This document shows positions 1 through 64,000 of a stretch of 64,000 nt of DNA, one piece after another. A program made the position numbers and the translations under genes. How positions within the stretch are numbered: position 1 is the first letter of the stretch; each line of letters starts with the position of its first letter. Origin of the DNA: an uncultured Ruminococcus sp. (GTDB taxonomy: Bacteria > Bacillota > Clostridia > Oscillospirales > Acutalibacteraceae); assembly GCA_944415425.1 (NCBI GenBank), contig CALYBP010000005.1, positions 487 through 64,486 on the forward strand, read 5' to 3'. The notes under the pieces are model-generated. The model had not been told where the DNA came from. It ran no database searches and saw only the letters and a list, made by a program, of their open reading frames with translations.

Positions 1-350
1 CCGTCAGCTACAAAATATGCTTTGCTTTCTTCGGGCTTGAGGTAAACGGAAATGTTTTTAGCGTCCTTACCGAGAGTAAGTTTGATGTTCTTAATAACTT
101 CATCAACGGAAACCTGAACGCCGCCGTACTCAACAAAGAAATCTACCTTTGACTCAACAGCAGTTTCAACCGGCTTTTTGGGAGCAACCTTCTTAGGCGC
201 TGTCTTTTTGGGAGCTGCTTTCTTGGCAGGTGCCTTTTTTGCAGGAGCCTTTTTAGCTGTTGCGGTTTCTGTTTTAGCGGCAGTAGTTTTTGCAGCCGTT
301 TCTGTTTCGGCTGCTGTTGATTTGGCAGCTGTCTTTTTTGTTGTTGCCAT
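1..350 (-). CDS. Lys/Ala-rich histone-like protein (DUF6465-like), 3' end runs off the window
   Basis: Missing from the ORF track. Manual translation from ATG at 350 (RBS AAGGA upstream) gives MATTKKTAAK...KKAPAKKAPAKKAAPKK...VDFFVEYGGVQVSVDELIKNIK...SVYLKPEESKAYFVAD; the frame is open to the window edge. Confidence 0.75.
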   Translation of the reverse strand, partial: MATTKKTAAKSTAAETETAAKTTAAKTETATAKKAPAKKAPAKKAAPKKTAPKKVAPKKPVETAVESKVDFFVEYGGVQVSVDEVIKNIKLTLGKDAKNISVYLKPEESKAYFVAD

Positions 351-672
351 AATAAAATCCTTCTTTCAAGTAATGTTATTCTATGGGAATAAATGTTTTT
401 TAATTGTTTAAGACAATTATACATTTTGAGAAAATAATTGTCAACAAATTCGATTAATTTTCGGCAGTTGCAACATATTTTTGTTGTATTATACGAACCG
501 TTGGTTAAATTGCACTATAAAAATAACAATATTTTGTGCAAGGTGTCGTTTTGTGTAGAATAAACTGCGTAACCTACATTGAAAATGCGGCTTTGCTGTG
601 CTAAAATAATCTGGTGGATTTGCCGTGTAGGCAAATGAAATTTAAAGCATATTTTGATGGGAAGTTTTAGTT

Positions 673-1596
673 TTGGCTGAGAATTTTATTATGATAGCGC
701 AGCAGGTGCTTGTTTTGTTTGTGCTTATCGGTGTGGGTTTTTTATGCGGAAAAAAGAAAATTTTAAATGACGCTTCGTCAAAGGGAATGACCGACATTGT
801 TTTATATGTAGTAACACCGTGTGTTATGATTACCGCATTTCAGAGAGAGTTCAGCATTGATTTGATGGGAAAAATCGCTGTTGCGGTTTTGTGTGCGGCG
901 CTGATACTTACGGGGTCAATATTTCTCTCGTTGCTCGTGCTTCGTGATAAGGACGAGAGCAGAAAAAAGGTGCTTCAGTTTGCGGCAGTATTCTCAAACT
1001 GCGGATTTATGTCGCTGCCTTTGCAAAAGGCAATTTTAGGAGATGACGGCTGGTTTTACGGTTCTATATTTGTTGCCGTGTTTAACATTTTTGTGTGGAC
1101 ATACGGACTTGTCAGTATGAGCGGCGATAAAAAGCAGCTTTCAATTAAAAAACTCGCTTTTAACCCGGGAATATTCGGTGTTGTGGTTGCGCTTATACTT
1201 TTTGTTTGCAAAATTAAGCTGCCTTACATTATAAGCCAGCCTGTTTCCTACCTTTCAGATTTGAACACGCCTCTTCCGATGCTTATAATAGGATTTTATC
1301 TTTCAAAGGCCGACTTTAAAAAGGCATTTACTGATTTTGGAATTTATGCGGCATGTGCTGTCAGACTTATTGTGATACCTGTCGCCGCCGCTGTAATAAT
1401 GTCGCTTTTCAATATTGACCCAACTATTGTTGTGGCGTTTATAATCGCGAGCGCGGCTCCTACCGCTGCCACAACTACGATGTTTGCGGCAAAGTATTCT
1501 CGTAATGTTGATTTGTCTGTTGGGGTTGTCGCTTCGACGACGCTTATTTCGATAATCACGATGCCGCTTGTTGTTGCGTTTTCGCAGATTTTATAA
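673..1596 (+). CDS. AEC (auxin efflux carrier/malate permease) family transporter
   Basis: About 10 hydrophobic segments; family motifs FSNCGFMSLPL and AAPTAATTTMFA. Confidence 0.85.
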   Translation: MAENFIMIAQQVLVLFVLIGVGFLCGKKKILNDASSKGMTDIVLYVVTPCVMITAFQREFSIDLMGKIAVAVLCAALILTGSIFLSLLVLRDKDESRKKVLQFAAVFSNCGFMSLPLQKAILGDDGWFYGSIFVAVFNIFVWTYGLVSMSGDKKQLSIKKLAFNPGIFGVVVALILFVCKIKLPYIISQPVSYLSDLNTPLPMLIIGFYLSKADFKKAFTDFGIYAACAVRLIVIPVAAAVIMSLFNIDPTIVVAFIIASAAPTAATTTMFAAKYSRNVDLSVGVVASTTLISIITMPLVVAFSQIL

Positions 1597-1640
1597 CCGC
1601 TTTAACGGACAGTATAATTTATTTTGAGGGGTGGATTATT

Positions 1641-2654
1641 ATGCCTAAAAGCTCGATGCAGAAGCAAAAACTTTTGTATCTTCAAAAAATTATGCTCGAA
1701 AAGACCGATGAAAACCACGGCCTTACCGCAAGCGAGATTATACAGCAGCTTAATATGTACGGTATTAAATGTGAGAGAAAGAGCCTTTATGACGACTTAA
1801 ATATACTTTCGGTTTTCGGACTTGATATTTGTCGAACACGCACCACGACGGTAAAGTATTATGTCGGAAGCCGTGAGTTTGAGATTCCGGAGCTGAAACT
1901 GCTGGTTGATGCGATCCAAAGCTCGAAATTTATTACTCCTAAAAAAAGTCTTTCTCTCATAGATAAACTTTCTCACCTTGTGAGTGAAAATGAGGCTCAT
2001 CAGCTTCAAAGACAGGTGTATGTTTCAAACAGAGTAAAAAATATTAACGAAAAAATATATTATAATGTTGACACCCTGCACAATGCTATTTCAGCCGACA
2101 GGCAGGTCACATTTAAGTACTGCCGCTGGGAAACCGACTTTTCGGGGAAGAACAGGAAAATTAAATTGACTGGGCGCAAAAACGGCGAGCTTTATGTAGT
2201 TTCACCGTGGGCGCTTTGGTGGGATGACGAAAATTATTATCTTATCGCTTATGACGGATATGCGGATATGATAAAGCATTACCGTGTCGACAAAATGGAG
2301 TCAATACTAATAACCGAAAAGTGCCGTGACGGAAAAAGCTGTTTTGAAAGTTTTGATTTGTCAGGCTACACGACAAGCGTTTTTTCAATGTTCGGAGGAA
2401 AACTTACGGAGGTAAAATTGTCGGTAGATAATGAGTTTGTAGGAGTTATTGCGGACAGATTCGGAAGTGATGTGTTTATCGCAAAAGAGAGCGACAAAAG
2501 CTTTACCGTGTCAGTAAGTGTTGTTTTAAGTCCTCAGTTTTATGCATGGGTGTTTGGCCTTGACGGCGGTGTAAGGATACTTTCGCCCGAAAATGCCGTA
2601 GAGGAATACACAGATAAACTTTCAAAAAGCAGTTCGCAATATATCCAAAATTAA
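1641..2654 (+). CDS. WYL-domain transcriptional regulator (wHTH-WYL-WCX, YafY-like)
   Basis: N-terminal wHTH (GLTASEIIQQL...RKSLYDDLNIL); SPWALWWDDENYYLIAYD...HYRVDKM WYL core. Confidence 0.85.
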   Translation: MPKSSMQKQKLLYLQKIMLEKTDENHGLTASEIIQQLNMYGIKCERKSLYDDLNILSVFGLDICRTRTTTVKYYVGSREFEIPELKLLVDAIQSSKFITPKKSLSLIDKLSHLVSENEAHQLQRQVYVSNRVKNINEKIYYNVDTLHNAISADRQVTFKYCRWETDFSGKNRKIKLTGRKNGELYVVSPWALWWDDENYYLIAYDGYADMIKHYRVDKMESILITEKCRDGKSCFESFDLSGYTTSVFSMFGGKLTEVKLSVDNEFVGVIADRFGSDVFIAKESDKSFTVSVSVVLSPQFYAWVFGLDGGVRILSPENAVEEYTDKLSKSSSQYIQN

Positions 2655-2957
2655 ACTTGTAATTTTAGTTATTAAAGCAATATCGTATTAAAGCATAATA
2701 TTTTACCATAAACTTAATTTTAAAATTCGTTTTAGCAGGATAAAATCTATAATCACATAAATTGTTCCGCACCCCGTATTAACAAATAATGGCAAAAACT
2801 ACATATTAAAATTTTTATTATTTTGTTAATTATGTGTGATTTTTATCATCTTATTGATGTTTTATTGACAAATTCATCATCTATATTTATTATAATAAGC
2901 GAAAACAATGCAAAATTTCATTATAGTAGACGATTTAATTCTATGTGGGGTGTTATT

Positions 2958-3815
2958 ATGGATTTTGATTTTTTGCGTTCTGTATCGGGATCAAGTTCTG
3001 CATTTAGGGTAGTTTGCGGTGAAATGGTGCTTGACGACAAGTGGAATGTGCATTGTGAGGTTACTTTGGCTACCGTCAGAGTGGGGACGATGATGATTGA
3101 AACCGCTTCCGGAATTTACAACCTCAGACAGGGCGATATATATGTTATTGCGCCTAATCAAAGGTACAGGCTTTTTGATTTCAACAAAGCCGTGGTGGAC
3201 GTTATTTTGCTTAACCTCTCAAATCCTGCGTCGCTTACGCAGGAGTATATACCTCAGCATCTTATCAGAGGACTTACAACAGGAAACTGCACGCATTTTG
3301 CGAAGATTTCTCCCGAGGATCTTTTCTATGCAGATATGATTGACGCATTCAGAATCGTTACAAAGGCCGAAAACGAGAGATTTGAGTTTTTCCAGCTTCT
3401 TGTTCACGGAAAAATGTATGAGATTTTTTATATGCTTTTTGCAAACAAATATGTCGAGATTTATGATGTCGAGGCGCAGGGCAAAAAGTACAGAGCGCTC
3501 CGCAGAATAACTGAGTACATTAACGAGCATTTTTGCGAAAATATTTCGCTTGAAACCATTGCCAAGACGACAGGGCTGAGCAGATATTATGTGTCGCATC
3601 TGTTTAAGGATTTGCTTAATACTACTTTTGTAAACTATGTAAATGAGCTTAGGTTGTCAAGAGCGGCTACATTACTTACTACAACCGATACTCCGGTCAT
3701 AGAAATTGCCGGTTTGTCGGGATTTAATAATATCTCTAATTTCAACAGAGCTTTTAAGATGTATTTTGATACTACGCCTTCAAAATACAGAAAGTCGGAA
3801 AGACAGTTGTTTTGA
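2958..3815 (+). CDS. AraC family transcriptional regulator
   Basis: Cupin N-terminus and C-terminal double HTH (ISLETIAK...GFNNISNFNRAFKMYFDTTPSKYRK). Start moved from 2823 to ATG 2958, which has a GGGGTG RBS. Confidence 0.88.
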   Translation: MDFDFLRSVSGSSSAFRVVCGEMVLDDKWNVHCEVTLATVRVGTMMIETASGIYNLRQGDIYVIAPNQRYRLFDFNKAVVDVILLNLSNPASLTQEYIPQHLIRGLTTGNCTHFAKISPEDLFYADMIDAFRIVTKAENERFEFFQLLVHGKMYEIFYMLFANKYVEIYDVEAQGKKYRALRRITEYINEHFCENISLETIAKTTGLSRYYVSHLFKDLLNTTFVNYVNELRLSRAATLLTTTDTPVIEIAGLSGFNNISNFNRAFKMYFDTTPSKYRKSERQLF

Positions 3816-3837
3816 TTTATAACTACCATAAATGATT

Positions 3838-3870
3838 CATGCGCAGATGTTGTATCTGCGCATGGTTTTT
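3838..3870 (+). terminator. Intrinsic terminator
   Basis: CATGCGCAGAT-GTTGT-ATCTGCGCATG followed by a T run, just after the AraC stop. Confidence 0.75.
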
Positions 3871-4112
3871 TGTTGTATAGAATTTTCGGCAAACGGTTAA
3901 AAAATCGCATATTTATTGCCGAATTTTTGCTTTTTATGATAAAAATCATTTTTTGACTTGTGCGATGTTACTTAATTTTAATAATGGTTTTTTGTTATAC
4001 TGCGAATAGAATATTTAATAAAAATGTGATATAATATAAAGTGCGGTTGTGTGTTAAATTCATCAGGTCGATTATTAAAAACTAAAATTCAATAAAACGA
4101 AGGTGAGTTGAT

Positions 4113-4907
4113 TTGAAGGACTTTTTTGAAAAAAAAGTTAACGCCGTGTTGTCTGTATTGCTTGTGATTGTTTCGGTTTTTGTCGTTGTGCAGACCGTTT
4201 TTGCCAGCGGAACGCTGAAAGCAGGGGAGAGCGAACAGACAAAAACTGTCTCAAACATTAATCCAAATATTGATGAAATAGCGTCTAATCAGGGGATTGT
4301 TGTGACTGAAAACGAGCCCGAAACAACTACTCAGGAGCCGACCGAACCCGAAGAAACTCAGGCGAAGGCAAAGGAGAAGAAAAAAGAAAAAGCGGAAAAA
4401 AAGACGGAGCCGACCACTCAGGAGGCTGCAATACCGTTTGCTACCGCTATTCCTCCGCAAACGCCGGCGGACTACAACGCTCAGTGGAATGCGGGATACC
4501 TTGTTGCCATTGACAATCCCGACACAACTTATTGCTGCGGTCAGGTAACTCTGTGTGATGAGGACAGAGATTTGCTTGAGAGGCTGTGTATGGGCGAATT
4601 CGGATCAGGCGGATTTGTCGGGGCTTCTCTTATAGCGCAGGCTGTTAAAAACGCTATGTGTTTTGACGGCTATACAAGCGTTGCTTCCGTTATTAAGGAT
4701 TGCAAATACACCGGACGCACCGATTTAGAGCCCAACGACGAATGTGTACAGGCGGTTAAATATATTTTTGATGAAAACCATGACGCCGTTCAGCACAGAA
4801 TAATGTATATGTACAATCCGAATCTTGTTCAAAGCGCTTTTCACGAAAGCCAAAATTATATACTCACTTATCAGGAAGTAAGATTTTTTGACAGGTGGGG
4901 TTATTGA
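4113..4907 (+). CDS. Secreted/membrane-anchored SleB-like (Hydrolase_2) cell wall hydrolase-like protein
   Basis: N-terminal signal/TM, then a T/E/K-rich linker, then DRDLLERLCMGEFGSGGFVGASLIAQAVKNA, which resembles the SleB catalytic helix with a Glu. Confidence 0.5.
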   Translation: MKDFFEKKVNAVLSVLLVIVSVFVVVQTVFASGTLKAGESEQTKTVSNINPNIDEIASNQGIVVTENEPETTTQEPTEPEETQAKAKEKKKEKAEKKTEPTTQEAAIPFATAIPPQTPADYNAQWNAGYLVAIDNPDTTYCCGQVTLCDEDRDLLERLCMGEFGSGGFVGASLIAQAVKNAMCFDGYTSVASVIKDCKYTGRTDLEPNDECVQAVKYIFDENHDAVQHRIMYMYNPNLVQSAFHESQNYILTYQEVRFFDRWGY

Positions 4908-4920
4908 TACCGATATAATC

Positions 4921-4952
4921 AGCGGGGACACCAAAAGGTGTCCCCGCTTTTT
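4921..4952 (+). terminator. Intrinsic terminator
   Basis: AGCGGGGACACC-AAAA-GGTGTCCCCGCT followed by TTTT. Confidence 0.8.
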
Positions 4953-5107
4953 AACTCCTTTTGTAGATTTGCAATCTGTAAGCGTATGACAAATTGTGGT
5001 CACAGCGAAAAAGCAAATGTCGTATGATAGATAATATTTGTATTATAAACACAATAATACAAAATACCGAATAAACCGAATTATATAAACAGTTTATTTA
5101 TAAATAA

Positions 5108-5662
5108 TTACAGGTTGTTTTCATCATAAACGGCGCGGCATCCTCCGATAAACTTCGGTCTTGTCCTTGCGGCAAGCAAAATTGCATTTCCTATATGGTC
5201 AATTCCGAGCCTTACGGGAACTGCAACCTTTTTAAGGTGCATTCCGATCAGCGTTCCGCCTATGTCAAGGCCTGCGTCCGCCTTTATTTCTTCAAGGGCA
5301 ACAGGGTTTGTAAACGCCTTGTAGGCTGTGGTTGCAAACGAACCTCCCGCTTTTGGCTGAGGCACGACGTTTACAGGTTCGCAGTTTGGTACGGCCGCAC
5401 GCTCTGTAATTATTGCTCTGTTTAAGTGTTCGCAGCACTGAGCGGCAAGGAAAATACCACGCTCACAAAGCACGGGATATATTCCCTCAAATACCGCCTG
5501 AGCCGATTCAAGGCTTGAGTTTTTGCCTATCACGCCGCCCGCAATTTCACTTGATGAGCAGCCTACAACCATAATATCTCCGCTTTTAAGTTTTGCAGCT
5601 TCACATAATTCAAGTGCGGCACGCTGTGCCTGACTGCGGATTTCTTCCAATTTTTTATCCAT
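5108..5662 (-). CDS. TIGR01440/UPF0340 (YwlG-like) protein
   Basis: Motifs VVGCSSSEI, AAQCCEHLNRA, GLDIGGTLIGMHLK and ARTRPKFIGG. Confidence 0.88.
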   Translation of the reverse strand: MDKKLEEIRSQAQRAALELCEAAKLKSGDIMVVGCSSSEIAGGVIGKNSSLESAQAVFEGIYPVLCERGIFLAAQCCEHLNRAIITERAAVPNCEPVNVVPQPKAGGSFATTAYKAFTNPVALEEIKADAGLDIGGTLIGMHLKKVAVPVRLGIDHIGNAILLAARTRPKFIGGCRAVYDENNL

Positions 5663-5760
5663 ACTATCATCTCCGAAAATTTATATATAATTACAGCGTT
5701 TTTAAACAGCTTAATTTCGGCATACCGCACAGGAAGCTGCATTATACAAGAAAACTGCTG

Positions 5761-6414
5761 TTAAATTATTTTTTTTATATAATCCTCTGCAAGCGATAAA
5801 TCATCGCAAAGGCAGTCTATAATCGGCAGGATTTCCTCTGTCGGCTGTAAGTAATCAGGGACCATAACCGTAGTCATTCCTGCCGCGTGAGCAGATTTGA
5901 TTCCGTTTATGCTGTCTTCAAGCGCAACGCAGTACTCGGGGGAAAGCGCAAGCTTTTTTGCCGCGGTGAGAAAGACTTCCGGGTGGGGTTTGCTGTTTTT
6001 TACATCATCGCCGCAGACGAATACGTCAAAATAGTCATATGCGCCTGATTTTTTTATTACATTATGGGCGGTTTGAGCAGAGGTGGATGTGGCGAGGGCG
6101 ATTTTAATCTCATTGTTGTTCAGAAACTCCAGCAAATCAAAAAGACCCTTTTTTACAGGTACACCTTCCTTGTCAATTCGTTTGAGAAAAATCTCACGGC
6201 TTTTCTTTTTAAGGGCGGAATAGCAAAATTCGTTACCGTAAAGGCTGTTGTAGTATTTTTCAGCCAAGTCTGTGCGAAGCCCTATGGTATTTTTAAAAAT
6301 ATCAAGATTGTATTCAAACCCGAGTTCGTCCATCATTTTTTGCCACGTTTCATAGACGAGCCGTTCAGTATCAAACATAAGTCCGTCCATATCAAAAACA
6401 GCGCCCTTAATCAT
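5761..6414 (-). CDS. HAD-superfamily phosphatase (beta-PGM-like)
   Basis: Motif I FDMDGLMFDTE; KPHPEVF; EDSINGI. Confidence 0.9.
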   Translation of the reverse strand: MIKGAVFDMDGLMFDTERLVYETWQKMMDELGFEYNLDIFKNTIGLRTDLAEKYYNSLYGNEFCYSALKKKSREIFLKRIDKEGVPVKKGLFDLLEFLNNNEIKIALATSTSAQTAHNVIKKSGAYDYFDVFVCGDDVKNSKPHPEVFLTAAKKLALSPEYCVALEDSINGIKSAHAAGMTTVMVPDYLQPTEEILPIIDCLCDDLSLAEDYIKKII

Positions 6415-6515
6415 AAAATTCCCTCCCTTTTGATATTTATTTTATCACAAAGAGATTGTTATTACAATAAATAAAACGGACGACCGTGCGAATCGTCCGT
6501 TTGAATATTTATTGC

Positions 6516-7355
6516 TTATCTGTTTAAAAGCTTCTTTTTGTACTGTGCGGGCGTACAGCCGTAAATTTTTTTGCACTGGGTAATAAATGATTTAACATTT
6601 GCAAATCCGTTTTCTATTGCTGCGGCGGAAACCGTTGAGTTTTTGCTGAGCATATCCTGAATCGCGTTTTCAAGGCGAAGATTTGCGAGATACTCGGAGA
6701 AGCTTACCTGCGTTACATTTTTAAAATACTTTGAAAAATATGACGGCGAAAGATTTACAACCGAAGAAATTTCATCAAGCGGAATCTCTCTTTTGAAGTT
6801 CTCGTTTATGTAGGCGATAGCCGTCTTTGCGTAAGAAAAATCTCGCTTCGGGATAATAACCGAATTTGACGCGCGCCTAAAGCAAATGCAGTATTTCATC
6901 AGCAGATAGTAAATCTTGTTTACATATGAGATTTGAAGCAGAGGAGAATACTCATCATGTCCGGGGTCAATTTCAGCAATCTGTTTTAGCACTTCAATAA
7001 TTTCCGGCTTTGCCTGAGGTCTGCTTGTAACATCAAATATAATGCTGTCAATCGGCTTGCAGAACATTCTCATATACTCAAAAGAAAGCTGTATGCAGAC
7101 AAGCTTTGCGTTTGTGCCTTGAATCGGGCGGACAAGATGTACATCCTCACTGTTAAAGAAAATAAAGTCGCCCTCGCTTACGGTTTTTGTTGTTCCGTTC
7201 TGCGGACACTCAGCTTCGCCGGAAACCACATATATAATTTCGGGTTCTCGGTGCCAGTGAAGCTCTGTTTTGTGTGTATCGGAGGATAAATTGAGGTACA
7301 TTATCTTAGCCGGTAAATTTTTGTCATAATTTATTATTTCATATTTGTAATTCAT
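6516..7355 (-). CDS. AraC family transcriptional regulator
   Basis: Cupin HWHREPEIIYV and C-terminal HTH pair. Start moved to ATG 7355 (RBS GGGGAAG). Confidence 0.88.
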   Translation of the reverse strand: MNYKYEIINYDKNLPAKIMYLNLSSDTHKTELHWHREPEIIYVVSGEAECPQNGTTKTVSEGDFIFFNSEDVHLVRPIQGTNAKLVCIQLSFEYMRMFCKPIDSIIFDVTSRPQAKPEIIEVLKQIAEIDPGHDEYSPLLQISYVNKIYYLLMKYCICFRRASNSVIIPKRDFSYAKTAIAYINENFKREIPLDEISSVVNLSPSYFSKYFKNVTQVSFSEYLANLRLENAIQDMLSKNSTVSAAAIENGFANVKSFITQCKKIYGCTPAQYKKKLLNR

Positions 7356-7470
7356 ATAAACTTCCCCTTTAAAAAAAGTTGAAAAAACAGTAAATATGTT
7401 GTATATTAATATAAGTATAAACATAAAATATCCAATAATCTATGTAATTATGTTTGTTTATTAAGGACAA

Positions 7471-8286
7471 ATGTTGCACGGAGGCAAAATGGGACCAAAA
7501 TTAAACTATAAAGTAATTAATTGTCATTTTGTGTCAAGCGGACAAAGAAGTAGTAATATTGTAAACGAGGGACGGGGGATTGTGCGTGACGCATATATGC
7601 TCTGTTATGTTACAAAAGGCAGGGGCAGAATAAATGTTGACGGTTGTGAATTTGAAGTTGGAGAGGGTCAGTCGTTTCTTACATTTCCAATGTCTTGTGT
7701 GAGCATTGAACCCGACAAAGACGACCCGTGGGATTACAGGTGGATAGAATTCAGAGGGCTTGAAGCGGCAATGCTTGTAAGGCAGACGGCTTTCAGCAAA
7801 AGTCGTCCCGTTGCGGGTAAAATAGATATTGCGGATTTTGAAAGATTTTTTCAGTTTGAAGATATGGCTTCCGATACCGTTTATGCTCAATACAGAGCCG
7901 GAGGCAAGCTAATGGTGCTTTTATCGTATTATCTTGAATTTTTCCCGGGCGGAAGGAGCGAGAACACAAGCTATGCCGTGGCGGCGAGAAATTATATAGA
8001 AAAAAATTACAACAACCCGAATTTTAAGGTTGCTACGGTTGCAAATTATGTTAAGATAGACAGAACATATTTGTACCGTATTTTTAAAGAAGAGTTCGGA
8101 ATGTCGGTAATTGATTATATTAACAATTGCAGGGTTTCAAAGGCGGAAATATTGCTTTTGAACAAAAATTTATCAATAAAGGATGCGGCGTATTCGGTTG
8201 GATTTAACGATCAGATGTATTTTTCGCGGGTTTTTAAAAAGCTGAGGGGAATAACGCCGAGCGAATATCAGAAGCAAACCGATTAA
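7471..8286 (+). CDS. AraC family transcriptional regulator (divergent from the previous one)
   Basis: PWDYRWIEF ligand domain; YLYRIFKEEFGMS...GFNDQMYFSRVFKK. Confidence 0.88.
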   Translation: MLHGGKMGPKLNYKVINCHFVSSGQRSSNIVNEGRGIVRDAYMLCYVTKGRGRINVDGCEFEVGEGQSFLTFPMSCVSIEPDKDDPWDYRWIEFRGLEAAMLVRQTAFSKSRPVAGKIDIADFERFFQFEDMASDTVYAQYRAGGKLMVLLSYYLEFFPGGRSENTSYAVAARNYIEKNYNNPNFKVATVANYVKIDRTYLYRIFKEEFGMSVIDYINNCRVSKAEILLLNKNLSIKDAAYSVGFNDQMYFSRVFKKLRGITPSEYQKQTD

Positions 8287-8410
8287 TTTATTAAGCGTCT
8301 ATCTTTAATAGATTTTGCAATATAACCACGAGGTATTGCAATTATATAAGAGTTATATTATAATTTTTTTAATTTGTAATAAATACATTATTTTTAGAGG
8401 AGAGAGATTT

Positions 8411-9934
8411 ATGGAAAAAAGGGGTATGTGGAGCTCACGCTTTACATTTATCCTTGCAGCAGTCGGTTCTGCTGTGGGACTCGGTAATGCGTGGAGATTC
8501 CCCGGACTTGCCGCAAAACACGGCGGCGGAACGTTTTTGCTTGTTTATTTGCTTGCAATGCTTGTTATGGGAATTCCGCTTCTTATGATGGAGATTTCCA
8601 TCGCAAGAAAGTTTCGCAAGGGCGCTATTGAGTCTATGCGTGGAATCAAAAAACGCTTTGAGCCGATCGGCTGGGCGGCAACTTCAAACGCATTTGTAAT
8701 TGTCTGCTACTATTCGGTTGTTTTCGCGTGGGTTATTCTTATGTTCTTTAACTCGTGGCAGTTTGCGGGAATGACAGGAGATTCCCAGGCGGCTTCAAAT
8801 TTGTTTTTTGAACTTACGCAGACTACTGGAGTAATTGAGGGTACATCAATTCCGGGTGAAGTGCTTGTGTGCCTGCTTATTGCTTGGGGACTTATTTTTT
8901 ACTGCATAAGAAACGGCGCAAATTCCGTGGGCAAGGTAGTAAAGTTTACCGTTTTCGCCCCTGTTGTGCTTTTGCTTATTATGGCGGTAAAGGGCGTTAC
9001 AATGGACGGCGCAATGCAGGGCGTTGCAATGCTGTTTATTCCTGATTTTTCGGCGCTTGCGGATGCGTCCCTTTGGGTTGACGCCGTGGGTCAGGTGTTT
9101 TACAGCCTTTCAATTATGATGGCTATTATGTTTGCCTACGGTTCATATCTGCCCGATGACGCAAATATACCTGTTGACTGTATGATTATAGCGTTTTCCG
9201 ATATGGCTGTAAGTATACTTTCGGGAATCGTTATGTTCTCGACTATGGGCGGTACGGGAATGCTTGACATGATTACTGACAGCGGAATTTCGACAGCGTT
9301 TATGGTTTACCCGCAGGCGATAGTAAATCTTACCGACATAGGCTGGGTAAATGCGATTTTCGGCGCCGTGTTCTACCTTATGCTCATAACGCTGGCCATT
9401 GACTCGGCGTTCTCAATAGTTGAGGGTGTCTCGGCTTCTATATCGGACAAGTTCCATCTAAGACCCAAAAATGTAACAATAGCCGTTTGCGCAATTTGCG
9501 GCGTTATATCCATTCTTTTTGTTACACAATCGGGACTTGCGTGGCTTGATATTGTCGATAACTGGACAAATCAGATAAACCTTATCATCATCGGCGTTCT
9601 TGAGTGCGTTGCGATAGGCTGGTGCTTTAACCTGCGCAAGGTGCTTTCCGAGGTCAACCGCAATACCAAAGAATTTAAAATACCGTATTGGTGGTTTGCG
9701 GCATCCGTAAAGGTAATCGCTCCCGTTTTGCTCACGGGACTGTTTGTTTGGAATATGTACACGCTGTTTGTCATAAAGGGCGGCACCTACAATCCCGATT
9801 ATGCCATTTGGGCACAAATCGCCGCAGGCTGGGTAGTTTCCGTGCTTGTATTCATAAGCGGATTTATTGCAAAGATTTTTATTAAACGAATGAAGAAAAA
9901 AGGTTACGTCGAGGACGAAGTAACATTTGATTAA
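8411..9934 (+). CDS. Sodium-dependent transporter, NSS/SNF family
   Basis: Signature GSAVGLGNAWRFP; about 12 TM. Start moved to ATG 8411 (RBS GAGGAGA). Confidence 0.92.
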   Translation: MEKRGMWSSRFTFILAAVGSAVGLGNAWRFPGLAAKHGGGTFLLVYLLAMLVMGIPLLMMEISIARKFRKGAIESMRGIKKRFEPIGWAATSNAFVIVCYYSVVFAWVILMFFNSWQFAGMTGDSQAASNLFFELTQTTGVIEGTSIPGEVLVCLLIAWGLIFYCIRNGANSVGKVVKFTVFAPVVLLLIMAVKGVTMDGAMQGVAMLFIPDFSALADASLWVDAVGQVFYSLSIMMAIMFAYGSYLPDDANIPVDCMIIAFSDMAVSILSGIVMFSTMGGTGMLDMITDSGISTAFMVYPQAIVNLTDIGWVNAIFGAVFYLMLITLAIDSAFSIVEGVSASISDKFHLRPKNVTIAVCAICGVISILFVTQSGLAWLDIVDNWTNQINLIIIGVLECVAIGWCFNLRKVLSEVNRNTKEFKIPYWWFAASVKVIAPVLLTGLFVWNMYTLFVIKGGTYNPDYAIWAQIAAGWVVSVLVFISGFIAKIFIKRMKKKGYVEDEVTFD

Positions 9935-9948
9935 TTGCAAAACTCATA

Positions 9949-9987
9949 AAAAGGTCGGATTCAACACATCAGTTGAACCGACCTTTT
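9949..9987. terminator. Bidirectional terminator between convergent genes
   Basis: AAAAGGTCGG(A)TTCAAC-ACATCA-GTTGAACCGACCTTTT. Confidence 0.7.
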
Positions 9988-10006
9988 GTTTTGCAAATAT
10001 TTTAGA

Positions 10007-10828
10007 TTAAGTGTTTCTGACTTTGGGGTACGCAAGCGCGATACAGCCCGTTGTACATTCTCTTGCACAGACGCCGAAATCGGGACAGCCGGAGCATTTT
10101 GAGCTGTCAATAACTGCGAGGTTGTCAACCACCTTTACAGCTCCGAGAGGGCATACCTTTTCGCACTTTTTGCACCCGATACAGCCGTTTTTGCACGCCT
10201 TGCGGGTAACTCCTCCCTTGTCTTTGCTGCTGCAAGCAGTCACCGCGCGCTGTACATCGGGGGTGAGTACGATTATATTGTTCGGACACGCCTTTACGCA
10301 AAGTCCGCATCCGACGCAGTTATTTGTGTTTACACGGGCAACGCCGCCCTCAAGGCAAACTGCTTCGTTTGGGCACACCTTTGCACAGTCGCCGAGCCCC
10401 AGACAGCCAAAGGAGCACTGCCCTTTTGAGCCGAAAATCTGTTTTGCGGCGGCACAGCTTGATATTCCGATATATTCGACCCTGTCCTCGGTTGCCGTGC
10501 AGTCGCCCGAGCAGCGCACAAAAGCGACCTGTTCTATTACGTCTTCAAATTCAACGCCTAAAATATCACTCAGCTTTCGTGAAACCAAATCGCCGCCCGG
10601 AACGCAGAGGTTTGTTGCGGTTTTTGAGTCCTCCGCAAGAGCCTTTGCGTATCCGTCACAGCCGGCAAAGCCGCACGCACCGCAGTTTGCGCCGGGCAGA
10701 CATTCCCTGATTTGCGGGATTTTTTCGTTTTCCTTTACGCCCATAAATTTGGAGGCGGCAACAAGCACAACGGCACAGATTAAGCCGATAATCACAACGG
10801 GGATTACGGCGGTCAGTATTTCGTTCAT
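10007..10828 (-). CDS. rnfB: Rnf complex subunit B
   Basis: LPGANCGACGFAGC motif plus several CxxCxxCxxxCP ferredoxin motifs. Start ATG 10828 follows GGAGG. Confidence 0.93.
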   Translation of the reverse strand: MNEILTAVIPVVIIGLICAVVLVAASKFMGVKENEKIPQIRECLPGANCGACGFAGCDGYAKALAEDSKTATNLCVPGGDLVSRKLSDILGVEFEDVIEQVAFVRCSGDCTATEDRVEYIGISSCAAAKQIFGSKGQCSFGCLGLGDCAKVCPNEAVCLEGGVARVNTNNCVGCGLCVKACPNNIIVLTPDVQRAVTACSSKDKGGVTRKACKNGCIGCKKCEKVCPLGAVKVVDNLAVIDSSKCSGCPDFGVCARECTTGCIALAYPKVRNT

Positions 10829-10841
10829 AAGCACACCTCCG

Positions 10842-11432
10842 TTATGCAAACAGGTTTTCTATAACGCCCGAAAATCCAAGGAAGGAAAGCGAGGTTATTG
10901 AAGCCGCAACAAGTGTAACGGGAAGTCCCTGAAATGCCTTCGGAACATCGGCACCCTCAATTTTTGAGCGCACTCCCGAAAACATAACCATCGCAAGTAA
11001 AAATCCAACTCCGCTTCCCAGCGAATTTACCATTGCTTCCGCAAAGGTGTAGCCCTCGTCGATGTTGAGAATCGTAACTCCCAGTACGGCGCAGTTTGTT
11101 GTAATTAGGGGAAGATATACGCCGAGCGACTTGTGAAGCGAAGGGATATACCTTTTGAGTATAATCTCAACAAGCTGTACGAGTGCGGCGATTACAAGTA
11201 TAAATACGATTGTCTGCAAATAGCCGAGATTGTTCGGGTCAAGAAGATATATTTGTATGGGCCATGTAACGGCTGTTGCGATAAGCATTACAAAAATTAC
11301 GGCAACGCTCATTCCGACCGCCTGATTGAGCTTTTTTGAAACGCCCAAAAACGGACAAATTCCCAAAAACCGTGACAGTACATAGTTGTTGATGAACACG
11401 GCGGAGAGCATAATTACAATAAATTTCGTCAT
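10842..11432 (-). CDS. rnfA: Rnf complex subunit A
   Basis: FLGICPFLGVS, LPLITTNCAVLG; operon position. Confidence 0.93.
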   Translation of the reverse strand: MTKFIVIMLSAVFINNYVLSRFLGICPFLGVSKKLNQAVGMSVAVIFVMLIATAVTWPIQIYLLDPNNLGYLQTIVFILVIAALVQLVEIILKRYIPSLHKSLGVYLPLITTNCAVLGVTILNIDEGYTFAEAMVNSLGSGVGFLLAMVMFSGVRSKIEGADVPKAFQGLPVTLVAASITSLSFLGFSGVIENLFA

Positions 11433-12103
11433 TTTGCTTCCTCCTGTTCACCGTTTGATTTTCCGCAGATGTCGGCCGAGGGACAGCCTGCACATCCGAA
11501 GTTTTTCTTTGAGTTTTTGCCGTGCGATATTTTGTTGACAACGGCAATGAGTATGCCGAATACAAGAAATCCTCCCGGCGCCATCGTCATAATGGAAATG
11601 CTGTTGTCGGAGAGGATCGGAATCTCAAAGCCCATCCAGCTTCCGTTTCCGAGTATCTCGCGGATAGACGACATCATAAAGAGTGCAAGCGTAAATCCTG
11701 CTCCCATTCCCAAAGCGTCGATTGCCGAATCAATTACTTTGTTTTTGTTTGCAAACATTTCGGCTCTGCCGAGAATAATGCAGTTTACAACTATCAGCGG
11801 AAGATAAATTCCCAATGCTTCGTCAAGTGCGGGTGCGAACGCCTTTACAAGCATCTGCACCATCGTAACAAAGCCTGCGATAAGGACGATATAGCACGGG
11901 ATACGCACTTTGTCGGGGATAATATTTCGTAATGCTGAAATTACAATGTTTGAGCAAAGCAAAACCGCCGTTGCCGCCGCCCCCATTCCTATTGCGCTTG
12001 AAACGCCGGTTGTGACCGCAAGGGTGGGGCAGGTTCCGAGCACAAGGACAAGAACGGGATTTTCTTTTATAAGTCCTTTAAGGAAATTTTGTCTTTTGTT
12101 CAC
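11429..12103 (-). CDS. rnfE: Rnf complex subunit E
   Basis: LGTCPTLAVT, LPLIVVNCIILGRAE. Confidence 0.93.
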   Translation of the reverse strand: MNKRQNFLKGLIKENPVLVLVLGTCPTLAVTTGVSSAIGMGAAATAVLLCSNIVISALRNIIPDKVRIPCYIVLIAGFVTMVQMLVKAFAPALDEALGIYLPLIVVNCIILGRAEMFANKNKVIDSAIDALGMGAGFTLALFMMSSIREILGNGSWMGFEIPILSDNSISIMTMAPGGFLVFGILIAVVNKISHGKNSKKNFGCAGCPSADICGKSNGEQEEAK

Positions 12104-12636
12104 TTAACTGCCTCCTTTGCAACATCGTACGCTTCAAACGCCGCCTCAACAGCGCTTTTGTAGGCGTTTGAAGAAATTGTCGCTCCCGAAATAGCGTCAA
12201 CCTCGCTCAGGGTATCCGAGGTTTTGCCCGAATATTGGCTTTTGTACGGATCTTCTGTGATTTTTGAGCCGAGCCCGCTGGTTTCGGAGTGTGAGAGCGT
12301 TTGGCACTGTTCTATCTTGCCGTCGGATTTTATTCCGCAAATCAGATTAATATCGCCGCCGTAGCCCTTTGCTGTCATCATAAACACATAGCCTGCGCCG
12401 TTTTCGGCACGGTAAGCGTCCGTTACGCTGTCTGGGATATTTTTAAGCGTGAGCTTTTCAAAGCTGTCCGCTTCCTTTAAGACCTCCGACATCGCCTGTT
12501 CGGTTTTCGCCTGTTCTGCCTTTGCAATTATCGGTGATGTCACGGTGTTGACATATGCAAGCAGTGCCGTTACAACAAGACATATTACAACAAGCACCAA
12601 AACGGGCTTTATCATTTCCGAAAATGTGTTTTTCAT
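12100..12636 (-). CDS. rnfG: Rnf complex subunit G (FMN-binding)
   Basis: N-terminal TM; KGYGG; HSETSGLG; flavinylation motif DAISGAT. Confidence 0.9.
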   Translation of the reverse strand: MKNTFSEMIKPVLVLVVICLVVTALLAYVNTVTSPIIAKAEQAKTEQAMSEVLKEADSFEKLTLKNIPDSVTDAYRAENGAGYVFMMTAKGYGGDINLICGIKSDGKIEQCQTLSHSETSGLGSKITEDPYKSQYSGKTSDTLSEVDAISGATISSNAYKSAVEAAFEAYDVAKEAVK

Positions 12637-13553
12637 CGCCTGTCACCTCCCGCAAGAGGTTTCGGCTGTGTAAGCCTTGAAATATAGGGTGTAAAAATAT
12701 TCATAAGCAAGATTGAATACGACACGCCCTCGGGAGAAGCTCCCCAGAATCTTATCAGCACCGTAACAAGTCCGCAGCCTATGCCGAAAATTATCTTGCC
12801 CCATTTTGTGCAGGGGGTAGTTGCGTAGTCGGTAGCCATAAAGAAAGCGCCGATTACAAGTCCGCCCGACATAAGCTGGTAAAGAGGAGCTTTGTCAAAA
12901 ATCAGCGACATTATAAGCACAGTGCCGATAAATGCAACAGGGGTGTGCCAGGTTATTACTTTTCTTGCGATAAGGTAAATTCCGCCGGCAAGCAGGGCGA
13001 TTATGCAGGTTTCACCCAGACATCCGCCGTGAAGCCCGAAAAGCATATCGGTGTAGGACGGAAGCGCTTCAGGATTTCCGCCCGACATAAGGGAAAGCGG
13101 AGTTGCGCTCGATACGCCGTCGGGAAAAGTCCAAGAGGTCATTGTTTTTGAAAAGGCTATTAGCATGACGATTCTTGCCGTGATTGCGGGGTTTGCAAAG
13201 TTTTGACCTATTCCGCCGAAAAGCTGTTTTACAACCACTATCGCAAACAGGCTTCCGAATGCAGCTTGCCACAGCGGAATTGAAACAGGCAGGTTGTAGG
13301 CGAGCAAAACTCCCGTTACGACCGCCGAAAGGTCAAAGACGGTATTGTCTTTTTTGCAGATTTTTTCAAACGCCCACTCCGATACTACGCATACCAAAAC
13401 GCATACGCCTATAACCAAAAGCGACCTCAGACCGAAGATAATAACCGACGCAACGCCTGCGGGAATCAGGGCGATCAGCACATCACGCATAATTTTCTGC
13501 GTAGTTCTCGGTGATGTAATATGGGGCGATGAAGAGGAAATAAGCTTATTCAT
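12633..13553 (-). CDS. rnfD: Rnf complex subunit D
   Basis: SSPHI, FGGIGQNFANPA, flavinylation motif VSSATPL, FFMATDY. Confidence 0.93.
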   Translation of the reverse strand: MNKLISSSSPHITSPRTTQKIMRDVLIALIPAGVASVIIFGLRSLLVIGVCVLVCVVSEWAFEKICKKDNTVFDLSAVVTGVLLAYNLPVSIPLWQAAFGSLFAIVVVKQLFGGIGQNFANPAITARIVMLIAFSKTMTSWTFPDGVSSATPLSLMSGGNPEALPSYTDMLFGLHGGCLGETCIIALLAGGIYLIARKVITWHTPVAFIGTVLIMSLIFDKAPLYQLMSGGLVIGAFFMATDYATTPCTKWGKIIFGIGCGLVTVLIRFWGASPEGVSYSILLMNIFTPYISRLTQPKPLAGGDRR

Positions 13554-14871
13554 TTTTACCCTCCTTTAATGCCCTTTGCTGTGATAAATATTTGTTAAGC
13601 CTTGCTTTGGCAAGCCTGTTGTTCTGTACGATAGGTCTCTTTGCGGGACACACATAAGCGCAGCAGCCGCATTCCATACACAAATCGGCGTGCTGTTTTT
13701 TCAGCTCCTCGTCAAGTCCCAGCTTTAATGCCTTGGAAATTTTTCTTGGGTCAAGCCTTAAAGGACAGTTGTTTAAGCACTCTCCGCAGTTAATGCAGGC
13801 TGAAGCTTTGGGAGGTCTTGCGTCTTTTTCGTCCATCGCGATAACGGCGTTTGTCATTTTGAGCACGGGCGAGTCAAGCGACGGTACGGCAATTCCCATC
13901 ATCGGTCCGCCGTAAAGCACTTTTTTCGGTTTCGCCTTAAAGCCTCCGCAAAAATCAAACAGATTTTGCACGGGCGTGCCGATTGGCGCAATTACATTTT
14001 TGGGCTCTTTTACACAGCTTCCGTCAACGGTGACGCATTTTTCCGTAAGGGGCATACCTGTTTCAATATATTCTGCGATACAGGCAAGCGTGGTGCAGTT
14101 TAAAACTACCGCACCGACATCAAGCGGAAGTCCTCCCTTGGGAATAAGTCTGCCTGTTGTGTTGTAAACAAGCACCTTTTCGCCGCCCTGCGGATAAATC
14201 GACGGCAGTACCTTTACGATAACGCCGTTTTTGATGTCTGCTATCTCCTGCATTTTTTGAATACACGGCTTTTTGTTGTTTTCTATCCCGATAATAATGC
14301 GCTTTGTACCGAGATATTTTTGAATCAGGTCAATGCCCTTTGAAATGTACTCGGCTTTGTCAAGCATCGTGCGTGTGTCGGAGGTTATGTACGGCTCACA
14401 TTCCGCCGCATTGATTATAACCGTGTCAACTGCTGACAAATCCTTTATATTAAGCTTTACAAAGGTAGGAAATCCCGCACCGCCCAGTCCGACAACGCCG
14501 CTGTTTTTGACTGCTTCTATGAAGCTTTCAAAATCAGTAACAACGGGCGGTTTTACATCTTCGCACAGCTCCTGCAAACCGTCGGTTTCTATAACGGCGG
14601 CAGAGGTCCTTGCAGCTCCTGCCATTGTGATGATTTCCGTTTTTTTCACCGTTCCCGACACGCTCGAGTGTATCGGCGAGCTTATAAAACCGTCGGGCAA
14701 GCCGATTATCTGCCCCACTTTGACATGATCTCCCGCTTTCACCGAAAGTTTGCAGGGCTTTCCGATGTGCATAGACATCGGTATCAGCACGGTTTTGGGC
14801 AGAGGTATTCTCTGCGGCACGCTGTTTGCCGTGTTCTTTCGGTGAGGAACCTTTATACCTTTTAATCTCAT
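13546..14871 (-). CDS. rnfC: Rnf complex subunit C
   Basis: GVVGLGGAGFPT, NAAECEPYITSD, YPQGGEK and two 4Fe-4S motifs. Confidence 0.94.
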   Translation of the reverse strand: MRLKGIKVPHRKNTANSVPQRIPLPKTVLIPMSMHIGKPCKLSVKAGDHVKVGQIIGLPDGFISSPIHSSVSGTVKKTEIITMAGAARTSAAVIETDGLQELCEDVKPPVVTDFESFIEAVKNSGVVGLGGAGFPTFVKLNIKDLSAVDTVIINAAECEPYITSDTRTMLDKAEYISKGIDLIQKYLGTKRIIIGIENNKKPCIQKMQEIADIKNGVIVKVLPSIYPQGGEKVLVYNTTGRLIPKGGLPLDVGAVVLNCTTLACIAEYIETGMPLTEKCVTVDGSCVKEPKNVIAPIGTPVQNLFDFCGGFKAKPKKVLYGGPMMGIAVPSLDSPVLKMTNAVIAMDEKDARPPKASACINCGECLNNCPLRLDPRKISKALKLGLDEELKKQHADLCMECGCCAYVCPAKRPIVQNNRLAKARLNKYLSQQRALKEGKNE

Positions 14872-14891
14872 CTGTTCGTATCCTCCGTTTG

Positions 14892-15404
14892 TTATGTGTT
14901 AAGCTGTTTGCTGATTTGTTTTTGTAGTCTTTTAAGCACAAGCTGTGCACACAGTCCCGTAAAAGCTCCCGCAATAATTCCCGAAACCGCAAGCACGGGA
15001 AGGTAATACATAAGCTGCGGCGTCTGTGTAATTAAAACCGCCGTTAAAAGCTGTCCGAGGTTGTGGGTGACGGCGCAAAGCACGCTCAAAACCCAGAGTT
15101 GTCTGAGCGGGAAAAAGCGTTTTAAAAGTATCATAAGCAAAAATGAAAGCAGTCCTCCCGCTAAGCTGTACAAAAAAGAAACGAGCTGTCCCGTGAATAT
15201 GCTTCCGATTGTGATTCGTAGTATCAGCAGAGCAAAAGCATACGGCGCACCTATGCTGTACAGCGTAAAGAGAGTAAAAATATTCGCAATCCCAAGCTTT
15301 ACTCCGTATATGGGTGTAAGCGGAGGAATTGAAGCCTCAATTACAAATGATACAAGTGCAAGGGCGGTTAAGACCGAAGTGAAAATCATCTTTTTGGTTT
15401 TCAT
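14892..15404 (-). CDS. Gx transporter family / heptaprenyl diphosphate synthase component I-like membrane protein
   Basis: PIYGVKLGIANI and HNLGQL motifs; usual neighbour of clostridial rnf operons. Confidence 0.8.
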   Translation of the reverse strand: MKTKKMIFTSVLTALALVSFVIEASIPPLTPIYGVKLGIANIFTLFTLYSIGAPYAFALLILRITIGSIFTGQLVSFLYSLAGGLLSFLLMILLKRFFPLRQLWVLSVLCAVTHNLGQLLTAVLITQTPQLMYYLPVLAVSGIIAGAFTGLCAQLVLKRLQKQISKQLNT

Positions 15405-15405
15405 A

Positions 15406-15780
15406 TTACCTCCCTGTCATAGCGTCCGCAGAGGGCGCATTATCTTCAAACTTTATTACGATTTTATTGGGCAGACAAACTATGGGAGAGGCGGAGCTTT
15501 TAAGTTCTCCGTGTTTTACGCAGAGCTTGTCGGGACAGTCTGCACTTTGCATTTTGATATGACCGTGCGACACAAGGATTACATTGTCGCCGTATTCGCC
15601 CGAAAGGGTAATTTCCTCAGGCTGCGTCACGCTTGAAAGGTCTATTTGTTTTACTAATACTCCGTCCTGATAAATTCCGACTGTTTCGGACGGTGACAAA
15701 AAAGCCGAAAAGTACAGCCATACGCACACGCACAGTACACAGGCGAGTGAAAAAATAATTATCCATGTTCGGGTTTTCAT
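15406..15780 (-). CDS. NusG domain II-containing (DUF1312-like) exported protein
   Basis: N-terminal TM; ADCPDKLCVKHG and IVCLPNKIVI. Confidence 0.82.
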   Translation of the reverse strand: MKTRTWIIIFSLACVLCVCVWLYFSAFLSPSETVGIYQDGVLVKQIDLSSVTQPEEITLSGEYGDNVILVSHGHIKMQSADCPDKLCVKHGELKSSASPIVCLPNKIVIKFEDNAPSADAMTGR

Positions 15781-16785
15781 TTATATTATCTCGAAGCTCC
15801 TCTCCGATGAAAAATTGTTTATGAGGTTGTCGGTTATATAAATTTTGTTGTCGTCCGTAATAAAAACCGCGCCGAAAAGCGAGCTGTTATCAGCATACAG
15901 CTTTTTTGCGTTTTGAAGTCCCATAACAAAAAGCGCCGTTGAAAGGCCGTCGGCGAGCGTGTCGTCTTGTGATACTACGGTCACGGACTTTAATCCGCTG
16001 TTTGCCGGGTATCCCGTTTCAGTATCAATTATATGATGATAAATTTGTCCGTTTTCTTCAAAATAACGCTGATAGCCTCCCGACGTAACAACCGCTGTGT
16101 CGCTGATTTTGAGAGTGCCCGCTTGTTTTGTGCTGTCGTCGGGGTCGCAGATTGCAACGCTCCAGTCTGAACCGTCGGGTTTTGAGCCTACGGCACGGAC
16201 ATTGCCTCCCAGCGATATGAGTGCCGAAGACACGCCGTTTTCTTTTAGTACTCGGTACACTTCGCCCGACGCATAGCCTTTTGCGACTGCTCCGAGGTCG
16301 AGAGAAGTATTCTTGTCAAGGGTTACTGTGTTTTTGTCAATTTTTATATGCTCTGTACCTACTCCCTTGAGGGCGGTTTCAATCTCATCTTGTGAGGGAA
16401 CCTTGTTTTTAAGTCCCGAATAAAATCCCCACGCCCTCATAAGAGGCTCGCAGGTGATGTCAAAGCAGTTGTCGGTAAGGCTTGAAATTTCTTTTGAACG
16501 CTTTATAACGCTGAGCGTGTCGGGGGATACGCTCAGTGATTTTTCCCGGTTCAGTTTGTATATTTCGCTGTCCTCTTTTTGAACGGAAAGCAAATCGTCA
16601 AGTTCATATATCCTGTCCTGTGCCGCAGACACCGCATTTTCGCGGTTATCTCCGTAGGCTGTAATTGTCATTACCGTGTCCATTGCGAAAAATTCGCTGC
16701 TGTAAACAGAGCCTATGTCACATCCGCCGAATGAAATTGCCGTAACGGCGGCAATAAAAATACAGAATAAACGCAAAAGTTTCAA
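15781..16785 (-). CDS. apbE: FAD:protein FMN transferase (lipoprotein)
   Basis: Lipobox FGGC; FAMDT; LDLGAVAKGYA; TSGGYQRY; HHIID; ADGLSTA. Confidence 0.93.
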   Translation of the reverse strand: MKLLRLFCIFIAAVTAISFGGCDIGSVYSSEFFAMDTVMTITAYGDNRENAVSAAQDRIYELDDLLSVQKEDSEIYKLNREKSLSVSPDTLSVIKRSKEISSLTDNCFDITCEPLMRAWGFYSGLKNKVPSQDEIETALKGVGTEHIKIDKNTVTLDKNTSLDLGAVAKGYASGEVYRVLKENGVSSALISLGGNVRAVGSKPDGSDWSVAICDPDDSTKQAGTLKISDTAVVTSGGYQRYFEENGQIYHHIIDTETGYPANSGLKSVTVVSQDDTLADGLSTALFVMGLQNAKKLYADNSSLFGAVFITDDNKIYITDNLINNFSSERSFEII

Positions 16786-16945
16786 ATAATCAAACCCTTA
16801 AAAGACATCATTGAGTTTATTATACAGCAAAATTTCAAAATAGCCAATATTGTTTTTTAAAAATACAAAATTTTATCAAAATTTATCAGATAGGTGTTAA
16901 AAAAACAAAAAGGACGCAAATTTATGCGTCCTCCGTTAGTTTTTG

Positions 16946-16981
16946 TAAGGCTTACGGCAAAGCGGTTTGCCGCAAGCCTTA
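16946..16981. terminator. Stem-loop downstream of the nucleotidyltransferase gene, probable terminator
   Basis: TAAGGCTT(A)CGGCAAA-GCGG-TTTGCCG(C)AAGCCTTA. A second hairpin GGACGCA-AATTTA-TGCGTCC lies just upstream. Confidence 0.55.
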
Positions 16982-17006
16982 GGTTAAACTTTTATATTAA
17001 AATTAT

Positions 17007-17810
17007 TTATTCGTATTTTTCCAAAACTCTGTCGAGCTTTTTTACCATATCGCATACGATTTCGTATGAGCCGCCCGACGCGGCCGATGATATAAGAGCG
17101 TTTACATTTTCCTCAAACTTTTCGGGCAGTATTTTGCAGGTGCTTTTGCACAGGGATACAAGCCGTTTTTCTCCGGGATGGGTCTGTCTGTTGAGTGCAA
17201 AAATAATATCAAAGTAGCTTTCTAAAAATGCTGTTATCCTGTGGTTGACGCTTACAAGGTCGCCTCTCTGCTGCACCTTTTTTATCTGCATATCATATGA
17301 GGGAAGTTTGCCGCTTAAAAGATTTCGGTTGTTTTCAATTATATTTTTTCTGAGCTTTTCGGGGTAGGGAATATCATACTTCTTTTGCAGAGCCGTAAAT
17401 TCTCCCGTCTTGTCAAAAAGCACTTTGCTGTTTTTAAAATTATGCCAAAAGCAGGTAGTGTAGCCGTTAAAAGGCTTTCCGTCCTCGACCACAAGGTTCA
17501 AATATTTTGAGAACACATCTGTATTGCGGTAGATAATATCAAGACCCACGCCGCTTTTCATTATACAGTTGTCCTCAAGCTCCCAGTAATGGTTACCGAT
17601 TTCAGCCGTAATGCAAAACGGCATAACTGTCTTGCGCTTTGTTTCGTTGTCGAGTTCCGAATTAAGGTAAACATAAATGTCATAATCGGAGTTTTCGTCG
17701 TTTGTACCGGTAGAGCGAGAACCGCCGAGAACAACGGCATCGGTTTCCTTGAGATTTTCAAAACCCAAAATAATGGAATTAAGATTGTCTTCGTTTATAT
17801 ATTTTGTCAT
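17007..17810 (-). CDS. Nucleotidyltransferase with DUF4037-like helical C-terminus
   Basis: Pol-beta NTase motif LGGSRSTG...SDYDIYVY. Confidence 0.8.
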   Translation of the reverse strand: MTKYINEDNLNSIILGFENLKETDAVVLGGSRSTGTNDENSDYDIYVYLNSELDNETKRKTVMPFCITAEIGNHYWELEDNCIMKSGVGLDIIYRNTDVFSKYLNLVVEDGKPFNGYTTCFWHNFKNSKVLFDKTGEFTALQKKYDIPYPEKLRKNIIENNRNLLSGKLPSYDMQIKKVQQRGDLVSVNHRITAFLESYFDIIFALNRQTHPGEKRLVSLCKSTCKILPEKFEENVNALISSAASGGSYEIVCDMVKKLDRVLEKYE

Positions 17811-18000
17811 ATAACGCTTCCCCCGTTATGTATTTCTGTTTTTTAATTATAGCATTTAATGTAATGATTTATCAATTCAATATTTTTTAAAAATATGGCA
17901 TTTTGTTATTAAAACAATTGATTTTTAATTTTTTATTTGTTACTATATCTATAATGAACAAATAAGGTTGCCCTGATTATTTGCGAAAGGAGGACGGCGT

Positions 18001-18705
18001 ATGAAAAAAACAGAATACGGCGACGGCTTTGAATCAATCAAAGGAGGCCGCCTAAATATGTATGACGATGATAATTTCGATGTTGACGGTACAGGCCAAA
18101 TTCCGAGCCGAAATATACACAGCGACGCAGATGATAAAGGCTTATACGAAGCTGACAGCGGAGATTACGGCGATAATTTTGATTCCCAAACGGGGGAAGA
18201 CGCTAAAGAAAATATGTATGACGACGATTACGAAGACAGTAAAGAGGAGTATTACATAAACACAACCCCGAGCGACCGCAAAAATAGAAGGGGCAATAAC
18301 AGAAAAAAGAGCCAAAAGAAAAACGGCTCAAATAAGAAAGTATCTGTTATTTTAGCTGTTTTGGCGGTGCTTTGTCTTATTGCGGCAGTAATTTTTGCGG
18401 TGTCGCAGTGTTCGGATGAGGACGGTGACTCAAAGGCGACGACCGCTCCGACCACAAAGGGTTCAACTGCTGTTCAAACTACTCAGCCGCAGTATTATGA
18501 AACGGAGGCTTACACCGAGCCGGTCGAAACGGAGGCGCCGACGCAGATTTATACAGAGGAACCGACTGAGGTTTATACACAACCTCCCACCCAGGCGCCC
18601 GAAACTCAGGCGCCCACTCAAACAGAGCCTGTTGTTACCGAGCCGCAAACAGAAGCTACTGAAGTTACACAAATACAGCAAACTACGGAAGTACCCGTTG
18701 TATAA
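18001..18705 (+). CDS. Single-pass membrane protein with acidic N-terminus and Pro/Thr/Glu-rich tail
   Basis: Strong RBS AGGAGG; D/E-rich N-terminus, basic patch, TM ending AVSQC, then TEP/TQAP repeats. Confidence 0.7.
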   Translation: MKKTEYGDGFESIKGGRLNMYDDDNFDVDGTGQIPSRNIHSDADDKGLYEADSGDYGDNFDSQTGEDAKENMYDDDYEDSKEEYYINTTPSDRKNRRGNNRKKSQKKNGSNKKVSVILAVLAVLCLIAAVIFAVSQCSDEDGDSKATTAPTTKGSTAVQTTQPQYYETEAYTEPVETEAPTQIYTEEPTEVYTQPPTQAPETQAPTQTEPVVTEPQTEATEVTQIQQTTEVPVV

Positions 18706-18733
18706 AAATTTTAATTATGAAAAGAGGATAAAA

Positions 18734-19555
18734 ATGGGATGTAATCACGATTGTTCATCGTGCTCGTCAAACTGCAAGGAAAACGGACAAAGCGATTTGC
18801 ACGAGGAACTTAACAAGCACAGCAAAGTTAAAAAGGTTATCGGCGTAGTGTCGGGAAAGGGCGGAGTAGGAAAAAGCCTTGTTACCTCAATGCTTGCCGT
18901 AACAATGAACAGACTGGGCAAAAGAACGGCTGTTCTTGATGCCGATATAACAGGTCCGTCAATACCAAAAGCTTTTGGACGCACACAGAGATGTATGGGA
19001 AGTGACGAGGGAATTATACCCGTTGTTACCGAAACAGGCATAAAAATAATGTCAATTAACCTCCTGCTTGAAAACGAAACAGACCCCGTTGTTTGGCGTG
19101 CTCCTATGATTACGGGAACGGTTAAGCAGTTCTGGACAGACGTTGTGTGGGGCGATGTAGATTATATGTTTGTGGATATGCCGCCCGGAACGGGAGACGT
19201 TGTGCTTACGGTATTCCAGAGCATTCCGCTTGACGGAATAGTAGTTGTGGCTTCTCCGCAGGAGCTTGTTGGAATGATTGTCGAAAAGGCTGTTAAAATG
19301 GCGGAGATGATGAAGGTTCCCATACTCGGTCTCGTTGAAAATATGAGCTACTTTGCCTGCCCCGACTGCGGCAAAAAATTCTCTCTGTTCGGTGAAAGCC
19401 ATATTGACGAAATTGCGGAAAAATACGGCACAAAGGTGCTTGCAAAGCTTCCTATTGACCCCGACCTTGCAAAGAGTGTGGATGAGGGAAGAATAGAGTC
19501 ATTTGAGGGCTGTTATCTTGACGAAGCGGCAGAGGCTCTTGAAAATAACAAATAA
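18734..19555 (+). CDS. mrp: Mrp/NBP35 (ApbC) iron-sulfur cluster carrier ATPase
   Basis: N-terminal CNHDCSSCSSNC; GKGGVGKS; DMPPGTGD; ENMSYFACPDC. True start ATG 18734; the 18395 ORF extension is spurious. Confidence 0.92.
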   Translation: MGCNHDCSSCSSNCKENGQSDLHEELNKHSKVKKVIGVVSGKGGVGKSLVTSMLAVTMNRLGKRTAVLDADITGPSIPKAFGRTQRCMGSDEGIIPVVTETGIKIMSINLLLENETDPVVWRAPMITGTVKQFWTDVVWGDVDYMFVDMPPGTGDVVLTVFQSIPLDGIVVVASPQELVGMIVEKAVKMAEMMKVPILGLVENMSYFACPDCGKKFSLFGESHIDEIAEKYGTKVLAKLPIDPDLAKSVDEGRIESFEGCYLDEAAEALENNK

Positions 19556-19573
19556 AATATGCGGTAACAGAAT

Positions 19574-20869
19574 ATGAAAGATAAAATCTTTATTAAAGGC
19601 ACGGTTTATATTATAGCTTCAGGTTTTTTGGGTGCCGTTGTCGGAGCGCTTGTTTGGGTGTTTTTAAAGGCCGTATCGCTCGGCACGGAATTCATTTGGA
19701 ATTTTGTCCCCGAAAGACTCGATGTGCCCTGTTACACGATAATCGTCTGTTTAATCGGTGCGGTTATTATAGGTGTTTTAAGGCTTGCGTTCGGTAACTA
19801 CCCCGAAACAATGGAGGAGGTTATGGGCAGAGTAAAGCGTGACGGAAAATATCCGTACGATAAAATCTTTGCCATGATGCTTTGTGCCTTTGTTCCTCTG
19901 GTTTTCGGCGGAAGTTTAGGCCCCGAGGCGGGTTTGACGGGAGTTGCCATAGGACTGTGCTACTGGGTGGGCGACAGGCTCAAGCTTGTGGGCAGAAGCC
20001 TGAAGAATTTTTCGGCGCTCGGAATAAACGCCGCTTTAGGCGTTATTTTCGGCTCACCTCTTTTTGGATTGGCGGCGGAAATAGAGCCGGAATCCGACGG
20101 CGCAGAAGATTTTATTATGCCAAAAAAATTTGATGTTTTTTCAAAAATAATTGCTGCCTTAGGCGGATTGTGTGCGTATTTTCTGCTCGGTCAGCTTTTC
20201 GGGAGCGGGATGTCGTTTACCATTATCACCGCTGATAAAATAACTAACTACGACAGACTTATGGGTATCCCGTTGATTTTAATCGGTATTTTCTTCGGGA
20301 TGCTTTATGTCCTGTTTCGCAAGCTTGCGGCAACGCTGTTCGGAAAACTGAACAAGACAAGACTGCTTTCGTTTGTTTCGGTAATTTTAGGCGGACTTAT
20401 TCTGGGAATAATCGGAACGCTTTTGCCCATGACGATGTTTTCGGGCGAGGAGCAGATGACAGAGCTTGCACAAAGCTACACGCAGTTTGCTCCCGCGGTG
20501 CTTATATTGCTCGGTACGGCAAAGCTGTTTGTGACAAACTGCTGTATTTATTCGGGGTGGAAAGGCGGAAACTTTTTTCCGATGATTTTCAGCGGAGTTG
20601 CCATAGGCTACGGATTTTCAATGCTGTTTGAAACAGGTGCGGCTATGACTGTTGCGACTGTTACTGCCGCCTTGCTTGCCGTAAATCTGCGTAAGCCCGT
20701 TGCTGTTTCTCTTTTGCTGCTACTTTGCTTCCCCGTAAGAGTAATTCCGTGGATGATACTTGCAAGCTTTGCAGCGGCTAATCTGCCTTTGCCGAAATTT
20801 TTGCTGCTCCCCGAACAGCTTGAAGAAATTAAAAAGAAAAAGGCTGAAAATGTTAATAAAGATAAATAA
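19574..20869 (+). CDS. ClC family chloride channel/antiporter
   Basis: GGSLGPEAG and GWKGGNFFP signature motifs. Confidence 0.88.
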   Translation: MKDKIFIKGTVYIIASGFLGAVVGALVWVFLKAVSLGTEFIWNFVPERLDVPCYTIIVCLIGAVIIGVLRLAFGNYPETMEEVMGRVKRDGKYPYDKIFAMMLCAFVPLVFGGSLGPEAGLTGVAIGLCYWVGDRLKLVGRSLKNFSALGINAALGVIFGSPLFGLAAEIEPESDGAEDFIMPKKFDVFSKIIAALGGLCAYFLLGQLFGSGMSFTIITADKITNYDRLMGIPLILIGIFFGMLYVLFRKLAATLFGKLNKTRLLSFVSVILGGLILGIIGTLLPMTMFSGEEQMTELAQSYTQFAPAVLILLGTAKLFVTNCCIYSGWKGGNFFPMIFSGVAIGYGFSMLFETGAAMTVATVTAALLAVNLRKPVAVSLLLLLCFPVRVIPWMILASFAAANLPLPKFLLLPEQLEEIKKKKAENVNKDK

Positions 20870-20874
20870 ATAAA

Positions 20875-20913
20875 AACGGCTGTTTCAACACAAAATCGGT
20901 TGAAACAGCCGTT
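20875..20913. terminator. Bidirectional terminator between ClC and leuD
   Basis: Perfect 15-bp stem AACGGCTGTTTCAAC-ACAAAATCG-GTTGAAACAGCCGTT. Confidence 0.8.
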
Positions 20914-20939
20914 ATCTTTTGTTTTGCTGCCCGAATAAA

Positions 20940-21419
20940 TCAGCTAAGCGACTTTATAAGTCCGCCCTTTTTTATAATGTTCTGAATAAACTCGGGGAAT
21001 GGTTCAGCCTGATAGGTTTTGCCCGTTGTTTCGTCGGTGATTACGCCCGTGTTAAAGTCAACGGAAACGACATCGCCCGATTTGATCTCCTTTGCCGCTT
21101 CTTCACACTCAAGAATCGGAAGGCCGATGTTGATTGCGTTGCGGTAAAAAATTCGTGCAAAGGTTGATGCGATTACGCAGGAAATTCCGCTTGCCTTGAT
21201 GGCGATGGGTGCGTGCTCACGCGATGAACCGCAGCCGAAGTTTTTTTCGGCTACTATTATGTCGCCCTCTTTTACCTTGTTTACAAAATCTTTGTCGATG
21301 TCCTCCATGCAATGAGCGGCAAGCTCTTTGTGGGAGGCTGTATTAAGATAGCGAGCCGGGATAATTACATCGGTATCTACATTGTCGCCGAATTTATGCA
21401 CAGTACCTTTTGCGTTCAT
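20940..21419 (-). CDS. leuD: 3-isopropylmalate dehydratase small subunit
   Basis: [37 protein letters not shown]. Confidence 0.92.
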
Positions 21420-21438
21420 ATTTAGCACCTTACCTTTC

Positions 21439-22707
21439 TTAACCTAACTTTTCGGGATCTGTTATATAGCCTGTTACCGCACTTGCAGCGGCAACGGCAG
21501 GGCTTGCAAGGTAAACTTCGCTGTCAACATGACCCATTCTGCCGACGAAATTACGGTTGGTAGTTGAAATTGCACGCTCGCCTGCCGCAAGAATGCCCAT
21601 GTGACCTCCCAAGCACGGTCCGCAGGTCGGAGTTGAAACAACTGCGCCTGCTTCTACAAATATGTCAAAAAGTCCCTCGTGCATGGCGTCAAGCCAGATT
21701 TTTTGTGTACCCGGGATAATTATGCATCTTACATTCTTTGCAATCTTTCTGCCCTTGAAAATTTCTGCGGCGGCACGCAAATCGGAAATTCTGCCGTTTG
21801 TACATGAGCCGATGACGCACTGGTCGATTTTTACTTCCTTTTCGCCGATTTCATCAACCGTTCTTGTGTTTTCGGGAAGATGCGGGAAAGCGACCGTCGG
21901 TCTGAGCGTACTTAAATCTATTGTGTACTCCTCGTCATATACAGCGTCCTCGTCCGCCGTATATTCAACGGGTGTGCCCTGATACCTGCCGTTGCAGTAT
22001 TCACGGGTTATATCGTCAACGGGGAATATGCCGTTTTTTGCTCCTGCCTCAATAGCCATATTTGCAATGCAGAGACGGTCGTCAATATTGAGGTATTTGA
22101 TTCCCTCTCCAGTAAACTCCATTGACTTGTAGAGTGCGCCGTCAACGCCGATTTTGCCGATGATGTGCAAGATAACATCCTTGCCGCTTACATATCCCTG
22201 CGGCTTGCCGATTAAATTAAACTTAATCGCGGAGGGAACCTTAAACCAAGCTTTGCCGCTTATCATTCCTGCCGTCATATCGGTTGAGCCGACGCCCGTT
22301 GAAAAAGCTCCGAGAGCGCCGTATGTGCAGGTGTGCGAGTCTGCGCCGATGCAAAGACAGCCGGGACCTACAAGACCTTTTTCGGGGAGGAGGGCATGCT
22401 CTATGCCCATCTGACCTACGTCCATATAATTTTTAATGTCGTATTTATCGGCAAACTGTCTAACCTGTTTAACCTGTGTAGCAGCTTTTATGTCCTTGTT
22501 CGGCGTAAAGTGATCCATAATCATTGCGATTTTTGTGTTGTCAAAAACCGAGCTTGCGCCGTTTTCTTCAAAAACGTTGATTGCAACAGGAGAAGTTACA
22601 TCGTTGCCGAGCACCATATCCAGCTTTGCCTCAATAAGCTGACCTGCCTTAACCTCGTCAAGACCCGCATGAGCCGCGAGAATTTTTTGTGACATGGTCA
22701 TACCCAT
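21439..22707 (-). CDS. leuC: 3-isopropylmalate dehydratase large subunit
   Basis: [40 protein letters not shown]. Start ATG 22707 follows AGGAG. Confidence 0.92.
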
Positions 22708-22866
22708 AAATATCACTCCTTATAATATAATTTGTATCTTTAAATATTTCTTTGCACTACAATTATTGCATATTATATAAAAAAAGATTGTAAATTACTT
22801 TACAATCTTTTTAAAATATTATGATAAAGCAGTCAAAAAATAAAGTAGAAAAACATCATTAAAAAG

Positions 22867-24237
22867 CTATCTTGCGACGACTTGTTTTCCGCGCCATGTG
22901 CCTTTTCTCCATCTTATAAACACAACAATTCCTCTGAAAATTTCATCGGCGGCCATTCCTATCCAAACGCCTACAAGTCCCATGCCGAGGACAATACCAA
23001 GTATGTAGGCTATGAGAACGCTCAGTCCCCACATTGAAAATATCGCGAGCATTGTCGGGAATTTTACATCTCCTGCGGCTTTCATACTGTTTATGATTAC
23101 AATATTTGTAGTTCTTCCGAATTCAAGGAATACCGCAACAAGCATAACGGCAGAGCCGAGAGCAATAACATTTTTATCGGACGAGAACAGCGAAAAAGTA
23201 AACGGAGCCGCAAGCCAGTTGATGACAGCCACGGTGATTGAAATCACAAGGCTGAAACGCATCGTCTTCATAACTCGTTTGTACGCAAAATCGTAGTTTG
23301 ACGCTCCCACGCTGTGACCGACAATTATCTGAGTGGCGTTTGCCGCCGCCAATGCTATCATATATGTAAACATCGAAAGCATATTTGCATATATTTTAGT
23401 GTTGATCGCAACTATGCCCATTGTGTTTACAAAGGCTGTCAGAACAAGTTGTGAAAAATTGTAGGAGATATTTTCACCTGCTGTCGGTATTCCAAGCCTT
23501 AAAAGCCTTTTGAGAATATCAAACGGGAACGGTATCAAATATTTTACTCCGATTTTTCCGTTTATTACTTTATAAAAGTAGATTACTGCGGCGATCAAGG
23601 CGACAACCCTGCTTATGCAGGTCGAAACCGCAACGCCGGACGCCCCTAAGTTAAGCATCTGAAGCGGGCCGTATAGGAACATATAGTTACCGCAGATATT
23701 CAAGATGTTCATTGCAAAAGCAATTATCATACCGTACAGAGTTTTGCCGTGGCTTGAAAAAATCTGGTTAAAGGCATTAAGAAGAGCCTGAGTAAAAATT
23801 GTACCGCCGACTATTTTCATATACATATCGGCATCGCTCATCATTTCGGAGGGAACCTGCATTGCCGTGAGCAGTGGATTACTGAACAAAAACACAATAA
23901 GGCTTATAACGCCGCTCAAAACAAGATTGAACGCCAACGCGACGGTATAAATTTTGTTCATTTCCTCTTTTTTGTCGGCGCCGAGATATTGGCTTACCAT
24001 TATGCCTGTGGCGCTTGAAATAATAGTGAACGCAAGGGTTAAAAATCCAATAATTGAATTTGCGTTTCCGATAGCGCCAACCGCGGTTTCACTGTAATTT
24101 GAGAGCATTACGGTATCAACATAGCCGAGCGCTATTCCCAAAAGAGATTGGAAAAATATCGGCCATGCAAGGCTTAGTACGCTTCGCTCTATCATAGGCG
24201 CATTGGTGTCACTTTTGAATTTTGAAAAAATCTGCAT
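22867..24237 (-). CDS. MATE family efflux transporter
   Basis: About 12 TM in two pseudo-repeats (LAWPIFFQSLL...; LGIPTAGE...). True start ATG 24237 (RBS GGGGGAG); the ORF extension to 24762 is antisense to the next gene. Confidence 0.9.
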   Translation of the reverse strand: MQIFSKFKSDTNAPMIERSVLSLAWPIFFQSLLGIALGYVDTVMLSNYSETAVGAIGNANSIIGFLTLAFTIISSATGIMVSQYLGADKKEEMNKIYTVALAFNLVLSGVISLIVFLFSNPLLTAMQVPSEMMSDADMYMKIVGGTIFTQALLNAFNQIFSSHGKTLYGMIIAFAMNILNICGNYMFLYGPLQMLNLGASGVAVSTCISRVVALIAAVIYFYKVINGKIGVKYLIPFPFDILKRLLRLGIPTAGENISYNFSQLVLTAFVNTMGIVAINTKIYANMLSMFTYMIALAAANATQIIVGHSVGASNYDFAYKRVMKTMRFSLVISITVAVINWLAAPFTFSLFSSDKNVIALGSAVMLVAVFLEFGRTTNIVIINSMKAAGDVKFPTMLAIFSMWGLSVLIAYILGIVLGMGLVGVWIGMAADEIFRGIVVFIRWRKGTWRGKQVVAR

Positions 24238-24358
24238 TCTTACTCCCCCTGATAAATTGTAAGGATTAACAGCTTGAAATATCGAAAGGTAAATCAGATA
24301 TTGACCGATATTAAATCCGGTTGTATAATGTGGTAAATATATTTGAAAGGATTTTTTT

Positions 24359-24952
24359 ATGAATATATGTGTATTCGGCTCATCAAGTGAGCTGATTGAC
24401 AAACAATTTCTTGATACTGCCGAAGCTCTCGGAAGCGCACTCGTAAAAAAAGGACACGGCGTCGTGTTCGGTGCGGGAAAATACGGTGTTATGGGAGCGG
24501 TTGCCCGCGGAGTAACTGCGCAAAAAGGAGAGCTTATCGGCGTAAGTCCTAAGTTTTTTGAGGAACTTGATGTTTTGTATGATAAATGCACAAAGCTTAT
24601 TTTTACCGAAACAATGAGAGAACGCAAAGCCGTCATGGAGGATAATGCCGAAGCTTTCATAATATGTCCGGGTTCAATGGGCACATTTGAAGAGTTTTTT
24701 GAGGTTTTAACTCTCAAACAGCTTAAACGGCATACAAAACCGATTATAATATACAATGTCAAGGGCTATTACAATCCGATGTTTGCAATGCTTGAAAATG
24801 CAATTAACAATAATTTTATGACAAGCGACTGCAAGGGACTTTATTCGGTTGCAAACAGCCTTGACGAGGTATTTTGCCAGCTTGAAAGTTATGTTCCTTT
24901 TTCGTACGATAAATACGCTTTTGTGTCAAAAGGAGATGAAAAAAATGGCTGA
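24359..24952 (+). CDS. LOG family (TIGR00730) nucleotide phosphoribohydrolase
   Basis: VFGSSS, GVMGAVA, TMRERK, PGSMGTFEE (PGGxGTxxE motif). Confidence 0.9.
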   Translation: MNICVFGSSSELIDKQFLDTAEALGSALVKKGHGVVFGAGKYGVMGAVARGVTAQKGELIGVSPKFFEELDVLYDKCTKLIFTETMRERKAVMEDNAEAFIICPGSMGTFEEFFEVLTLKQLKRHTKPIIIYNVKGYYNPMFAMLENAINNNFMTSDCKGLYSVANSLDEVFCQLESYVPFSYDKYAFVSKGDEKNG

Positions 24953-25118
24953 CAGGTGCGAAATGTGCGCTCACTATGTAATTGATGAGGAATACGGAGA
25001 TTATTGCAGCATAAATCTCGATGAAGATGAAATGGAGCGCTTTCTTACACAAAATGTTACCCAGTGCAATTATTTTCAGCTCTATGATGAATATAAAATC
25101 GTAAAAAAGCAAATATGA
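24945..25118 (+). CDS. Small Cys-containing protein (DUF6472-like)
   Basis: MADRCEMCAHY...CSINLDEDEMERFL...CNYFQLYDEYKIVKKQI; RBS AGGAG; overlaps the LOG stop. Confidence 0.75.
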   Translation: MADRCEMCAHYVIDEEYGDYCSINLDEDEMERFLTQNVTQCNYFQLYDEYKIVKKQI

Positions 25119-25218
25119 TGTGCGTTTATTGTTTAAAGAAAGTTTAAACAAAATTTCAGTCTCGCAAATCTGTAAAATAACAGTTTGAGAGTAAATTAAA
25201 ATTGGTTATATATATTAC

Positions 25219-25246
25219 AGGGATACTGTTTCAGTATCCCTTTTTG
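25219..25246 (+). terminator. Intrinsic terminator
   Basis: AGGGATACTG-TTT-CAGTATCCCT followed by TTTT. Confidence 0.75.
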
Positions 25247-25466
25247 CTTATAAAATTGTCTTTTAATATTATTATACCCTATTAAAAAACCGTTTCAAGG
25301 GATTATTTTTTTATTATATTGTCGTATTTACGCTTTGTAATAAAAATATATCCATCCTTATAAATCGGAGATGAAATTGAGAATAATTTCTAATTGTGGT
25401 ATTGCACAAATTTATCATAAATAATTTGTATACGCCTACAAAAATTTGTGAACGGATTACAAATTA

Positions 25467-25495
25467 TTGACTTTTATGTGAAATTAATATAAAAT
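25467..25495 (+). promoter_or_regulatory. SigA-type promoter of the fibre operon
   Basis: TTGACT-N17-TAAAAT about 80 nt upstream of the first subunit gene. Confidence 0.65.
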
Positions 25496-25575
25496 TGCAG
25501 GTATGGGAGGACGAGTTTGTGTAATTTGGGCAGATTACTCGTGCTTTTTTAATCAAACTTTCTGGAGGATCAGTA

Positions 25576-26388
25576 ATGGGCTTTTTGAACTGGATTGCCG
25601 ATGAATCAGACGGCAAAAAGGTACCTTTAAAAAGGCGCAAAAGACTTATAATTTTTGTGGCCCTTATTACTCTGCTCTCAATGACAACATCAACCGTTGC
25701 GTGGTTTTCAATAAACACATTCGCAGGGGTTGATAATCTGGATGTAAAAATCAGTATGAGCGCCCAGCTCAAGGTTGCAATGGAGGATTACGGAACCGAT
25801 CTCGAAAGATACGGCAAGGTTATAACAAACGAAATGATAGACGGATACCTCGCTGATTTTGACACAAGTCTTGAAGAAACGGTTTTGGATCCGGTCACCA
25901 CAACGGACGGCATACGCTTTACCAATCAGCGAGGCGCTGAGAGAGAGCCGAATAACCGTTCATACCTTGAGTTTGAGTGCTATTTTATCGCAACCGAGGA
26001 GATGTGGGTTCATCTTACGACCGAGAGTACCGAGCAAGGTGAGGATGACGGAACAAAGGTCACCACAACTTCGACCGGACCTCAGGCGGATGTAGTGAAT
26101 TGTACGAGAGTCGATTTTTCAACCGAACAGGACGGCACGGCAATTTATGAGCCTAACAAGGCTGCCCCCGTAAACGGTCAGGTTACGTTTGATCTTCCGT
26201 CCGGTGAAATGGAATACTCTGACAGCACAAGAATTTTTCATCTTGAACAGCTCACCCCGACCAAAGTCACGATAAGACTTTGGGTTGACGGAGAGGACCC
26301 GCAGTGCGACGACGATGTGCAGGATGCGCAGCTCGGCGTTCAGCTCGGCTTTATCGGATGTGACGAAAACAACATTCCGATTTCATAA
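25576..26388 (+). CDS. TasA/CalY-like fibre subunit 1 with SipW-type signal peptide
   Basis: KRRKR-hydrophobic-TTSTVAWF signal; shared motifs DPVTTTDG, YLEFECYF and C-terminal LWVDGEDPQC. Confidence 0.7.
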   Translation: MGFLNWIADESDGKKVPLKRRKRLIIFVALITLLSMTTSTVAWFSINTFAGVDNLDVKISMSAQLKVAMEDYGTDLERYGKVITNEMIDGYLADFDTSLEETVLDPVTTTDGIRFTNQRGAEREPNNRSYLEFECYFIATEEMWVHLTTESTEQGEDDGTKVTTTSTGPQADVVNCTRVDFSTEQDGTAIYEPNKAAPVNGQVTFDLPSGEMEYSDSTRIFHLEQLTPTKVTIRLWVDGEDPQCDDDVQDAQLGVQLGFIGCDENNIPIS

Positions 26389-26459
26389 ATAATTCGATTA
26401 CAAAGTTATGAGCGGATCGCAGGATTTTGCTTTGAGCTTTCAAAATAAAAACTCACGGA

Positions 26460-27275
26460 GTGATTAAATTGTTCGGAAAAAACAAATCTAAAATTGAACA
26501 GCCTGTTACTCCCGAGGAGTTAAGTCGATTAAACGATAAAAAGATATCAGACTCCGAAATTGAGCATCTTCATGTAAAAAATGACTCAATAGAGATAGTA
26601 AAGTACAAAAAACGCCGAAAGATACTCAGTATCATTTTAAGCGTCTGTCTTATCGTTTTACTTATTTTGTTTTTGGTGTCAATGCTTGTTACCCAGTGGG
26701 GCGACCTCATCATAAAAGTTGATTCACCCGCCGCTAAGAAGGGCATCGTGCTCAGCGAAGACCCCGAGTTCGAGACGATGGGCGTTTCGCTTTCGGCAGA
26801 GCAGGCTGATGATGTAACAAATATTACATATTCGTGGCTGCCCGTTGACCTTGACACAAGCGAAAACGGAGCTCATAACGGCGATAATTATGTTGCCTAC
26901 ACATTTTACTGCAAAAACAACGGTCAGGAAACGCTTGACTATGACGCTGTGCTTGAGATTACAGGCGCCGCAAAGTCAGCCGACGAAGCCGTAAGAGTTA
27001 TGGTTTATAAGAACGGCGAGCCGTCAATTTACGGCAAGGGCAAGTATGATGACAGAAACACCGCTGAAACCGACTGTACAAAATTTAATACCAATACCGA
27101 GGTAATGTCAACGGCGACAGAAGATTTTGAGGTTGACGATGTTGACAAGTACACTATCGTTATATGGATAGAGGGCAATGATCCCGAATGTATTGACGAT
27201 ATAAGAAACGGTCATGTCAGAATGAGAATGCTTTTCAGCGTTCGTGACGACGAAACAACCGCACCCGCAAATTAA
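26460..27275 (+). CDS. Fibre-subunit paralog with N-terminal transmembrane anchor (no AWF motif)
   Basis: KKRRK followed by a 25-aa TM ending TQWG; YVAYTFYCKN; C-terminal IWIEGNDPEC shared with the neighbours. Confidence 0.7.
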   Translation: MIKLFGKNKSKIEQPVTPEELSRLNDKKISDSEIEHLHVKNDSIEIVKYKKRRKILSIILSVCLIVLLILFLVSMLVTQWGDLIIKVDSPAAKKGIVLSEDPEFETMGVSLSAEQADDVTNITYSWLPVDLDTSENGAHNGDNYVAYTFYCKNNGQETLDYDAVLEITGAAKSADEAVRVMVYKNGEPSIYGKGKYDDRNTAETDCTKFNTNTEVMSTATEDFEVDDVDKYTIVIWIEGNDPECIDDIRNGHVRMRMLFSVRDDETTAPAN

Positions 27276-27366
27276 TAACGGTATTAAGTGCATTTGCACT
27301 GATATAAAAAACATCCCTATGGTGTTTTAGGGACAAAACAAAAATCATTTTAGGAGGAATTTCTCA

Positions 27367-28116
27367 ATGAAAACAACATCAAGAAAGAGATTATTAGTCT
27401 CTTCCGTAGCAATGCTCCTCGTAGCAATGCTCGCACTCGGAACAGCTACATACGCATGGTTCACATCAAGTACAACTGCAACGGCTAACGGTATCAATGT
27501 AAAGACTGTAAAGTCATCAAAGCTTGAGATTTCAAGCGCTACTTCCGAATGGGGTACACTTATTAATTACGGTGTACAGAATAAGGTTCTTCTTCCTGTT
27601 TCTACCGGCAACAGCACAGCTTGGTTTACAGCTGAAGGTCAGTCTTATGACGACGGTACTTTAAAGTCAGGCACAGTTGCATCTCAGTCAGATCTCAACA
27701 GCTATGTTGTTAAGAATCAGCTTAATGTTCACAATGCCGGTGAAGCTGCTGTTGAAAATGTTACAATTAGTTTCAGCGTTCCTAATGACTATCTCCGTGT
27801 AGCTCTTGTTCCTGCTGACGCAAAGGGTGAAAATCAGCCTAACTCAACAAGTGCAACATTTACAGATTGCGTTTATGCAGCAGATACAGCTTCATACACA
27901 GGTCTTACTTCAACTGAAGGTACAGGCGTAGAGATCACTCCAAAGAACAAATATGAAGTACCTGTTGGCACGCTTAACAAGGATGAAGTTAAATACTACA
28001 ATCTCTATGTATGGTTTGAAGGTCAGGATCCTGATTGTAAGGATGCTAAGGCTGGCGCAGTAGTGCCTGACATCGAGTTTACCGTAACAGGTGACACAGT
28101 AAGCGAGATTGGCTGA
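27367..28116 (+). CDS. TasA/CalY-like fibre subunit, likely the major pilin
   Basis: RKR...LALGTATYAWFTS signal; VWFEGQDPDC; AGGAGG RBS; visibly biased codon use (GGT, GCT, AAC, TAC). Confidence 0.78.
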   Translation: MKTTSRKRLLVSSVAMLLVAMLALGTATYAWFTSSTTATANGINVKTVKSSKLEISSATSEWGTLINYGVQNKVLLPVSTGNSTAWFTAEGQSYDDGTLKSGTVASQSDLNSYVVKNQLNVHNAGEAAVENVTISFSVPNDYLRVALVPADAKGENQPNSTSATFTDCVYAADTASYTGLTSTEGTGVEITPKNKYEVPVGTLNKDEVKYYNLYVWFEGQDPDCKDAKAGAVVPDIEFTVTGDTVSEIG

Positions 28117-28170
28117 TTATAACAAATCACAATTTTAATGCAAAAATCTTAAATTAGTTGGAGACCCCTT

Positions 28171-28911
28171 ATGAGCAAAGTGTTAAAAAGAATAATAAAC
28201 ATAATAATTGACATTATTGTTGTGTTGATTCTGATAGTGTCGGTTTTGGTAGTGACGCTGTCGTTAACATCAAAGTCATCGGGGGTCCCCAATATTTTCG
28301 GAATTGCGCCCTTAAGCGTGCAGACAGGGTCAATGGAAGATACCCTAAATGAGGGAGATCTTATCTTTTCAAAAGTGACCGATTACACCGAAAAATATCA
28401 AAAAGGGGATATAGTTACATTCCCCATTGAAGTTAACGGCGAAACGGTCTTAAACACGCACAGGATAGTGGAAGTAATAAATGACGACAATATTATCTAC
28501 TACCGAACACAGGGCGACAATTCAAAGACTAATCCTGAGCCGGACGATGAGCTTCAGACATCCTCATCGATCGTGGCTAAGTACACGAACTTTAAAATTG
28601 CGGGATTGGGTAATGTATTGAGCTTTATAAGGACGCAGCTCGGATTTTTCCTCTGTGTGCTGCTTCCGATGATCATTTTCTTTGTGTACGAAGCAATAAG
28701 AGTTGTAATAAACATAATTGCTTACAGCAAGGAAAAGGCTGTTGAGGAGGCTAAGGCCGCCGTAGGAGGTACACAGCTTACCGAAGAACAGAAGAAGCAG
28801 GCTATTGAAGAATATCTTGCGTCAATCGGGGAGAGCACAACAGCTCAGACGGAAAATGAGCCAGCGGTACAAACACCTGCCGAAGGCGATAATTCCGAGA
28901 GTGAAAGCTAA
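28171..28911 (+). CDS. sipW: Signal peptidase I, SipW/archaeal (ER) type
   Basis: SVQTGSMEDTL (catalytic Ser), NTHRIV (His), TQGDNS (Asp); N- and C-terminal TM. Confidence 0.88.
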   Translation: MSKVLKRIINIIIDIIVVLILIVSVLVVTLSLTSKSSGVPNIFGIAPLSVQTGSMEDTLNEGDLIFSKVTDYTEKYQKGDIVTFPIEVNGETVLNTHRIVEVINDDNIIYYRTQGDNSKTNPEPDDELQTSSSIVAKYTNFKIAGLGNVLSFIRTQLGFFLCVLLPMIIFFVYEAIRVVINIIAYSKEKAVEEAKAAVGGTQLTEEQKKQAIEEYLASIGESTTAQTENEPAVQTPAEGDNSESES

Positions 28912-28966
28912 AGCTTACTTATAATAAATTTGTCCCTATACACATAGGTGTATTATAGTAACCGAG

Positions 28967-28999
28967 TATTTCTTTTCCGTTTTGTGCGGAAAAGAAATA
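28967..28999 (+). other. Intergenic stem-loop inside the fibre operon
   Basis: TATTTCTTTTCCGT-TTTGT-GCGGAAAAGAAATA. A second hairpin AGCGGAA-N8-TTCCGCT lies near 29027-29048. Confidence 0.6.
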
Positions 29000-29105
29000 T
29001 TGTGTTACCGAATACGGGATGTTTTAAGCGGAATAAATTGTTTCCGCTGTGTGTTTTTTGACGCAGAATGCGTCGAGGTAGATTTTTTTAAGGAGACGAA
29101 GTACC

Positions 29106-30644
29106 GTGGATACAGTATTTGGATTTCTGTTTGAATTTCTCGGTCAGTTTTTTGGCTCACTGTGGTCAATTATAACAGGCTTGTTTACAGGAATAGGAGA
29201 GGCTTTTAATTTTCCCGCCTATGTCAACATAATAAACGGCTATACCACTGAGCTCGGAGGACTTGCCTGGGGTATTGCGATTCTTGCAATAGTTCTTCTT
29301 GCAGCGGTGCTTGCGCTTATTGTATGGCTTATTATCGTCGCCGTAAAAAAGTTTATCCGTTCTCATCGCAGAAGAAAAGATACGGAATCTCTTGTTAAAG
29401 AGGTTCAGGCGCTCAATAAGGAGGTTATGAGACTTAACCTTGAAAAGGATAAAATTCTTTCGATGAAAGTTTCTCAGATAGGTCTTAATCCCAACGAGAT
29501 TGCCGAGCTTACCGGCGAAGAAATCGAATCTCTCAACAACGGCGAAGAAGATCCCGAGGCTAACGGCTCGCGCTTCTACAAGCTTACCGAGATCGACGAT
29601 CTCTGGTCGGAGTATGTTCCGCCTATCTATGACAATACAATTACATTGCCTGAGTTCTGCGACCGCTTCCGCTTGTTTGCCTGCTCACAGCTCGGTCTGT
29701 ATTACGACATCAAGATAATTCGTCTTTTCGTTGCGGCTTTTGCTTCAACACGACTGATTATTCTTCAAGGTATTTCAGGTACAGGTAAAACTTCACTTCC
29801 GTATGCGTTCGGAAAATTTGTTAATAATCCCGCGGTTATTGCTTCAGTACAGCCGTCTTGGCGTGACCGAAGCGAGCTGTTCGGATATTTCAATGAATTT
29901 ACAAAGAAATACAACGAAACCGAGCTTCTGCGCGCTATGTACGAGGCTTCTTACAACGAGAATGTTTACACGGTAATCCTCGATGAAATGAACATCGCAC
30001 GTGTTGAGTACTACTTTGCGGAGATGCTCTCAATCCTTGAAATGCCGTCGAGGGATGAATGGGTTGTTGATATTGTTCCAAACTCTTGGTCAAACGATCC
30101 TAAGCATATCATAAACGGTCAGATCAAGATTCCGCCGAATATGTGGTATGTCGGAACAGCAAACAACGATGACTCTACTTTTGCAATCACAGATAAGGTA
30201 TATGACCGTGCAATGCCTATTGAAATCAACACAAAGGGCGTTGCGTTTGAGGCTCCGCTTACAGACTCGATCTACATAAACTACAAACATTTTGAAGATC
30301 TCTTAAACGAGGCAAAGGCAAATAATGTTGTGACAAACGAGAGCATCAAGAAAATACTGTTGCTTGACGACTATGTTATTGAACATTTCCGCATAGCTTT
30401 CGGTAACCGTATCGTAAAACAGCTTCGTGATTTTGTTCCGGCGTATGTCGGATGCGGCGGCACAGAGATTGACGGTCTTGACTATGTACTTGCAAGAAAG
30501 GTGTTCAGAAAGTTTGAATCTCTTAACCTTTCGTATATCAGAGATGAAATAGACGGTCTTTGTGCTTATATTGACGAGCTTTTCGGCGAAGAAAATATGA
30601 ATGAATGCAAGGATTATCTGCGTATGCTCAAAAAGCTTGTATAA
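29106..30644 (+). CDS. McrB-family AAA+ NTPase with N-terminal membrane segments and short coiled coil
   Basis: Walker A QGISGTGKT; SVQPSW; Walker B ILDEMN; McrB-type GTANNDDST (NxxD); DKVYDRA. Residues 1-80 are hydrophobic. Confidence 0.8.
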   Translation: MDTVFGFLFEFLGQFFGSLWSIITGLFTGIGEAFNFPAYVNIINGYTTELGGLAWGIAILAIVLLAAVLALIVWLIIVAVKKFIRSHRRRKDTESLVKEVQALNKEVMRLNLEKDKILSMKVSQIGLNPNEIAELTGEEIESLNNGEEDPEANGSRFYKLTEIDDLWSEYVPPIYDNTITLPEFCDRFRLFACSQLGLYYDIKIIRLFVAAFASTRLIILQGISGTGKTSLPYAFGKFVNNPAVIASVQPSWRDRSELFGYFNEFTKKYNETELLRAMYEASYNENVYTVILDEMNIARVEYYFAEMLSILEMPSRDEWVVDIVPNSWSNDPKHIINGQIKIPPNMWYVGTANNDDSTFAITDKVYDRAMPIEINTKGVAFEAPLTDSIYINYKHFEDLLNEAKANNVVTNESIKKILLLDDYVIEHFRIAFGNRIVKQLRDFVPAYVGCGGTEIDGLDYVLARKVFRKFESLNLSYIRDEIDGLCAYIDELFGEENMNECKDYLRMLKKLV

Positions 30645-30655
30645 TTAGGCAAAAT

Positions 30656-30678
30656 AAGGGCGAACTTTGTTCGCCCTT
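30656..30678 (+). other. Intergenic stem-loop
   Basis: Perfect AAGGGCGAAC-TTT-GTTCGCCCTT between the AAA and DUF2357 genes. Confidence 0.65.
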
Positions 30679-30719
30679 TAGTCAGTATTTGATTTGTATC
30701 GGTGAAGGAGTAGCAGCTT

Positions 30720-32894
30720 ATGGCTGATTTCGGAAAATATTACAGAGCTTATATGTATATGCAGGAGCTTCTGAAAAGTGACTTTACATACAATTACATA
30801 AATGAAAGCTTAAAAGACGCTGATAAGGGCGAGGATACCCTCGAGGGCAAGACTAACGAAAAAGTCATTGATATGGACTGGGTTGAGGCCATTGAGGAGA
30901 CGCTTCCGTATATACAAAAAGCCATTGATGAGCAGAGGCGTTTTATCAAACAGGTTGAAAATGTTGTGCGCATCGAGCTTGCAAAAAAGGTAGGTCCGGA
31001 TTCGGTAAAGCATCTTTCTCAGCATACCAACTTCATCGCAAAGGTAGAGGACGGTATGGTTACTCCGAACAAGATTTTGACTGTTGAGCGCGAGGAGAGC
31101 TTTGCGATTTACGAAAACCGTGTGCTTATGACATTGATACGCAAGGCGCTTCGTTTTGTTGACGATAAATATTCAAAAATGAAGGATGTGCCCAACGACA
31201 GCTATAATAATATTCAAGTAAAAAGACAGCTTCAGTTTCACGAGAAAAAAGTTGATTTTATTATAAACTATGTCAATGAATCTCACGAAACACTTGCCGA
31301 TGACTTAGATGTTCTTGATGTTTCACAGCTTTCGGACTTTGACAGAATAAGAAGAATAAGAACGACGCTCAACGAGTTTTTAAACACTCAGCTAATGCGT
31401 GAGATCGCAAAAGAGCCTGAGGTTCATCCGCCTATAACGCAGACTAACCTGCTTAAAAAGAATCCCAACTTTAAAAAAGCCATGGATTTATGGAATTTCC
31501 TCGACAGCTACAAGCGCAAGGGCTTTGAGATAGTCGGAGAGACATATCAGGGCAAAATGACGGAAGATGTACAGCAGGACATATATTTTGCTATGGGATT
31601 TGAGCATTTTATAATGTCAATAGCCACTAATAAGGGATTGCGCAATATTCTTCAGCAAAAGTATGAAGAAGAAAACGAAAGGATAGCGGAGGAACAGGCA
31701 AAGCCGGAAAAAACCCGTGAGTCTGTTATGAAAGCGCAGATAGACGCTGTAAGGAAAGAAGAAATGGAAATCCGTCTGCGTGAAATCCGCGAAAGAGAGA
31801 AGAAAATTCTTGATCTCAATAACGAGATAAAGAATCTAAAGGTAACTCTCGAACAGAAGGAACAGCAGATTATGACCCTGAAGGGACAGGTTTCGGCGCT
31901 TCAGGATCAGATAGAGGAACTAAAGAGAGAGCTGAAAGAAACAAAGCTCAAGCTTCTTGAGGCAGAAAACGAAATAAAAGCGCTCAAAGAAGAAAATCAA
32001 GCCCTCAAGGCTGAAATCGAAGAGCTTAACAAAACTATTGATTCCTTAAACAAGGAAATAAAAAGGCTCAATGAGCAGATAATCGTCCTTAACGACCGTA
32101 TTCAGGTGCTTATGCAGGAAAATGCCAGGATGCAGTCTAAGATAAAAGAGCAGGAAGAGGTAATTGAGGAGCAAAACGCAAAAATTGAGCAGCTCGAAGC
32201 ACAGGTAGCAGAGCAGCTTGCAAAAATTGCAGCTCTTAATGATAATCTTGCAAAATGTGAATCGGAAATTGAGGAAAACCATAAAAAGATTACTTATCTT
32301 ACCGATAAGACCGAATCGCTTACAAATATCCTTAATCTTGAGAGAAAGACGAATCAGGAGCGCATTGCGAAGATGAATGCCGATTTCGAGGAAAAAACAA
32401 GGGCGGCAAAAGAAGCGCATGACGCCGAGGTGAAATCTCTCAAACAGGATATTGACGAAGCAAATACGGCTCACGCAAAGCATATAGCGGAACTTAATGA
32501 GGAATTTGCCGACAAAGCAAATTTGGCAGAGCAAAGGCGCATAAGAGAGCTTGCGTTAAAGCAGACGGAGCATGAAAAGCAAATTGAGCAGATAAAGCAG
32601 GCTAATACAAATGCTGCAGCGGCCGTTGACGCAAAGCACGCTTCTGAAATCAGAAAGGTGCAAAAGTCAGTTGACAAGCGTGTAGACGCAGCCAAAAAAG
32701 CGGCCGAAAAGCAGTATATGTCGATGATTAAGCAGCTAAAGGCACAGCATGCTAAGGAGCTTGCCGAAGCAAAGCGCAAGGCAAGGGAAGAAGTAAGGCT
32801 TGCTAAGCAAAAATCAAAAAAAGAAATCAGGCTCGTAAAAGAAAAGGCAAGAAAAAATATGTTTACGCAGGAAGAGCTTGACGAGATAAATTAA
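30720..32894 (+). CDS. DUF2357 (McrC-like N-terminal domain) protein fused to a long coiled coil
   Basis: SFAIYENRVLMTL and PPITQTNLLKKNPNFKKAMDLW resemble DUF2357. The C-terminal ~400 aa are continuous heptad-like E/K/Q/A/L sequence with no PD-(D/E)XK motif visible. Confidence 0.7.
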   Translation: MADFGKYYRAYMYMQELLKSDFTYNYINESLKDADKGEDTLEGKTNEKVIDMDWVEAIEETLPYIQKAIDEQRRFIKQVENVVRIELAKKVGPDSVKHLSQHTNFIAKVEDGMVTPNKILTVEREESFAIYENRVLMTLIRKALRFVDDKYSKMKDVPNDSYNNIQVKRQLQFHEKKVDFIINYVNESHETLADDLDVLDVSQLSDFDRIRRIRTTLNEFLNTQLMREIAKEPEVHPPITQTNLLKKNPNFKKAMDLWNFLDSYKRKGFEIVGETYQGKMTEDVQQDIYFAMGFEHFIMSIATNKGLRNILQQKYEEENERIAEEQAKPEKTRESVMKAQIDAVRKEEMEIRLREIREREKKILDLNNEIKNLKVTLEQKEQQIMTLKGQVSALQDQIEELKRELKETKLKLLEAENEIKALKEENQALKAEIEELNKTIDSLNKEIKRLNEQIIVLNDRIQVLMQENARMQSKIKEQEEVIEEQNAKIEQLEAQVAEQLAKIAALNDNLAKCESEIEENHKKITYLTDKTESLTNILNLERKTNQERIAKMNADFEEKTRAAKEAHDAEVKSLKQDIDEANTAHAKHIAELNEEFADKANLAEQRRIRELALKQTEHEKQIEQIKQANTNAAAAVDAKHASEIRKVQKSVDKRVDAAKKAAEKQYMSMIKQLKAQHAKELAEAKRKAREEVRLAKQKSKKEIRLVKEKARKNMFTQEELDEIN

Positions 32895-32918
32895 TTTTGT
32901 TTTCAGAAAGGCAAACTG

Positions 32919-33872
32919 ATGGAAAATAACACAGCGCCCAGCAGACACACGGGCAGAATGATTACGAAAAATTTAATAATTCTGCTTGTGCTTGCCGTTG
33001 TGGCTTTCTTGGCGATTTGGGCGTGGTTTACAAGCAGACAGACGGTGCAGGCAGGGGGAATAAACATTGAATGTAATGCCCCGGACGGGGTTGAAATTGC
33101 TGTTGTTGCTCCCGGCGAAACGCCTGAGGAGGCTGATTATAAGGACGGCGGAATAATAATTAAAGATCAGCAGTTTCTTGAAGATTTTTCGCTGTCAGAG
33201 GTAACATCAGACGGCATTAATTTTTACAAGCCTGCGCTTGTTCAGTCAAACGGAACAGCCAGCCCGGATCTTGACGCCGACTGGGATGTTGCCGTTGCAA
33301 ATGAAAATTATTTGAGTTTTGACCTTTATATCCGTTCAAAATCAAGTCAGATAGTTTCGCTTTCGACAAAGTCAAAATTTTCCCCGCTTTCGTCTGTGCT
33401 TACAGGCGCAAACTGCGGAAACAAAAGTGAATACGGTGACTTTTCAAAGGACTGCATTGTCGGGGCTTCAAGATTTTCCGTTGTTAATAGTGACAGCACC
33501 GCAAGGGAGCTGCTTTGGATTCCTCGTCCCGATCTGTATTTCAGCTCGGAGGGTACTCCGTCTGTTACTGAGAATGTAACGGCGGATCAGTACGACGGAA
33601 TAACATATAATCATTACTATTACGAGGTTAACGGTTCACAGAAAACCCTGAAAACCCTGGACAGCAGCCTTGTTACAACATCGGCGCTTATCGGTTCGGA
33701 GTATGTTCTCCCCAAAAAATCCGAAATTGCACGGCTCAGTATCAGAGGCGACGACGGTTACTACACAAACCATGTTACGTGCAATATGTGGATTGAGGGT
33801 GAGGATACCGAGGACAGACTTGCTCTTGTAAAGGGTCAGTTCAAAATTGTTCTTGATTTAACTATAAAATAA
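32919..33872 (+). CDS. TasA/CalY-like fibre subunit with SipW-type signal
   Basis: VAFLAIWAWFTS; SEVTSDGINFYKP; YLSFDLYIRS; MWIEGEDTE. Confidence 0.72.
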   Translation: MENNTAPSRHTGRMITKNLIILLVLAVVAFLAIWAWFTSRQTVQAGGINIECNAPDGVEIAVVAPGETPEEADYKDGGIIIKDQQFLEDFSLSEVTSDGINFYKPALVQSNGTASPDLDADWDVAVANENYLSFDLYIRSKSSQIVSLSTKSKFSPLSSVLTGANCGNKSEYGDFSKDCIVGASRFSVVNSDSTARELLWIPRPDLYFSSEGTPSVTENVTADQYDGITYNHYYYEVNGSQKTLKTLDSSLVTTSALIGSEYVLPKKSEIARLSIRGDDGYYTNHVTCNMWIEGEDTEDRLALVKGQFKIVLDLTIK

Positions 33873-33913
33873 AGTATAATTAAATTGAGATTGTACGGAA
33901 AGGAGATGAGAGC

Positions 33914-35671
33914 GTGAAAATTGAAAATCCTTTTGGTTTTCTTACGGAAGCTCTTTCGCACAGAAGAATAGGCGACAAAAAAAAGCTTGCGGCTTCATAT
34001 CTCTCAATCTTCCTTGCTTTTTTACTTTTGGTTACTTCAACTCTGGCGTGGTTTACCGTAAATGACACCGCAGATGTATCTTCCGATACTTTTACGATGG
34101 AATCGGTTTCAGGCCTAAGAGTTAATGACGGTGAGGATTTGAAAAATCACATTTCCATTGAAAATCTTATGCTTGCCGAAGCTTCAAGCGTTGACGGAAG
34201 AAATATGTACTTCCCGACAACGGGCACATTTACGGGCAACACTTCGGAAATGGTGTTCAGAGAGGGCAATGCCGGAGATAAAAACGAAAATTACTGCTAT
34301 GAGGAATTTAATTTAAAAGGTGACTCTGGCGTTACATATGTATATATAAAAAGTTACTCTGTTACTGTTGACCGCAAGCAGGGGGATCAGACGGTATCGG
34401 AGGTTTTTGACGGTTCTACAAAAATCACCTACGACAGCAGCGGTGTTCCGATTGCCCAGGAAAAGCACGCAGAATGTCCCGTGAGAATTTCTTTTATCGG
34501 CGACAGCTCGCAAACTCCTATTGTGCTTGACCCGTCTGCTCTTATCAACAATTACGCAACCGACTACAATGCTGTTGCCACGATTGATGAAAACGGAAAG
34601 GCATCAACATTGAAGTCTGAGGCTTCTTCGTTTTCCGACTACTATTATGCAACAGGCAAGCCCATATTCACGTTGGTCGGTTCTCAGCCTCTGACGGTTG
34701 CTATGGTTGTATGGCTTGAGGGCACAAGCGAAGCCTGCGACCAGTACGCAGGGCAGAATATTTCAATAGATATTGAGCTTGAGAGTAACTGGACAAATAT
34801 GGATTATATCACATTTGTCGATGATACCCTGCCCGATAATGACGGCGGAACATCGCATTGGGTAAACAGCGCAAATGACTGCTTTGTTGTTATGAGTTAT
34901 AAGGATATTAACGCCGACGGAGCTACAAAGTCGGTAGTTATGAAGCAGGAGGATACATACGAGTGGATGGCTCCTATCCCCGATAATATAATAACCGACA
35001 TATCTTTTTACAGATACAGCCTCAACGAGGAAATCATTTATAACGCTTGGCACACTTTTGAGGGTGTGGACGATCAGCTCAACAAGACATCGAGTAACTG
35101 GGCTTTGCAGGAGGTCGGTCCCGATAAGCTTCAGGAATACCGTACAAGCGACGGTACTTCAAGCGGTGAGATAGAGAGGGTTTACACAGCCCGAAGGGGT
35201 AACGGCTACGGTATGGTAGCCGAGGATGATGAAAATTTGCAGAGAAAACGACTTTCTCCGTGTATCGGATATTGGGGAACACCGCAAGGTTCTCAAGAAA
35301 CTACTGTTGCTACAACATCGCCGGACGGTGAAACAACTCCGACAGGTTCCGGAACTCCGGATGGTTGGGTTACAATAACTGTTTCTCTCGGACAGATTAG
35401 ACCTTGGGTACAGGGAAATCTCGAAAATGACGGTTATGAGCTGTATGTTGAGTTCAGCGACGGTAACCTTGTAAAAATGGAAAGAAAAAATATCGACTAT
35501 TATGAAAACAGTGCGGTGACGGCAAAGCTTAACACTACGCTGAAGTGCTTTACTCTTAAAAGTGCGTCGGATACAAAGTATCTGTCGCTTGAGTCCCCGG
35601 AATTGATTACAAGCAACAGAAATATGTCGTTCCAGATGACAAACGATGATACTGTTATAAGAACAGGATAA
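33914..35671 (+). CDS. Fibre subunit with C-terminal accessory domains (minor pilin/adhesin)
   Basis: LVTSTLAWFT; EASSVDGRNMYFP; VWLEGTSEAC; then two further Trp-rich beta domains separated by a Thr/Pro linker. Confidence 0.7.
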   Translation: MKIENPFGFLTEALSHRRIGDKKKLAASYLSIFLAFLLLVTSTLAWFTVNDTADVSSDTFTMESVSGLRVNDGEDLKNHISIENLMLAEASSVDGRNMYFPTTGTFTGNTSEMVFREGNAGDKNENYCYEEFNLKGDSGVTYVYIKSYSVTVDRKQGDQTVSEVFDGSTKITYDSSGVPIAQEKHAECPVRISFIGDSSQTPIVLDPSALINNYATDYNAVATIDENGKASTLKSEASSFSDYYYATGKPIFTLVGSQPLTVAMVVWLEGTSEACDQYAGQNISIDIELESNWTNMDYITFVDDTLPDNDGGTSHWVNSANDCFVVMSYKDINADGATKSVVMKQEDTYEWMAPIPDNIITDISFYRYSLNEEIIYNAWHTFEGVDDQLNKTSSNWALQEVGPDKLQEYRTSDGTSSGEIERVYTARRGNGYGMVAEDDENLQRKRLSPCIGYWGTPQGSQETTVATTSPDGETTPTGSGTPDGWVTITVSLGQIRPWVQGNLENDGYELYVEFSDGNLVKMERKNIDYYENSAVTAKLNTTLKCFTLKSASDTKYLSLESPELITSNRNMSFQMTNDDTVIRTG

Positions 35672-35686
35672 AAAGGAGGTGTCACG

Positions 35687-38600
35687 GTGAGAAATAAATT
35701 ATTGCAGATAAGGCAGGCCGTAAAAAAGAATACTAAGTCCCGCTATGGCTTTTTGCTGTCCGCCGTGGCGCTTATTGAGGTAATTATGATATTGGTCGTT
35801 TCTACATTTGCATGGGTTGAAACGATTTCATCAATCAAAATCAGCAACACGCTGGGAAATATCAAGACATATGTTTACACAAACGCCGAGGTGGGTACCG
35901 GCACAGGCTATTCGGGACAGCCTATTAACCTTTCCGATTACTTTTTAGCGTCGGGAAATATCCACCTTTCTTCTGCGTCAAGCGCAAACGGCGAGGATTT
36001 TTATTTCCCTCAGGTAGCTAACGCAAATGCCTCAAGCAATCTGTACAGAAAAGGCTCAATAAACGATAAGAACACAAATTATATCAGCTTTTCATTCAGG
36101 GTTCAGGCAAAGGGCACGAGCGCAAACTTTTATTTTGACAAGGTGCCTACCTTTAAGATTGGGGACACGGTTGTTGATGACAATACCGTAAGGCTTGCCG
36201 TTTCTTCATACGACGAGGAAACCAACACGAAGGACGCAACCAGGGTCTACTCATATAACGCGTTAGACAGCGAGTATGTGGTGGGCGATGTAGACGGTAG
36301 TTCTGTTGCGACAACGAAAATATACGCTTTTGAGGATTATGACAATAAAAACGACAGCGAAGAAAACATCCTGTTTTCTGTCGATAAAGACAAGTCAAAG
36401 ATAGTCACTCTTACGCTTTGGCTTCAGGATCCCGAAAAAACCTCAGATTTTGCGGGAAAATCCGTAACGGCGGATGATTTTAAGATTGTAACGAGTGTAA
36501 AATATACTACTATCAATTTTATAGACAGAACGTCTGCCCACAACAGCGCGGATGCAACAAAACCGACATGGAACTGGGTAGGCAACGACAGCGCAAATCT
36601 TTGGATTTGTACGGCTTCGGGAGAAGTGTTTAAAATGAATAAGGTTGAAAACAGCGATCCCGATTCCGCAGATGCGCCTAAATGGACGGTGACTGTCCCC
36701 ACAGACAGTCTGGGTGACACAAACGGCGATTTTTATTTTTACAGAACCGATGATGTTGTGACGAGTCCTCTGCCGAATAGCTATTGGAATTTCTGGAAAA
36801 CAAAGCTTTCGCAAGCGGGTACGGCGACCGTGCCGACATATACCGCATACGGCAATACAAAGCCGGGTTCAAGCGAGGGCTACGGAACATGGGACGATGT
36901 GGCCGAAATCAAGGTGCTCGGCGATGATGCTGAGGATATTTTGAAAACACCTGCCGACGGGGAAAATCCGCAGGCGCTTACTTTGCAGACAGACAACGGA
37001 ACATCCGTGCCGATGAACTGGAACAGGAATTTCTGGAGAGCCTACATACCCAACGATTCTGATTCAAAAAATTTGAAACTCACATTTTCAAACGGTTCGC
37101 AAAATTACAGCATAGACGCGGTAAACCGTGATTTAACCGAGAATGCTTCAACATTCCGTGTAACATCGGCTACCACGGGTTACTGGGAGCCGCCTGCAAT
37201 TATTAAGGCGGTAGTACCGCAGGAGTATGCCTCTATGGGTAAGGTAGAGGTCAGCGGCGGACCCGTAGGTGCGACAACCGTTAAGGTAACAAAGGGAACG
37301 ACCGTTAAGTTTACGGCAGCACCTGTATCGGACGGATACGTTTTTGAGGGGTGGTATTCTGACCCCGATTGCACTAAGCTTGTACAGAAAACAAGCGAAT
37401 TCAGTTTTACACCGCCCGAAAAGGATAAAACATACACATACTACGCAAAATTTCAGTATAACGTGCGCCTTACCGCAAAAACCGACGGGGTAGAGGGTGA
37501 CTCTGCGGGCGGTCAGGTTCAGATTAACGACGACGGTACACCCGGCGCTAAGGTAAGCCTGCCTGTTTTGAAGGGCGGCTCGGTAAAGCTTATAGCCCTG
37601 CCTAATACGGAAGATTACGAGTTTATGGGCTGGTATGATACTAACAATGAGTTGGTTTATGACAGTACACAAACCACCGTGAGTATAACAAATTTACAAA
37701 AACCAATAAACCTTTTTGCGGTATATAATGTTAAAAAATTTGTGCTTGAGGCTTACGCTTCAACGGATGCGATAAAGGAAAACGACAAGGGTGGTACTGT
37801 AAAATTTGATTCGCAGACATCCTCAGGCGCATACGCAAGGGTTAAGGTTGCTTTCACGGGTGAGGCAACGTTCATGGCTTTTGTAAACGATATTGACGGC
37901 TATGAATTTGCCGGTTGGTACAGCGACGAGGCATGCACAAACCTTGTTACAAAGGAACTTACATACAAGGCGGATAAAAACACGAAGTACAAGACGATGT
38001 ATGCGAAATTCGTGTTGAAAAAGTATGACGCACAGGCTGATGTCATCACAAATTTTGACGAAAACAATAAGTCGGGCGGTACTGTTCAGATTTCTGCCGA
38101 CGGAGTTACCACTCCGGCCGGTTCAAGCGCCTCAACAAAGGTTACTCACGGAACATCAGCAAAGTTTACTGCCAACGCAAACGACGGATACAGCTTTGCA
38201 GGCTGGTACAGCAGTGCAAGCGGCGGCGAGCTTTTAAGTGAGAACGAGGTTTATACCGCTGACGGCGTTGCAGGCGATATAAAGGTGTATGCAATGTTTA
38301 AACAAGTGTTCACCGTTTCGCTTGCCTCAAAAACCGATGGGGAAATAAGCGGAGTCGGCGGCTCTGTTAAGGCCGGTTCAGGTGCTGAGGGCGCAATGTC
38401 TTCTGTAAGCGTTAACTACGGCGACAGCGTTATTGTTACCGCAACTCCAGCGGACATAAGTTACAGCTTTATAAAGTGGACTGATGCTGAGGGCACATCT
38501 TTCGGTGCGGAGCAGGAAATTACTCTTTCAAATGTGAAAAACGACATTTCGCTTTATGCCGAATTTGTTAAAAAGACATTTACAATAGAGGCCTATGCTG

Positions 38601-47595: not shown

Positions 47596-48915
47596 ATGGC
47601 AGAGTTAAAATATGACAAAAAAACAGGCCGTTTGCTGTTCACAAAACAGATGAAAAAAGAATATACGATTCTTATGCCTAATATGGCTCCGATTCACTTT
47701 AAAATTCTGCGTAATGTATTTACGCATTACGGCTACAAATCGGAGCTTCTTGACACAACAGGTCCCGAGATTGCACAGACAGGGCTGAAATACGTTCACA
47801 ACGACACCTGCTATCCTGCCCTGCTTGTAATCGGACAGTTTATCCACGCGTTGCAAAGCGGAAAGTACGATGTGCATAAAACGGCGCTTATGATTACGCA
47901 GACAGGCGGCGGATGCCGTGCCTCAAACTACATTTTTCTTTTAAGAAAGGCTCTGAAAAAAGCCGGTTTTGAATTTGTCCCCGTAATATCACTTTCGTTC
48001 GGTATGGAGCATAACAGCGGATTTTCACTTACTATTCCGCTTATACGCAGGTTTGCGGCGGGTCTCGTTTACGGAGATCAGCTTATGCTTTTGTCAAACC
48101 AGACTAAGCCTTATGAGATAAACAAGGGCGAGAGCATGGCTCTTGTAGATGAATGGAGCGACAAAATTTCTCAGCTTCTCACAGAGGGAAAAGGGTATAC
48201 TCTTGAGGAAATTGATGATAATCTGCGCAAAATAACAAAATCATTTTCAAAAATAGAGGTTAATAAGATCCCAAAAGTAAAAGTAGGTATTGTCGGGGAG
48301 ATATATGTAAAATATTCAAAGATGGCAAATAACGGACTGGAGGATTTTTTGGCTGAACAGGGCTGTGAAGTTTGTGTACCGGGCATCATGGGTTTTGCCT
48401 CGTTTAAAATTGATAACAGACTTGAAGATATTAAGATGTTCGGCGGCAGCTCGATAAAGTATAAAGTATGCAAAATGCTGTTTAATTATATTACAAAGCT
48501 GGAGAGCCTTATGATTGACGCGGCAAAGGAATACGGTTTTGTGCCGCCGCATGAATACGCTCACACAAAAGAGCTTGTAAAGGGAGTAATTGGTTACGGC
48601 AGCAAAATGGGCGAGGGCTGGCTGCTTACGGCGGAGATGCTTGAGCTTGCGGAAACGGGCTATGAAAACATCGTGTGTACCCAGCCGTTCGGCTGTCTGC
48701 CCAATCACATAAACGGAAAGGGCGCTATAAGAAAGATTAAGGAAATTATGCCGAATGCAAACATAGTTACCATTGACTATGACCCGGGCGCACCTAAGGT
48801 CAATCAGGAAAACAGGATAAAGCTTATGCTTGCCGTAGGAAAAGAGGAACTTGAGAAGAAGCTGGCAAAACAAAAAGACGGCGAAAAAGAAGAGGATATT
48901 AAAAATAAGGAATAA
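47596..48915 (+). CDS. 2-hydroxyacyl-CoA dehydratase family partner protein
   Basis: NDTCYPA, QTGGGCRASNY, GEGWLL, QPFGCLPNH; adjacent to the activase. Confidence 0.82.
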   Translation: MAELKYDKKTGRLLFTKQMKKEYTILMPNMAPIHFKILRNVFTHYGYKSELLDTTGPEIAQTGLKYVHNDTCYPALLVIGQFIHALQSGKYDVHKTALMITQTGGGCRASNYIFLLRKALKKAGFEFVPVISLSFGMEHNSGFSLTIPLIRRFAAGLVYGDQLMLLSNQTKPYEINKGESMALVDEWSDKISQLLTEGKGYTLEEIDDNLRKITKSFSKIEVNKIPKVKVGIVGEIYVKYSKMANNGLEDFLAEQGCEVCVPGIMGFASFKIDNRLEDIKMFGGSSIKYKVCKMLFNYITKLESLMIDAAKEYGFVPPHEYAHTKELVKGVIGYGSKMGEGWLLTAEMLELAETGYENIVCTQPFGCLPNHINGKGAIRKIKEIMPNANIVTIDYDPGAPKVNQENRIKLMLAVGKEELEKKLAKQKDGEKEEDIKNKE

Positions 48916-49005
48916 CTAAAGCAACACCTCCTTTATTTAAAGACAATAAGGGAGGTTTTGCAAAAAGGGGATAAAATCGTTTTATTAAACAATAGGGGGA
49001 TTAAG

Positions 49006-49815
49006 ATGAGCGGAAAAAAGCAAGGCGTAAGAAAAAAGCTGAATTTCAGCGCAGTATTTAATGTGCGTGAGATGAAAGCTCACAAGATTACGACCGCTGT
49101 ATACTTTATAATCAGAACAATTCTTATAGCTATTATCGTATACGGTGCAATAAACGGAAACTGGGAAAATGTTATGACATGCACATTGTCGTTTTTGCTC
49201 CTGATGATTCCGTCATTTATTGAAAACAAGCTTAAAATTGACCTCCCCAATGTGATGGAAGTCATTATGATAGTATTTGTCTTCGCGGCGAATGTGCTCG
49301 GGGAACTGGGCGCGTTTTATGAAAAAATCCCGATATGGGACACCATGCTCCATACGCTTAATGGTTTTATATGCGCAGGAGTAGGATTTGGACTTATTGA
49401 TATTTTAAACCGTAATGAGAAAATAAAAATGAATTTGTCACCGCTTTTTGTGTGTTTGTTTTCGTTCTGCTTCTCTATGACCGTGGGAACGGTATGGGAG
49501 TTTTTTGAATTTGCGATGGATATGCTTTTTTCAAAGGATATGCAGAAGGATACGGTCATATATACAATAAATTCCTACCTTTTATCGGGAGATGAAAATA
49601 AGGTAACCACAATAAAGGGAATTACCGACACGGTGGTAAACGGACAAAGTCTCGGAATAAACGGGTATCTTGATATTGGACTTATTGATACAATGAAAGA
49701 TCTCATTGTTAATTTTGTGGGAGCTGTCGTGTTTAATATTGTCGGATTTTTCTATATAAAAAGCAGAGGTAAACATACAAAATTTGTCGAAAACTTTATA
49801 CCCCACAGAAAATGA
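49006..49815 (+). CDS. Conserved hypothetical membrane protein (DUF2238-like)
   Basis: Multi-TM; WDTMLH, VWEFFEF, LIDTMKDLIVN. Start moved to ATG 49006. Confidence 0.7.
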   Translation: MSGKKQGVRKKLNFSAVFNVREMKAHKITTAVYFIIRTILIAIIVYGAINGNWENVMTCTLSFLLLMIPSFIENKLKIDLPNVMEVIMIVFVFAANVLGELGAFYEKIPIWDTMLHTLNGFICAGVGFGLIDILNRNEKIKMNLSPLFVCLFSFCFSMTVGTVWEFFEFAMDMLFSKDMQKDTVIYTINSYLLSGDENKVTTIKGITDTVVNGQSLGINGYLDIGLIDTMKDLIVNFVGAVVFNIVGFFYIKSRGKHTKFVENFIPHRK

Positions 49816-50318
49816 CAGACCGTTCGGAGACGATTAATAAATTATTCTCCGCTGTTTGGTGGCTTTATAATAAATGCTGTGGCCACAAACAGAGTTGACA
49901 GAATTAAATATAATTTTTTAAAGAGTAGAGCGTATTTGGAAAAACCGTTATAATGGAATTTACTAAAACCGAAAACGGAGATCCGAATATGCTCTATTAA
50001 TATTTACCGAAAAGCTCTTAAATTGCAGGATATTAATACAGATAATATCTAAGAATTTGATAATAAATCCATATTTGCCTTCAATAAAACGTAAACACAT
50101 TAAGGTTTTTAAATGCAATGATTACGGATACAGAAACTTAAGTGTTTCCCAACAACATTTATATATTTTTTCTCATCAATTGCATAAACGGCGAAGGTTT
50201 TATTGGCTATCGCTTTTTCGTAAAAACTATTTCGCTTTTGGGTTATTCAACTATTGAAACAGAGCCTAAAAAGAAAAGCTGTTCTTTTCGAGATTACAGA
50301 AAGAACAGCAAAATAAAT

Positions 50319-51089
50319 TTAATATGTATATTGAATTTTTTCAGCTTTTGAAGATTGATATTTTTTAGATTCATACCAAATAACGAACTCAGCTTCTATT
50401 CTTGACGTATTACCTAATCGTGTTTTGATAGCTTCTTGAATTTCTTTATATTGTGGAATAGTACTATCACCAATTGCTTCATATTCTAAATTGCTCCAAA
50501 CAGGGAGATGATATTTACCCGAACGAGTTAATTTTCTTTTAGCCCTTTTATTATTTTCGATGTTGTCCCATATTTCTTTGTACCACGAAAAAAACCAATT
50601 TAAAATATAACTATCAAGAGCCATATGGCATGGTGCAAATCGGTCAATGTATTTATAAGCATCATCAAAGCAGTATAAATATTTGAATGTCATATTTACA
50701 ATTTTCTGAGCTTTTCCGTAAGTAGAATTAATTGATTTTTTATTGGCTTCTGTTAAGAGCTTCGCAAATTCGTTTTTAAATAGTAGACAAGTATCATTAT
50801 GCCATTTTTCAAAATCGTCAGTGCCCTTTTCCATATAATTTGCAAATTTAATTGCCAGTTTTTCAAATAAAATTTCTTTTTGATCTTTATTAATTTCTGA
50901 TTTCTCATTAACAAAGTCCGAATTTTCAAGTGTTCTTGGTGACATATCAAGATATGCCTTTTTTATTGCACATAAAATGTCGTCCTTGTTTAAAACACTC
51001 ATTGCAATTATTTCGGAATTTGGGTCAATATCTTTACCATACATCATTTCAAGTTTAAACGAACTTGCGTATTTTGCGTTATAAGTCAT
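50319..51089 (-). CDS. Hypothetical protein in an AT-rich patch
   Basis: Long ORF in clearly AT-rich DNA; motifs YGKAQKIVNMTFKYL and PCHMALDSYIL. Start uncertain (51113 or 51089). Confidence 0.6.
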   Translation of the reverse strand: MTYNAKYASSFKLEMMYGKDIDPNSEIIAMSVLNKDDILCAIKKAYLDMSPRTLENSDFVNEKSEINKDQKEILFEKLAIKFANYMEKGTDDFEKWHNDTCLLFKNEFAKLLTEANKKSINSTYGKAQKIVNMTFKYLYCFDDAYKYIDRFAPCHMALDSYILNWFFSWYKEIWDNIENNKRAKRKLTRSGKYHLPVWSNLEYEAIGDSTIPQYKEIQEAIKTRLGNTSRIEAEFVIWYESKKYQSSKAEKIQYTY

Positions 51090-51125
51090 ATTCTTCCTCT
51101 TTTCAACCAACATTAAGAATATAAG

Positions 51126-51163
51126 CGAAAAGCCATAAAACGAAATTGTTTTATGGCTTTTCG
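51126..51163 (-). terminator. Original terminator of the tRNA-Ser locus
   Basis: Perfect 16-bp stem CGAAAAGCCATAAAAC-GAAATT-GTTTTATGGCTTTTCG right after the CCA end of the fragment. Confidence 0.8.
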
Positions 51164-51164
51164 A

Positions 51165-51220
51165 TGGCGGAAGCGGTGGGATTCGAACCCACGAGCCCGT
51201 GAAGGCTACCTGATTTCGAG
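51165..51220 (-). tRNA. 3' half of tRNA-Ser(CGA), att-site remnant and not a complete tRNA
   Basis: Minus strand CTCGAAATCAGGTAGCCTTCACGGGCTCGTGGGTTCGAATCCCACCGCTTCCGCCA: CGA anticodon loop, long variable arm, T-arm, discriminator G, CCA. The 5' half is absent. Confidence 0.88.
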
Positions 51221-51473
51221 TTTTATCGTCGTCTGTTACTTACATAGTTTCTCCTGTCAGTTTCAGTCAGCCTTGTGCGCCCGCAAACCCGCATGAAATC
51301 TGGACTTTTTGAAAAAAGCCCGAAAATACTGAGGAATCGCCCATCGGTTCCAATCAGCGATTTTTCCGCTTTTGGAAAGAACTGCGGAAAGAACGGAAAG
51401 AACAAAAACAAAAAGGCAATACACGGACAGTTCGAATGCCGGCAAAGATTATCAAGATATGAGGTGTATTGTC

Positions 51474-52088
51474 ATGAAAGAAAACGCAATCAACTGGGAC
51501 GCCGTTCCCGATGTAATCACGAAGGATCAGCTGTATCGCATTTGCCACATCAGCAAATCCACCGCCCTGTACCTGCTCCAAAGTGGGAAAATCCCCTGCG
51601 AGTACACGGGCAGGAAAACCCGCTGCTACAAAATCAAAAAGGAAGATGTGATTGCCTATCTGGAAAACAGCAAGGTGTTCCCTGAAAGCTACTCTGCCCC
51701 GGCGGGCTGGTACAAGGGCGATTATACTGTCCGGATGGAGGAACAGGTGCCCCCAATCGTGCGGGAGCATTTACGGCTGTATTATACTGAGCTGCTCTCC
51801 GGCTATCCCGATGTGCTGAGCACCCAGACGGTCTCCAAAATCACCGGCTACGGAAAAACTTCAATCAACAACTGGTGCAATCAGGGGCACATCAAGTCTT
51901 TCCAGAAAAATAATGTCAACCACATTCCGAAGGTCTATTTGGTGGAGTTCTTTTGTTCTACCTACTTTCGCACCATCACCCGCAAATCACCTTGGCACAT
52001 CCGCACCCTGCAAGGCTTTTCAAGCTGGCGGAAAATCCGTGACCTGCACATAGCAGACAGCGAAGGAGGTGCGGAGAAAAAATATTAA
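51474..52088 (+). CDS. Tandem helix-turn-helix (HTH_17/excisionase-like) protein
   Basis: Two units: PDVITKDQLYRICHISKSTALYLLQSGKIP and PDVLSTQTVSKITGYGKTSINNWCNQGHI. Start ATG 51474 follows GAGGTG. Confidence 0.75.
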   Translation: MKENAINWDAVPDVITKDQLYRICHISKSTALYLLQSGKIPCEYTGRKTRCYKIKKEDVIAYLENSKVFPESYSAPAGWYKGDYTVRMEEQVPPIVREHLRLYYTELLSGYPDVLSTQTVSKITGYGKTSINNWCNQGHIKSFQKNNVNHIPKVYLVEFFCSTYFRTITRKSPWHIRTLQGFSSWRKIRDLHIADSEGGAEKKY

Positions 52089-52129
52089 AGTATCAGCCGC
52101 CCCTTTCGAGGCGGCTGATACTTTAATAT
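52082..52129. terminator. Bidirectional terminator
   Basis: Perfect 20-bp stem ATATTAAAGTATCAGCCGCC-N8-GGCGGCTGATACTTTAATAT between convergent genes. Confidence 0.8.
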
Positions 52130-52138
52130 GAAAGCACG

Positions 52139-52306
52139 TTATTCTTCGTTCTCCCACGAAGAAACTATGTGCAGTTCTCCGGAATCCACTTCCAGCGCCA
52201 TGTTGTCTCCTAAACGCATCATCATATTTCCGTCGGAATCAAATCCCAAAGAAGATGTAGAAAAGATAAAATCACCGTCATTGTAGTCAAAAACACTTTT
52301 TCCCAT
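52139..52306 (-). CDS. Small acidic hypothetical protein (55 aa), below the ORF-track cutoff
   Basis: Manual translation MGKSVFDYNDGDFIFSTSSLGFDSDGNMMMRLGDNMALEVDSGELHIVSSWENEE; AGGAG RBS upstream; ends at the shared terminator. Confidence 0.65.
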   Translation of the reverse strand: MGKSVFDYNDGDFIFSTSSLGFDSDGNMMMRLGDNMALEVDSGELHIVSSWENEE

Positions 52307-52312
52307 ATTTGG

Positions 52313-52357
52313 CTCCTAAGCGAAAGGTCGGGGGTTCGAATCCCTTTTGGCACGCCA
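52313..52357 (+). tRNA. 3' half of tRNA-Arg(CCT), second att-site remnant
   Basis: CTCCTAA-GCGAA-AGGTC-GGGGG-TTCGAAT-CCCTT-TTGGCAC-G-CCA; no 5' half upstream. Confidence 0.8.
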
Positions 52358-52431
52358 AGAACTCCGCCGAAAAAACCCAGCAAAAGGCAGGCTCACATAA
52401 GGATATTTTCAAAAAGTGACCAATTGAGAGC

Positions 52432-52478
52432 AGCACAACGCCACAGAGTTTTAAAGCTCTGTGGCGTTGTGCTTTTTT
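52432..52478. terminator. Strong bidirectional terminator at the end of the K+ operon
   Basis: AGCACAACGCCACAGAG-N-CTCTGTGGCGTTGTGCT, 17-bp perfect stem with a T run. Confidence 0.8.
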
Positions 52479-52582
52479 ATAGCTAACAGGAAAATGAGTC
52501 CGTACTAAGCAATATTCAGCCCTTCAATTCCGAAAAGATTTTCTATTGCATATCGGTTCAAATCCTTGTTTTCTCGCTTTTC

Positions 52583-53284
52583 TCAGTCTACCCGCAGCAT
52601 ACGGTAACCGACGCCGATATGCGTCTGAATGTATTGCGGACTGTCCTTTTGCGGCTCCAGCTTTTTGCGCAGGGTCGCCATAAACACCCGCAGAGAAGCA
52701 ATATCGTTTTCCCAGCTGCTGCCCCAAATCTGCTGCGTGATATAGGTGTGCGTCAGCACCTTTCCGACATTATGAGAGAGCAAACACAAAAGCTTGTATT
52801 CAATCGGGGTCAGGTGCAATTCCTCCCCATTTAGATAAGCGCAGCCAGCGGCATAATCGATTTTAAGCTTGCCGTTTTGGAAAACGGGTGAGTCGGCGTC
52901 GCCGCTTGCTTGAAGCAGCAGCAGCCGTCTTTGCGTGACCCGAAGGCGTGCCAAAAGCTCCTCTACGGAAAAGGGCTTTGTCAGATAGTCGTCCGCCCCG
53001 GCATCCAGTGCCGTGATTTTGTCTTTATCCTCGCTGCGCGCACTGATCACAATAATGGGCATATTTGACCATGAGCGGATGCTTTCGATCACCTGTGTGC
53101 CGTCGATATCCGGCAGCCCCAGATCCAGCAGAACGATATCCGGGTTATGGGAGGTCGCTTCTATAATAGCGCTGTGTCCGTTCTCCGCGGTCAGGTAGTG
53201 GTAATCGTGAGCCTTTAGCGTTGTTACGATCAGATTGCGGATGGGGCGGTCGTCCTCCACGACGAGTACAAGGGGTTTATTCAT
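52583..53284 (-). CDS. kdpE: OmpR-family response regulator KdpE
   Basis: VVEDD, LLDLGLPD, DAGADDYLTKPF, LTPIEYKLL, LRVFMATLRKKLE, THIGVGYR. Confidence 0.9.
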   Translation of the reverse strand: MNKPLVLVVEDDRPIRNLIVTTLKAHDYHYLTAENGHSAIIEATSHNPDIVLLDLGLPDIDGTQVIESIRSWSNMPIIVISARSEDKDKITALDAGADDYLTKPFSVEELLARLRVTQRRLLLLQASGDADSPVFQNGKLKIDYAAGCAYLNGEELHLTPIEYKLLCLLSHNVGKVLTHTYITQQIWGSSWENDIASLRVFMATLRKKLEPQKDSPQYIQTHIGVGYRMLRVD

Positions 53285-55262
53285 TCAGAGTCACCTCGCT
53301 GAGCGGTAAAGTAAATGTAAATATGCAGCCGTGCGGTACATTATCCGTAAGCGTCAGCGTTCCGCCGTGCAGCTCTACGATAGATTTACACAGGGTAAGC
53401 CCGATCCCGAAGCTTCTGCGGCTGTCTGCGACGGTATTTTTTCCGGTGTAAAACATCTCAAAAATATGCGGTTTCATATCGTCTGCAATTCCGTTTCCGT
53501 TATCGGTGACTCGGATCACGGCATCCCCGCCCTGTTTTTCCGCACTTACGCAGATCTCGGAGCCTTGTTCGGTATATTTCAAAGCATTATCAATAAGGTT
53601 GACAATGACCTGCACGATAAGCTGTGCGTCCATACGGGCAAGGATCAGATCGTCGCACCTTACCGTCACCTTGTGTCCGACAGATTTTTTCTTCAAATGC
53701 GAAACGGCTTCGTTGACCACTTCGTCCACAAGCTGGTCGGTAAGCTCCAGCTTCAGGCGTCCGTCATTCAGCCGTGTAACATACAGCAAATTTTCCACCA
53801 CGCCGATCAGCCATTCAGAATCGTCATAAATATCTTTATAGATCTGCTGCTTGGTTGCTTCGTCCAGGCAGTTTCCGTTATGCAAAAGCGTGTCCGCATT
53901 ACCCGAAACGGAGCAAAGCGGCGTGCGCAGATCGTGTGAGATAGACCGCAAAAGGTCGGCGCGCAGCTGCTCGCTTTTTGCAAGATCTGCCGCCCGTTCC
54001 TTTTCGGCGGCGTTGTGAGCATTATCCATTGCCAGCGCACATTCGTTCACAACCGACAGTACGATACTGCTCTCAAATGAATCGGGCTTTTCGGGTTTCA
54101 TCGGTATCCCAATTACGCCGTAGACTCTGCCGCCTGCACGGATAGCAAGATAAAGACATTCGGATTTTCCAAACTGTGCTGTCGCTGCTCCTGCACGGCG
54201 ACCGTTTTGAAGCACCCATTCTGCGGTCTGCCGCTCTGCATCGTTTAGCAGCTTTTCAGCGTGTGTATCCTTTTTTTCGGCATACAGCCGCCCGGACAAC
54301 ATTCCGTTTTCGCCTTTCGTATAGGCAACAATACTGCGGTCAAGCAGCCGCGAGAGCTGCATACAGGTCACGCTTAAAACAGCATCGTTGCTTTTTGCTT
54401 TTTGCAGCAGACGGTCAGTGTCAAACAGCACCTGCACACGGAACGCAGAGCGAGCCGAGAGCCTTGCATGATCTTTCAGCTTCGAGGCAAGCGTGCCGGT
54501 GAGAACGGAAGACGCCAGCATAACTGCAAAGGTAACAGGATAGCCTACGGCATAGGTCTGAAAGGACAACCTGGGTTCGGTAAGGAAAAATCCGAACAAT
54601 ACAACACTTAGAAGTGAGCCTGCCATACTGCAAAAGTATCCTTTGGTCAAAACGGAGATCATCAGCACACCTAGGATGTATACCGTAACGATATTGGTAT
54701 CGGGAAAGTCGAGATGGTCGAACAGAAACCCGATCGCCGTACATACGGCAAGCACAAGGACGGTCACGGCAATATCCCGCAGCGACGGTATCTCTGCACC
54801 AAAGAACAGACGGCGTCTGTGCGACTTTGTGTAGTTCAGTGCGTCGGGAATAATATGAATGTCAACATCGGGGGCGGAGGAGATCAGCTTTTCGGTGAGA
54901 GTCGGTCTTCCGAACAGCCCTCTGCGTCTGGCACTGCTTTGCCCGATCATGATTTTTGTGACATCGGAAAGCCTGACATATTCCGAGATCTGCAGCGCTA
55001 CATCCTCGCCGTGCGTCATAACGATCTCGGCGCCGAGCCTTTGCGCGAGCTGTATGTTCTGCGAAAGCCGGGACTGATCCTCATCATTTATGACCATATC
55101 CGTCTGCACATAGATGGCGGTAAATCTTGCATGAAGGACCTTAGCCATCTTTGCGGCGGTGTGTATGATCCTTGCATTGGACGGCGAAGAGGATAGGCAG
55201 ACAAGGATATGCTCGTCTGTATCGAATTTTGACTGTTCGGTTTGTACTTTCACCGGTTTCAC
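53277..55262 (-). CDS. kdpD: KdpD-type sensor histidine kinase (USP-DUF4118-GAF-HisKA-HATPase; lacks the N-terminal KdpD ATP-binding domain)
   Basis: USP domain at the N-terminus, 4 TM, LLRSISHDLRTPL, NLIDNALKY, DNGNGI, GIGLTLC. Confidence 0.88.
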   Translation of the reverse strand: MKPVKVQTEQSKFDTDEHILVCLSSSPSNARIIHTAAKMAKVLHARFTAIYVQTDMVINDEDQSRLSQNIQLAQRLGAEIVMTHGEDVALQISEYVRLSDVTKIMIGQSSARRRGLFGRPTLTEKLISSAPDVDIHIIPDALNYTKSHRRRLFFGAEIPSLRDIAVTVLVLAVCTAIGFLFDHLDFPDTNIVTVYILGVLMISVLTKGYFCSMAGSLLSVVLFGFFLTEPRLSFQTYAVGYPVTFAVMLASSVLTGTLASKLKDHARLSARSAFRVQVLFDTDRLLQKAKSNDAVLSVTCMQLSRLLDRSIVAYTKGENGMLSGRLYAEKKDTHAEKLLNDAERQTAEWVLQNGRRAGAATAQFGKSECLYLAIRAGGRVYGVIGIPMKPEKPDSFESSIVLSVVNECALAMDNAHNAAEKERAADLAKSEQLRADLLRSISHDLRTPLCSVSGNADTLLHNGNCLDEATKQQIYKDIYDDSEWLIGVVENLLYVTRLNDGRLKLELTDQLVDEVVNEAVSHLKKKSVGHKVTVRCDDLILARMDAQLIVQVIVNLIDNALKYTEQGSEICVSAEKQGGDAVIRVTDNGNGIADDMKPHIFEMFYTGKNTVADSRRSFGIGLTLCKSIVELHGGTLTLTDNVPHGCIFTFTLPLSEVTLNE

Positions 55263-55321
55263 CGCCCTTTTTATTTTATTTTATTATTATACAGTAAAAC
55301 TGTAAAAAAATCTACCGCAAC

Positions 55322-55582
55322 CTAAAAATCATTCTTCTGCCCATCGGAAAGAATAATATCGACATTTCCGTGCGTTTCACGAAAACGGCGGATCTCACAT
55401 AATATTTCACTTTCGGACAGTCCATGCGGCAGCAGGACTTTGGAAGGCTCGCAGGATTCGTTTTCCTTTAACAGTGCCTTTCTGTTTTCTTCAAGAAATC
55501 GATCCAGCCTGCTCATAAGATAAAATCCGAAAACAAATACGGCAAGCAGGCTGACAATCAGCAATAGCTCAGCCATCCTCAT
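55322..55582 (-). CDS. Small single-TM hypothetical protein
   Basis: N-terminal TM; sits in the operon between trkA and kdpD. Confidence 0.6.
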   Translation of the reverse strand: MRMAELLLIVSLLAVFVFGFYLMSRLDRFLEENRKALLKENESCEPSKVLLPHGLSESEILCEIRRFRETHGNVDIILSDGQKNDF

Positions 55583-55591
55583 TCACCTCTG

Positions 55592-56239
55592 TTAAATGCG
55601 AAAACACTTTTGCAGTTCTTTGTAAGCACCGAGAACCAAAAGAGTGATCTTGTCCGTAAAAACGGTTTCCGGTGAAACTGCCATATTGATTTTTCCGTTC
55701 TCCTTGGTTGCCATAATATTGATGCTGTATTTTCTGCGGATATCCAGTTCTCCGACGGTTTTGCCGATCCATCCCTTCGGCACCTCTACCTCAAAAATGG
55801 CATGAGCCTCACCAACCTCAATGTAATCCCGAATGTGGTCGGCGGTGTACCGAATGGCAGCCCAATTTGCTACCTGTTTTTCCGGGTAAATGACCTCGTC
55901 CGCTCCGTTCCGCAGAAGGAATTTTTCCTGCACATCACGCTCGGCACGGGATACAACTAATTTTGCGCCGAGTTCTTTCAGCAAAGAAGTGGTTTCCAGC
56001 GAGTTTTGAAAATTTCCGCCGATGGTGACAATGCACACATCAAAGTTTCCGATGCCGAGCGACCTTAAAAACTCCGTATTTGTGCTGTCGCCGATCTGTG
56101 CATTGGTGACGATCGGCAGACTTTCATTGACTCTTTCTTCGTTGATGTCTACCGCCATCACCTCGTGTCCGATCTTATTCAGCTGCAAAGCAATATGCTT
56201 ACCGAATCTGCCGAGACCTATTAACAATATGTTTTTCAT
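55592..56239 (-). CDS. trkA: TrkA/KtrA RCK potassium-uptake regulatory subunit
   Basis: IGLGRFG Rossmann motif; RCK_N and RCK_C. Confidence 0.9.
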   Translation of the reverse strand: MKNILLIGLGRFGKHIALQLNKIGHEVMAVDINEERVNESLPIVTNAQIGDSTNTEFLRSLGIGNFDVCIVTIGGNFQNSLETTSLLKELGAKLVVSRAERDVQEKFLLRNGADEVIYPEKQVANWAAIRYTADHIRDYIEVGEAHAIFEVEVPKGWIGKTVGELDIRRKYSINIMATKENGKINMAVSPETVFTDKITLLVLGAYKELQKCFRI

Positions 56240-56254
56240 AATATAGTAACTCCT

Positions 56255-57592
56255 TTATACGACTGTGATTTTTTCGAGCGGCAGCTTTGCTCCGCTCTGA
56301 TTTTTGTTGGAAATCGCCGCGTAAATCAGGGTAAGTCCGCCGACTCTGCCGAGATACATCAAGACGATCAAAATAAGCTGAGAAAGAACACCGAGCTGCG
56401 GTGTGATTCCAAGGGTAAGCCCGACCGTTCCGACAGCGGACGCCGTTTCGTAAAGGCAGGTGCTAAGCGGCAGACCTTCTGCCGTGCTGATAACAATGCC
56501 GCCGACAAAAAACAGCAGGAAATACATTACGGCAACGGCTGCGGCGTTTTTCACTGCCGAACCGTCAATGCGCCTGCCGCAGACTTCGGCATCGTTCTTT
56601 TTGCGACAGACGGAGAATGCACTCAGAATCAGAACAGCAAGCGTGGTCGTTTTCATACCGCCTGCCGTGGAGCCGGGCGAGCCGCCGACGAGCATGAGCA
56701 GGGTCATAATTGCCTTGGAAGAACCGGTCATAGCGGGAAGATCAGCGGTATTGAAACCGGCAGTTCTCGGTGTGACAGACTGAAAAAGCGACGCAAGAAT
56801 CCTTTCGGCGAGCGGCAGCCCCGTAAAATCGCAGAAGAAAAAGAATACTGCGGGAGCGATAATGAGGATTGCCGTTGTTACCAATATGACCTTACTTTGC
56901 ATACGGTATTTTTTGAAATGCCACTTGTTTGTGTAAATATCGTCCCAGGTCAAAAATCCAATACCGCCCACAATAATTAAAAGCATAATTGTAATGTTTA
57001 TCGCTGGATTTCCTATGTATCCCGTAAGTGACGGGTATTTGTTTTCGGCGGTGCCGAGTATGTCAAAACCGGCGTTGCAAAAGGCGGAAACCGAATGAAA
57101 CGCCGCCATCCAAATTCCCTTAATACCGTAGTCTCCGCAAAATGTCGGCAGCATGACGATCATCCCGATAAGCTCGATCAAAAAAGTTCCCCGCACAATA
57201 AAACGAGTCAGGCGGACGATCCCGCCGACCTTCGGAGCAGAGATGGCATCCTGCATGGTACTGCGCTGCATCAGCGATATTTTTCTGCCGGACAGCATAG
57301 CGAAAAGTGCCGCAACTGTCACAACACCTAGCCCGCCTATCTGAATCAGCAGCAGTATTACCGTCTGCCCGAAAGCGGACCAATAACTGCCCGTATCCTG
57401 CACGACCAGCCCCGTAACGCAAACGGCGGAGGTCGATGTGAACAGCGCCTCATGAAACGGCGTAACAACTCCGGAAGTCGATGAAAACGGCAGCATTAAT
57501 ATCAGCGCTCCAAGCACTATGACGCCGGCAAAGCCCAAAACGATCAGCTTAAAGGATGACAGCCGCTTTTTTCTATGTGTAATTTTAGGCAT
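56255..57592 (-). CDS. trkH: TrkH/KtrB potassium uptake membrane subunit
   Basis: SAVCVTGL, SAFCNAGF, RTAGFN, GSPGSTAGGMKTTT, ASAVGTVGL. Confidence 0.92.
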   Translation of the reverse strand: MPKITHRKKRLSSFKLIVLGFAGVIVLGALILMLPFSSTSGVVTPFHEALFTSTSAVCVTGLVVQDTGSYWSAFGQTVILLLIQIGGLGVVTVAALFAMLSGRKISLMQRSTMQDAISAPKVGGIVRLTRFIVRGTFLIELIGMIVMLPTFCGDYGIKGIWMAAFHSVSAFCNAGFDILGTAENKYPSLTGYIGNPAINITIMLLIIVGGIGFLTWDDIYTNKWHFKKYRMQSKVILVTTAILIIAPAVFFFFCDFTGLPLAERILASLFQSVTPRTAGFNTADLPAMTGSSKAIMTLLMLVGGSPGSTAGGMKTTTLAVLILSAFSVCRKKNDAEVCGRRIDGSAVKNAAAVAVMYFLLFFVGGIVISTAEGLPLSTCLYETASAVGTVGLTLGITPQLGVLSQLILIVLMYLGRVGGLTLIYAAISNKNQSGAKLPLEKITVV

Positions 57593-57625
57593 ATATACTT
57601 CTCCTGTTTCTGCTTGATTACAAAG

Positions 57626-57690
57626 AGTATACCGTGAAATATAAAAAAACGGTGTAATGATTCGGCACTCTGTATTAAGATTGCATTAAG
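57626..57690 (-). promoter_or_regulatory. Putative K+ operon promoter with tandem OmpR-type repeat
   Basis: Minus strand CTTAAT-N5-CTTAAT (11-bp period, 57674-57690) upstream of a TATACT -10 (57626-57631). Confidence 0.45.
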
Positions 57691-58000
57691 GCGCTCATTC
57701 TTTAAAAAACAGCGCAGAGCATAGCAAACGGCACAGACAAAGGCGGATCGTTTGTAACCGTTGTGCGGCTTGAAACAAAGCTCAGAGCCACTCTCACAGA
57801 ACAACAAAAGGCTCTGTTCAAACAAATTAAAAAACGGATGTAGAAATTACGACCGGAATGAGCTACAAGCGTTCACAAACGGATTTCGATTTGCATCGCG
57901 GCTAGCGTTTCAGGCTTTTCTCCAGCAGTATCAAAGCAACTCATAAATAGCTATATATAAGTGTAAAAGGACATTCCGTTTGGAGCGTCCTAATTTTTCC

Positions 58001-58029
58001 TTGCCTATGTTTTATATTTGTGTTATACT
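58001..58029 (+). promoter_or_regulatory. SigA-type promoter with no downstream same-strand gene, pointing at the HNH 3' end
   Basis: TTGCCT-N17-TATACT with extended TGn. Confidence 0.5.
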
Positions 58030-58253
58030 ACTATTGCATAATAATTTCTTAAGAAGTACATTCCAAAACTACCACCTTATGCGACAACTTTTTAAGGGGC
58101 GTGCTAACACCTTGCTAACAGGAATACACACAACTCGTTTATGTTAGCACATTTTAGGTGGTAAAAGGCAACCACGTTTCCTGCTGAAAACCGCATTAGG
58201 ATAGGAAAAGTTGAGGTTCGTTTATCTTGAAAATAACGCTTAGGAATGAACTC

Positions 58254-58595
58254 CTAATTCAATTTAACAATTTCATGTTCTCGTGTACCATATATGCGTC
58301 GAACCTGATACAGGCAATCATCAATCCAATATGTAATTTTATCTTCCGCCATATCATTGGTATAGATATTTGTACAAATCAGATTTTGCTTTTCGTTGGT
58401 ACCTCCACAGGCAATGGGCAGTATATGGTGGATATTCCAACCGCAATATACCGTCCTTCCCCAACGAATAACGCAGTAATTTGCATTTCCATATCCGTCT
58501 CTGCACATTAGGTTGCCATGAAAATCCTCTGCAAAACGAACATTGCCATAGTATGCGTCCCACAGGCGCAACGCATTGGATTTACATATTTTCAT
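58254..58595 (-). CDS. Small HNH endonuclease-domain protein (113 aa)
   Basis: WNIHHILPIACGGTNEKQNLICTN HNH motif. ATG 58595 follows GGAGGTG. Confidence 0.82.
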   Translation of the reverse strand: MKICKSNALRLWDAYYGNVRFAEDFHGNLMCRDGYGNANYCVIRWGRTVYCGWNIHHILPIACGGTNEKQNLICTNIYTNDMAEDKITYWIDDCLYQVRRIYGTREHEIVKLN

Positions 58596-58617
58596 TGTAT
58601 CACCTCCAACCCGGATC

Positions 58618-58950
58618 AAAATAAAAGCCCATACACAACCATGTGTGTACAGGCATCAACGATCCGAGTCGAAACTTTACACACATAGCAACAAAGACAT
58701 CAGCCGAAGCCGTTGCCTAATGTTGTATGGTGTAAAGCTTTGATACAGCAACTTGGGCCCACCTCAAAAGAGATAAATATCTCTCGGAGCCTATCTTGTG
58801 GGTTCTCAGCATCGTAACGAGAATTTCAATCGATGTTGATAGTATCTCAGAATTACAATTTTTTCATCGTAGGCGTTTTGAACCCGGTTGTTCTTTGGGA
58901 TTTCTCGTCGATCCGGCATACAAACTGATTCAAATTTAACATATCCTACA
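58618..58950 (-). ncRNA. Candidate structured non-coding RNA (about 330 nt) upstream of the HNH gene
   Basis: Own promoter; three helices whose G-U pairs favour the minus strand, one capped by a cUUCGg tetraloop; ends in a hairpin plus U-tract before the HNH RBS. Confidence 0.65.
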
Positions 58951-58956
58951 ATTCAA

Positions 58957-58985
58957 ATTATATATACCATACGATGAAAAGTCAA
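58957..58985 (-). promoter_or_regulatory. SigA promoter of the ncRNA-HNH unit
   Basis: Minus strand TTGACT-N17-TATAAT. Confidence 0.8.
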
Positions 58986-59049
58986 CTATTCCAATAGAAA
59001 AAGAGAGTTTTGGTAGAAACTATAATTTTAAAAATCGCACATTCGTAAA

Positions 59050-59094
59050 GCAAAACCTCCTTTGGTACAATAACGGTATCAAAGGAGGTTTTGC
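59050..59094 (+). promoter_or_regulatory. Inverted repeat covering the tnpV RBS
   Basis: GCAAAACCTCCTTTG-N15-CAAAGGAGGTTTTGC; TACAAT in the loop, AAAGGAGG in the right arm. Confidence 0.7.
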
Positions 59095-59097
59095 ATT

Positions 59098-59472
59098 ATG
59101 GCTAAAACAATATTTGAACAAACGGGCGGCACATACACCATGCAGGGCGACTATTGTCTGCCCGATCTTACATTACCCGCCGAAGAAGAACGCCTCATCG
59201 GTGTCTGGGCGCAGCGCCGCAGACAGTACCTGAAGCAGCACCACAAAATCCTGTACTACAATCTGCTCACTTCCGGCAAACTCCGTTTCCACCTCGCTGA
59301 TGTGGAGAAAGAAGCGCAATCTCTTTTTCTTCGGCTAGTCAAAGAATACGCCGAGCGTGAGGGCGTAACCGAACAGCTGAAAGCGGAGAATCCAATGGAG
59401 TGGGTGCAGAAAATGAACAATATCCGCAATCGGGCGGCAGAAACCGTTTATGCCGACTTGATTTTTGCGTAG
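59098..59472 (+). CDS. tnpV: TnpV family protein
   Basis: GGTYTMQGDYCLPDL, IGVWAQRRRQYLK, LLTSGKL, QLKAENPMEWVQKMNNIR: typical TnpV sequence. Confidence 0.88.
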   Translation: MAKTIFEQTGGTYTMQGDYCLPDLTLPAEEERLIGVWAQRRRQYLKQHHKILYYNLLTSGKLRFHLADVEKEAQSLFLRLVKEYAEREGVTEQLKAENPMEWVQKMNNIRNRAAETVYADLIFA

Positions 59473-59492
59473 CAACAGAAAAAGCGAGAAAG

Positions 59493-59535
59493 AAATTAGT
59501 CAAGTGTGATTTACCGAATCATACTTGACTAATTT
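59493..59535. terminator. Inverted repeat ending tnpV and overlapping the -35 of the next gene
   Basis: AAATTAGTCAAGTGTGATT-TACCG-AATCATACTTGACTAATTT; TTGACT in the right arm, followed by TATACT. Confidence 0.6.
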
Positions 59536-59591
59536 TAATTTTGTGGTATACTATACTCAGTGAATTTATGGCAGATAGGAGGATACCAGTC

Positions 59592-60986
59592 ATGTTTATC
59601 GGCAGAGAGCGTGAACTTGCGGCGCTAGATAAGCTGTACGAATCGGATAAGTTTGAATTTGTTGTAATCTATGGTCGCCGCCGTGTCGGCAAAACAGCGC
59701 TGATCAGCCAGTTTATTGATGATAAAAACGCCATCTATTTTATGGGCGTTGAGAGCAACGCCAAGCAAAACCTCGAAAATTTCAGCAAGAGCATTCTAAG
59801 CTTCCACACCGGCATGGACGCCGAAACCTCTTTCCTGTCCTTTCAGGCGGCTTTGGAGTATGTGTTCAAGTTGTCCGAAAAGGAACGGATTATTCTTGCC
59901 ATCGACGAATACCCCTATGTTGCCCGCTCGTCGAAAAGTCTCGCTTCCACCATACAACTTTTGATTGACCAATACAAAGATACTTCCAAGCTGATGCTGA
60001 TCCTCTGTGGTTCGTCGATGTCCTATATGGAAGACCACGTCCTTGCCTACAAAGCGCCGCTTTACGGCAGACGGACGGCGCAAATGAAAATTCTTCCCTT
60101 TGACTTTAAAGAGACTTGCCATTATTTCAAAAATTTCACGGATGAAGAGAAAGCCTATGTATATGGAATCGTAGGAGGAACACCGCAGTATCTGCTTCAG
60201 ATGAGTGATAAGCTGAGCATTGAGGACAATATTAAAAACACATTTCTGAACCCCAACTCCGCCCTATTTGAGGAGCCGGAAAACCTACTCAAGCAGGAGG
60301 TGCGGGAACCGGCGCTCTATAATGCGATCATCACGGCGATTGCCACCGGCGCTTCCCGTATGTCGGAGATTTCCGGAAAGGTCGGCGAAAGTACCAACAT
60401 TTGCTCCGCCTATGTGAAAAACCTGATCTCCCTCGGCATTATCGAAAAAGAAACGCCATACGGTGAAAAAGCATCCCGGAAAGCGATTTACACCATTGCG
60501 GACAATATGTTCCGCTTTTGGTATCGTTTTGTACCGGAAAACAATTCGATCATCGCCCGTGGTGCTGCCGATTTGGCATACAAGCGCATCGAGCCGCATC
60601 TGTCCGACTATATGGGCAAGGTGTTTGAGGAAATCTGCAAGCAGTATCTCTGGAAGCAGCTGCTCTCTGGCGAATGCCCGGTTGAGTTTTCCTCTCTCGG
60701 CCGCTGGTGGGGCAACGATCCCAAAGAAAAACGGCAGGCTGAAATCGATATTCTTGCGGAACAAGATAAAAACACTGCCCTTTTCGGGGAGTGTAAATGG
60801 ACGAATGAAAAAGTCGACCTCGGCGTTTTGGATACTCTCATAAAGCGCAGCGAGCTGTTCCCCTATCAAAATGTCCACTACTACCTCTTTGCCAAAACCG
60901 GCTTCACCAAAGGCTGCACCGATCGGGCAAGTGAGATGGGGAATGTGACGCTGGTGAGGTATGAGGATATTGTGAGTGGGATGTAA
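59592..60986 (+). CDS. Archaeal-type ATPase (ATPase_2) with wHTH and DUF234/PD-(D/E)XK-like C-terminus
   Basis: FIGRERE; Walker A YGRRRVGKT; Walker B IDEYPY; GGTPQYL; EIDILAE...FGECKW. Start ATG 59592 follows AGGAGG. Confidence 0.85.
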   Translation: MFIGRERELAALDKLYESDKFEFVVIYGRRRVGKTALISQFIDDKNAIYFMGVESNAKQNLENFSKSILSFHTGMDAETSFLSFQAALEYVFKLSEKERIILAIDEYPYVARSSKSLASTIQLLIDQYKDTSKLMLILCGSSMSYMEDHVLAYKAPLYGRRTAQMKILPFDFKETCHYFKNFTDEEKAYVYGIVGGTPQYLLQMSDKLSIEDNIKNTFLNPNSALFEEPENLLKQEVREPALYNAIITAIATGASRMSEISGKVGESTNICSAYVKNLISLGIIEKETPYGEKASRKAIYTIADNMFRFWYRFVPENNSIIARGAADLAYKRIEPHLSDYMGKVFEEICKQYLWKQLLSGECPVEFSSLGRWWGNDPKEKRQAEIDILAEQDKNTALFGECKWTNEKVDLGVLDTLIKRSELFPYQNVHYYLFAKTGFTKGCTDRASEMGNVTLVRYEDIVSGM

Positions 60987-61003
60987 TTTCACATTTGAAA
61001 GAG

Positions 61004-61045
61004 AAGCCTCCTTTGACGCTATGATGCGGGTCGAAGGAGGCTTTT
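61004..61045. terminator. Bidirectional terminator
   Basis: AAGCCTCCTTTGAC-N12-GTCGAAGGAGGCTT followed by TT. Confidence 0.7.
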
Positions 61046-61086
61046 ATATGAATAGGATGTTTAAAAGGACTTATATTTCCAATCTG

Positions 61087-61689
61087 TTAAACACTAGCAA
61101 TAGGAATGGTCATTAAAATTAAAAGCATAATCAGGCAGATCAACGCATTGCGAATACAAATATAAGATGCAAATACAAGATTGTTTCTGATTATATTCCT
61201 TGATATATTTCTATTAATGCAATCATCATATTTGATTTTTGTATCTTTATTATCTGAGCTCAGATCGATTAAATCAACAACAGACATAGTATTTTCTACA
61301 AATAAAACTTTTATGGCCACGATGCCTGCCGACAATAGATATAATATAGCAAATAGTAAGATAAAAAAAGCTGTCCAATGTAGCCAAACAAAAGAAAATC
61401 TATTAATTATTGTATTAATCATTCCAGAAGAAGCCGTGATCAATGTAATTGCGATAGTAATCCCGATTACATTAGTTTTAGCTTTGTCTTCAAATTTGTT
61501 TTTTGTGTCAAATGCCTCTAAGTATTTCTGCCGAAAACTGTCTATAGAAATCTGATCAAAATTAGCCTTATACGAAGAGTTGCTTTGACAATCTGGATTT
61601 TCTATTTTCTCCTTTAGCGTTCTATTTGCTTTAATATATGAAATTGTAGGTAAAATTTGTTCAAAAACTTTTTTTAACCACTTTTTCAT
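61087..61689 (-). CDS. Three-TM membrane protein co-transcribed with the ATP-grasp gene
   Basis: Hydrophobic segments after FEDKAK, at WTAFFILLFAILYLL and at the C-terminus; start lies 3 nt after the ATP-grasp stop. Confidence 0.7.
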   Translation of the reverse strand: MKKWLKKVFEQILPTISYIKANRTLKEKIENPDCQSNSSYKANFDQISIDSFRQKYLEAFDTKNKFEDKAKTNVIGITIAITLITASSGMINTIINRFSFVWLHWTAFFILLFAILYLLSAGIVAIKVLFVENTMSVVDLIDLSSDNKDTKIKYDDCINRNISRNIIRNNLVFASYICIRNALICLIMLLILMTIPIASV

Positions 61690-61692
61690 CGT

Positions 61693-62634
61693 TTACACCG
61701 CCAATAGTTCTTCAACAATTGCTTTTTCAATTGGTATATTACAACCGGAACTGAGACAGCCCCATTCTCCTGTAGGATTCACTTCAATAAAATAGTATTT
61801 GTTATTAGAAATTATTAGATCAATTCCGCCAAATACCAACTTCAATTTATCCATTAGTTCTAGTATTTTATCTTTGACATTTTGAGGTAAAAATGTTTCT
61901 GTATACTGTAAAGTCTTCTTCGGATTTTTTCTCCAATCCCCAACAATATGTTGGCCATTATTGGTAATACTAACAGGATATATTTTTGAGCCTATAACGG
62001 TAACTCGTAAATCAAGCTTGTTTTCTAGATATTCTTGCAAAATAATTGGAGCGTCATTAATGTTTTCATCAAGAAGATCTTGACCATTGACCATAGTTGA
62101 ATATGTAAATAATTCTTGTGTGTCTGTATAAAACAAAGCAGTATCTAATGGCTTAACAACATAATTATTTGTCAATGAAATATACTCTGGCACCACATTA
62201 CCTATATATGTTTGAGGTACATGTAATCCAATTTCTTTAGCACATTTCAGTTGATAAAGTTTATTTTCAGCTTTATATGTACTGACGGGATGATTTATCC
62301 ATTTTGCTTTTCCAAAAACAATCAAATTACGAATGAAGGAGCTCCATTGGCTTCGATATAATTGTTCATGCAAATCATATTTTTTATGTGAGCGTAAAAA
62401 AACCGGTGCTCGAAAATAAATTCCTTTGAGAGTGCGGTTGCTTACCACATATAAGTCGTCATCCATATATATGGTCATCGTTGCATTCTGTAAATTGTAC
62501 AATATTTTATATTTGCTAAAATGATCTCGGTTTAATCGGATATATCGTACTTTCCTCTCATATAATTCATAGCAGATTAAATCCGTTGAATAATCAATGG
62601 AAGAAGAAATAATTAAATAGTCAACTTCATTCAC
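61693..62634 (-). CDS. MvdC/MvdD-like ATP-grasp peptide macrocyclase (graspetide synthetase)
   Basis: KAENKLYQLKCAKEIGLHVPQT, VVKPL, LQEYLENKLDLRVTVIG, DWR, FGGIDL...FIEVNPTGEWG. GTG start at 62634 overlaps the precursor stop. Confidence 0.85.
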   Translation of the reverse strand: MNEVDYLIISSSIDYSTDLICYELYERKVRYIRLNRDHFSKYKILYNLQNATMTIYMDDDLYVVSNRTLKGIYFRAPVFLRSHKKYDLHEQLYRSQWSSFIRNLIVFGKAKWINHPVSTYKAENKLYQLKCAKEIGLHVPQTYIGNVVPEYISLTNNYVVKPLDTALFYTDTQELFTYSTMVNGQDLLDENINDAPIILQEYLENKLDLRVTVIGSKIYPVSITNNGQHIVGDWRKNPKKTLQYTETFLPQNVKDKILELMDKLKLVFGGIDLIISNNKYYFIEVNPTGEWGCLSSGCNIPIEKAIVEELLAV

Positions 62635-62833
62635 CTTTTTGATCCTCTCCTGTCTCAATATCACATTTTTTAGAAGTTGGTTTTTTGGGATTATCACTTT
62701 TCATCATAGCTTTATTGGAAATGTTTTCAATCCAAAAATCCTCCTTGGATTTATACGTACATCCGTCAGGATTTTTATTATTAATTGACACCTCATATCT
62801 TTTTGCTTTTTCAAGAATAATGTGCTCTTTCAT
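62627..62833 (-). CDS. Putative graspetide precursor peptide (68 aa)
   Basis: C-terminal core PTSKKCDIETGEDQKGE rich in T/S/K donors and D/E acceptors; directly upstream of and overlapping the ATP-grasp gene; AGGAGA RBS. Confidence 0.75.
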   Translation of the reverse strand: MKEHIILEKAKRYEVSINNKNPDGCTYKSKEDFWIENISNKAMMKSDNPKKPTSKKCDIETGEDQKGE

Positions 62834-62901
62834 TTTGACATCTCCTTTATATTAAACTGAAAACCATATAAATTGGAAAAGTTTGTTTGCGAAATACGGA
62901 T

Positions 62902-63978
62902 TTAAAAGCTTTCCGGCACTAATGCCAACTTGTTGATTGATTCGTGAGCTCTGACAAGTGAGTCATATACAGCCAAAACATCTTCAGAATCCCAAGTGCG
63001 CAAAGAGTTTTCGTCGATAACCCCGGCGCTTTCCCGGATAATTTTTGCAAGCTGTTCTTCGTCGGCAACAGCAACCACAGCCTGAACAGCCGCATTGCTC
63101 TGTGCCTTTTTAAGGTTAAGGATCAGACTGTCGATAGAACCTTTGGACTGCACCTCAAATACATAAATGGCTTTACCCATATTTCCGATTTTGGCTTCCC
63201 ATACTGCATCCACAACAGCTCCGGCTGTAATTTTTACTTCAGAACGGCTGTCAAATCCCAGAAGTTCGCCAATTGCGACCAGTTTTTCTTTGATTTCATC
63301 GTGCAGAGATTTTGAGTCGCTGACAGTCGTAGGCTCCTTGGGCTCAGAGACAGGAGTTTCTGCGGATTTCTTTTCGGCAAGTGGTAAAATCTCGTCCCAC
63401 AGAAAGTAATCGACCGCCAAGAGATCATAATTCTCCGCACCGGATTTCTTTAGTTCTTGGGCAATTCCTTTTGCAATGGTGCAGACTTCTATATATTTCT
63501 TTCCAGTGTACTGATAATTGTATTTTGGCATATCAGGAATGTCCAAGTATCCAAAACAAAGAATCGTTGTCTTATTAAAGATTACATATTCTTGAGGATT
63601 AGCGTATGTAAGAAGTTCACTGATTGTCGCAGGCCCCATACCTTTTACGGACTTGAGAAATAAATCCCACCGTTTCTCAATGGGGCTTGTCCCATACAAC
63701 AATTCTGCTAATTGCTTTTTTAGTGCCAAAAATCCATTGTCAGCAATCAACTTATCCACAACATATTTCTTATTGCCCCAAATCAGCATAGACCAAAGTT
63801 TGCTGACATACTCCAAGAACTCGTCTTCCGTCATAGATAACAACTTATCTTTTGTAAATGATTGATAATAAAGCTTTCGCTCTCTTCGTTCCGCCCAATG
63901 ATCCTCATAATAAGCAGCGTTTGATTTTTGATTTTTCAAAAAAGCAGAAATAGCTACATCTAACTTCTGTACATTCAT
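62902..63978 (-). CDS. Restriction-endonuclease-like protein (HhH-like N-terminal domain plus PD-(D/E)XK-like C-terminal domain)
   Basis: VKGMGPATISELL...VIFN N-terminal region; VDAVW...YVFEVQSKG C-terminal motif; GGAGG RBS. Confidence 0.55.
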   Translation of the reverse strand: MNVQKLDVAISAFLKNQKSNAAYYEDHWAERRERKLYYQSFTKDKLLSMTEDEFLEYVSKLWSMLIWGNKKYVVDKLIADNGFLALKKQLAELLYGTSPIEKRWDLFLKSVKGMGPATISELLTYANPQEYVIFNKTTILCFGYLDIPDMPKYNYQYTGKKYIEVCTIAKGIAQELKKSGAENYDLLAVDYFLWDEILPLAEKKSAETPVSEPKEPTTVSDSKSLHDEIKEKLVAIGELLGFDSRSEVKITAGAVVDAVWEAKIGNMGKAIYVFEVQSKGSIDSLILNLKKAQSNAAVQAVVAVADEEQLAKIIRESAGVIDENSLRTWDSEDVLAVYDSLVRAHESINKLALVPESF

Positions 63979-64000
63979 GCTGGAACCTCCATATTATCCG

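What the first reader, a model, noticed from the sequence alone, without database searches (positions are those of the whole stretch)
29106..32894. McrBC-derived AAA+ module embedded in the middle of a pilus operon
Seen: between sipW and the minor pilins sit an McrB-family NTPase (GISGTGKT, DEMN, NxxD) and a DUF2357 protein, same strand, with short spacers and no mobile-element marks. Known: McrB/DUF2357-McrC pairs are normally type IV restriction enzymes in which McrC stimulates a hexameric McrB GTPase. Inference: this pair has been repurposed as a membrane-bound motor or scaffold for fibre assembly, export, retraction or localisation. The alternative is an envelope-linked defence module guarding a phage-receptor pilus. 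I know no description of such a coupling.
Basis: partly seen in the sequence, partly recalled or inferred. Interest (0 to 1): 0.9.

Follow-up and report, generated by a model that had tools for sequence, protein, structure and literature searches.

The report
McrBC-derived module in SipW fibre locus
A membrane-anchored GTPase and its partner protein, descended from a DNA-cutting restriction enzyme but without the nuclease, sit beside the signal peptidase SipW in a surface-fibre gene cluster of a gut Ruminococcus. The pairing is real and widely conserved, but it was already named "CoCoPALM" in 2024 and its function is still untested.

Summary
Window 29106-30644 encodes a 512-aa protein made of a membrane anchor, a leucine zipper and a McrB-type AAA+ domain. 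Window 30720-32894 encodes a 724-aa protein with a McrC N-terminal (DUF2357) domain and a roughly 400-aa coiled coil, and no nuclease. Both lie on the + strand between sipW and genes for proteins with SipW-type signal peptides.

Two corrections. The signature motif is the NxD variant (GTAN-x-D-[DE]-ST across the family), not NxxD. The "pilins" are TasA-like fibre subunits.

The coupling is not a chance insertion. In 76 of 79 species-level genomes with a close homologue, a sipW homologue lies within 3.5 kb, in two different gene orders. The GTPase is the best-conserved gene of the locus.

Bell et al. [quoted passage not shown]

My best reading (about 0.55) is a nuclease-less GTPase platform on the cytoplasmic face of the membrane that works with SipW in fibre biogenesis. 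Defence remains a minority rival. The locus is a new member of a known, uncharacterised kind.

The parts
25576..26388 (+). 270-aa protein with a SipW-type signal ('VAWFS') and a C-terminal W-x-[DE]-G-x-D-x-x-C motif. Paralogue of the fibre subunits.
26460..27275 (+). 271-aa protein with one transmembrane segment and no AWF motif, but the same C-terminal 'WIEGNDPEC' motif. Probably an anchored member of the same family.
   Evidence: sequence read directly; no Pfam or NCBIfam match
27367..28116 (+). 249-aa TasA-like fibre subunit immediately upstream of sipW. It has a SipW-dependent signal peptide ('TYAWFTSS').
   Evidence: TIGR04088 at 19.1 bits against a cut-off of 19. AF2 pLDDT 80.8. Top PDB fold hit is the TasA fibre 8aur_A, E 4.2e-4, probability 1.0. 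The 'P S B C' position is conserved.
28171..28911 (+). SipW #1, an archaeal/ER-type signal peptidase I. It has the GSME Ser and THR His motifs and an acidic tail of about 60 aa after the last transmembrane segment.
   Evidence: NF046067 at 1.1e-32; TIGR02228 at 79.1 bits, above the 51.85 cut-off
29106..30644 (+). Membrane-anchored NxD-type McrB-family AAA+ GTPase homologue ('B', 512 aa).
- Residues 1-85: amphipathic helix plus transmembrane segment.
- Residues 90-126: conserved leucine zipper.
- Residues 190-400: AAA+ core.
- Walker A at 29769-29792, Walker B at 29982-29993, NxD(D) at 30162-30173.
   Evidence: PADLOC PDC-M26A at 8.9e-37, AAA domain only
30656..30678 (+). GC-rich 10-bp stem-loop directly after the B stop codon, with no clean U-tract after it. 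It may be an attenuator or a stabiliser of the transcript between B and C.
   Evidence: Non-homologous hairpins sit at the same position in 17 of 67 related loci.
30720..32894 (+). McrC-derived partner ('C', 724 aa).
- DUF2357-like core, about residues 45-265 (30852-31514).
- Coiled coil of about 400 aa, residues 319-724 (31674-32891).
- No PD-(D/E)xK nuclease.
32919..33872 (+). 317-aa protein with an AWF signal ('WAWFTS')
33914..35671 (+). 585-aa protein with an AWF signal ('LAWFTV')
35687..40069 (+). 1460-aa protein with an AWF-type signal ('FAWVE'), Listeria-Bacteroides (Flg_new) repeats and two CBM26 starch-binding modules. Putative adhesive subunit.
   Evidence: Flg_new 5.4e-45; CBM26 2.8e-11
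40143..41381 (+). 412-aa protein with an AWF signal ('FSWFN'). A terminator-like hairpin follows at 41406-41429.
41505..42221 (+). SipW #2
   Evidence: NF046067 at 9.1e-28; TIGR02228 at 86.9 bits

Best explanation
This is a CoCoPALM-type derivative of McrBC, as named by Bell et al. 2024. It is not a restriction enzyme.

What the sequence shows:
- B is a McrB-family AAA+ NTPase of the NxD clade with all catalytic residues intact.
- Its DNA-binding domain has been replaced by an N-terminal amphipathic helix, a transmembrane segment with a positively charged inner flank, and a strongly conserved juxtamembrane leucine zipper. The NTPase ring therefore hangs on the cytoplasmic face of the membrane.
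- C keeps only the McrC N-terminal (DUF2357) domain. The nuclease is replaced by a roughly 400-aa coiled coil.
- The pair is co-inherited with SipW and TasA-like secreted fibre subunits.

Inferred by homology to E. coli McrBC:
- B forms a hexamer.
- The finger domain of C plugs into the ring and stimulates GTP hydrolysis.
- The coiled coil of C takes over the dimerising or bridging role of the lost nuclease.

Inferred from gene context: the complex works with SipW at the membrane as a nucleotide-driven assembly or regulatory platform for fibre biogenesis. It may organise, gate or localise signal-peptide cleavage and the donor-strand polymerisation of the TasA-like subunits. One of those subunits carries starch-binding modules.
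For: Family identity:
- Walker A and B, N353 and D355, and R299, E301, R368 and R435 are invariant in 56 diverse homologues.
- McrB is the only PDB family hit by the profile.
- 65 of 67 C orthologues match DUF2357, and McrC is the top fold hit.

Loss of restriction function:
- No D...ExK motif is conserved.
- The short C orthologues (362-394 aa) end soon after the DUF2357 core.
- Residues 206-340 of the model are mostly helical.
- No nuclease gene lies in the locus.

Linkage to SipW:
- A sipW homologue lies within 3.5 kb in 76 of 79 species-level loci. Two of the three exceptions are short contigs.
- Adjacency is kept in two different gene orders: 'P-S-B-C-P' in Clostridia and 'B-C-S-P' in Bacilli.
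- The reverse look-up from homologues of the TasA-like subunit finds S-B-C in all 5 loci shown.
- In the more distant relatives with several transmembrane segments, 48 of 61 loci with enough flanking sequence also have sipW nearby.

Conservation:
- B is the most conserved gene, with mean pairwise identity 59% against 34% for C and 30% for SipW.
- B and SipW distances co-vary (Mantel r 0.79, p 0.001).

No sign of mobility or a defence island:
- Flanks are housekeeping genes.
- The membrane-anchored type is absent from plasmids, phages and viral contigs.

Other support:
- Fragments of B and C occur in gut metatranscriptome contigs at depths similar to their neighbours.
- The literature has the same architecture and the same inference (PMC11090510).
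- PcdA of S. aureus is a precedent for a McrB homologue with a non-defence role (PMC10602043).
Against: - There are no functional data of any kind.
- Well-studied SipW/TasA systems (B. subtilis, C. perfringens BsaA) need no cytoplasmic NTPase, so no step obviously requires one.
- 13 relatives with several transmembrane segments lack a nearby sipW and sit among housekeeping genes. The pair may therefore have a SipW-independent core activity.
- The closest soluble relatives match a PADLOC phage-defence candidate, PDC-M26A at 8.9e-37, and are plasmid-borne.
- Co-variation of B and SipW distances could reflect shared vertical descent alone.
- Structural similarity to McrC is weak in TM-score (0.28).
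- The RNA evidence is low-depth contigs, and DNA carry-over is not excluded.
Confidence: 0.55

Rival explanations
1. Envelope-linked defence or abortive-infection module. The B-C complex senses phage attack at the fibre, a likely receptor, or perturbation of the membrane. It then acts through its membrane anchor, for example by depolarising the membrane or blocking fibre display, rather than through a nuclease.
For: - The ancestry is a type IV restriction system.
- The AAA domain matches PADLOC candidate PDC-M26A at 8.9e-37.
- Soluble relatives are common on plasmids, including conjugative ones.
- Bell et al. treat the sister CoCoNuT clade as defence.
- Transmembrane effectors are common in defence systems (my own knowledge).
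Against: - There is no nuclease or other recognisable effector.
- The match to PDC-M26A covers the AAA domain only, and C matches no PADLOC model even at E 10.
- The flanks are housekeeping genes.
- The membrane-anchored type is virtually absent from plasmids and phages.
- B is far more conserved than is usual for defence genes and is kept next to sipW across Clostridia and Bacilli.
Confidence: 0.2
2. A general membrane or cell-division-associated NTPase module, analogous to PcdA, whose primary partner is not SipW. The FtsB/FtsL-like anchor and zipper and the long coiled coil would place it at septa or poles. The fibre genes would merely be co-regulated or positioned by it.
For: - The juxtamembrane zipper is highly conserved.
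- There is a weak FtsL_Actino match, E 8.7e-4, and Bell et al. call the domain FtsB-like.
- Standalone B-C pairs lie among housekeeping genes without sipW.
- PcdA is a precedent.
Against: - FtsB/FtsL homology was not confirmed. There is no Pfam DivIC hit in 56 members, and the PDB profile search gives only generic coiled coils.
- For the window's own subfamily sipW adjacency is near-universal and survives gene-order rearrangement. Co-regulation alone is unlikely to explain that.
Confidence: 0.15
3. Chance insertion of a decaying McrBC cassette into a fibre operon, with no current function.
For: The nuclease has been lost. The window's own Pfam scores are below threshold.
Against: - Both ORFs are intact with good ribosome-binding sites.
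- The catalytic residues are invariant.
- At least 595 species genomes encode relatives, and 76 of 79 of the closest have sipW nearby.
- B averages 59% identity across classes of Bacillota.
Confidence: 0.02

Closest known systems
[quoted passage not shown]
   Same: - NxD-motif McrB GTPase fused to an N-terminal transmembrane-plus-coiled-coil module.
- A McrC homologue with a coiled coil.
- Adjacency to a signal-peptidase-family gene.
All are seen here.
   Different: Nothing in the architecture differs.

The paper gives only a two-sentence description and defers the analysis. Added here:
- The partner peptidase is SipW-type and the substrates are TasA-like.
- There are two gene orders.
- The coiled coil of C is absent in the Bacilli branch.
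- FtsB homology of the anchor could not be reproduced with my tools.
E. coli McrBC type IV restriction enzyme (PDB 6hz4, 6ut6)
   Same: - AAA+ core with Walker A and B, a sensor Asn and Arg residues.
- A partner protein with the McrC N-terminal domain.
- The same gene order, B then C.

   Different: - No N-terminal DNA-binding domain; a membrane anchor replaces it.
- NxD instead of NxxD.
- No PD-(D/E)xK nuclease; a coiled coil of about 400 aa replaces it.
It therefore cannot restrict DNA in the McrBC manner.
CoCoNuT systems / PADLOC candidate PDC-M26
   Same: The same NxD clade of McrB GTPases. Match to PDC-M26A at 8.9e-37. Both use coiled coils.
   Different: - CoCoNuT GTPases are soluble with long N-terminal coiled coils (700-870 aa) and are linked to HEPN or other nucleases.
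- Here there is a membrane anchor, no nuclease genes, and no PADLOC match for C.
PcdA of Staphylococcus aureus (PMC10602043)
   Same: A McrB-family AAA+ NTPase co-opted from restriction to a non-defence, envelope-related role.
   Different: - PcdA has N-terminal EVE domains.
- It acts alone with FtsZ and DivIVA, with no McrC-like partner.
- It has no link to SipW.
TapA-SipW-TasA (B. subtilis), BsaA-SipW (C. perfringens) and archaeal bundling pili
   Same: - An ER/archaeal-type signal peptidase next to secreted jelly-roll subunits with 'A-W/A-F'-type signals.
- The top fold hit is the TasA fibre, and the archaeal bundling pilus 7ueg is also on the list.
   Different: - Those systems have no cytoplasmic NTPase.
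- This locus has seven paralogous subunit-like genes, two sipW copies and the B-C pair.

Membership tests
McrB-family AAA+ GTPase (NxD clade) | Walker A GxxGxGK[ST] and Walker B hhhDE | tested here: met
   GISGTGKT at residues 222-229 and D293-E294. These are invariant in 56 homologues.
McrB-family AAA+ GTPase (NxD clade) | Signature Nx(x)D motif with a sensor-1 Asn; in the NxD clade, NxD usually followed by D or E | tested here: met
   GTAN-x-D-[DE]-ST in about 130 of 150 cluster representatives. N353 and D355 are invariant. The canonical NxxD reading is not supported at family level.
McrB-family AAA+ GTPase (NxD clade) | Significant sequence similarity to characterised McrB | tested here: met
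   Profile against the PDB: McrB is the only family hit, at 8.3e-6. The single sequence scores 6.5e-4. It is far below the NCBIfam McrB equivalog cut-off, 19.5 bits against 637, so it is a homologue and not an orthologue.
McrB-family AAA+ GTPase (NxD clade) | Hexamer formation and GTP-specific hydrolysis stimulated by McrC | not testable with these tools
   Needs biochemistry or a multimer prediction.
McrC / DUF2357 | McrC N-terminal (DUF2357) domain | tested here: met
   The window protein scores 18.5 bits against a cut-off of 23.3. 65 of 67 orthologues match, best 2.9e-15. The top PDB fold hit is McrC 6hz4_M, probability 0.99 but TM 0.28.
McrC / DUF2357 | C-terminal PD-(D/E)xK endonuclease | tested here: not met
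   - No D...ExK is conserved among 67-72 orthologues.
- The region after the core is helical in the model.
- Short orthologues lack the room for it.
Type IV restriction enzyme (functional McrBC) | DNA-binding specificity domain on McrB | tested here: not met
   Residues 1-135 are an amphipathic helix, a transmembrane segment and a zipper. No DNA-binding family matches.
CoCoPALM (Bell et al. 2024) | NxD McrB GTPase fused to an FtsB-like transmembrane-plus-coiled-coil domain | tested here: inconclusive
   The transmembrane segment plus a conserved zipper is present. Specific FtsB homology is not reproduced:
- only FtsL_Actino at E 8.7e-4;
- no DivIC Pfam hit;
- only generic coiled coils in the PDB search.
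CoCoPALM (Bell et al. 2024) | Genomic association with a signal-peptidase-family gene | tested here: met
   sipW lies 194 nt upstream in the window. In 76 of 79 related loci it is within 3.5 kb.
CoCoPALM (Bell et al. 2024) | Coiled coils on both the McrB and McrC homologues ('usually') | tested here: met
   - B residues 90-118.
- C residues 346-670 by heptad scan, with 1 Pro and 1 Gly in 406 aa, and matches to SMC coiled-coil regions.
- The coiled coil is absent from C in the Bacilli branch.
CoCoNuT | Associated nuclease(s): HEPN, PD-(D/E)xK or others in tandem | tested here: not met
   No nuclease domain occurs in any gene of the locus.
PADLOC PDC-M26 | All component proteins of the candidate system present | tested here: not met
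   Only the A model matches, over the AAA domain. C has no PADLOC match even at E 10.
SipW / TasA-type fibre system | ER/archaeal-type signal peptidase, cognate TIGR04088-type signal peptides and a TasA-like subunit fold | tested here: met
   - TIGR02228 scores above its cut-off for both SipW copies.
- TIGR04088 scores 19.1 against 19 for the 249-aa protein.
- The TasA fibre 8aur is the top fold hit at E 4.2e-4, though TM is only 0.36-0.38.
- Fibre formation itself is not testable here.

The most novel reading that the evidence does not exclude
The B-C pair is an obligatory, nucleotide-driven component of a new kind of Gram-positive fibre machinery. A restriction-enzyme-derived GTPase ring on the inner face of the membrane would gate or power SipW cleavage and the ordered polymerisation, anchoring or placement of TasA-like subunits. 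These include a starch-binding adhesin in gut Ruminococcus. It would be the first cytoplasmic NTPase known to be required for a Sec/SipW-dependent donor-strand fibre.
Probability: 0.4. Interest if true: 0.8.

Novelty: new member of a known kind. Interest (0 to 1): 0.5.

Why it matters
TasA-type fibres are thought to assemble outside the cell without any energy source. If the best reading is correct, a conserved cytoplasmic GTPase wired to their signal peptidase would change that picture for hundreds of gut species of Clostridia and Bacilli.

It would also add a second well-defined case, after PcdA, of a restriction-enzyme motor being turned to cell-envelope work.

The window's fibre carries CBM26 starch-binding modules. 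The module may therefore bear on how Ruminococcus related to resistant-starch degraders attaches to its substrate.

As a discovery its value is limited, because the association has been published and named. What remains open, and directly testable, is the function.

Tried and rejected
- Pfam, NCBIfam and PADLOC on the single sequences gave only sub-threshold AAA_5, McrB and DUF2357 hits. I had to move to family-level tests.
- A PDB sequence search with the C profile found nothing.
I rebuilt it from homologous-protein hits.
- The FtsB/FtsL homology of the anchor was not reproducible.
- The supplementary files of Bell et al. held as text contain no CoCoPALM details.
- Literature searches for PDC-M26, SipW+McrB, McrB+TasA and SipW+Ruminococcus gave nothing relevant beyond Bell et al. 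and the general TasA literature.
- Metatranscriptome contigs are too short and too shallow to prove co-transcription across the S-B, B-C and C-P junctions.
- PHROGs gave no meaningful hits.
- Chance insertion or a decaying cassette is rejected by conservation and synteny.
- A classical type IV or sortase pilus is rejected. The subunits have SipW-type signals and a TasA-like fold.
- CoCoNuT membership is rejected because there are no nucleases.

Full report
**1. What is there**

The + strand of window 25.5-42.3 kb carries one gene cluster:
- Three genes for small secreted or anchored proteins at 25576-26388, 26460-27275 and 27367-28116.
- sipW #1 at 28171-28911.
- The two genes of the finding, which I call B (29106-30644, 512 aa) and C (30720-32894, 724 aa).
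- Four more genes for proteins with SipW-type signals, at 32919-41381.
- A terminator-like hairpin at 41406-41429.
- sipW #2 at 41505-42221.

Both peptidases pass the NCBIfam archaeal/ER-type signal peptidase model and match the SipW model at 1e-32 and 1e-27. The spacers around B and C are 194, 75 and 24 nt. Both genes have good ribosome-binding sites.

The flanks are leuCD, a MATE transporter, citrate synthase and an acyl-CoA dehydratase activase. There are no tRNAs, Rfam hits, integrases or compositional breaks. Close homologues are annotated as Ruminococcus sp. MAGs. Matching runs are mostly chicken-gut samples.

**2. Protein B**

Translation confirms GISGTGKT, DEMN and NNDD at 29769-29792, 29982-29993 and 30162-30173.

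On its own the protein resembles McrB only weakly:
- PDB McrB 6hz4 at 6.5e-4.
- NCBIfam McrB at 3.4e-4.
- AAA_5 at 18.7 bits against a cut-off of 22.

At family level the relationship is firmer. The family is large, with 8,350 clusters at 50% identity at E<=1e-3 and 776 at <=1e-30. A profile of 56 diverse members hits McrB and nothing else in the PDB, at 8.3e-6. AAA_5 matches 41 of 56 members.

Invariant positions are the Walker A Gly and Lys residues, D293, N296, R299, E301, T351, N353, D355, S357, T358, R368 and R435. The signature reads GTAN-x-D-[DE]-ST. That is the NxD variant followed by an acidic residue, exactly as Bell et al. describe for their NxD clade.

The N-terminal 135 residues replace the McrB DNA-binding domain. 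In order they contain:
- a conserved amphipathic or hydrophobic helix;
- a transmembrane segment of about 30 residues, followed by K/R-rich residues, so the AAA+ domain is cytoplasmic by the positive-inside rule;
- a strikingly conserved zipper, L-x-E-V-x-x-L-N-x-E-V-x-x-L-x-x-E-K-D-x-I-L-A-M-K-V-S-Q-x-G-L.

Among the 150 best cluster representatives there are three architectures:
- one or two transmembrane segments, as here;
- three to five transmembrane segments;
- soluble proteins with a long N-terminal region of 400-500 aa. These are the ones that resemble the PADLOC candidate PDC-M26A, which B matches at 8.9e-37 over the AAA domain only.

**3. Protein C**

The N-terminal roughly 320 residues give a sub-threshold DUF2357 hit (18.5 bits against 23.3). 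Of the orthologues taken from related loci, 65 of 67 match DUF2357, best 2.9e-15.

An AF2 model of residues 1-340 has pLDDT 82.7 and shows long beta-hairpins flanked by helices. Its best PDB match is E. coli McrC (6hz4_M, probability 0.99, E 0.017). The TM-score is only 0.28, so the fold evidence supports the assignment but does not carry it alone.

The conserved core spans residues 50-260: W54, E59, H98, L99, P116, Y131-E132-N133-R134, R209, P238, T242-N243, K247 and W258.

No nuclease is present:
- No D...ExK motif is conserved.
- The region after the core is helical.
- The orthologues in Bacilli are only 362-394 aa long.

In the window protein residues 319-724 are a coiled coil. They contain 1 Pro and 1 Gly in 406 residues, heptad segments at 346-531, 541-571 and 631-670, and matches to SMC and Rad50 coiled-coil regions.

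**4. The neighbours are TasA-like, not classical pilins**

The 249-aa protein upstream of sipW passes TIGR04088, the SipW-dependent signal peptide model. Its AF2 model (pLDDT 80.8) has the TasA fibre subunit 8aur as its best PDB match (E 4.2e-4, probability 1.0). The archaeal bundling pilus 7ueg is also on the list. TM-scores are modest at 0.36-0.38.

All seven non-enzyme proteins of the cluster share a C-terminal W-x-[DE]-G-x-D-x-x-C motif. The 1460-aa member also has Flg_new repeats and two CBM26 starch-binding modules.

**5. Is the coupling real?**

A scan of one genome per species found at least 595 genomes with a relative of B. I called ORFs in the 80 best loci, which are 51-91% identical in B. 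They come from Oscillospiraceae and Ruminococcus, Acutalibacteraceae, Christensenellales, Lachnospiraceae, and Bacilli such as Erysipelotrichaceae and RF39-like lineages. I labelled homologues of B, C and SipW and the proteins with AWF signals.

- 76 of 79 loci with a called B gene have a sipW homologue within 3.5 kb. Two of the three exceptions are contigs shorter than 4 kb.
- There are two gene orders, 'P-S-B-C-P...' and 'B-C-S-P'. Adjacency has therefore survived rearrangement.
- Looking up homologues of the TasA-like subunit instead finds the same S-B-C arrangement in all five loci shown.
- B is the best-conserved gene, with mean pairwise identity 59% against 34% for the C core and 30% for SipW. 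B and SipW distances co-vary (Mantel r 0.79, p 0.001). Shared vertical descent would also produce this.
- In metagenome loci of the relatives with several transmembrane segments, 48 have sipW nearby. Thirteen with enough flanking sequence do not, and these sit among housekeeping genes such as gatCAB, secA/prfB and tsf/pyrH.
- The membrane-anchored type is essentially absent from plasmids, where hits are 26-39% identical over the AAA domain only. It is also essentially absent from phage genomes (2 records) and from viral contigs (3 of 2.9 million, at about 30% identity).

The association stands.

**6. Prior description**

- the NxD GTPase is fused to an FtsB-like transmembrane-plus-coiled-coil domain;
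- it usually has coiled coils on both the McrB and McrC homologues.

They name these CoCoPALM and defer the analysis to a future paper. No follow-up is in the searchable library. The window's locus fits every stated feature except one. I could not confirm specific FtsB homology of the anchor. The finding is therefore a rediscovery of a named but uncharacterised system.

**7. Mechanism**

Shown:
- a catalytically intact McrB-type NTPase anchored to the membrane;
- a partner that keeps only the McrB-engaging domain of McrC;
- no nuclease and no DNA-binding domain;
- obligate neighbourhood with SipW and TasA-like substrates.

Inferred from McrBC structures and biochemistry (6hz4, 6ut6; my knowledge of that literature):
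- B forms a hexamer.
- The C finger inserts into the ring and stimulates GTP hydrolysis.
- The coiled coil of C substitutes for the dimerising nuclease.

Inferred from context: the complex acts with SipW in fibre biogenesis, through gating, ordering, anchoring or localisation.

Two small observations point the same way, but they are only leads:
- Strong, non-homologous hairpins follow the B stop codon in 17 of 67 loci, including 30656-30678 here. This is compatible with making less C than B.
- The SipW cytoplasmic tail is longer where C has its coiled coil, median 67 aa against 19 aa (Spearman 0.53, not corrected for phylogeny).

I put about 0.55 on this reading. I put 0.2 on an envelope-linked defence role, 0.15 on a more general membrane or division role in which SipW is not the primary partner, and about 0.02 on a non-functional insertion.

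**8. Verdict**

- Observation: confirmed, with two corrections (NxD motif; TasA-like subunits).
- Interpretation: partly supported. The claim of novelty is wrong.
- Novelty class: new member of a known, computationally defined kind.
- Interest: moderate. The biology is unresolved and testable, but the association itself is published.

Noticed in passing
window 35687-40069; L161-L163: The 1460-aa fibre-locus protein has Flg_new (Listeria-Bacteroides) repeats and two CBM26 starch-binding modules. Related loci also end in a CBM26 protein, and L162 has an alpha-amylase+CBM26 gene about 3 kb upstream. This suggests a starch-adhesive TasA-like fibre in Ruminococcus.
   Followed up: partly
window 30656-30678: A 10-bp GC-rich stem-loop sits directly after the B stop codon. 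Non-homologous strong hairpins occupy the same spot in 17 of 67 related loci, while the others have a B-C spacing of 0-30 nt. It may lower expression of C relative to B.
   Followed up: partly
window 28171-28911 and related loci L001-L080: SipW carries a longer cytoplasmic tail after its last transmembrane segment where the adjacent C protein has the long coiled coil, median 67 aa against 19 aa (Spearman 0.53, p 2e-4, n=45). The test is not corrected for phylogeny.
   Followed up: partly
window 25576-41381: All seven non-enzyme proteins of the cluster share a C-terminal W-[IVLF]-[ED]-G-x-D-x-x-C-like motif. This includes the transmembrane-only protein at 26460-27275, which lacks the AWF signal. 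They look like one paralogous family.
   Followed up: no
L081-L085, L125, L126, L134, L144, L146: Relatives of B with 3-5 transmembrane segments, paired with a DUF2357 protein, occur as standalone two-gene modules among housekeeping genes with no sipW nearby. In L125 the upstream gene encodes a secreted protein with collagen-like GDK/GDT repeats.
   Followed up: partly
window 29027-29078: Two weak terminator-like hairpins lie in the 194-nt sipW-B spacer, so B and C may have their own transcriptional control. The metatranscriptome contigs were too fragmentary to decide.
   Followed up: partly
L169 (Polaromonas plasmid pPNAP01): A soluble 813-aa relative of B is followed by an overlapping 631-aa hypothetical protein on a conjugative IncP plasmid. 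This shows that the non-anchored branch of the family is mobile.
   Followed up: no

What the first reader, a model, noticed from the sequence alone, without database searches (positions are those of the whole stretch)
31640..32894. McrC-like partner has a ~400-aa coiled coil where the nuclease should be
Seen: after the DUF2357-like region the sequence becomes uninterrupted heptads (LKGQVSALQDQIEELKRELKETKLKLLEAENEIKALKEENQALKAEIEELNK...) ending in a basic tail, and I see no PD-(D/E)XK motif. Known: coiled-coil McrBC variants (CoCoNuTs) retain nuclease domains. Inference: a nuclease-free rod tens of nm long acting as a ruler, tether or cytoskeletal element.
Basis: partly seen in the sequence, partly recalled or inferred. 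Interest (0 to 1): 0.65.

Follow-up and report, generated by a model that had tools for sequence, protein, structure and literature searches.

The report
Nuclease-free coiled-coil McrC partner (CoCoPALM)
This gut Ruminococcus gene encodes a relative of the restriction-enzyme subunit McrC that has a roughly 400-residue helical rod where the DNA-cutting domain normally sits, and it belongs to a surface-fibre gene cluster type named "CoCoPALM" in 2024 whose function has not been tested.

Summary
The 724-aa protein (30720-32894) has a McrC-type N-domain (DUF2357). All 58 family members scanned match that Pfam family, and the only confident PDB fold match is the McrC chain of E. coli McrBC. Residues ~305-711 are predicted as almost unbroken alpha-helix. 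Heptad periodicity is strong (z = 10 against shuffles), and no nuclease motif or fold was found.

The partner gene encodes a membrane-anchored McrB-like NTPase whose catalytic motifs are invariant in 80 orthologues. The pair sits inside a 16.6-kb cluster with two SipW-type signal peptidases and seven exported or membrane-anchored fibre-type proteins, one of which carries a CBM26 starch-binding module. Every gene in the cluster was scanned and none is a nuclease.

[quoted passage not shown] It is therefore a new member of a known but uncharacterised kind.

New detail from this work:
- The rod is lineage-specific. Partners are 359-389 aa in Bacilli-type loci and 600-963 aa in the Ruminococcus clade, while the NTPase keeps a constant length.
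- The rod is predicted to be cytoplasmic.
- It ends either in a basic tail plus an acidic MFTxEEL motif, as here, or in a DegV-like domain, as in close relatives.

A role as a ruler for pilus size is unlikely. A tethering or dimerising arm is plausible but untested.

The parts
25576..26388 (+). Exported fibre-type protein 1 (270 aa) with a hydrophobic segment followed by a ...VAWFS... signal motif
   Evidence: ORF. Orthologues sit in the same position in Ruminococcus-type loci. No Pfam hit.
26460..27275 (+). Membrane-anchored paralogue (271 aa) without the AWF motif
   Evidence: ORF. Conserved position in 56 ORFs of the related loci. No family hit.
27367..28116 (+). Exported protein (249 aa) with a SipW-dependent-type signal peptide (TATYAWFT)
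   Evidence: NCBIfam TIGR04088, 19.1 bits against a cut-off of 19. No sequence match to TasA or camelysin in Pfam or the PDB.
28171..28911 (+). SipW-type signal peptidase I (246 aa) with a ~60-aa acidic cytoplasmic tail
   Evidence: NF046067 SipW E = 1.1e-32, TIGR02228 E = 3e-22, Pfam Peptidase_S26. Two TM segments; tail net charge -9.
29106..30644 (+). Membrane-anchored McrB-like AAA+ NTPase (512 aa): amphipathic N-terminus, TM segment 47-87, short coiled coil, NTPase domain
   Evidence: Best PDB sequence matches are McrB (6hz4 E = 6.5e-4, 6ut6, 7vsr, 6ut3). Weak AAA_5 and McrB HMM hits. PADLOC PDC-M26A E = 8.9e-37. Walker A (GISGTGKTS), Walker B (LDEMN) and NNDD are invariant in 80 of 80 orthologues. 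The TM segment is followed by a stretch of net charge +5.
30656..30678 (.). 10-bp GC-rich hairpin in the 75-nt spacer between the NTPase gene and the partner gene
   Evidence: The spacer folds at -20 kcal/mol. Function not tested.
30720..31649 (+). Target protein, residues 1-310: McrC N-terminal (DUF2357) domain with long beta-hairpins
   Evidence: 58 of 58 family members match PF09823. AF2 mean pLDDT 87.8. Foldseek top hit is the McrC chain 6hz4_M, probability 0.97.
31650..32855 (+). Target protein, residues 311-712: alpha-helical rod. Canonical heptads cover ~355-535 (31782-32324), an irregular helix covers 540-711, and the basic tail 640-712 (32637-32855) has net charge +15
32856..32894 (+). 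Target protein, residues 713-724 plus the stop codon: acidic C-terminal motif NMFTQEELDEIN, conserved as [ML]FTxEEL in relatives that lack a terminal domain
32919..33872 (+). Exported AWF-motif protein (317 aa)
33914..35671 (+). Exported AWF-motif protein (585 aa)
35687..40069 (+). 1460-aa exported protein with Flg_new / InlB B-repeats and a CBM26 starch-binding module (putative fibre adhesin)
   Evidence: Pfam Flg_new E = 5e-45, Flg_new_2 E = 6e-37, CBM26 E = 2.8e-11.
40143..41381 (+). Further exported protein (412 aa) with a ...TVTFSWFN... signal motif
   Evidence: No Pfam hit.
41505..42221 (+). Second SipW-type S26 signal peptidase (238 aa) with an acidic cytoplasmic tail
   Evidence: Pfam Peptidase_S26, 23.5 bits against a cut-off of 22.9. 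Topology and tail charge -5.

Best explanation
The protein is the McrC-like subunit of a CoCoPALM system, a McrBC-derived NTPase module built into a SipW-dependent surface-fibre gene cluster of a gut Ruminococcus.

Shown here:
- Its N-domain is a DUF2357 / McrC N-terminal domain.
- Its partner is a McrB-type AAA+ NTPase with intact, invariant catalytic motifs and an N-terminal membrane anchor.
- The nuclease is absent and replaced by a ~400-residue helix, and no other nuclease is encoded in the cluster.
- The gene order peptidase, NTPase, partner is conserved across Clostridia and Bacilli-type genomes.

Inferred:
- As in E. coli McrBC, the beta-hairpin-rich N-domain inserts into the ring of the membrane-tethered NTPase and stimulates hydrolysis.
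- The rod lies in the cytoplasm. It takes over the bridging role that McrC's nuclease domain plays in McrBC by pairing two partner molecules, and so two rings. Alternatively, it tethers the ring to another cytoplasmic or membrane-face component through its basic tail and acidic MFTxEEL end.
- The module couples NTP hydrolysis to processing, export or anchoring of the SipW-cleaved fibre proteins. It does not cut nucleic acid.
- The rod is a lineage-specific accessory, not part of the conserved core.
For: - DUF2357 membership: 58 of 58 family members match, best E = 5.4e-15. A 35%-identical representative scores 37 bits against a cut-off of 23.3.
- The N-domain model has pLDDT 87.8, and McrC (6hz4_M) is the only confident PDB match, at probability 0.97.
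- The NTPase's closest solved relatives are McrB proteins, and its Walker A, Walker B and NNDD motifs are invariant in 80 orthologues.
- Topology: one strong TM segment followed by a +5 stretch in the NTPase, and no hydrophobic segment in the partner, whose highest 19-residue mean hydropathy (Kyte-Doolittle) is 0.73.
- Residues 305-711 are all helix with no fold match to any nuclease. Heptad z = 10.2.
- In 80 of 80 related loci the partner directly follows the NTPase. 56 of 56 well-flanked loci hold an S26 peptidase, and 48 of 56 hold AWF-signal proteins.
- All 13 genes scanned in and next to the cluster lack a nuclease hit.
- Partner length is bimodal, 359-389 aa against 600-963 aa, while the NTPase stays at 506-545 aa except for two extended start calls and two genes cut off at contig ends.
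- Bell et al. 2024 describe exactly this architecture as CoCoPALM.
- Short metatranscriptome contigs 99-100% identical to parts of the gene suggest it is transcribed in gut communities.
Against: - No experiment exists for any CoCoPALM system.
- The interaction of the N-domain with the ring, the oligomeric state and geometry of the rod, and any link to fibre assembly are all inferred.
- The Foldseek match to McrC has a weak E-value (0.014) and a low TM-score (0.28).
- The fibre proteins have no sequence-level match to TasA or camelysin in Pfam or the PDB, so calling them a 'pilus' rests on the signal-peptide type and on context.
- The NTPase matches a PADLOC defence-candidate model, PDC-M26A.
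- Indels in the rod are not enriched for multiples of seven (7 of 55), so no register constraint could be shown.
Confidence: 0.6

Rival explanations
1. The McrB-like/McrC-like pair is still an anti-phage or anti-plasmid defence module (a Type IV restriction derivative or abortive-infection switch). It merely sits in the fibre cluster, or uses the fibre as a sensor, and its effector is encoded elsewhere.
For: - The NTPase matches the PADLOC phage-defence-candidate model PDC-M26A at E = 8.9e-37.
- Its ancestry is McrBC.
- CoCoNuT relatives that lack a McrC nuclease use separate nucleases (PMC11090510).
Against: - No nuclease or other effector is present among the 13 genes scanned.
- The partner has no match to a second PDC-M26 component.
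- The pair is embedded in the same position, between the peptidase and exported-protein genes, in 80 loci from different classes of bacteria. It is not found in variable defence islands.
- The flanking genes here are housekeeping: citrate synthase, a LOG-family protein and, by the reporter's reading of its untested hydrophobic ORF, a membrane transporter.
- The DNA-reader domain of McrB is replaced by a membrane anchor.
Confidence: 0.12
2. One reading: the rod is a molecular ruler or a cytoskeleton-like filament whose length sets pilus or cell dimensions.
For: - The rod is long. If extended it would span about 56 nm for ~380 helical residues, taking 0.148 nm rise per residue from textbook coiled-coil geometry.
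- Its length is polymorphic between close relatives (724, 731, 769, 848 and 963 aa).
- Rod length correlates with the length of the SipW cytoplasmic tail in raw data (Spearman 0.66, p = 1e-6).
Against: - The rod is predicted to be cytoplasmic, whereas the fibre is extracellular.
- 34 of 73 complete loci lack a rod altogether.
- The correlation with the SipW tail falls to r = 0.26, p = 0.10 after phylogenetic contrasts, and to r = 0.13 when two loci are dropped.
- The NTPase's own coiled coil does not change length along with the rod.
- Much of the 724 versus 848 aa difference is a terminal globular domain, not rod.
Confidence: 0.08
3. The rod folds back on itself as an antiparallel hairpin, like an SMC or Rad50 arm. 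This would bring the C-terminal motif, or the DegV-like domain in relatives, next to the N-domain and NTPase ring, where it would act as a regulatory lid or lipid sensor rather than a long tether.
For: - The rod has two halves of similar length with different character: canonical heptads at 355-535 and an irregular helix at 540-711.
- pLDDT is low around 560-600, and there is a helix break at 409-412.
- Relatives end in a domain related to the fatty-acid-binding DegV family (hhalign 70.8%, E = 3.8e-5; the longer relative P0152 has a true DegV hit at 5e-21).
Against:
- The monomer model has a low pTM of 0.39.
- The break positions do not divide the rod into equal arms.
Confidence: 0.15

Closest known systems
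[quoted passage not shown]
   Same: - The McrB-like GTPase is fused to an FtsB/FtsL-like TM plus coiled-coil N-terminus.
- It is associated with signal-peptidase genes.
- The McrC homologue carries a coiled coil.
- All of these were seen here.
   Different: Nothing contradicts membership. The paper gives one paragraph and defers the analysis to a later publication. The following were measured here and are not stated in the paper's main text:
- Rod length is bimodal, and the rod is absent in Bacilli-type loci.
- The rod ends either in a basic tail plus an MFTxEEL motif or in a DegV-like domain.
- No nuclease is present anywhere in the cluster.
- The rod is predicted to be cytoplasmic.
E. coli McrBC Type IV restriction enzyme (PDB 6hz4, 6ut6)
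   Same: - An AAA+ GTPase of the McrB clade is paired with a DUF2357 partner encoded directly downstream.
- The partner's N-domain is the best, and only confident, fold match to McrC.
   Different: - The DNA-binding N-domain of McrB is replaced by a membrane anchor.
- The PD-(D/E)xK nuclease of McrC is replaced by a helical rod.
- The genomic context is secretion and fibre genes, not restriction-modification genes.
CoCoNuT systems (coiled-coil nuclease tandems; same paper)
   Same: - Long coiled coils are fused to McrBC components.
- McrC homologues often lack an active nuclease.
- The GTPase motif reads NxD followed by D or E; it is NNDD here.
   Different: - CoCoNuTs always have an accompanying nuclease (HEPN, PLD or Vsr) and helicase or other RNA-linked genes. 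None is present here.
- In CoCoNuTs the long coiled coil is mainly on the GTPase. Here it is on the McrC homologue.
Bacillus subtilis TapA-SipW-TasA biofilm fibre operon
   Same: A dedicated SipW-type signal peptidase is encoded with its exported substrates, which carry the cognate signal peptide.
   Different: - The Bacillus operon has no NTPase and no McrC-like gene.
- The exported proteins here show no sequence-level match to TasA or camelysin.

Membership tests
CoCoPALM (Bell et al. 2024) | McrB-like GTPase of the 'NxD' branch | tested here: inconclusive
   The closest solved relatives are McrB proteins. The motif NNDD is invariant in 80 orthologues and fits 'NxD followed by D'. However, the HMMER alignment to E. 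coli McrB is ungapped (NNDD against NTAD), so it can also be read as NxxD. No tree against the paper's clades was built.
CoCoPALM (Bell et al. 2024) | GTPase fused to an FtsB-like transmembrane plus coiled-coil N-terminus | tested here: met
   TM segment 47-87 (mean hydropathy 3.38), followed by KKFIRSHRRRK and a short heptad stretch. Weak FtsL hits: NF053549 E = 8.7e-4 and Pfam FtsL E = 0.22.
CoCoPALM (Bell et al. 2024) | Association with signal-peptidase family genes | tested here: met
   SipW lies directly upstream and a second S26 peptidase lies downstream. 56 of 56 well-flanked related loci contain at least one.
CoCoPALM (Bell et al. 2024) | Coiled coil fused to the McrC (DUF2357) homologue | tested here: met
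   DUF2357 in 58 of 58 members. Helix over 305-711 and heptad z = 10.2.
Canonical McrBC Type IV restriction system | PD-(D/E)xK nuclease domain at the C-terminus of McrC | tested here: not met
   No Pfam, NCBIfam or PADLOC nuclease hit. The C-terminal part is all helix, and Foldseek finds no nuclease.
Canonical McrBC Type IV restriction system | Modified-DNA-binding N-terminal domain on McrB | tested here: not met
   The N-terminus is hydrophobic or TM plus a short coiled coil, and no DNA-reader domain hit was found.
CoCoNuT | A nuclease (HEPN, PLD, Vsr or active PD-(D/E)xK) encoded in tandem with the McrBC homologues | tested here: not met
   All genes from 24359 to 44286 were scanned and none is a nuclease.
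TasA/camelysin (Peptidase_M73) fibre proteins | Sequence or fold membership of the exported proteins | tested here: not met
   This was a sequence-level test only. There was no Pfam Peptidase_M73 hit in 36 members and no PDB hit with a single sequence or a profile. Only the SipW-type signal peptide is shared.

The most novel reading that the evidence does not exclude
The cytoplasmic rod physically links the membrane-tethered McrB-like ring to the cytoplasmic tails of the SipW peptidases. NTP hydrolysis would then gate when and where fibre subunits are cleaved and released. This would be an NTP-powered assembly platform for signal-peptidase-dependent fibres in single-membrane bacteria, with the rod's basic tail and acidic end as the docking elements. 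It would be a new class of filament machinery exapted from a restriction enzyme.
Probability: 0.15. Interest if true: 0.8.

Novelty: new member of a known kind. Interest (0 to 1): 0.38.

Why it matters
CoCoPALM would be a clear case of a restriction-enzyme motor reused for building a cell-surface structure, and it is widespread in gut Firmicutes. At least 435 of the species-level genomes scanned encode a relative of the NTPase, and the partner's N-domain family has 1,443 clusters at 50% identity.

In this Ruminococcus the cluster also carries a CBM26 starch-binding adhesin, so the system may bear on how resistant-starch degraders attach to their substrate.

This locus adds three constraints for any mechanism. 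The rod is dispensable for the core system. It is cytoplasmic. It has interchangeable ends. No function has been tested experimentally for any member.

Tried and rejected
1. Single-sequence Pfam scan of the whole protein gave only coiled-coil hits. The DUF2357 link appeared only when the N-domain was scanned alone (E = 0.0012) and across the family.
2. A profile of the N-domain against PDB sequences found no McrC. Only the fold search did.
3. Foldseek of the full-length model gave no significant hits.
4. Test for heptad-preserving indels: 7 of 55 distinct indels are multiples of seven (p = 0.69). This is uninformative, probably because gap placement in low-complexity helix is noisy.
5. Covariation of rod length with the SipW cytoplasmic tail is strong in raw data (rho = 0.66). 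It is not significant after independent contrasts (r = 0.26, p = 0.10) and depends on two loci. It is therefore not claimed.
6. c-di-GMP riboswitch control, reported for other CoCoPALM loci in earlier notes of this scan: there is no Rfam match anywhere in this window.
7. TasA or camelysin identity of the exported proteins found no sequence support.
8. No paper in the library mentions PADLOC 'PDC-M26'.
9. The supplementary files of the CoCoNuT paper that are held as text do not mention CoCoPALM.
Full report
**The observation**

The ORF at 30720-32894 (+) encodes 724 aa, and the finding's coordinates begin at residue 307. Residues 311-724 contain a single Pro and a single Gly and are dominated by E, K, A, L and Q.

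A sliding heptad score for this part is 0.469, against 0.251 +/- 0.022 in 100 shuffles (z = 10.2). The register is essentially constant from about residue 355 to 535. From 540 to 711 the periodicity is weaker and changes register several times. The quoted stretch (LKGQVSALQDQIEELKRELKETKLKLLEAENEIK...) lies in the regular part.

AlphaFold2 on the full length, with 31 homologues, predicts helix for 305-327, 330-408 and 413-711. pLDDT is low around 400-417 and 560-600, and there is no globular C-terminal domain. Residues 640-712 have net charge +15, and the final twelve residues (NMFTQEELDEIN) are acidic.

Pfam, NCBIfam and PADLOC give only generic coiled-coil matches such as SMC, Rad50 and JetC. 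A Foldseek search of the model against the PDB finds no nuclease and nothing significant.

**The N-terminal domain**

The window protein alone matches Pfam DUF2357, the McrC N-terminal domain, at E = 0.0012, which is below the curated cut-off. The family evidence is clear:
- A search of 1.84 billion representative proteins found 1,443 clusters, and the domain is always at the N-terminus.
- One 35%-identical representative scores 37 bits against a cut-off of 23.3.
- All 58 members of a diverse alignment match DUF2357, the best at 5.4e-15.

The AF2 model of residues 1-330 is confident (pLDDT 87.8) and rich in long beta-hairpins. Its top PDB match, and the only one with high probability, is the McrC chain of E. 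coli McrBC (6hz4_M, probability 0.97, E = 0.014). The TM-score is low (0.28), as expected for an elongated multi-lobed domain.

**The partner gene**

The upstream gene (29106-30644) encodes a 512-aa protein whose closest solved relatives by sequence are McrB GTPases of E. coli and Thermococcus. Walker A (GISGTGKTS), Walker B (LDEMN) and the sensor motif NNDD are invariant in all 80 orthologues collected, so it is an active NTPase under selection.

It has one strong transmembrane segment (47-87) followed by KKFIRSHRRRK. By the positive-inside rule this puts the NTPase domain in the cytoplasm. The target protein has no hydrophobic segment at all. The rod is therefore predicted to be cytoplasmic.

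**Context**

The pair sits in a co-directional cluster from 25576 to 42221 with:
- two SipW-type S26 signal peptidases (28171-28911 and 41505-42221);
- six proteins that carry a hydrophobic segment followed by an AWF-type motif, one of which reaches the NCBIfam 'SipW-dependent-type signal peptide' cut-off;
- one membrane-anchored paralogue without that motif.

One of the six is a 1460-aa protein with Listeria-Bacteroides repeats and a CBM26 starch-binding module. None of the genes scanned is a nuclease.

A scan of one genome per species returned at least 435 relatives of the NTPase, of which 80 loci were fetched. In all 80 the DUF2357 partner directly follows the NTPase. All 56 loci with adequate flanks contain at least one S26 peptidase, and 48 of them contain recognisable AWF-signal proteins. 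The loci come from Ruminococcus and other Clostridia and from Bacilli- or Mycoplasmatota-labelled metagenome bins.

**What is known**

Bell et al. [quoted passage not shown]
- the GTPase is fused to an FtsB-like transmembrane and coiled-coil domain;
[quoted passage not shown] The authors name these CoCoPALM and defer them to a later publication. No later paper in the library mentions the name.

The same paper states that many CoCoNuT McrC homologues lack or have inactivated the nuclease but are then always accompanied by another nuclease.

Three of the four defining CoCoPALM features were met here. The fourth, membership of the NxD branch, is consistent but ambiguous, because NNDD aligns without a gap to E. 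coli NTAD. I reached this identification from the paper before looking at earlier notes of this scan, which independently file many similar loci under the same name.

**What this locus adds**

1. The rod is not part of the conserved core. Among 73 complete partners, 34 are only 359-389 aa, consisting of the N-domain plus a ~90-residue helical end. The Ruminococcus clade has 600-963 aa. The NTPase stays at 506-545 aa except for two extended start calls and two genes cut off at contig ends. Across 150 family representatives the tails range from about 30 to 950 residues and are mostly charged and helical.

2. Close relatives come in two forms. Those of 724-775 aa end, as here, in a basic stretch and a conserved [ML]FTxEEL motif. 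Those of about 830-960 aa carry an extra ~145-residue globular domain ending in GIYFYRG. That domain aligns to the DegV region of a longer family member (hhalign 70.8%, E = 3.8e-5), and that member has a true Pfam DegV match at 5e-21. It is not a nuclease.

3. Much of the 724 versus 848 aa length polymorphism is this terminal domain, not rod length.

**Tests of the ruler idea**

Rod length correlates with the length of the SipW cytoplasmic tail in raw data (Spearman 0.66; 0.43 within the long-rod clade). After independent contrasts on an NTPase tree the correlation is r = 0.26 (p = 0.10), and it drops to 0.13 without two loci. This is a hint at best.

Indels in the rod are not enriched for multiples of seven.

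The rod is cytoplasmic and missing from nearly half the loci, so a role as a ruler for an extracellular fibre is unlikely. A dimerising or tethering arm remains plausible. By analogy, the McrC nuclease domain bridges two McrB rings in McrBC; that analogy rests on established knowledge of the E. coli complex and was not tested here.

**Other points**

- The exported proteins have no sequence-level similarity to TasA or camelysin in Pfam or the PDB. 'Pilus' and 'TasA-like' therefore rest on the signal peptide and the peptidase.
- There is no Rfam match in the window, so the c-di-GMP riboswitch control reported for other CoCoPALM loci is not seen here.
- Low-depth metatranscriptome contigs 99-100% identical to pieces of the cluster, including the target gene, suggest transcription in gut and wastewater communities. 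DNA carry-over cannot be excluded.
- The NTPase matches the PADLOC candidate-defence model PDC-M26A. This keeps a defence reading alive at low probability and shows how such loci could be mis-annotated.

**Verdict**

It is a new member of the named, uncharacterised CoCoPALM kind. The class is interesting because it appears to be a restriction motor reused in surface-fibre biogenesis. The specific claim of a ruler or cytoskeletal rod is not supported.

Noticed in passing
L010:13749-14198, L025:13699-14148 and 14 other related loci (absent from window 32856-32894): Close relatives of ~830-960 aa carry an extra ~145-aa C-terminal globular domain ending in GIYFYRG. It aligns to the DegV (fatty-acid-binding) region of a longer family member (hhalign 70.8%, E = 3.8e-5), and that member (P0152) has a true Pfam DegV hit at 5e-21. 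The window protein lacks this domain.
   Followed up: partly
window 32856-32891: There is a short acidic C-terminal motif, [KR]K[NK][ML]FTxEEL, conserved in all relatives that lack the terminal domain (724-775 aa forms). It may be a docking peptide.
   Followed up: partly
window 30656-30678: A 10-bp GC-rich hairpin sits in the 75-nt spacer between the NTPase and partner genes. Ruminococcus-type loci have spacers of roughly 20-175 nt, mostly 40-130 nt, while Bacilli-type loci have 0-41 nt. It could set the ratio of the two products, but its conservation was not examined.
   Followed up: no
window 28711-28911 and 42030-42221, against 32637-32855: Both SipW peptidases have acidic cytoplasmic tails of ~60 aa (net -9 and -5), and the rod ends in a +15 basic stretch. 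Rod length and SipW tail length correlate in raw data (rho = 0.66), but not significantly after phylogenetic contrasts (r = 0.26, p = 0.10).
   Followed up: partly
window 29106-30644: The NTPase matches PADLOC's candidate-defence model PDC-M26A (E = 8.9e-37), although the locus has no effector and sits in a secretion cluster. Automated defence annotation would probably mislabel it.
   Followed up: partly
window 25576-28116 and 32919-41381: The exported AWF-motif proteins share a C-terminal W-x-E/D-G-x-D-x-x-C motif. They have no Pfam or PDB sequence match to TasA, camelysin or any solved pilin, so their fold family is open.
   Followed up: partly
window 24300-43000: Short contigs from gut and wastewater metatranscriptome runs (X5, X6, X8) match pieces of the cluster at 99-100% identity. 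This suggests low-level transcription in natural communities, though DNA carry-over cannot be excluded.
   Followed up: partly
window 1-64000: No Rfam family, not even a complete tRNA, reaches its gathering score anywhere in the 64-kb window.
   Followed up: no

What the first reader, a model, noticed from the sequence alone, without database searches (positions are those of the whole stretch)
61087..62833. Graspetide precursor, ATP-grasp ligase and membrane protein triplet in a defence-like island
Seen: three tightly coupled AT-rich genes: a 68-aa precursor with a single core TSKKCDIETGEDQKGE, an MvdC/D-like ligase and a 3-TM protein. There is no peptidase, ABC exporter or acetyltransferase. 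The neighbours are nuclease-type genes. Known: graspetide synthetases form ester or amide crosslinks between T/S/K and D/E, and secreted-product clusters often include export/cleavage genes. Inference: the macrocyclic peptide may act inside the cell, for example as a signal, antitoxin or phage-protease sensor controlling the membrane protein, which would be a RiPP-based immunity system.
Basis: partly seen in the sequence, partly recalled or inferred. Interest (0 to 1): 0.75.

Follow-up and report, generated by a model that had tools for sequence, protein, structure and literature searches.

The report
Mobile three-gene graspetide peptide cassette
This is a real, intact three-gene cassette for a cross-linked (graspetide) peptide of an already catalogued family; its constant membrane-protein partner and its habit of sitting among phage-defence genes are unexplained and worth testing, but the proposed immunity role is not shown.

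Summary
The three minus-strand genes exist as described. They are a 68-aa precursor (62627-62833), an ATP-grasp ligase (61693-62637) and a 3-TM protein (61087-61689). They are translationally coupled, have 31% GC, and are transcribed in chicken-gut metatranscriptomes.

The family is not new. The precursor matches 'cluster171' of Makarova et al. 2022, which equals group 7 of Lee et al. 2020. A Bacillus relative, Gra-3, was expressed as a three-gene cluster in E. coli and gave a 3-fold dehydrated peptide. That peptide was described as marinomonasin-like.

What I add:
- In 80 loci from many bacterial phyla and from archaea, only these three genes are conserved. No peptidase, ABC exporter or GNAT comes with them.
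- The 15-residue core is nearly invariant (81% pairwise identity against 25% for the leader).
- The membrane partner has no Pfam, NCBIfam, PADLOC, PDB or Foldseek relative.
- Flanking genes are rich in Thoeris, Gabija, RM, OLD and DRT genes and in integrases/ICE genes. They give about 10-20 times more PADLOC hits per protein than 38 ordinary genes of the window.

The graspetide reading is supported. The immunity reading is plausible from context only, and I put it at about 0.25-0.3. Verdict: a new member of a known kind.

The parts
62627..62833 (-). Graspetide precursor gene, 68 aa. The leader is residues 1 to about 51, with H4-I-I-L, Y13 and a predicted beta-hairpin at residues 25-36.
   Evidence: ORF. 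It belongs to Makarova cluster171, which is Lee group 7. 53 homologues were found. Alignment A5. AlphaFold shows only a hairpin, pLDDT 69.
62630..62680 (-). Core peptide, residues 52-68: P-T-S-K-K-C-D-I-E-T-G-E-D-Q-K-G-E. Likely donors are S54, K55 and K56 (also T61 and K66). Likely acceptors are D58, E60, E63 and D64 (also E68).
   Evidence: K, K, D, E, G, E, D and K are invariant in 76 of 76 loci, and the T/S position always holds T or S. Core pairwise identity is 0.81 against 0.25 for the leader. The relative Gra-3 loses 3 waters in this segment.
61693..62637 (-). ATP-grasp graspetide ligase (macrocyclase), 314 aa from GTG 62637. The longest ORF starts at 62697.
   Evidence: NCBIfam TIGR04187 3e-51 and MvdC 2e-49, both below cut-off. 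Pfam RimK and ATP-grasp_3. Profile against PDB: AMdnB 7M4S 2e-42, MdnB, CdnC and MdnC. 780 homologous clusters. The window protein keeps all 90+ invariant residues of A1, including E285 and N287 in FIEVNPTGEW.
61087..61689 (-). Family-specific 3-TM partner protein, 200 aa, short variant. The N-terminal 72 residues and the loop 129-170 are cytoplasmic. TM helices lie at about 73-95, 101-128 and 171-197. Invariant motifs E-D-K-A-K-T-N and N..RN.IRNN...C-I-R-N sit at the inner membrane face.
   Evidence: Present in 77 of 80 loci directly after the ligase. 108 homologues by word search and 680 representative clusters by profile search, nearly all stand-alone and 190-300 aa. Alignment A4. AlphaFold pLDDT 83.5, all helical. 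Hydropathy and charge. No Pfam, NCBIfam, PDB or Foldseek relative.
61004..61045 (.). Strong hairpin between the convergent TM gene and the ATPase_2/DUF234 gene. It is a likely bidirectional terminator marking the 3' end of the operon.
   Evidence: Fold energy -20.8 kcal/mol on the minus strand and -29.9 on the plus strand, z = -5.6 on both.
62834..62901 (-). 68-nt spacer upstream of the precursor, with an AAGGAGA ribosome-binding site. It has no terminator-like fold, so read-through from the 358-aa gene is possible.
   Evidence: Sequence. Fold z = -0.29. One metatranscriptome contig spans 62665-63111.

Best explanation
The locus is a horizontally mobile, self-contained member of the group-7 (marinomonasin/Gra-3-type) graspetide family.

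How it works:
1. The 68-aa precursor binds the ATP-grasp ligase through its N-terminal leader.
2. The ligase uses ATP to activate side-chain carboxylates of the invariant D/E residues in the C-terminal core. It joins them to the adjacent S/T-K-K donors.
3. The product is a tricyclic C-terminus that has lost three waters. This is shown for relatives and inferred here.
4. The third gene encodes a family-specific 3-TM protein whose conserved residues face the cytoplasm. It is the obligate partner that receives the modified peptide at the inner face of the membrane.

What the membrane protein does is inferred and weakly supported. My committed reading is that it releases or exports the peptide, or scaffolds its maturation. 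The product would then act outside the cytoplasm, like other graspetides, which are protease inhibitors.

The cassette travels as cargo of ICEs, prophages and defence islands.

Confidence is about 0.9 for the identity and the ligase chemistry. It is about 0.45 for the export role of the membrane protein.
For: Identity:
- The precursor matches cluster171 / 'gr_07' in the supplements of PMC8939145.
- The ligase hits RiPP ATP-grasp models and solved graspetide ligases.

Chemistry in relatives:
- Gra-3 of Bacillus sp. S66 was refactored as a three-gene cluster: precursor, ligase and a 'hypothetical protein'.
- In E. coli it gave a 3-fold dehydrated C-terminal fragment, called similar to marinomonasin (PMC9576775).

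Cassette structure:
- Only the ligase (80/80), the TM protein (77/80) and the precursor (76/80) are conserved. The next most common gene cluster occurs in 4-5 loci.
- The genes overlap or abut.
- One apparent ligase-TM fusion exists.
- The TM gene is intact in 74 of 77 loci.

Expression: metatranscriptome contigs cross every gene junction.

Topology: the conserved motifs lie on the cytoplasmic side.

No other transporter is conserved.

All functionally characterised graspetides are protease inhibitors, as stated in bioRxiv 10.64898/2026.08.04.741601.
Against: - Nothing was measured for this locus.
- A three-helix protein with no ATPase or known transporter fold is an unusual exporter. It has no structural relative.
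- No leader peptidase or GG-type cleavage site is present.
- The core is far more conserved than the leader, the reverse of most secreted RiPPs.
- Neighbours are dominated by defence and mobile-element genes, not by transport or resistance genes.
- In the Gra-3 experiment the peptide was purified and then trypsin-digested before MS. I read this as recovery of a largely uncleaved precursor from cells even though the third gene was co-expressed. That reading is my inference from the methods.
Confidence: 0.6

Rival explanations
1. The cassette is a cell-autonomous conflict system, either anti-phage or anti-plasmid defence by abortive infection or an addiction module. The 3-TM protein would be a membrane-damaging effector. 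The ATP-dependent, continuously made tricyclic peptide would bind its cytoplasmic face as a keeper, or as an activator. Infection could disturb that balance by host shut-off, ATP drop, or a phage protease or inhibitor.
For: - It is a compact three-gene module with a small TM protein, no exporter and no peptidase.
- Its distribution is patchy across bacterial phyla and archaea, and its GC is low relative to its flanks.
- Nearest neighbours include ThsB-TIR, DUF4145, ResIII, OLD-TOPRIM/GajA, type IIG RM, Schlafen-like helicase and KilA-N. Second neighbours include GajB, DRT, PDC-S15, HindVP, DpnII, integrases and recombinases.
- PADLOC family hits per protein are 237/137 for nearest and 105/122 for second neighbours, against 3/38 for ordinary window genes.
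- All six independent contexts read gene by gene contain RM, GmrSD, TIR, an AAA_15 pair, RT, ArdA or ICE genes. Marinobacter and Vibrio loci are flanked by DUF4145 plus ThsB, or by prophage terminase genes.
- The core is invariant while the only co-conserved partners are the ligase and the TM protein.
- RiPPs with an anti-phage role have a precedent in lanthipeptides (bioRxiv 10.1101/2024.06.26.600839, listed).
Against: - The evidence is guilt by association only, without a matched background of other accessory genes.
- RiPP clusters in general ride on ICEs and co-localise with defence genes (PMC12715929, listed).
- The triplet matches no PADLOC, NCBIfam or PHROG defence family.
- Some loci, such as Vibrio hibernica and Deefgea, appear to sit among housekeeping-type genes, judged from ORF sequences only.
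- Gra-3 with all three genes was tolerated in E. coli.
- No paper in the library reports such a function.
Confidence: 0.27
2. The membrane protein is a self-protection (immunity) or maturation factor, for example a leader peptidase, for a peptide that leaves the cell by general routes or by lysis. The cassette would be an ordinary competition or anti-grazer BGC that happens to be mobile.
For: - Small multi-TM immunity proteins are common in bacteriocin loci (established knowledge).
- Makarova et al. suggest that an uncharacterised membrane protein in thuringinin loci substitutes for missing transporters. They leave a second membrane family, cluster 40, unexplained.
- Microviridin maturation is known to depend on a membrane protein scaffold (reference cited).
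Against: - The invariant residues are K, E, N, R, T and P. There is no conserved His or Ser and no HExxH or CPBP-type motif, so there is no recognisable peptidase site.
- Graspetides are not known to attack membranes, so a TM immunity protein lacks an obvious rationale.
- The Gra-3 peptide was purified and needed trypsin digestion before MS, with the third gene present.
Confidence: 0.1

Closest known systems
Group-7 graspetides: marinomonasin (Marinomonas fungiae; Kaweewan et al. 2021) and Gra-3 (Bacillus sp. S66; Ayikpoe et al. 2022, PMC9576775). The precursor family is cluster171 of Makarova et al. 2022.
   Same: - The precursor has the same architecture: an HILL..A leader, G.W, then [S/T]KK.D.E.GED.K at the C-terminus.
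- The ligase belongs to the same clade. Bacillus-type loci are 41-43% identical and Marinomonas 44%.
- The three-gene layout is the same.
- Gra-3 shows three dehydrations.
   Different: - The window copy comes from an uncultured chicken-gut Clostridia bacterium.
- Its core ends in ...QKGE, whereas the Bacillus branch stops at ...GEDLK and has R in place of T61.
- Its membrane partner is the short 200-aa variant.
- Ring connectivity and bioactivity for this branch are unknown. From memory, marinomonasin has one ester and two isopeptide bonds, but that paper is not held in the library.
Microviridin clusters (mdnA-E / mvdA-F)
   Same: - The ATP-grasp macrocyclases are homologous: MdnB and MdnC are among the best PDB hits.
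- A leader-guided ligase forms ester and amide crosslinks on a conserved T/S/K...D/E core.
   Different: - There is one ligase instead of two.
- There is no GNAT (MdnD) and no ABC transporter (MdnE).
- The leader motif differs: there is no PFFARFL.
- A different, unclassified 3-TM protein is the only accessory gene.
Thuringinin-type (group 3) loci with an uncharacterised membrane protein (Makarova cluster 18)
   Same: These are also graspetide loci that lack known transporters and carry a family-specific membrane protein of unknown role, proposed there to be a transporter.
   Different: The precursor and ligase branches are different. I could not test any relation between the two membrane protein families.
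Abortive-infection defence modules that end in a small transmembrane effector (for example TM effectors of CBASS, Pycsar, Thoeris or retron systems; established knowledge)
   Same: Compact operon, a small multi-TM protein as the last gene, a defence-island and mobile-element context, and a patchy phyletic spread.
   Different: - There is no nucleotide-signal synthase and no known sensor.
- The would-be ligand is a ribosomal tricyclic peptide.
- There is no homology to any PADLOC model apart from a weak, rejected hit to a CARF-linked TM model (E 5.6e-4).
- No phenotype is known.

Membership tests
Graspetide (omega-ester/amide RiPP) biosynthetic locus | An ATP-grasp ligase of the MdnB/MdnC (MvdC/MvdD) RiPP-maturase clade | tested here: met
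   TIGR04187 3e-51, MvdC 2e-49 and MvdD 6e-35, all full length but below the equivalog cut-offs. PDB profile hits to AMdnB, MdnB, CdnC and MdnC, 2e-42 to 2e-32.
Graspetide (omega-ester/amide RiPP) biosynthetic locus | An adjacent small precursor with a conserved leader and a core holding S/T/K donors and D/E acceptors | tested here: met
   A 68-aa ORF overlaps the ligase start. The motif [T/S]KK.D.E.GED.K is found in 76 of 76 loci that have upstream sequence and the motif.
Graspetide (omega-ester/amide RiPP) biosynthetic locus | Side-chain macrolactone or macrolactam crosslinks actually formed | not testable with these tools
   Shown by MS for the relative Gra-3, which loses three waters (PMC9576775). 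Not measured for this peptide.
Group 7 of Lee et al. 2020 / cluster171 of Makarova et al. 2022 | Precursor consensus ..HILL..A....PE...YD...G.W....P.TKK.DVETGEDQKGE | tested here: met
   The window precursor fits the published consensus position by position. Members of cluster171 are labelled gr_07.
Microviridin-type cluster | Two ligases plus a GNAT acetyltransferase and an ABC transporter, with a PFFARFL leader | tested here: not met
   There is a single ligase. No GNAT or ABC transporter occurs in the window island or among 259 flanking proteins at a count of 2 or more. The leader lacks the motif.
Known anti-phage defence system | Sequence match of a component to a curated defence model | tested here: not met
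   PADLOC gives no hit for the precursor or the ligase. The TM protein has only a weak hit (5.6e-4) to a CARF-linked TM model. NCBIfam and PHROGs give nothing relevant.
Known anti-phage defence system | Family-wide enrichment next to known defence genes | tested here: inconclusive
   Defence and mobile-element genes dominate the neighbours. PADLOC hits per protein are 10-20 times those of a 38-gene control. The control is small and is not made of matched accessory genes. The tool returns only family counts, so no per-locus score could be computed.
Known anti-phage defence system | Protection against phage, or a toxic effector, shown experimentally | not testable with these tools
   No report was found in the paper library.

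The most novel reading that the evidence does not exclude
The group-7 graspetide triplet would be a peptide-based immune or addiction module. An ATP-grasp ligase would keep a tricyclic ribosomal peptide in supply, and the peptide would gate a dedicated membrane effector. Phage infection or loss of the mobile element would then flip the cell into membrane failure. This would be the first graspetide with an intracellular regulatory role. It would also be a defence mechanism shared by bacteria and archaea.
Probability: 0.25. Interest if true: 0.8.

Novelty: new member of a known kind. Interest (0 to 1): 0.4.

Why it matters
As an object, the locus is ordinary: one more member of graspetide group 7, whose modification has already been shown in relatives.

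Three family-wide points appear not to be in the literature I could search:
- The only obligate accessory gene is a 3-TM protein. Published HMM-based co-occurrence tables cannot see it, because it has no Pfam or TIGRFAM model.
- The core peptide is almost invariant from gut Firmicutes to marine Proteobacteria and methanogens.
- The cassette sits among defence systems and on ICEs and prophages.

Together these make a cheap, well-defined experiment worthwhile: three genes, a toxicity test and a phage panel. It would either give graspetides a first non-inhibitor, cell-autonomous function or settle the role of the membrane partner as an exporter.

Tried and rejected
- Near-identical DNA. There is none in plasmids. 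No relative of a Buttiauxella cassette occurs in 5,426 E. coli genomes. The phage collection holds only distant ATP-grasp genes at 28-31% identity, so the cassette is not typically phage-borne. Plasmid hits of this family are limited to Rhizobium, Agrobacterium, Martelella and Azospirillum.
- Fold of the TM protein. Foldseek against PDB and against viral models gave nothing with E below 0.08. The NINJ1 and other helical-bundle hits were rejected as non-significant. The sequence profile against PDB gave nothing.
- The weak PADLOC hit of the TM protein to a CARF-linked TM model (5.6e-4) was rejected as probable compositional similarity.
- Peptidase hypothesis for the TM protein. There is no conserved His or Ser and no metal motif.
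- Domain fusions as functional hints. Among 680 representatives, only one ligase-TM fusion was found, and it may be a frameshift artefact.
- A charge-complementarity argument (acidic core, basic cytoplasmic face) was dropped. Crosslinking removes three acidic and two basic charges, and the loop 129-170 is not net basic.
- A fourth conserved gene. None was found. The 358-aa upstream gene is specific to this lineage.
- Papers not held in the library: marinomonasin, Lee 2020, Ramesh 2021 and Iyer 2009. Statements about them rest on citing papers or on memory and are marked as such.
- The published statement that group 7 often carries a GNAT and a Bcr/CflA efflux pump was not reproduced. In my species-dereplicated 80 loci, neither was listed among the 25 most frequent Pfam families of either neighbour set. 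It may reflect many near-identical genomes of one species; that is my inference.
Full report
**1. The observation**

On the minus strand of the window lie three ORFs:
- a 68-aa ORF at 62627-62833;
- an ATP-grasp ORF at 61693-62697 in its longest form;
- a 200-aa ORF at 61087-61689.

Homologues of the ligase are about 314 aa and start at VNEVDYL. The real start is therefore most likely GTG 62637. It overlaps the precursor stop (GTGAATGA) and follows a GGAGAGGA ribosome-binding site. The membrane-protein ATG lies 3 nt after the ligase stop.

The triplet has 30.6% GC against 42.8% for the window. A strong hairpin at 61004-61045 separates it from the convergent downstream gene (z = -5.6 on both strands). 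The 68-nt spacer upstream of the precursor has no such structure.

The window sequence occurs in many chicken-gut metagenomes. Contigs of chicken-gut metatranscriptomes cross the 358-aa-gene/precursor, precursor/ligase and ligase/TM junctions at low depth. The locus is therefore transcribed, probably as one message. DNA carry-over cannot be excluded.

**2. What the genes are**

The ligase:
- It matches the ATP-grasp ribosomal-peptide maturase models over their full length: TIGR04187 3e-51, MvdC 2e-49, MvdD 6e-35. All scores are below the curated cut-offs, so it forms its own subfamily.
- A profile of the family finds the solved graspetide ligases AMdnB, MdnB, CdnC and MdnC as its best PDB matches.

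The precursor:
- It has no Pfam or NCBIfam model.
- It ends in P-T-S-K-K-C-D-I-E-T-G-E-D-Q-K-G-E.

The third protein:
- It has three hydrophobic helices at about 73-95, 101-128 and 171-197.
- A lysine-rich N-terminal 72 residues and the loop 129-170 are placed in the cytoplasm.
- AlphaFold gives a confident all-helical model with pLDDT 83.5.
- It has no relative in Pfam, NCBIfam, PHROGs, PDB sequences, PDB folds or viral folds.

**3. Conservation**

The ligase family has at least 780 clusters at 90% identity. It gave 362 hits in one-genome-per-species contigs. The 80 fetched loci span the following groups:
- bacteria: Bacillota, Alpha- and Gammaproteobacteria, Myxococcota, Bacteroidota, Chloroflexota, Planctomycetota, Omnitrophota, Acidobacteriota and Saccharibacteria;
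- archaea: Methanobrevibacter and other Methanobacteriota.

In these loci the same layout recurs: a peptide of about 67 aa, then the ligase, then the membrane protein. All-against-all clustering of 859 ORFs shows what is shared. The ligase is in 80/80 loci, the membrane protein in 77/80 and the precursor in 76/80. The four loci without a precursor include two contigs that start inside the ligase gene and one with a frameshifted ligase. The next most frequent gene cluster is present in only 4-5 loci.

Precursor conservation:
- Within the core, K-K, D, E, G-E-D and K are invariant in 76 of 76 loci.
- The preceding residue is always T or S. T61, G67 and E68 are nearly invariant.
- Mean pairwise identity is 0.81 for the core and 0.25 for the preceding leader stretch.
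- Alone, the precursor is predicted to be disordered apart from a beta-hairpin at residues 25-36.

Membrane protein conservation:
- It comes in a short form of 235 aa or less, as here (24 loci). A long form with an extra C-terminal tail of about 85 aa beyond the last TM helix occurs in 50 loci.
- Its invariant residues are K63, E67, K69, K71, T78, N161, N165, R168, N169, N170, N181 and P196. They cluster at the cytoplasmic ends of TM1 and TM3.
- The gene is intact in 74 of 77 loci.
- A profile search of 1.84 billion representatives finds 680 relatives, nearly all stand-alone and 190-300 aa. One is an apparent ligase-TM fusion.

**4. It is a known family**

The supplements of Makarova et al. 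2022 (PMC8939145) list this precursor family as cluster171. Its consensus is ..HILL..A...PE...YD...G.W...P.TKK.DVETGEDQKGE. The corresponding ligases are labelled as already found by Iyer et al. and Lee et al., with precursor group gr_07. The main text does not discuss it.

Ayikpoe et al. 2022 (PMC9576775) refactored a three-gene cluster of this group from Bacillus sp. S66. It held the precursor ...PLPSTKKHDVERGEDLK, an ATP-grasp ligase and a 'hypothetical protein'. In E. coli they obtained a 3-fold dehydrated C-terminal tryptic fragment, with three donors and three of four acceptors modified. They called it similar to marinomonasin. From memory only, marinomonasin is an 18-residue tricyclic peptide with one ester and two isopeptide bonds. 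That would fit S/T-K-K as donors, but the paper is not in the library.

Carter et al. 2026 (PMC13097080) report that group 7 (433 BGCs) co-occurs with GNAT (46%), LysR (26%), Bcr/CflA (25%) and Ash (15%). The membrane partner has no HMM, so that table cannot show it. In my dereplicated loci, GNAT and efflux genes were not listed among the 25 most frequent Pfam families of either neighbour set.

**5. Genomic context**

The window:
- The island starts after K+ transport genes at about 57.6 kb.
- It contains a weak HNH-like ORF, TnpV, an ATPase_2+DUF234 protein (PADLOC candidate PDC-S27, 2.6e-68), the triplet and an unassignable 358-aa ORF.
- In the two closest relatives, L001 (ligase 99% identical) and L086 (98% DNA identity), fragments of a type I restriction R subunit precede the 358-aa ORF.

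The family, by neighbour rank:
- The 137 nearest neighbours are led by ThsB-TIR (4), DUF4145 (4), ResIII (4), OLD-TOPRIM (3), AAA_21 (3), DDE transposase (3), Schlafen-type helicase, Eco57I/MmeI type IIG enzymes, KilA-N and TIR_2. PADLOC names ThsB, GajA and type IIG RM.
- The 122 second neighbours add serine recombinases, tyrosine integrases, GajB, a DRT reverse transcriptase-helicase, PDC-S15, HindVP and DpnII.

At E of 1e-10 or less, the number of PADLOC families hit per protein is:
- 237/137 for nearest neighbours;
- 105/122 for second neighbours;
- 3/38 for ordinary genes of the window.

This is a crude 10-20-fold excess. It is inflated by redundant models and limited by a small control that is not made of matched accessory genes.

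Six contexts read gene by gene agree:
- an ICE cargo region with a T4SS coupling protein, a STAND-like ATPase, an AAA_15 pair and recombinases. The ligase of this cassette is indexed in 180 blocks of the public assembly collection;
- a Tn916-like ICE with ArdA and SIR2;
- an AAA_15 pair plus a 1045-aa RT and RNase T;
- an EcoRI methylase plus GmrSD-HNH;
- T4SS genes plus ThsB-TIR and nucleotide-modification genes;
- the window's own island.

In Proteobacteria, a Marinobacter locus is flanked by DUF4145 and ThsB. A Vibrio locus abuts lambda-like terminase genes. Other loci appear to sit among housekeeping-type genes, judged from ORF sequences only.

**6. How it most likely works**

Shown for relatives and inferred here: the leader docks on the ligase, which uses ATP to couple three of D58, E60, E63 and D64 to S54, K55 and K56. 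This gives a tricyclic C-terminus.

Inferred: the membrane protein is the obligate partner and meets the peptide at the inner membrane face. What it does there is open.

I commit, at about 0.45, to release, export or scaffolding. My reasons:
- Every characterised graspetide is a protease inhibitor (statement in the preprint read).
- No other transporter is conserved.
- Graspetide clusters are known ICE cargo.

The TM protein would be an effector controlled by the peptide, in a defence or addiction module. In its favour are the three-gene architecture, the context statistics, the archaeal-bacterial spread and the invariant core. Against it:
- The evidence is purely associative.
- There is no similarity to known defence components.
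- Lanthipeptide and graspetide BGCs also co-localise with mobile and defence genes.
- Gra-3 with all three genes was tolerated in E. coli.

I found no paper linking this family, or any ATP-grasp RiPP system, to phage defence.

**7. Verdict**

The graspetide interpretation is supported, and the immunity interpretation remains a reasonable but untested hypothesis.

The locus is a new member of a known kind. Interest is moderate at 0.4, because the family's biology is unexplained and easily testable. The open points are its obligate orphan membrane partner, its near-invariant core and its defence-island and ICE habitat.

Noticed in passing
window 62902-63978 (-): A 358-aa ORF lies directly upstream of the precursor. 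It has no Pfam, NCBIfam, PADLOC or PDB match. A metatranscriptome contig (62665-63111) joins it to the precursor gene, and the spacer has no hairpin. In the close relatives L001 and L086 it follows fragments of a type I restriction R subunit. It does not accompany the triplet elsewhere.
   Followed up: partly
window 59541-60986 (+): An ATPase_2 + DUF234 protein lies convergent to the triplet. It matches the PADLOC candidate defence family PDC-S27 (E 2.6e-68).
   Followed up: partly
window 58254-58619 (-) and 59098-59472 (+): A small HNH-like ORF (weak hits only) and a TnpV transposon protein (E 1.6e-45) mark the island as mobile-element cargo. The GC drop and the end of the K+ transport genes place the island boundary near 57.6-58 kb. 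No tRNA lies nearby.
   Followed up: partly
L087 7582-8008; L088 6507-6933; L089 7544-8008: Some loci carry two tandem 68-aa precursor genes. Their leaders have diverged, but their cores are near-identical apart from the variable positions (H/E and I/R).
   Followed up: partly
P0333 (599 aa, metagenomic protein): This is an apparent fusion of the ligase (residues 1 to about 345) with the membrane protein (349-594). It is a single case among 680 representatives and could be a real fusion or a frameshift artefact.
   Followed up: partly
L086 5946-6548 (98% identical to the window): A 1-nt indel truncates the membrane protein after about residue 148, before TM3. L015 and L078 also have split membrane-protein genes. 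This may be decay or sequencing error.
   Followed up: partly
Supplement of PMC13097080: The published co-occurrence table shows graspetide group 10 next to AAA_15 (43%), a PcrA-type helicase (40%), phage integrase (39%) and relaxase (35%). That is a Gabija-like and mobile-element context, read there as possible self-resistance genes. Defence-island association may therefore extend beyond group 7.
   Followed up: no
L092/L093 10146-13220: Immediately after the triplet comes a ThsB-TIR gene. It is followed by Nmad2, an HMUDK_hel-type protein and a thymidylate-synthase homologue, a cluster that looks like nucleotide modification.
   Followed up: no
window 61004-61045: A strong hairpin lies between the convergent genes (-20.8 and -29.9 kcal/mol, z = -5.6 on both strands). 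The simple terminator scan missed it because its loop is long.
   Followed up: yes
window 1-57600: Among the 38 ordinary genes used as a control, one matches PADLOC candidate PDC-M26A (8.9e-37). Two WYL regulator models are each hit by one member (5.1e-27 and 1.4e-14). I did not locate or examine these genes further.
   Followed up: no
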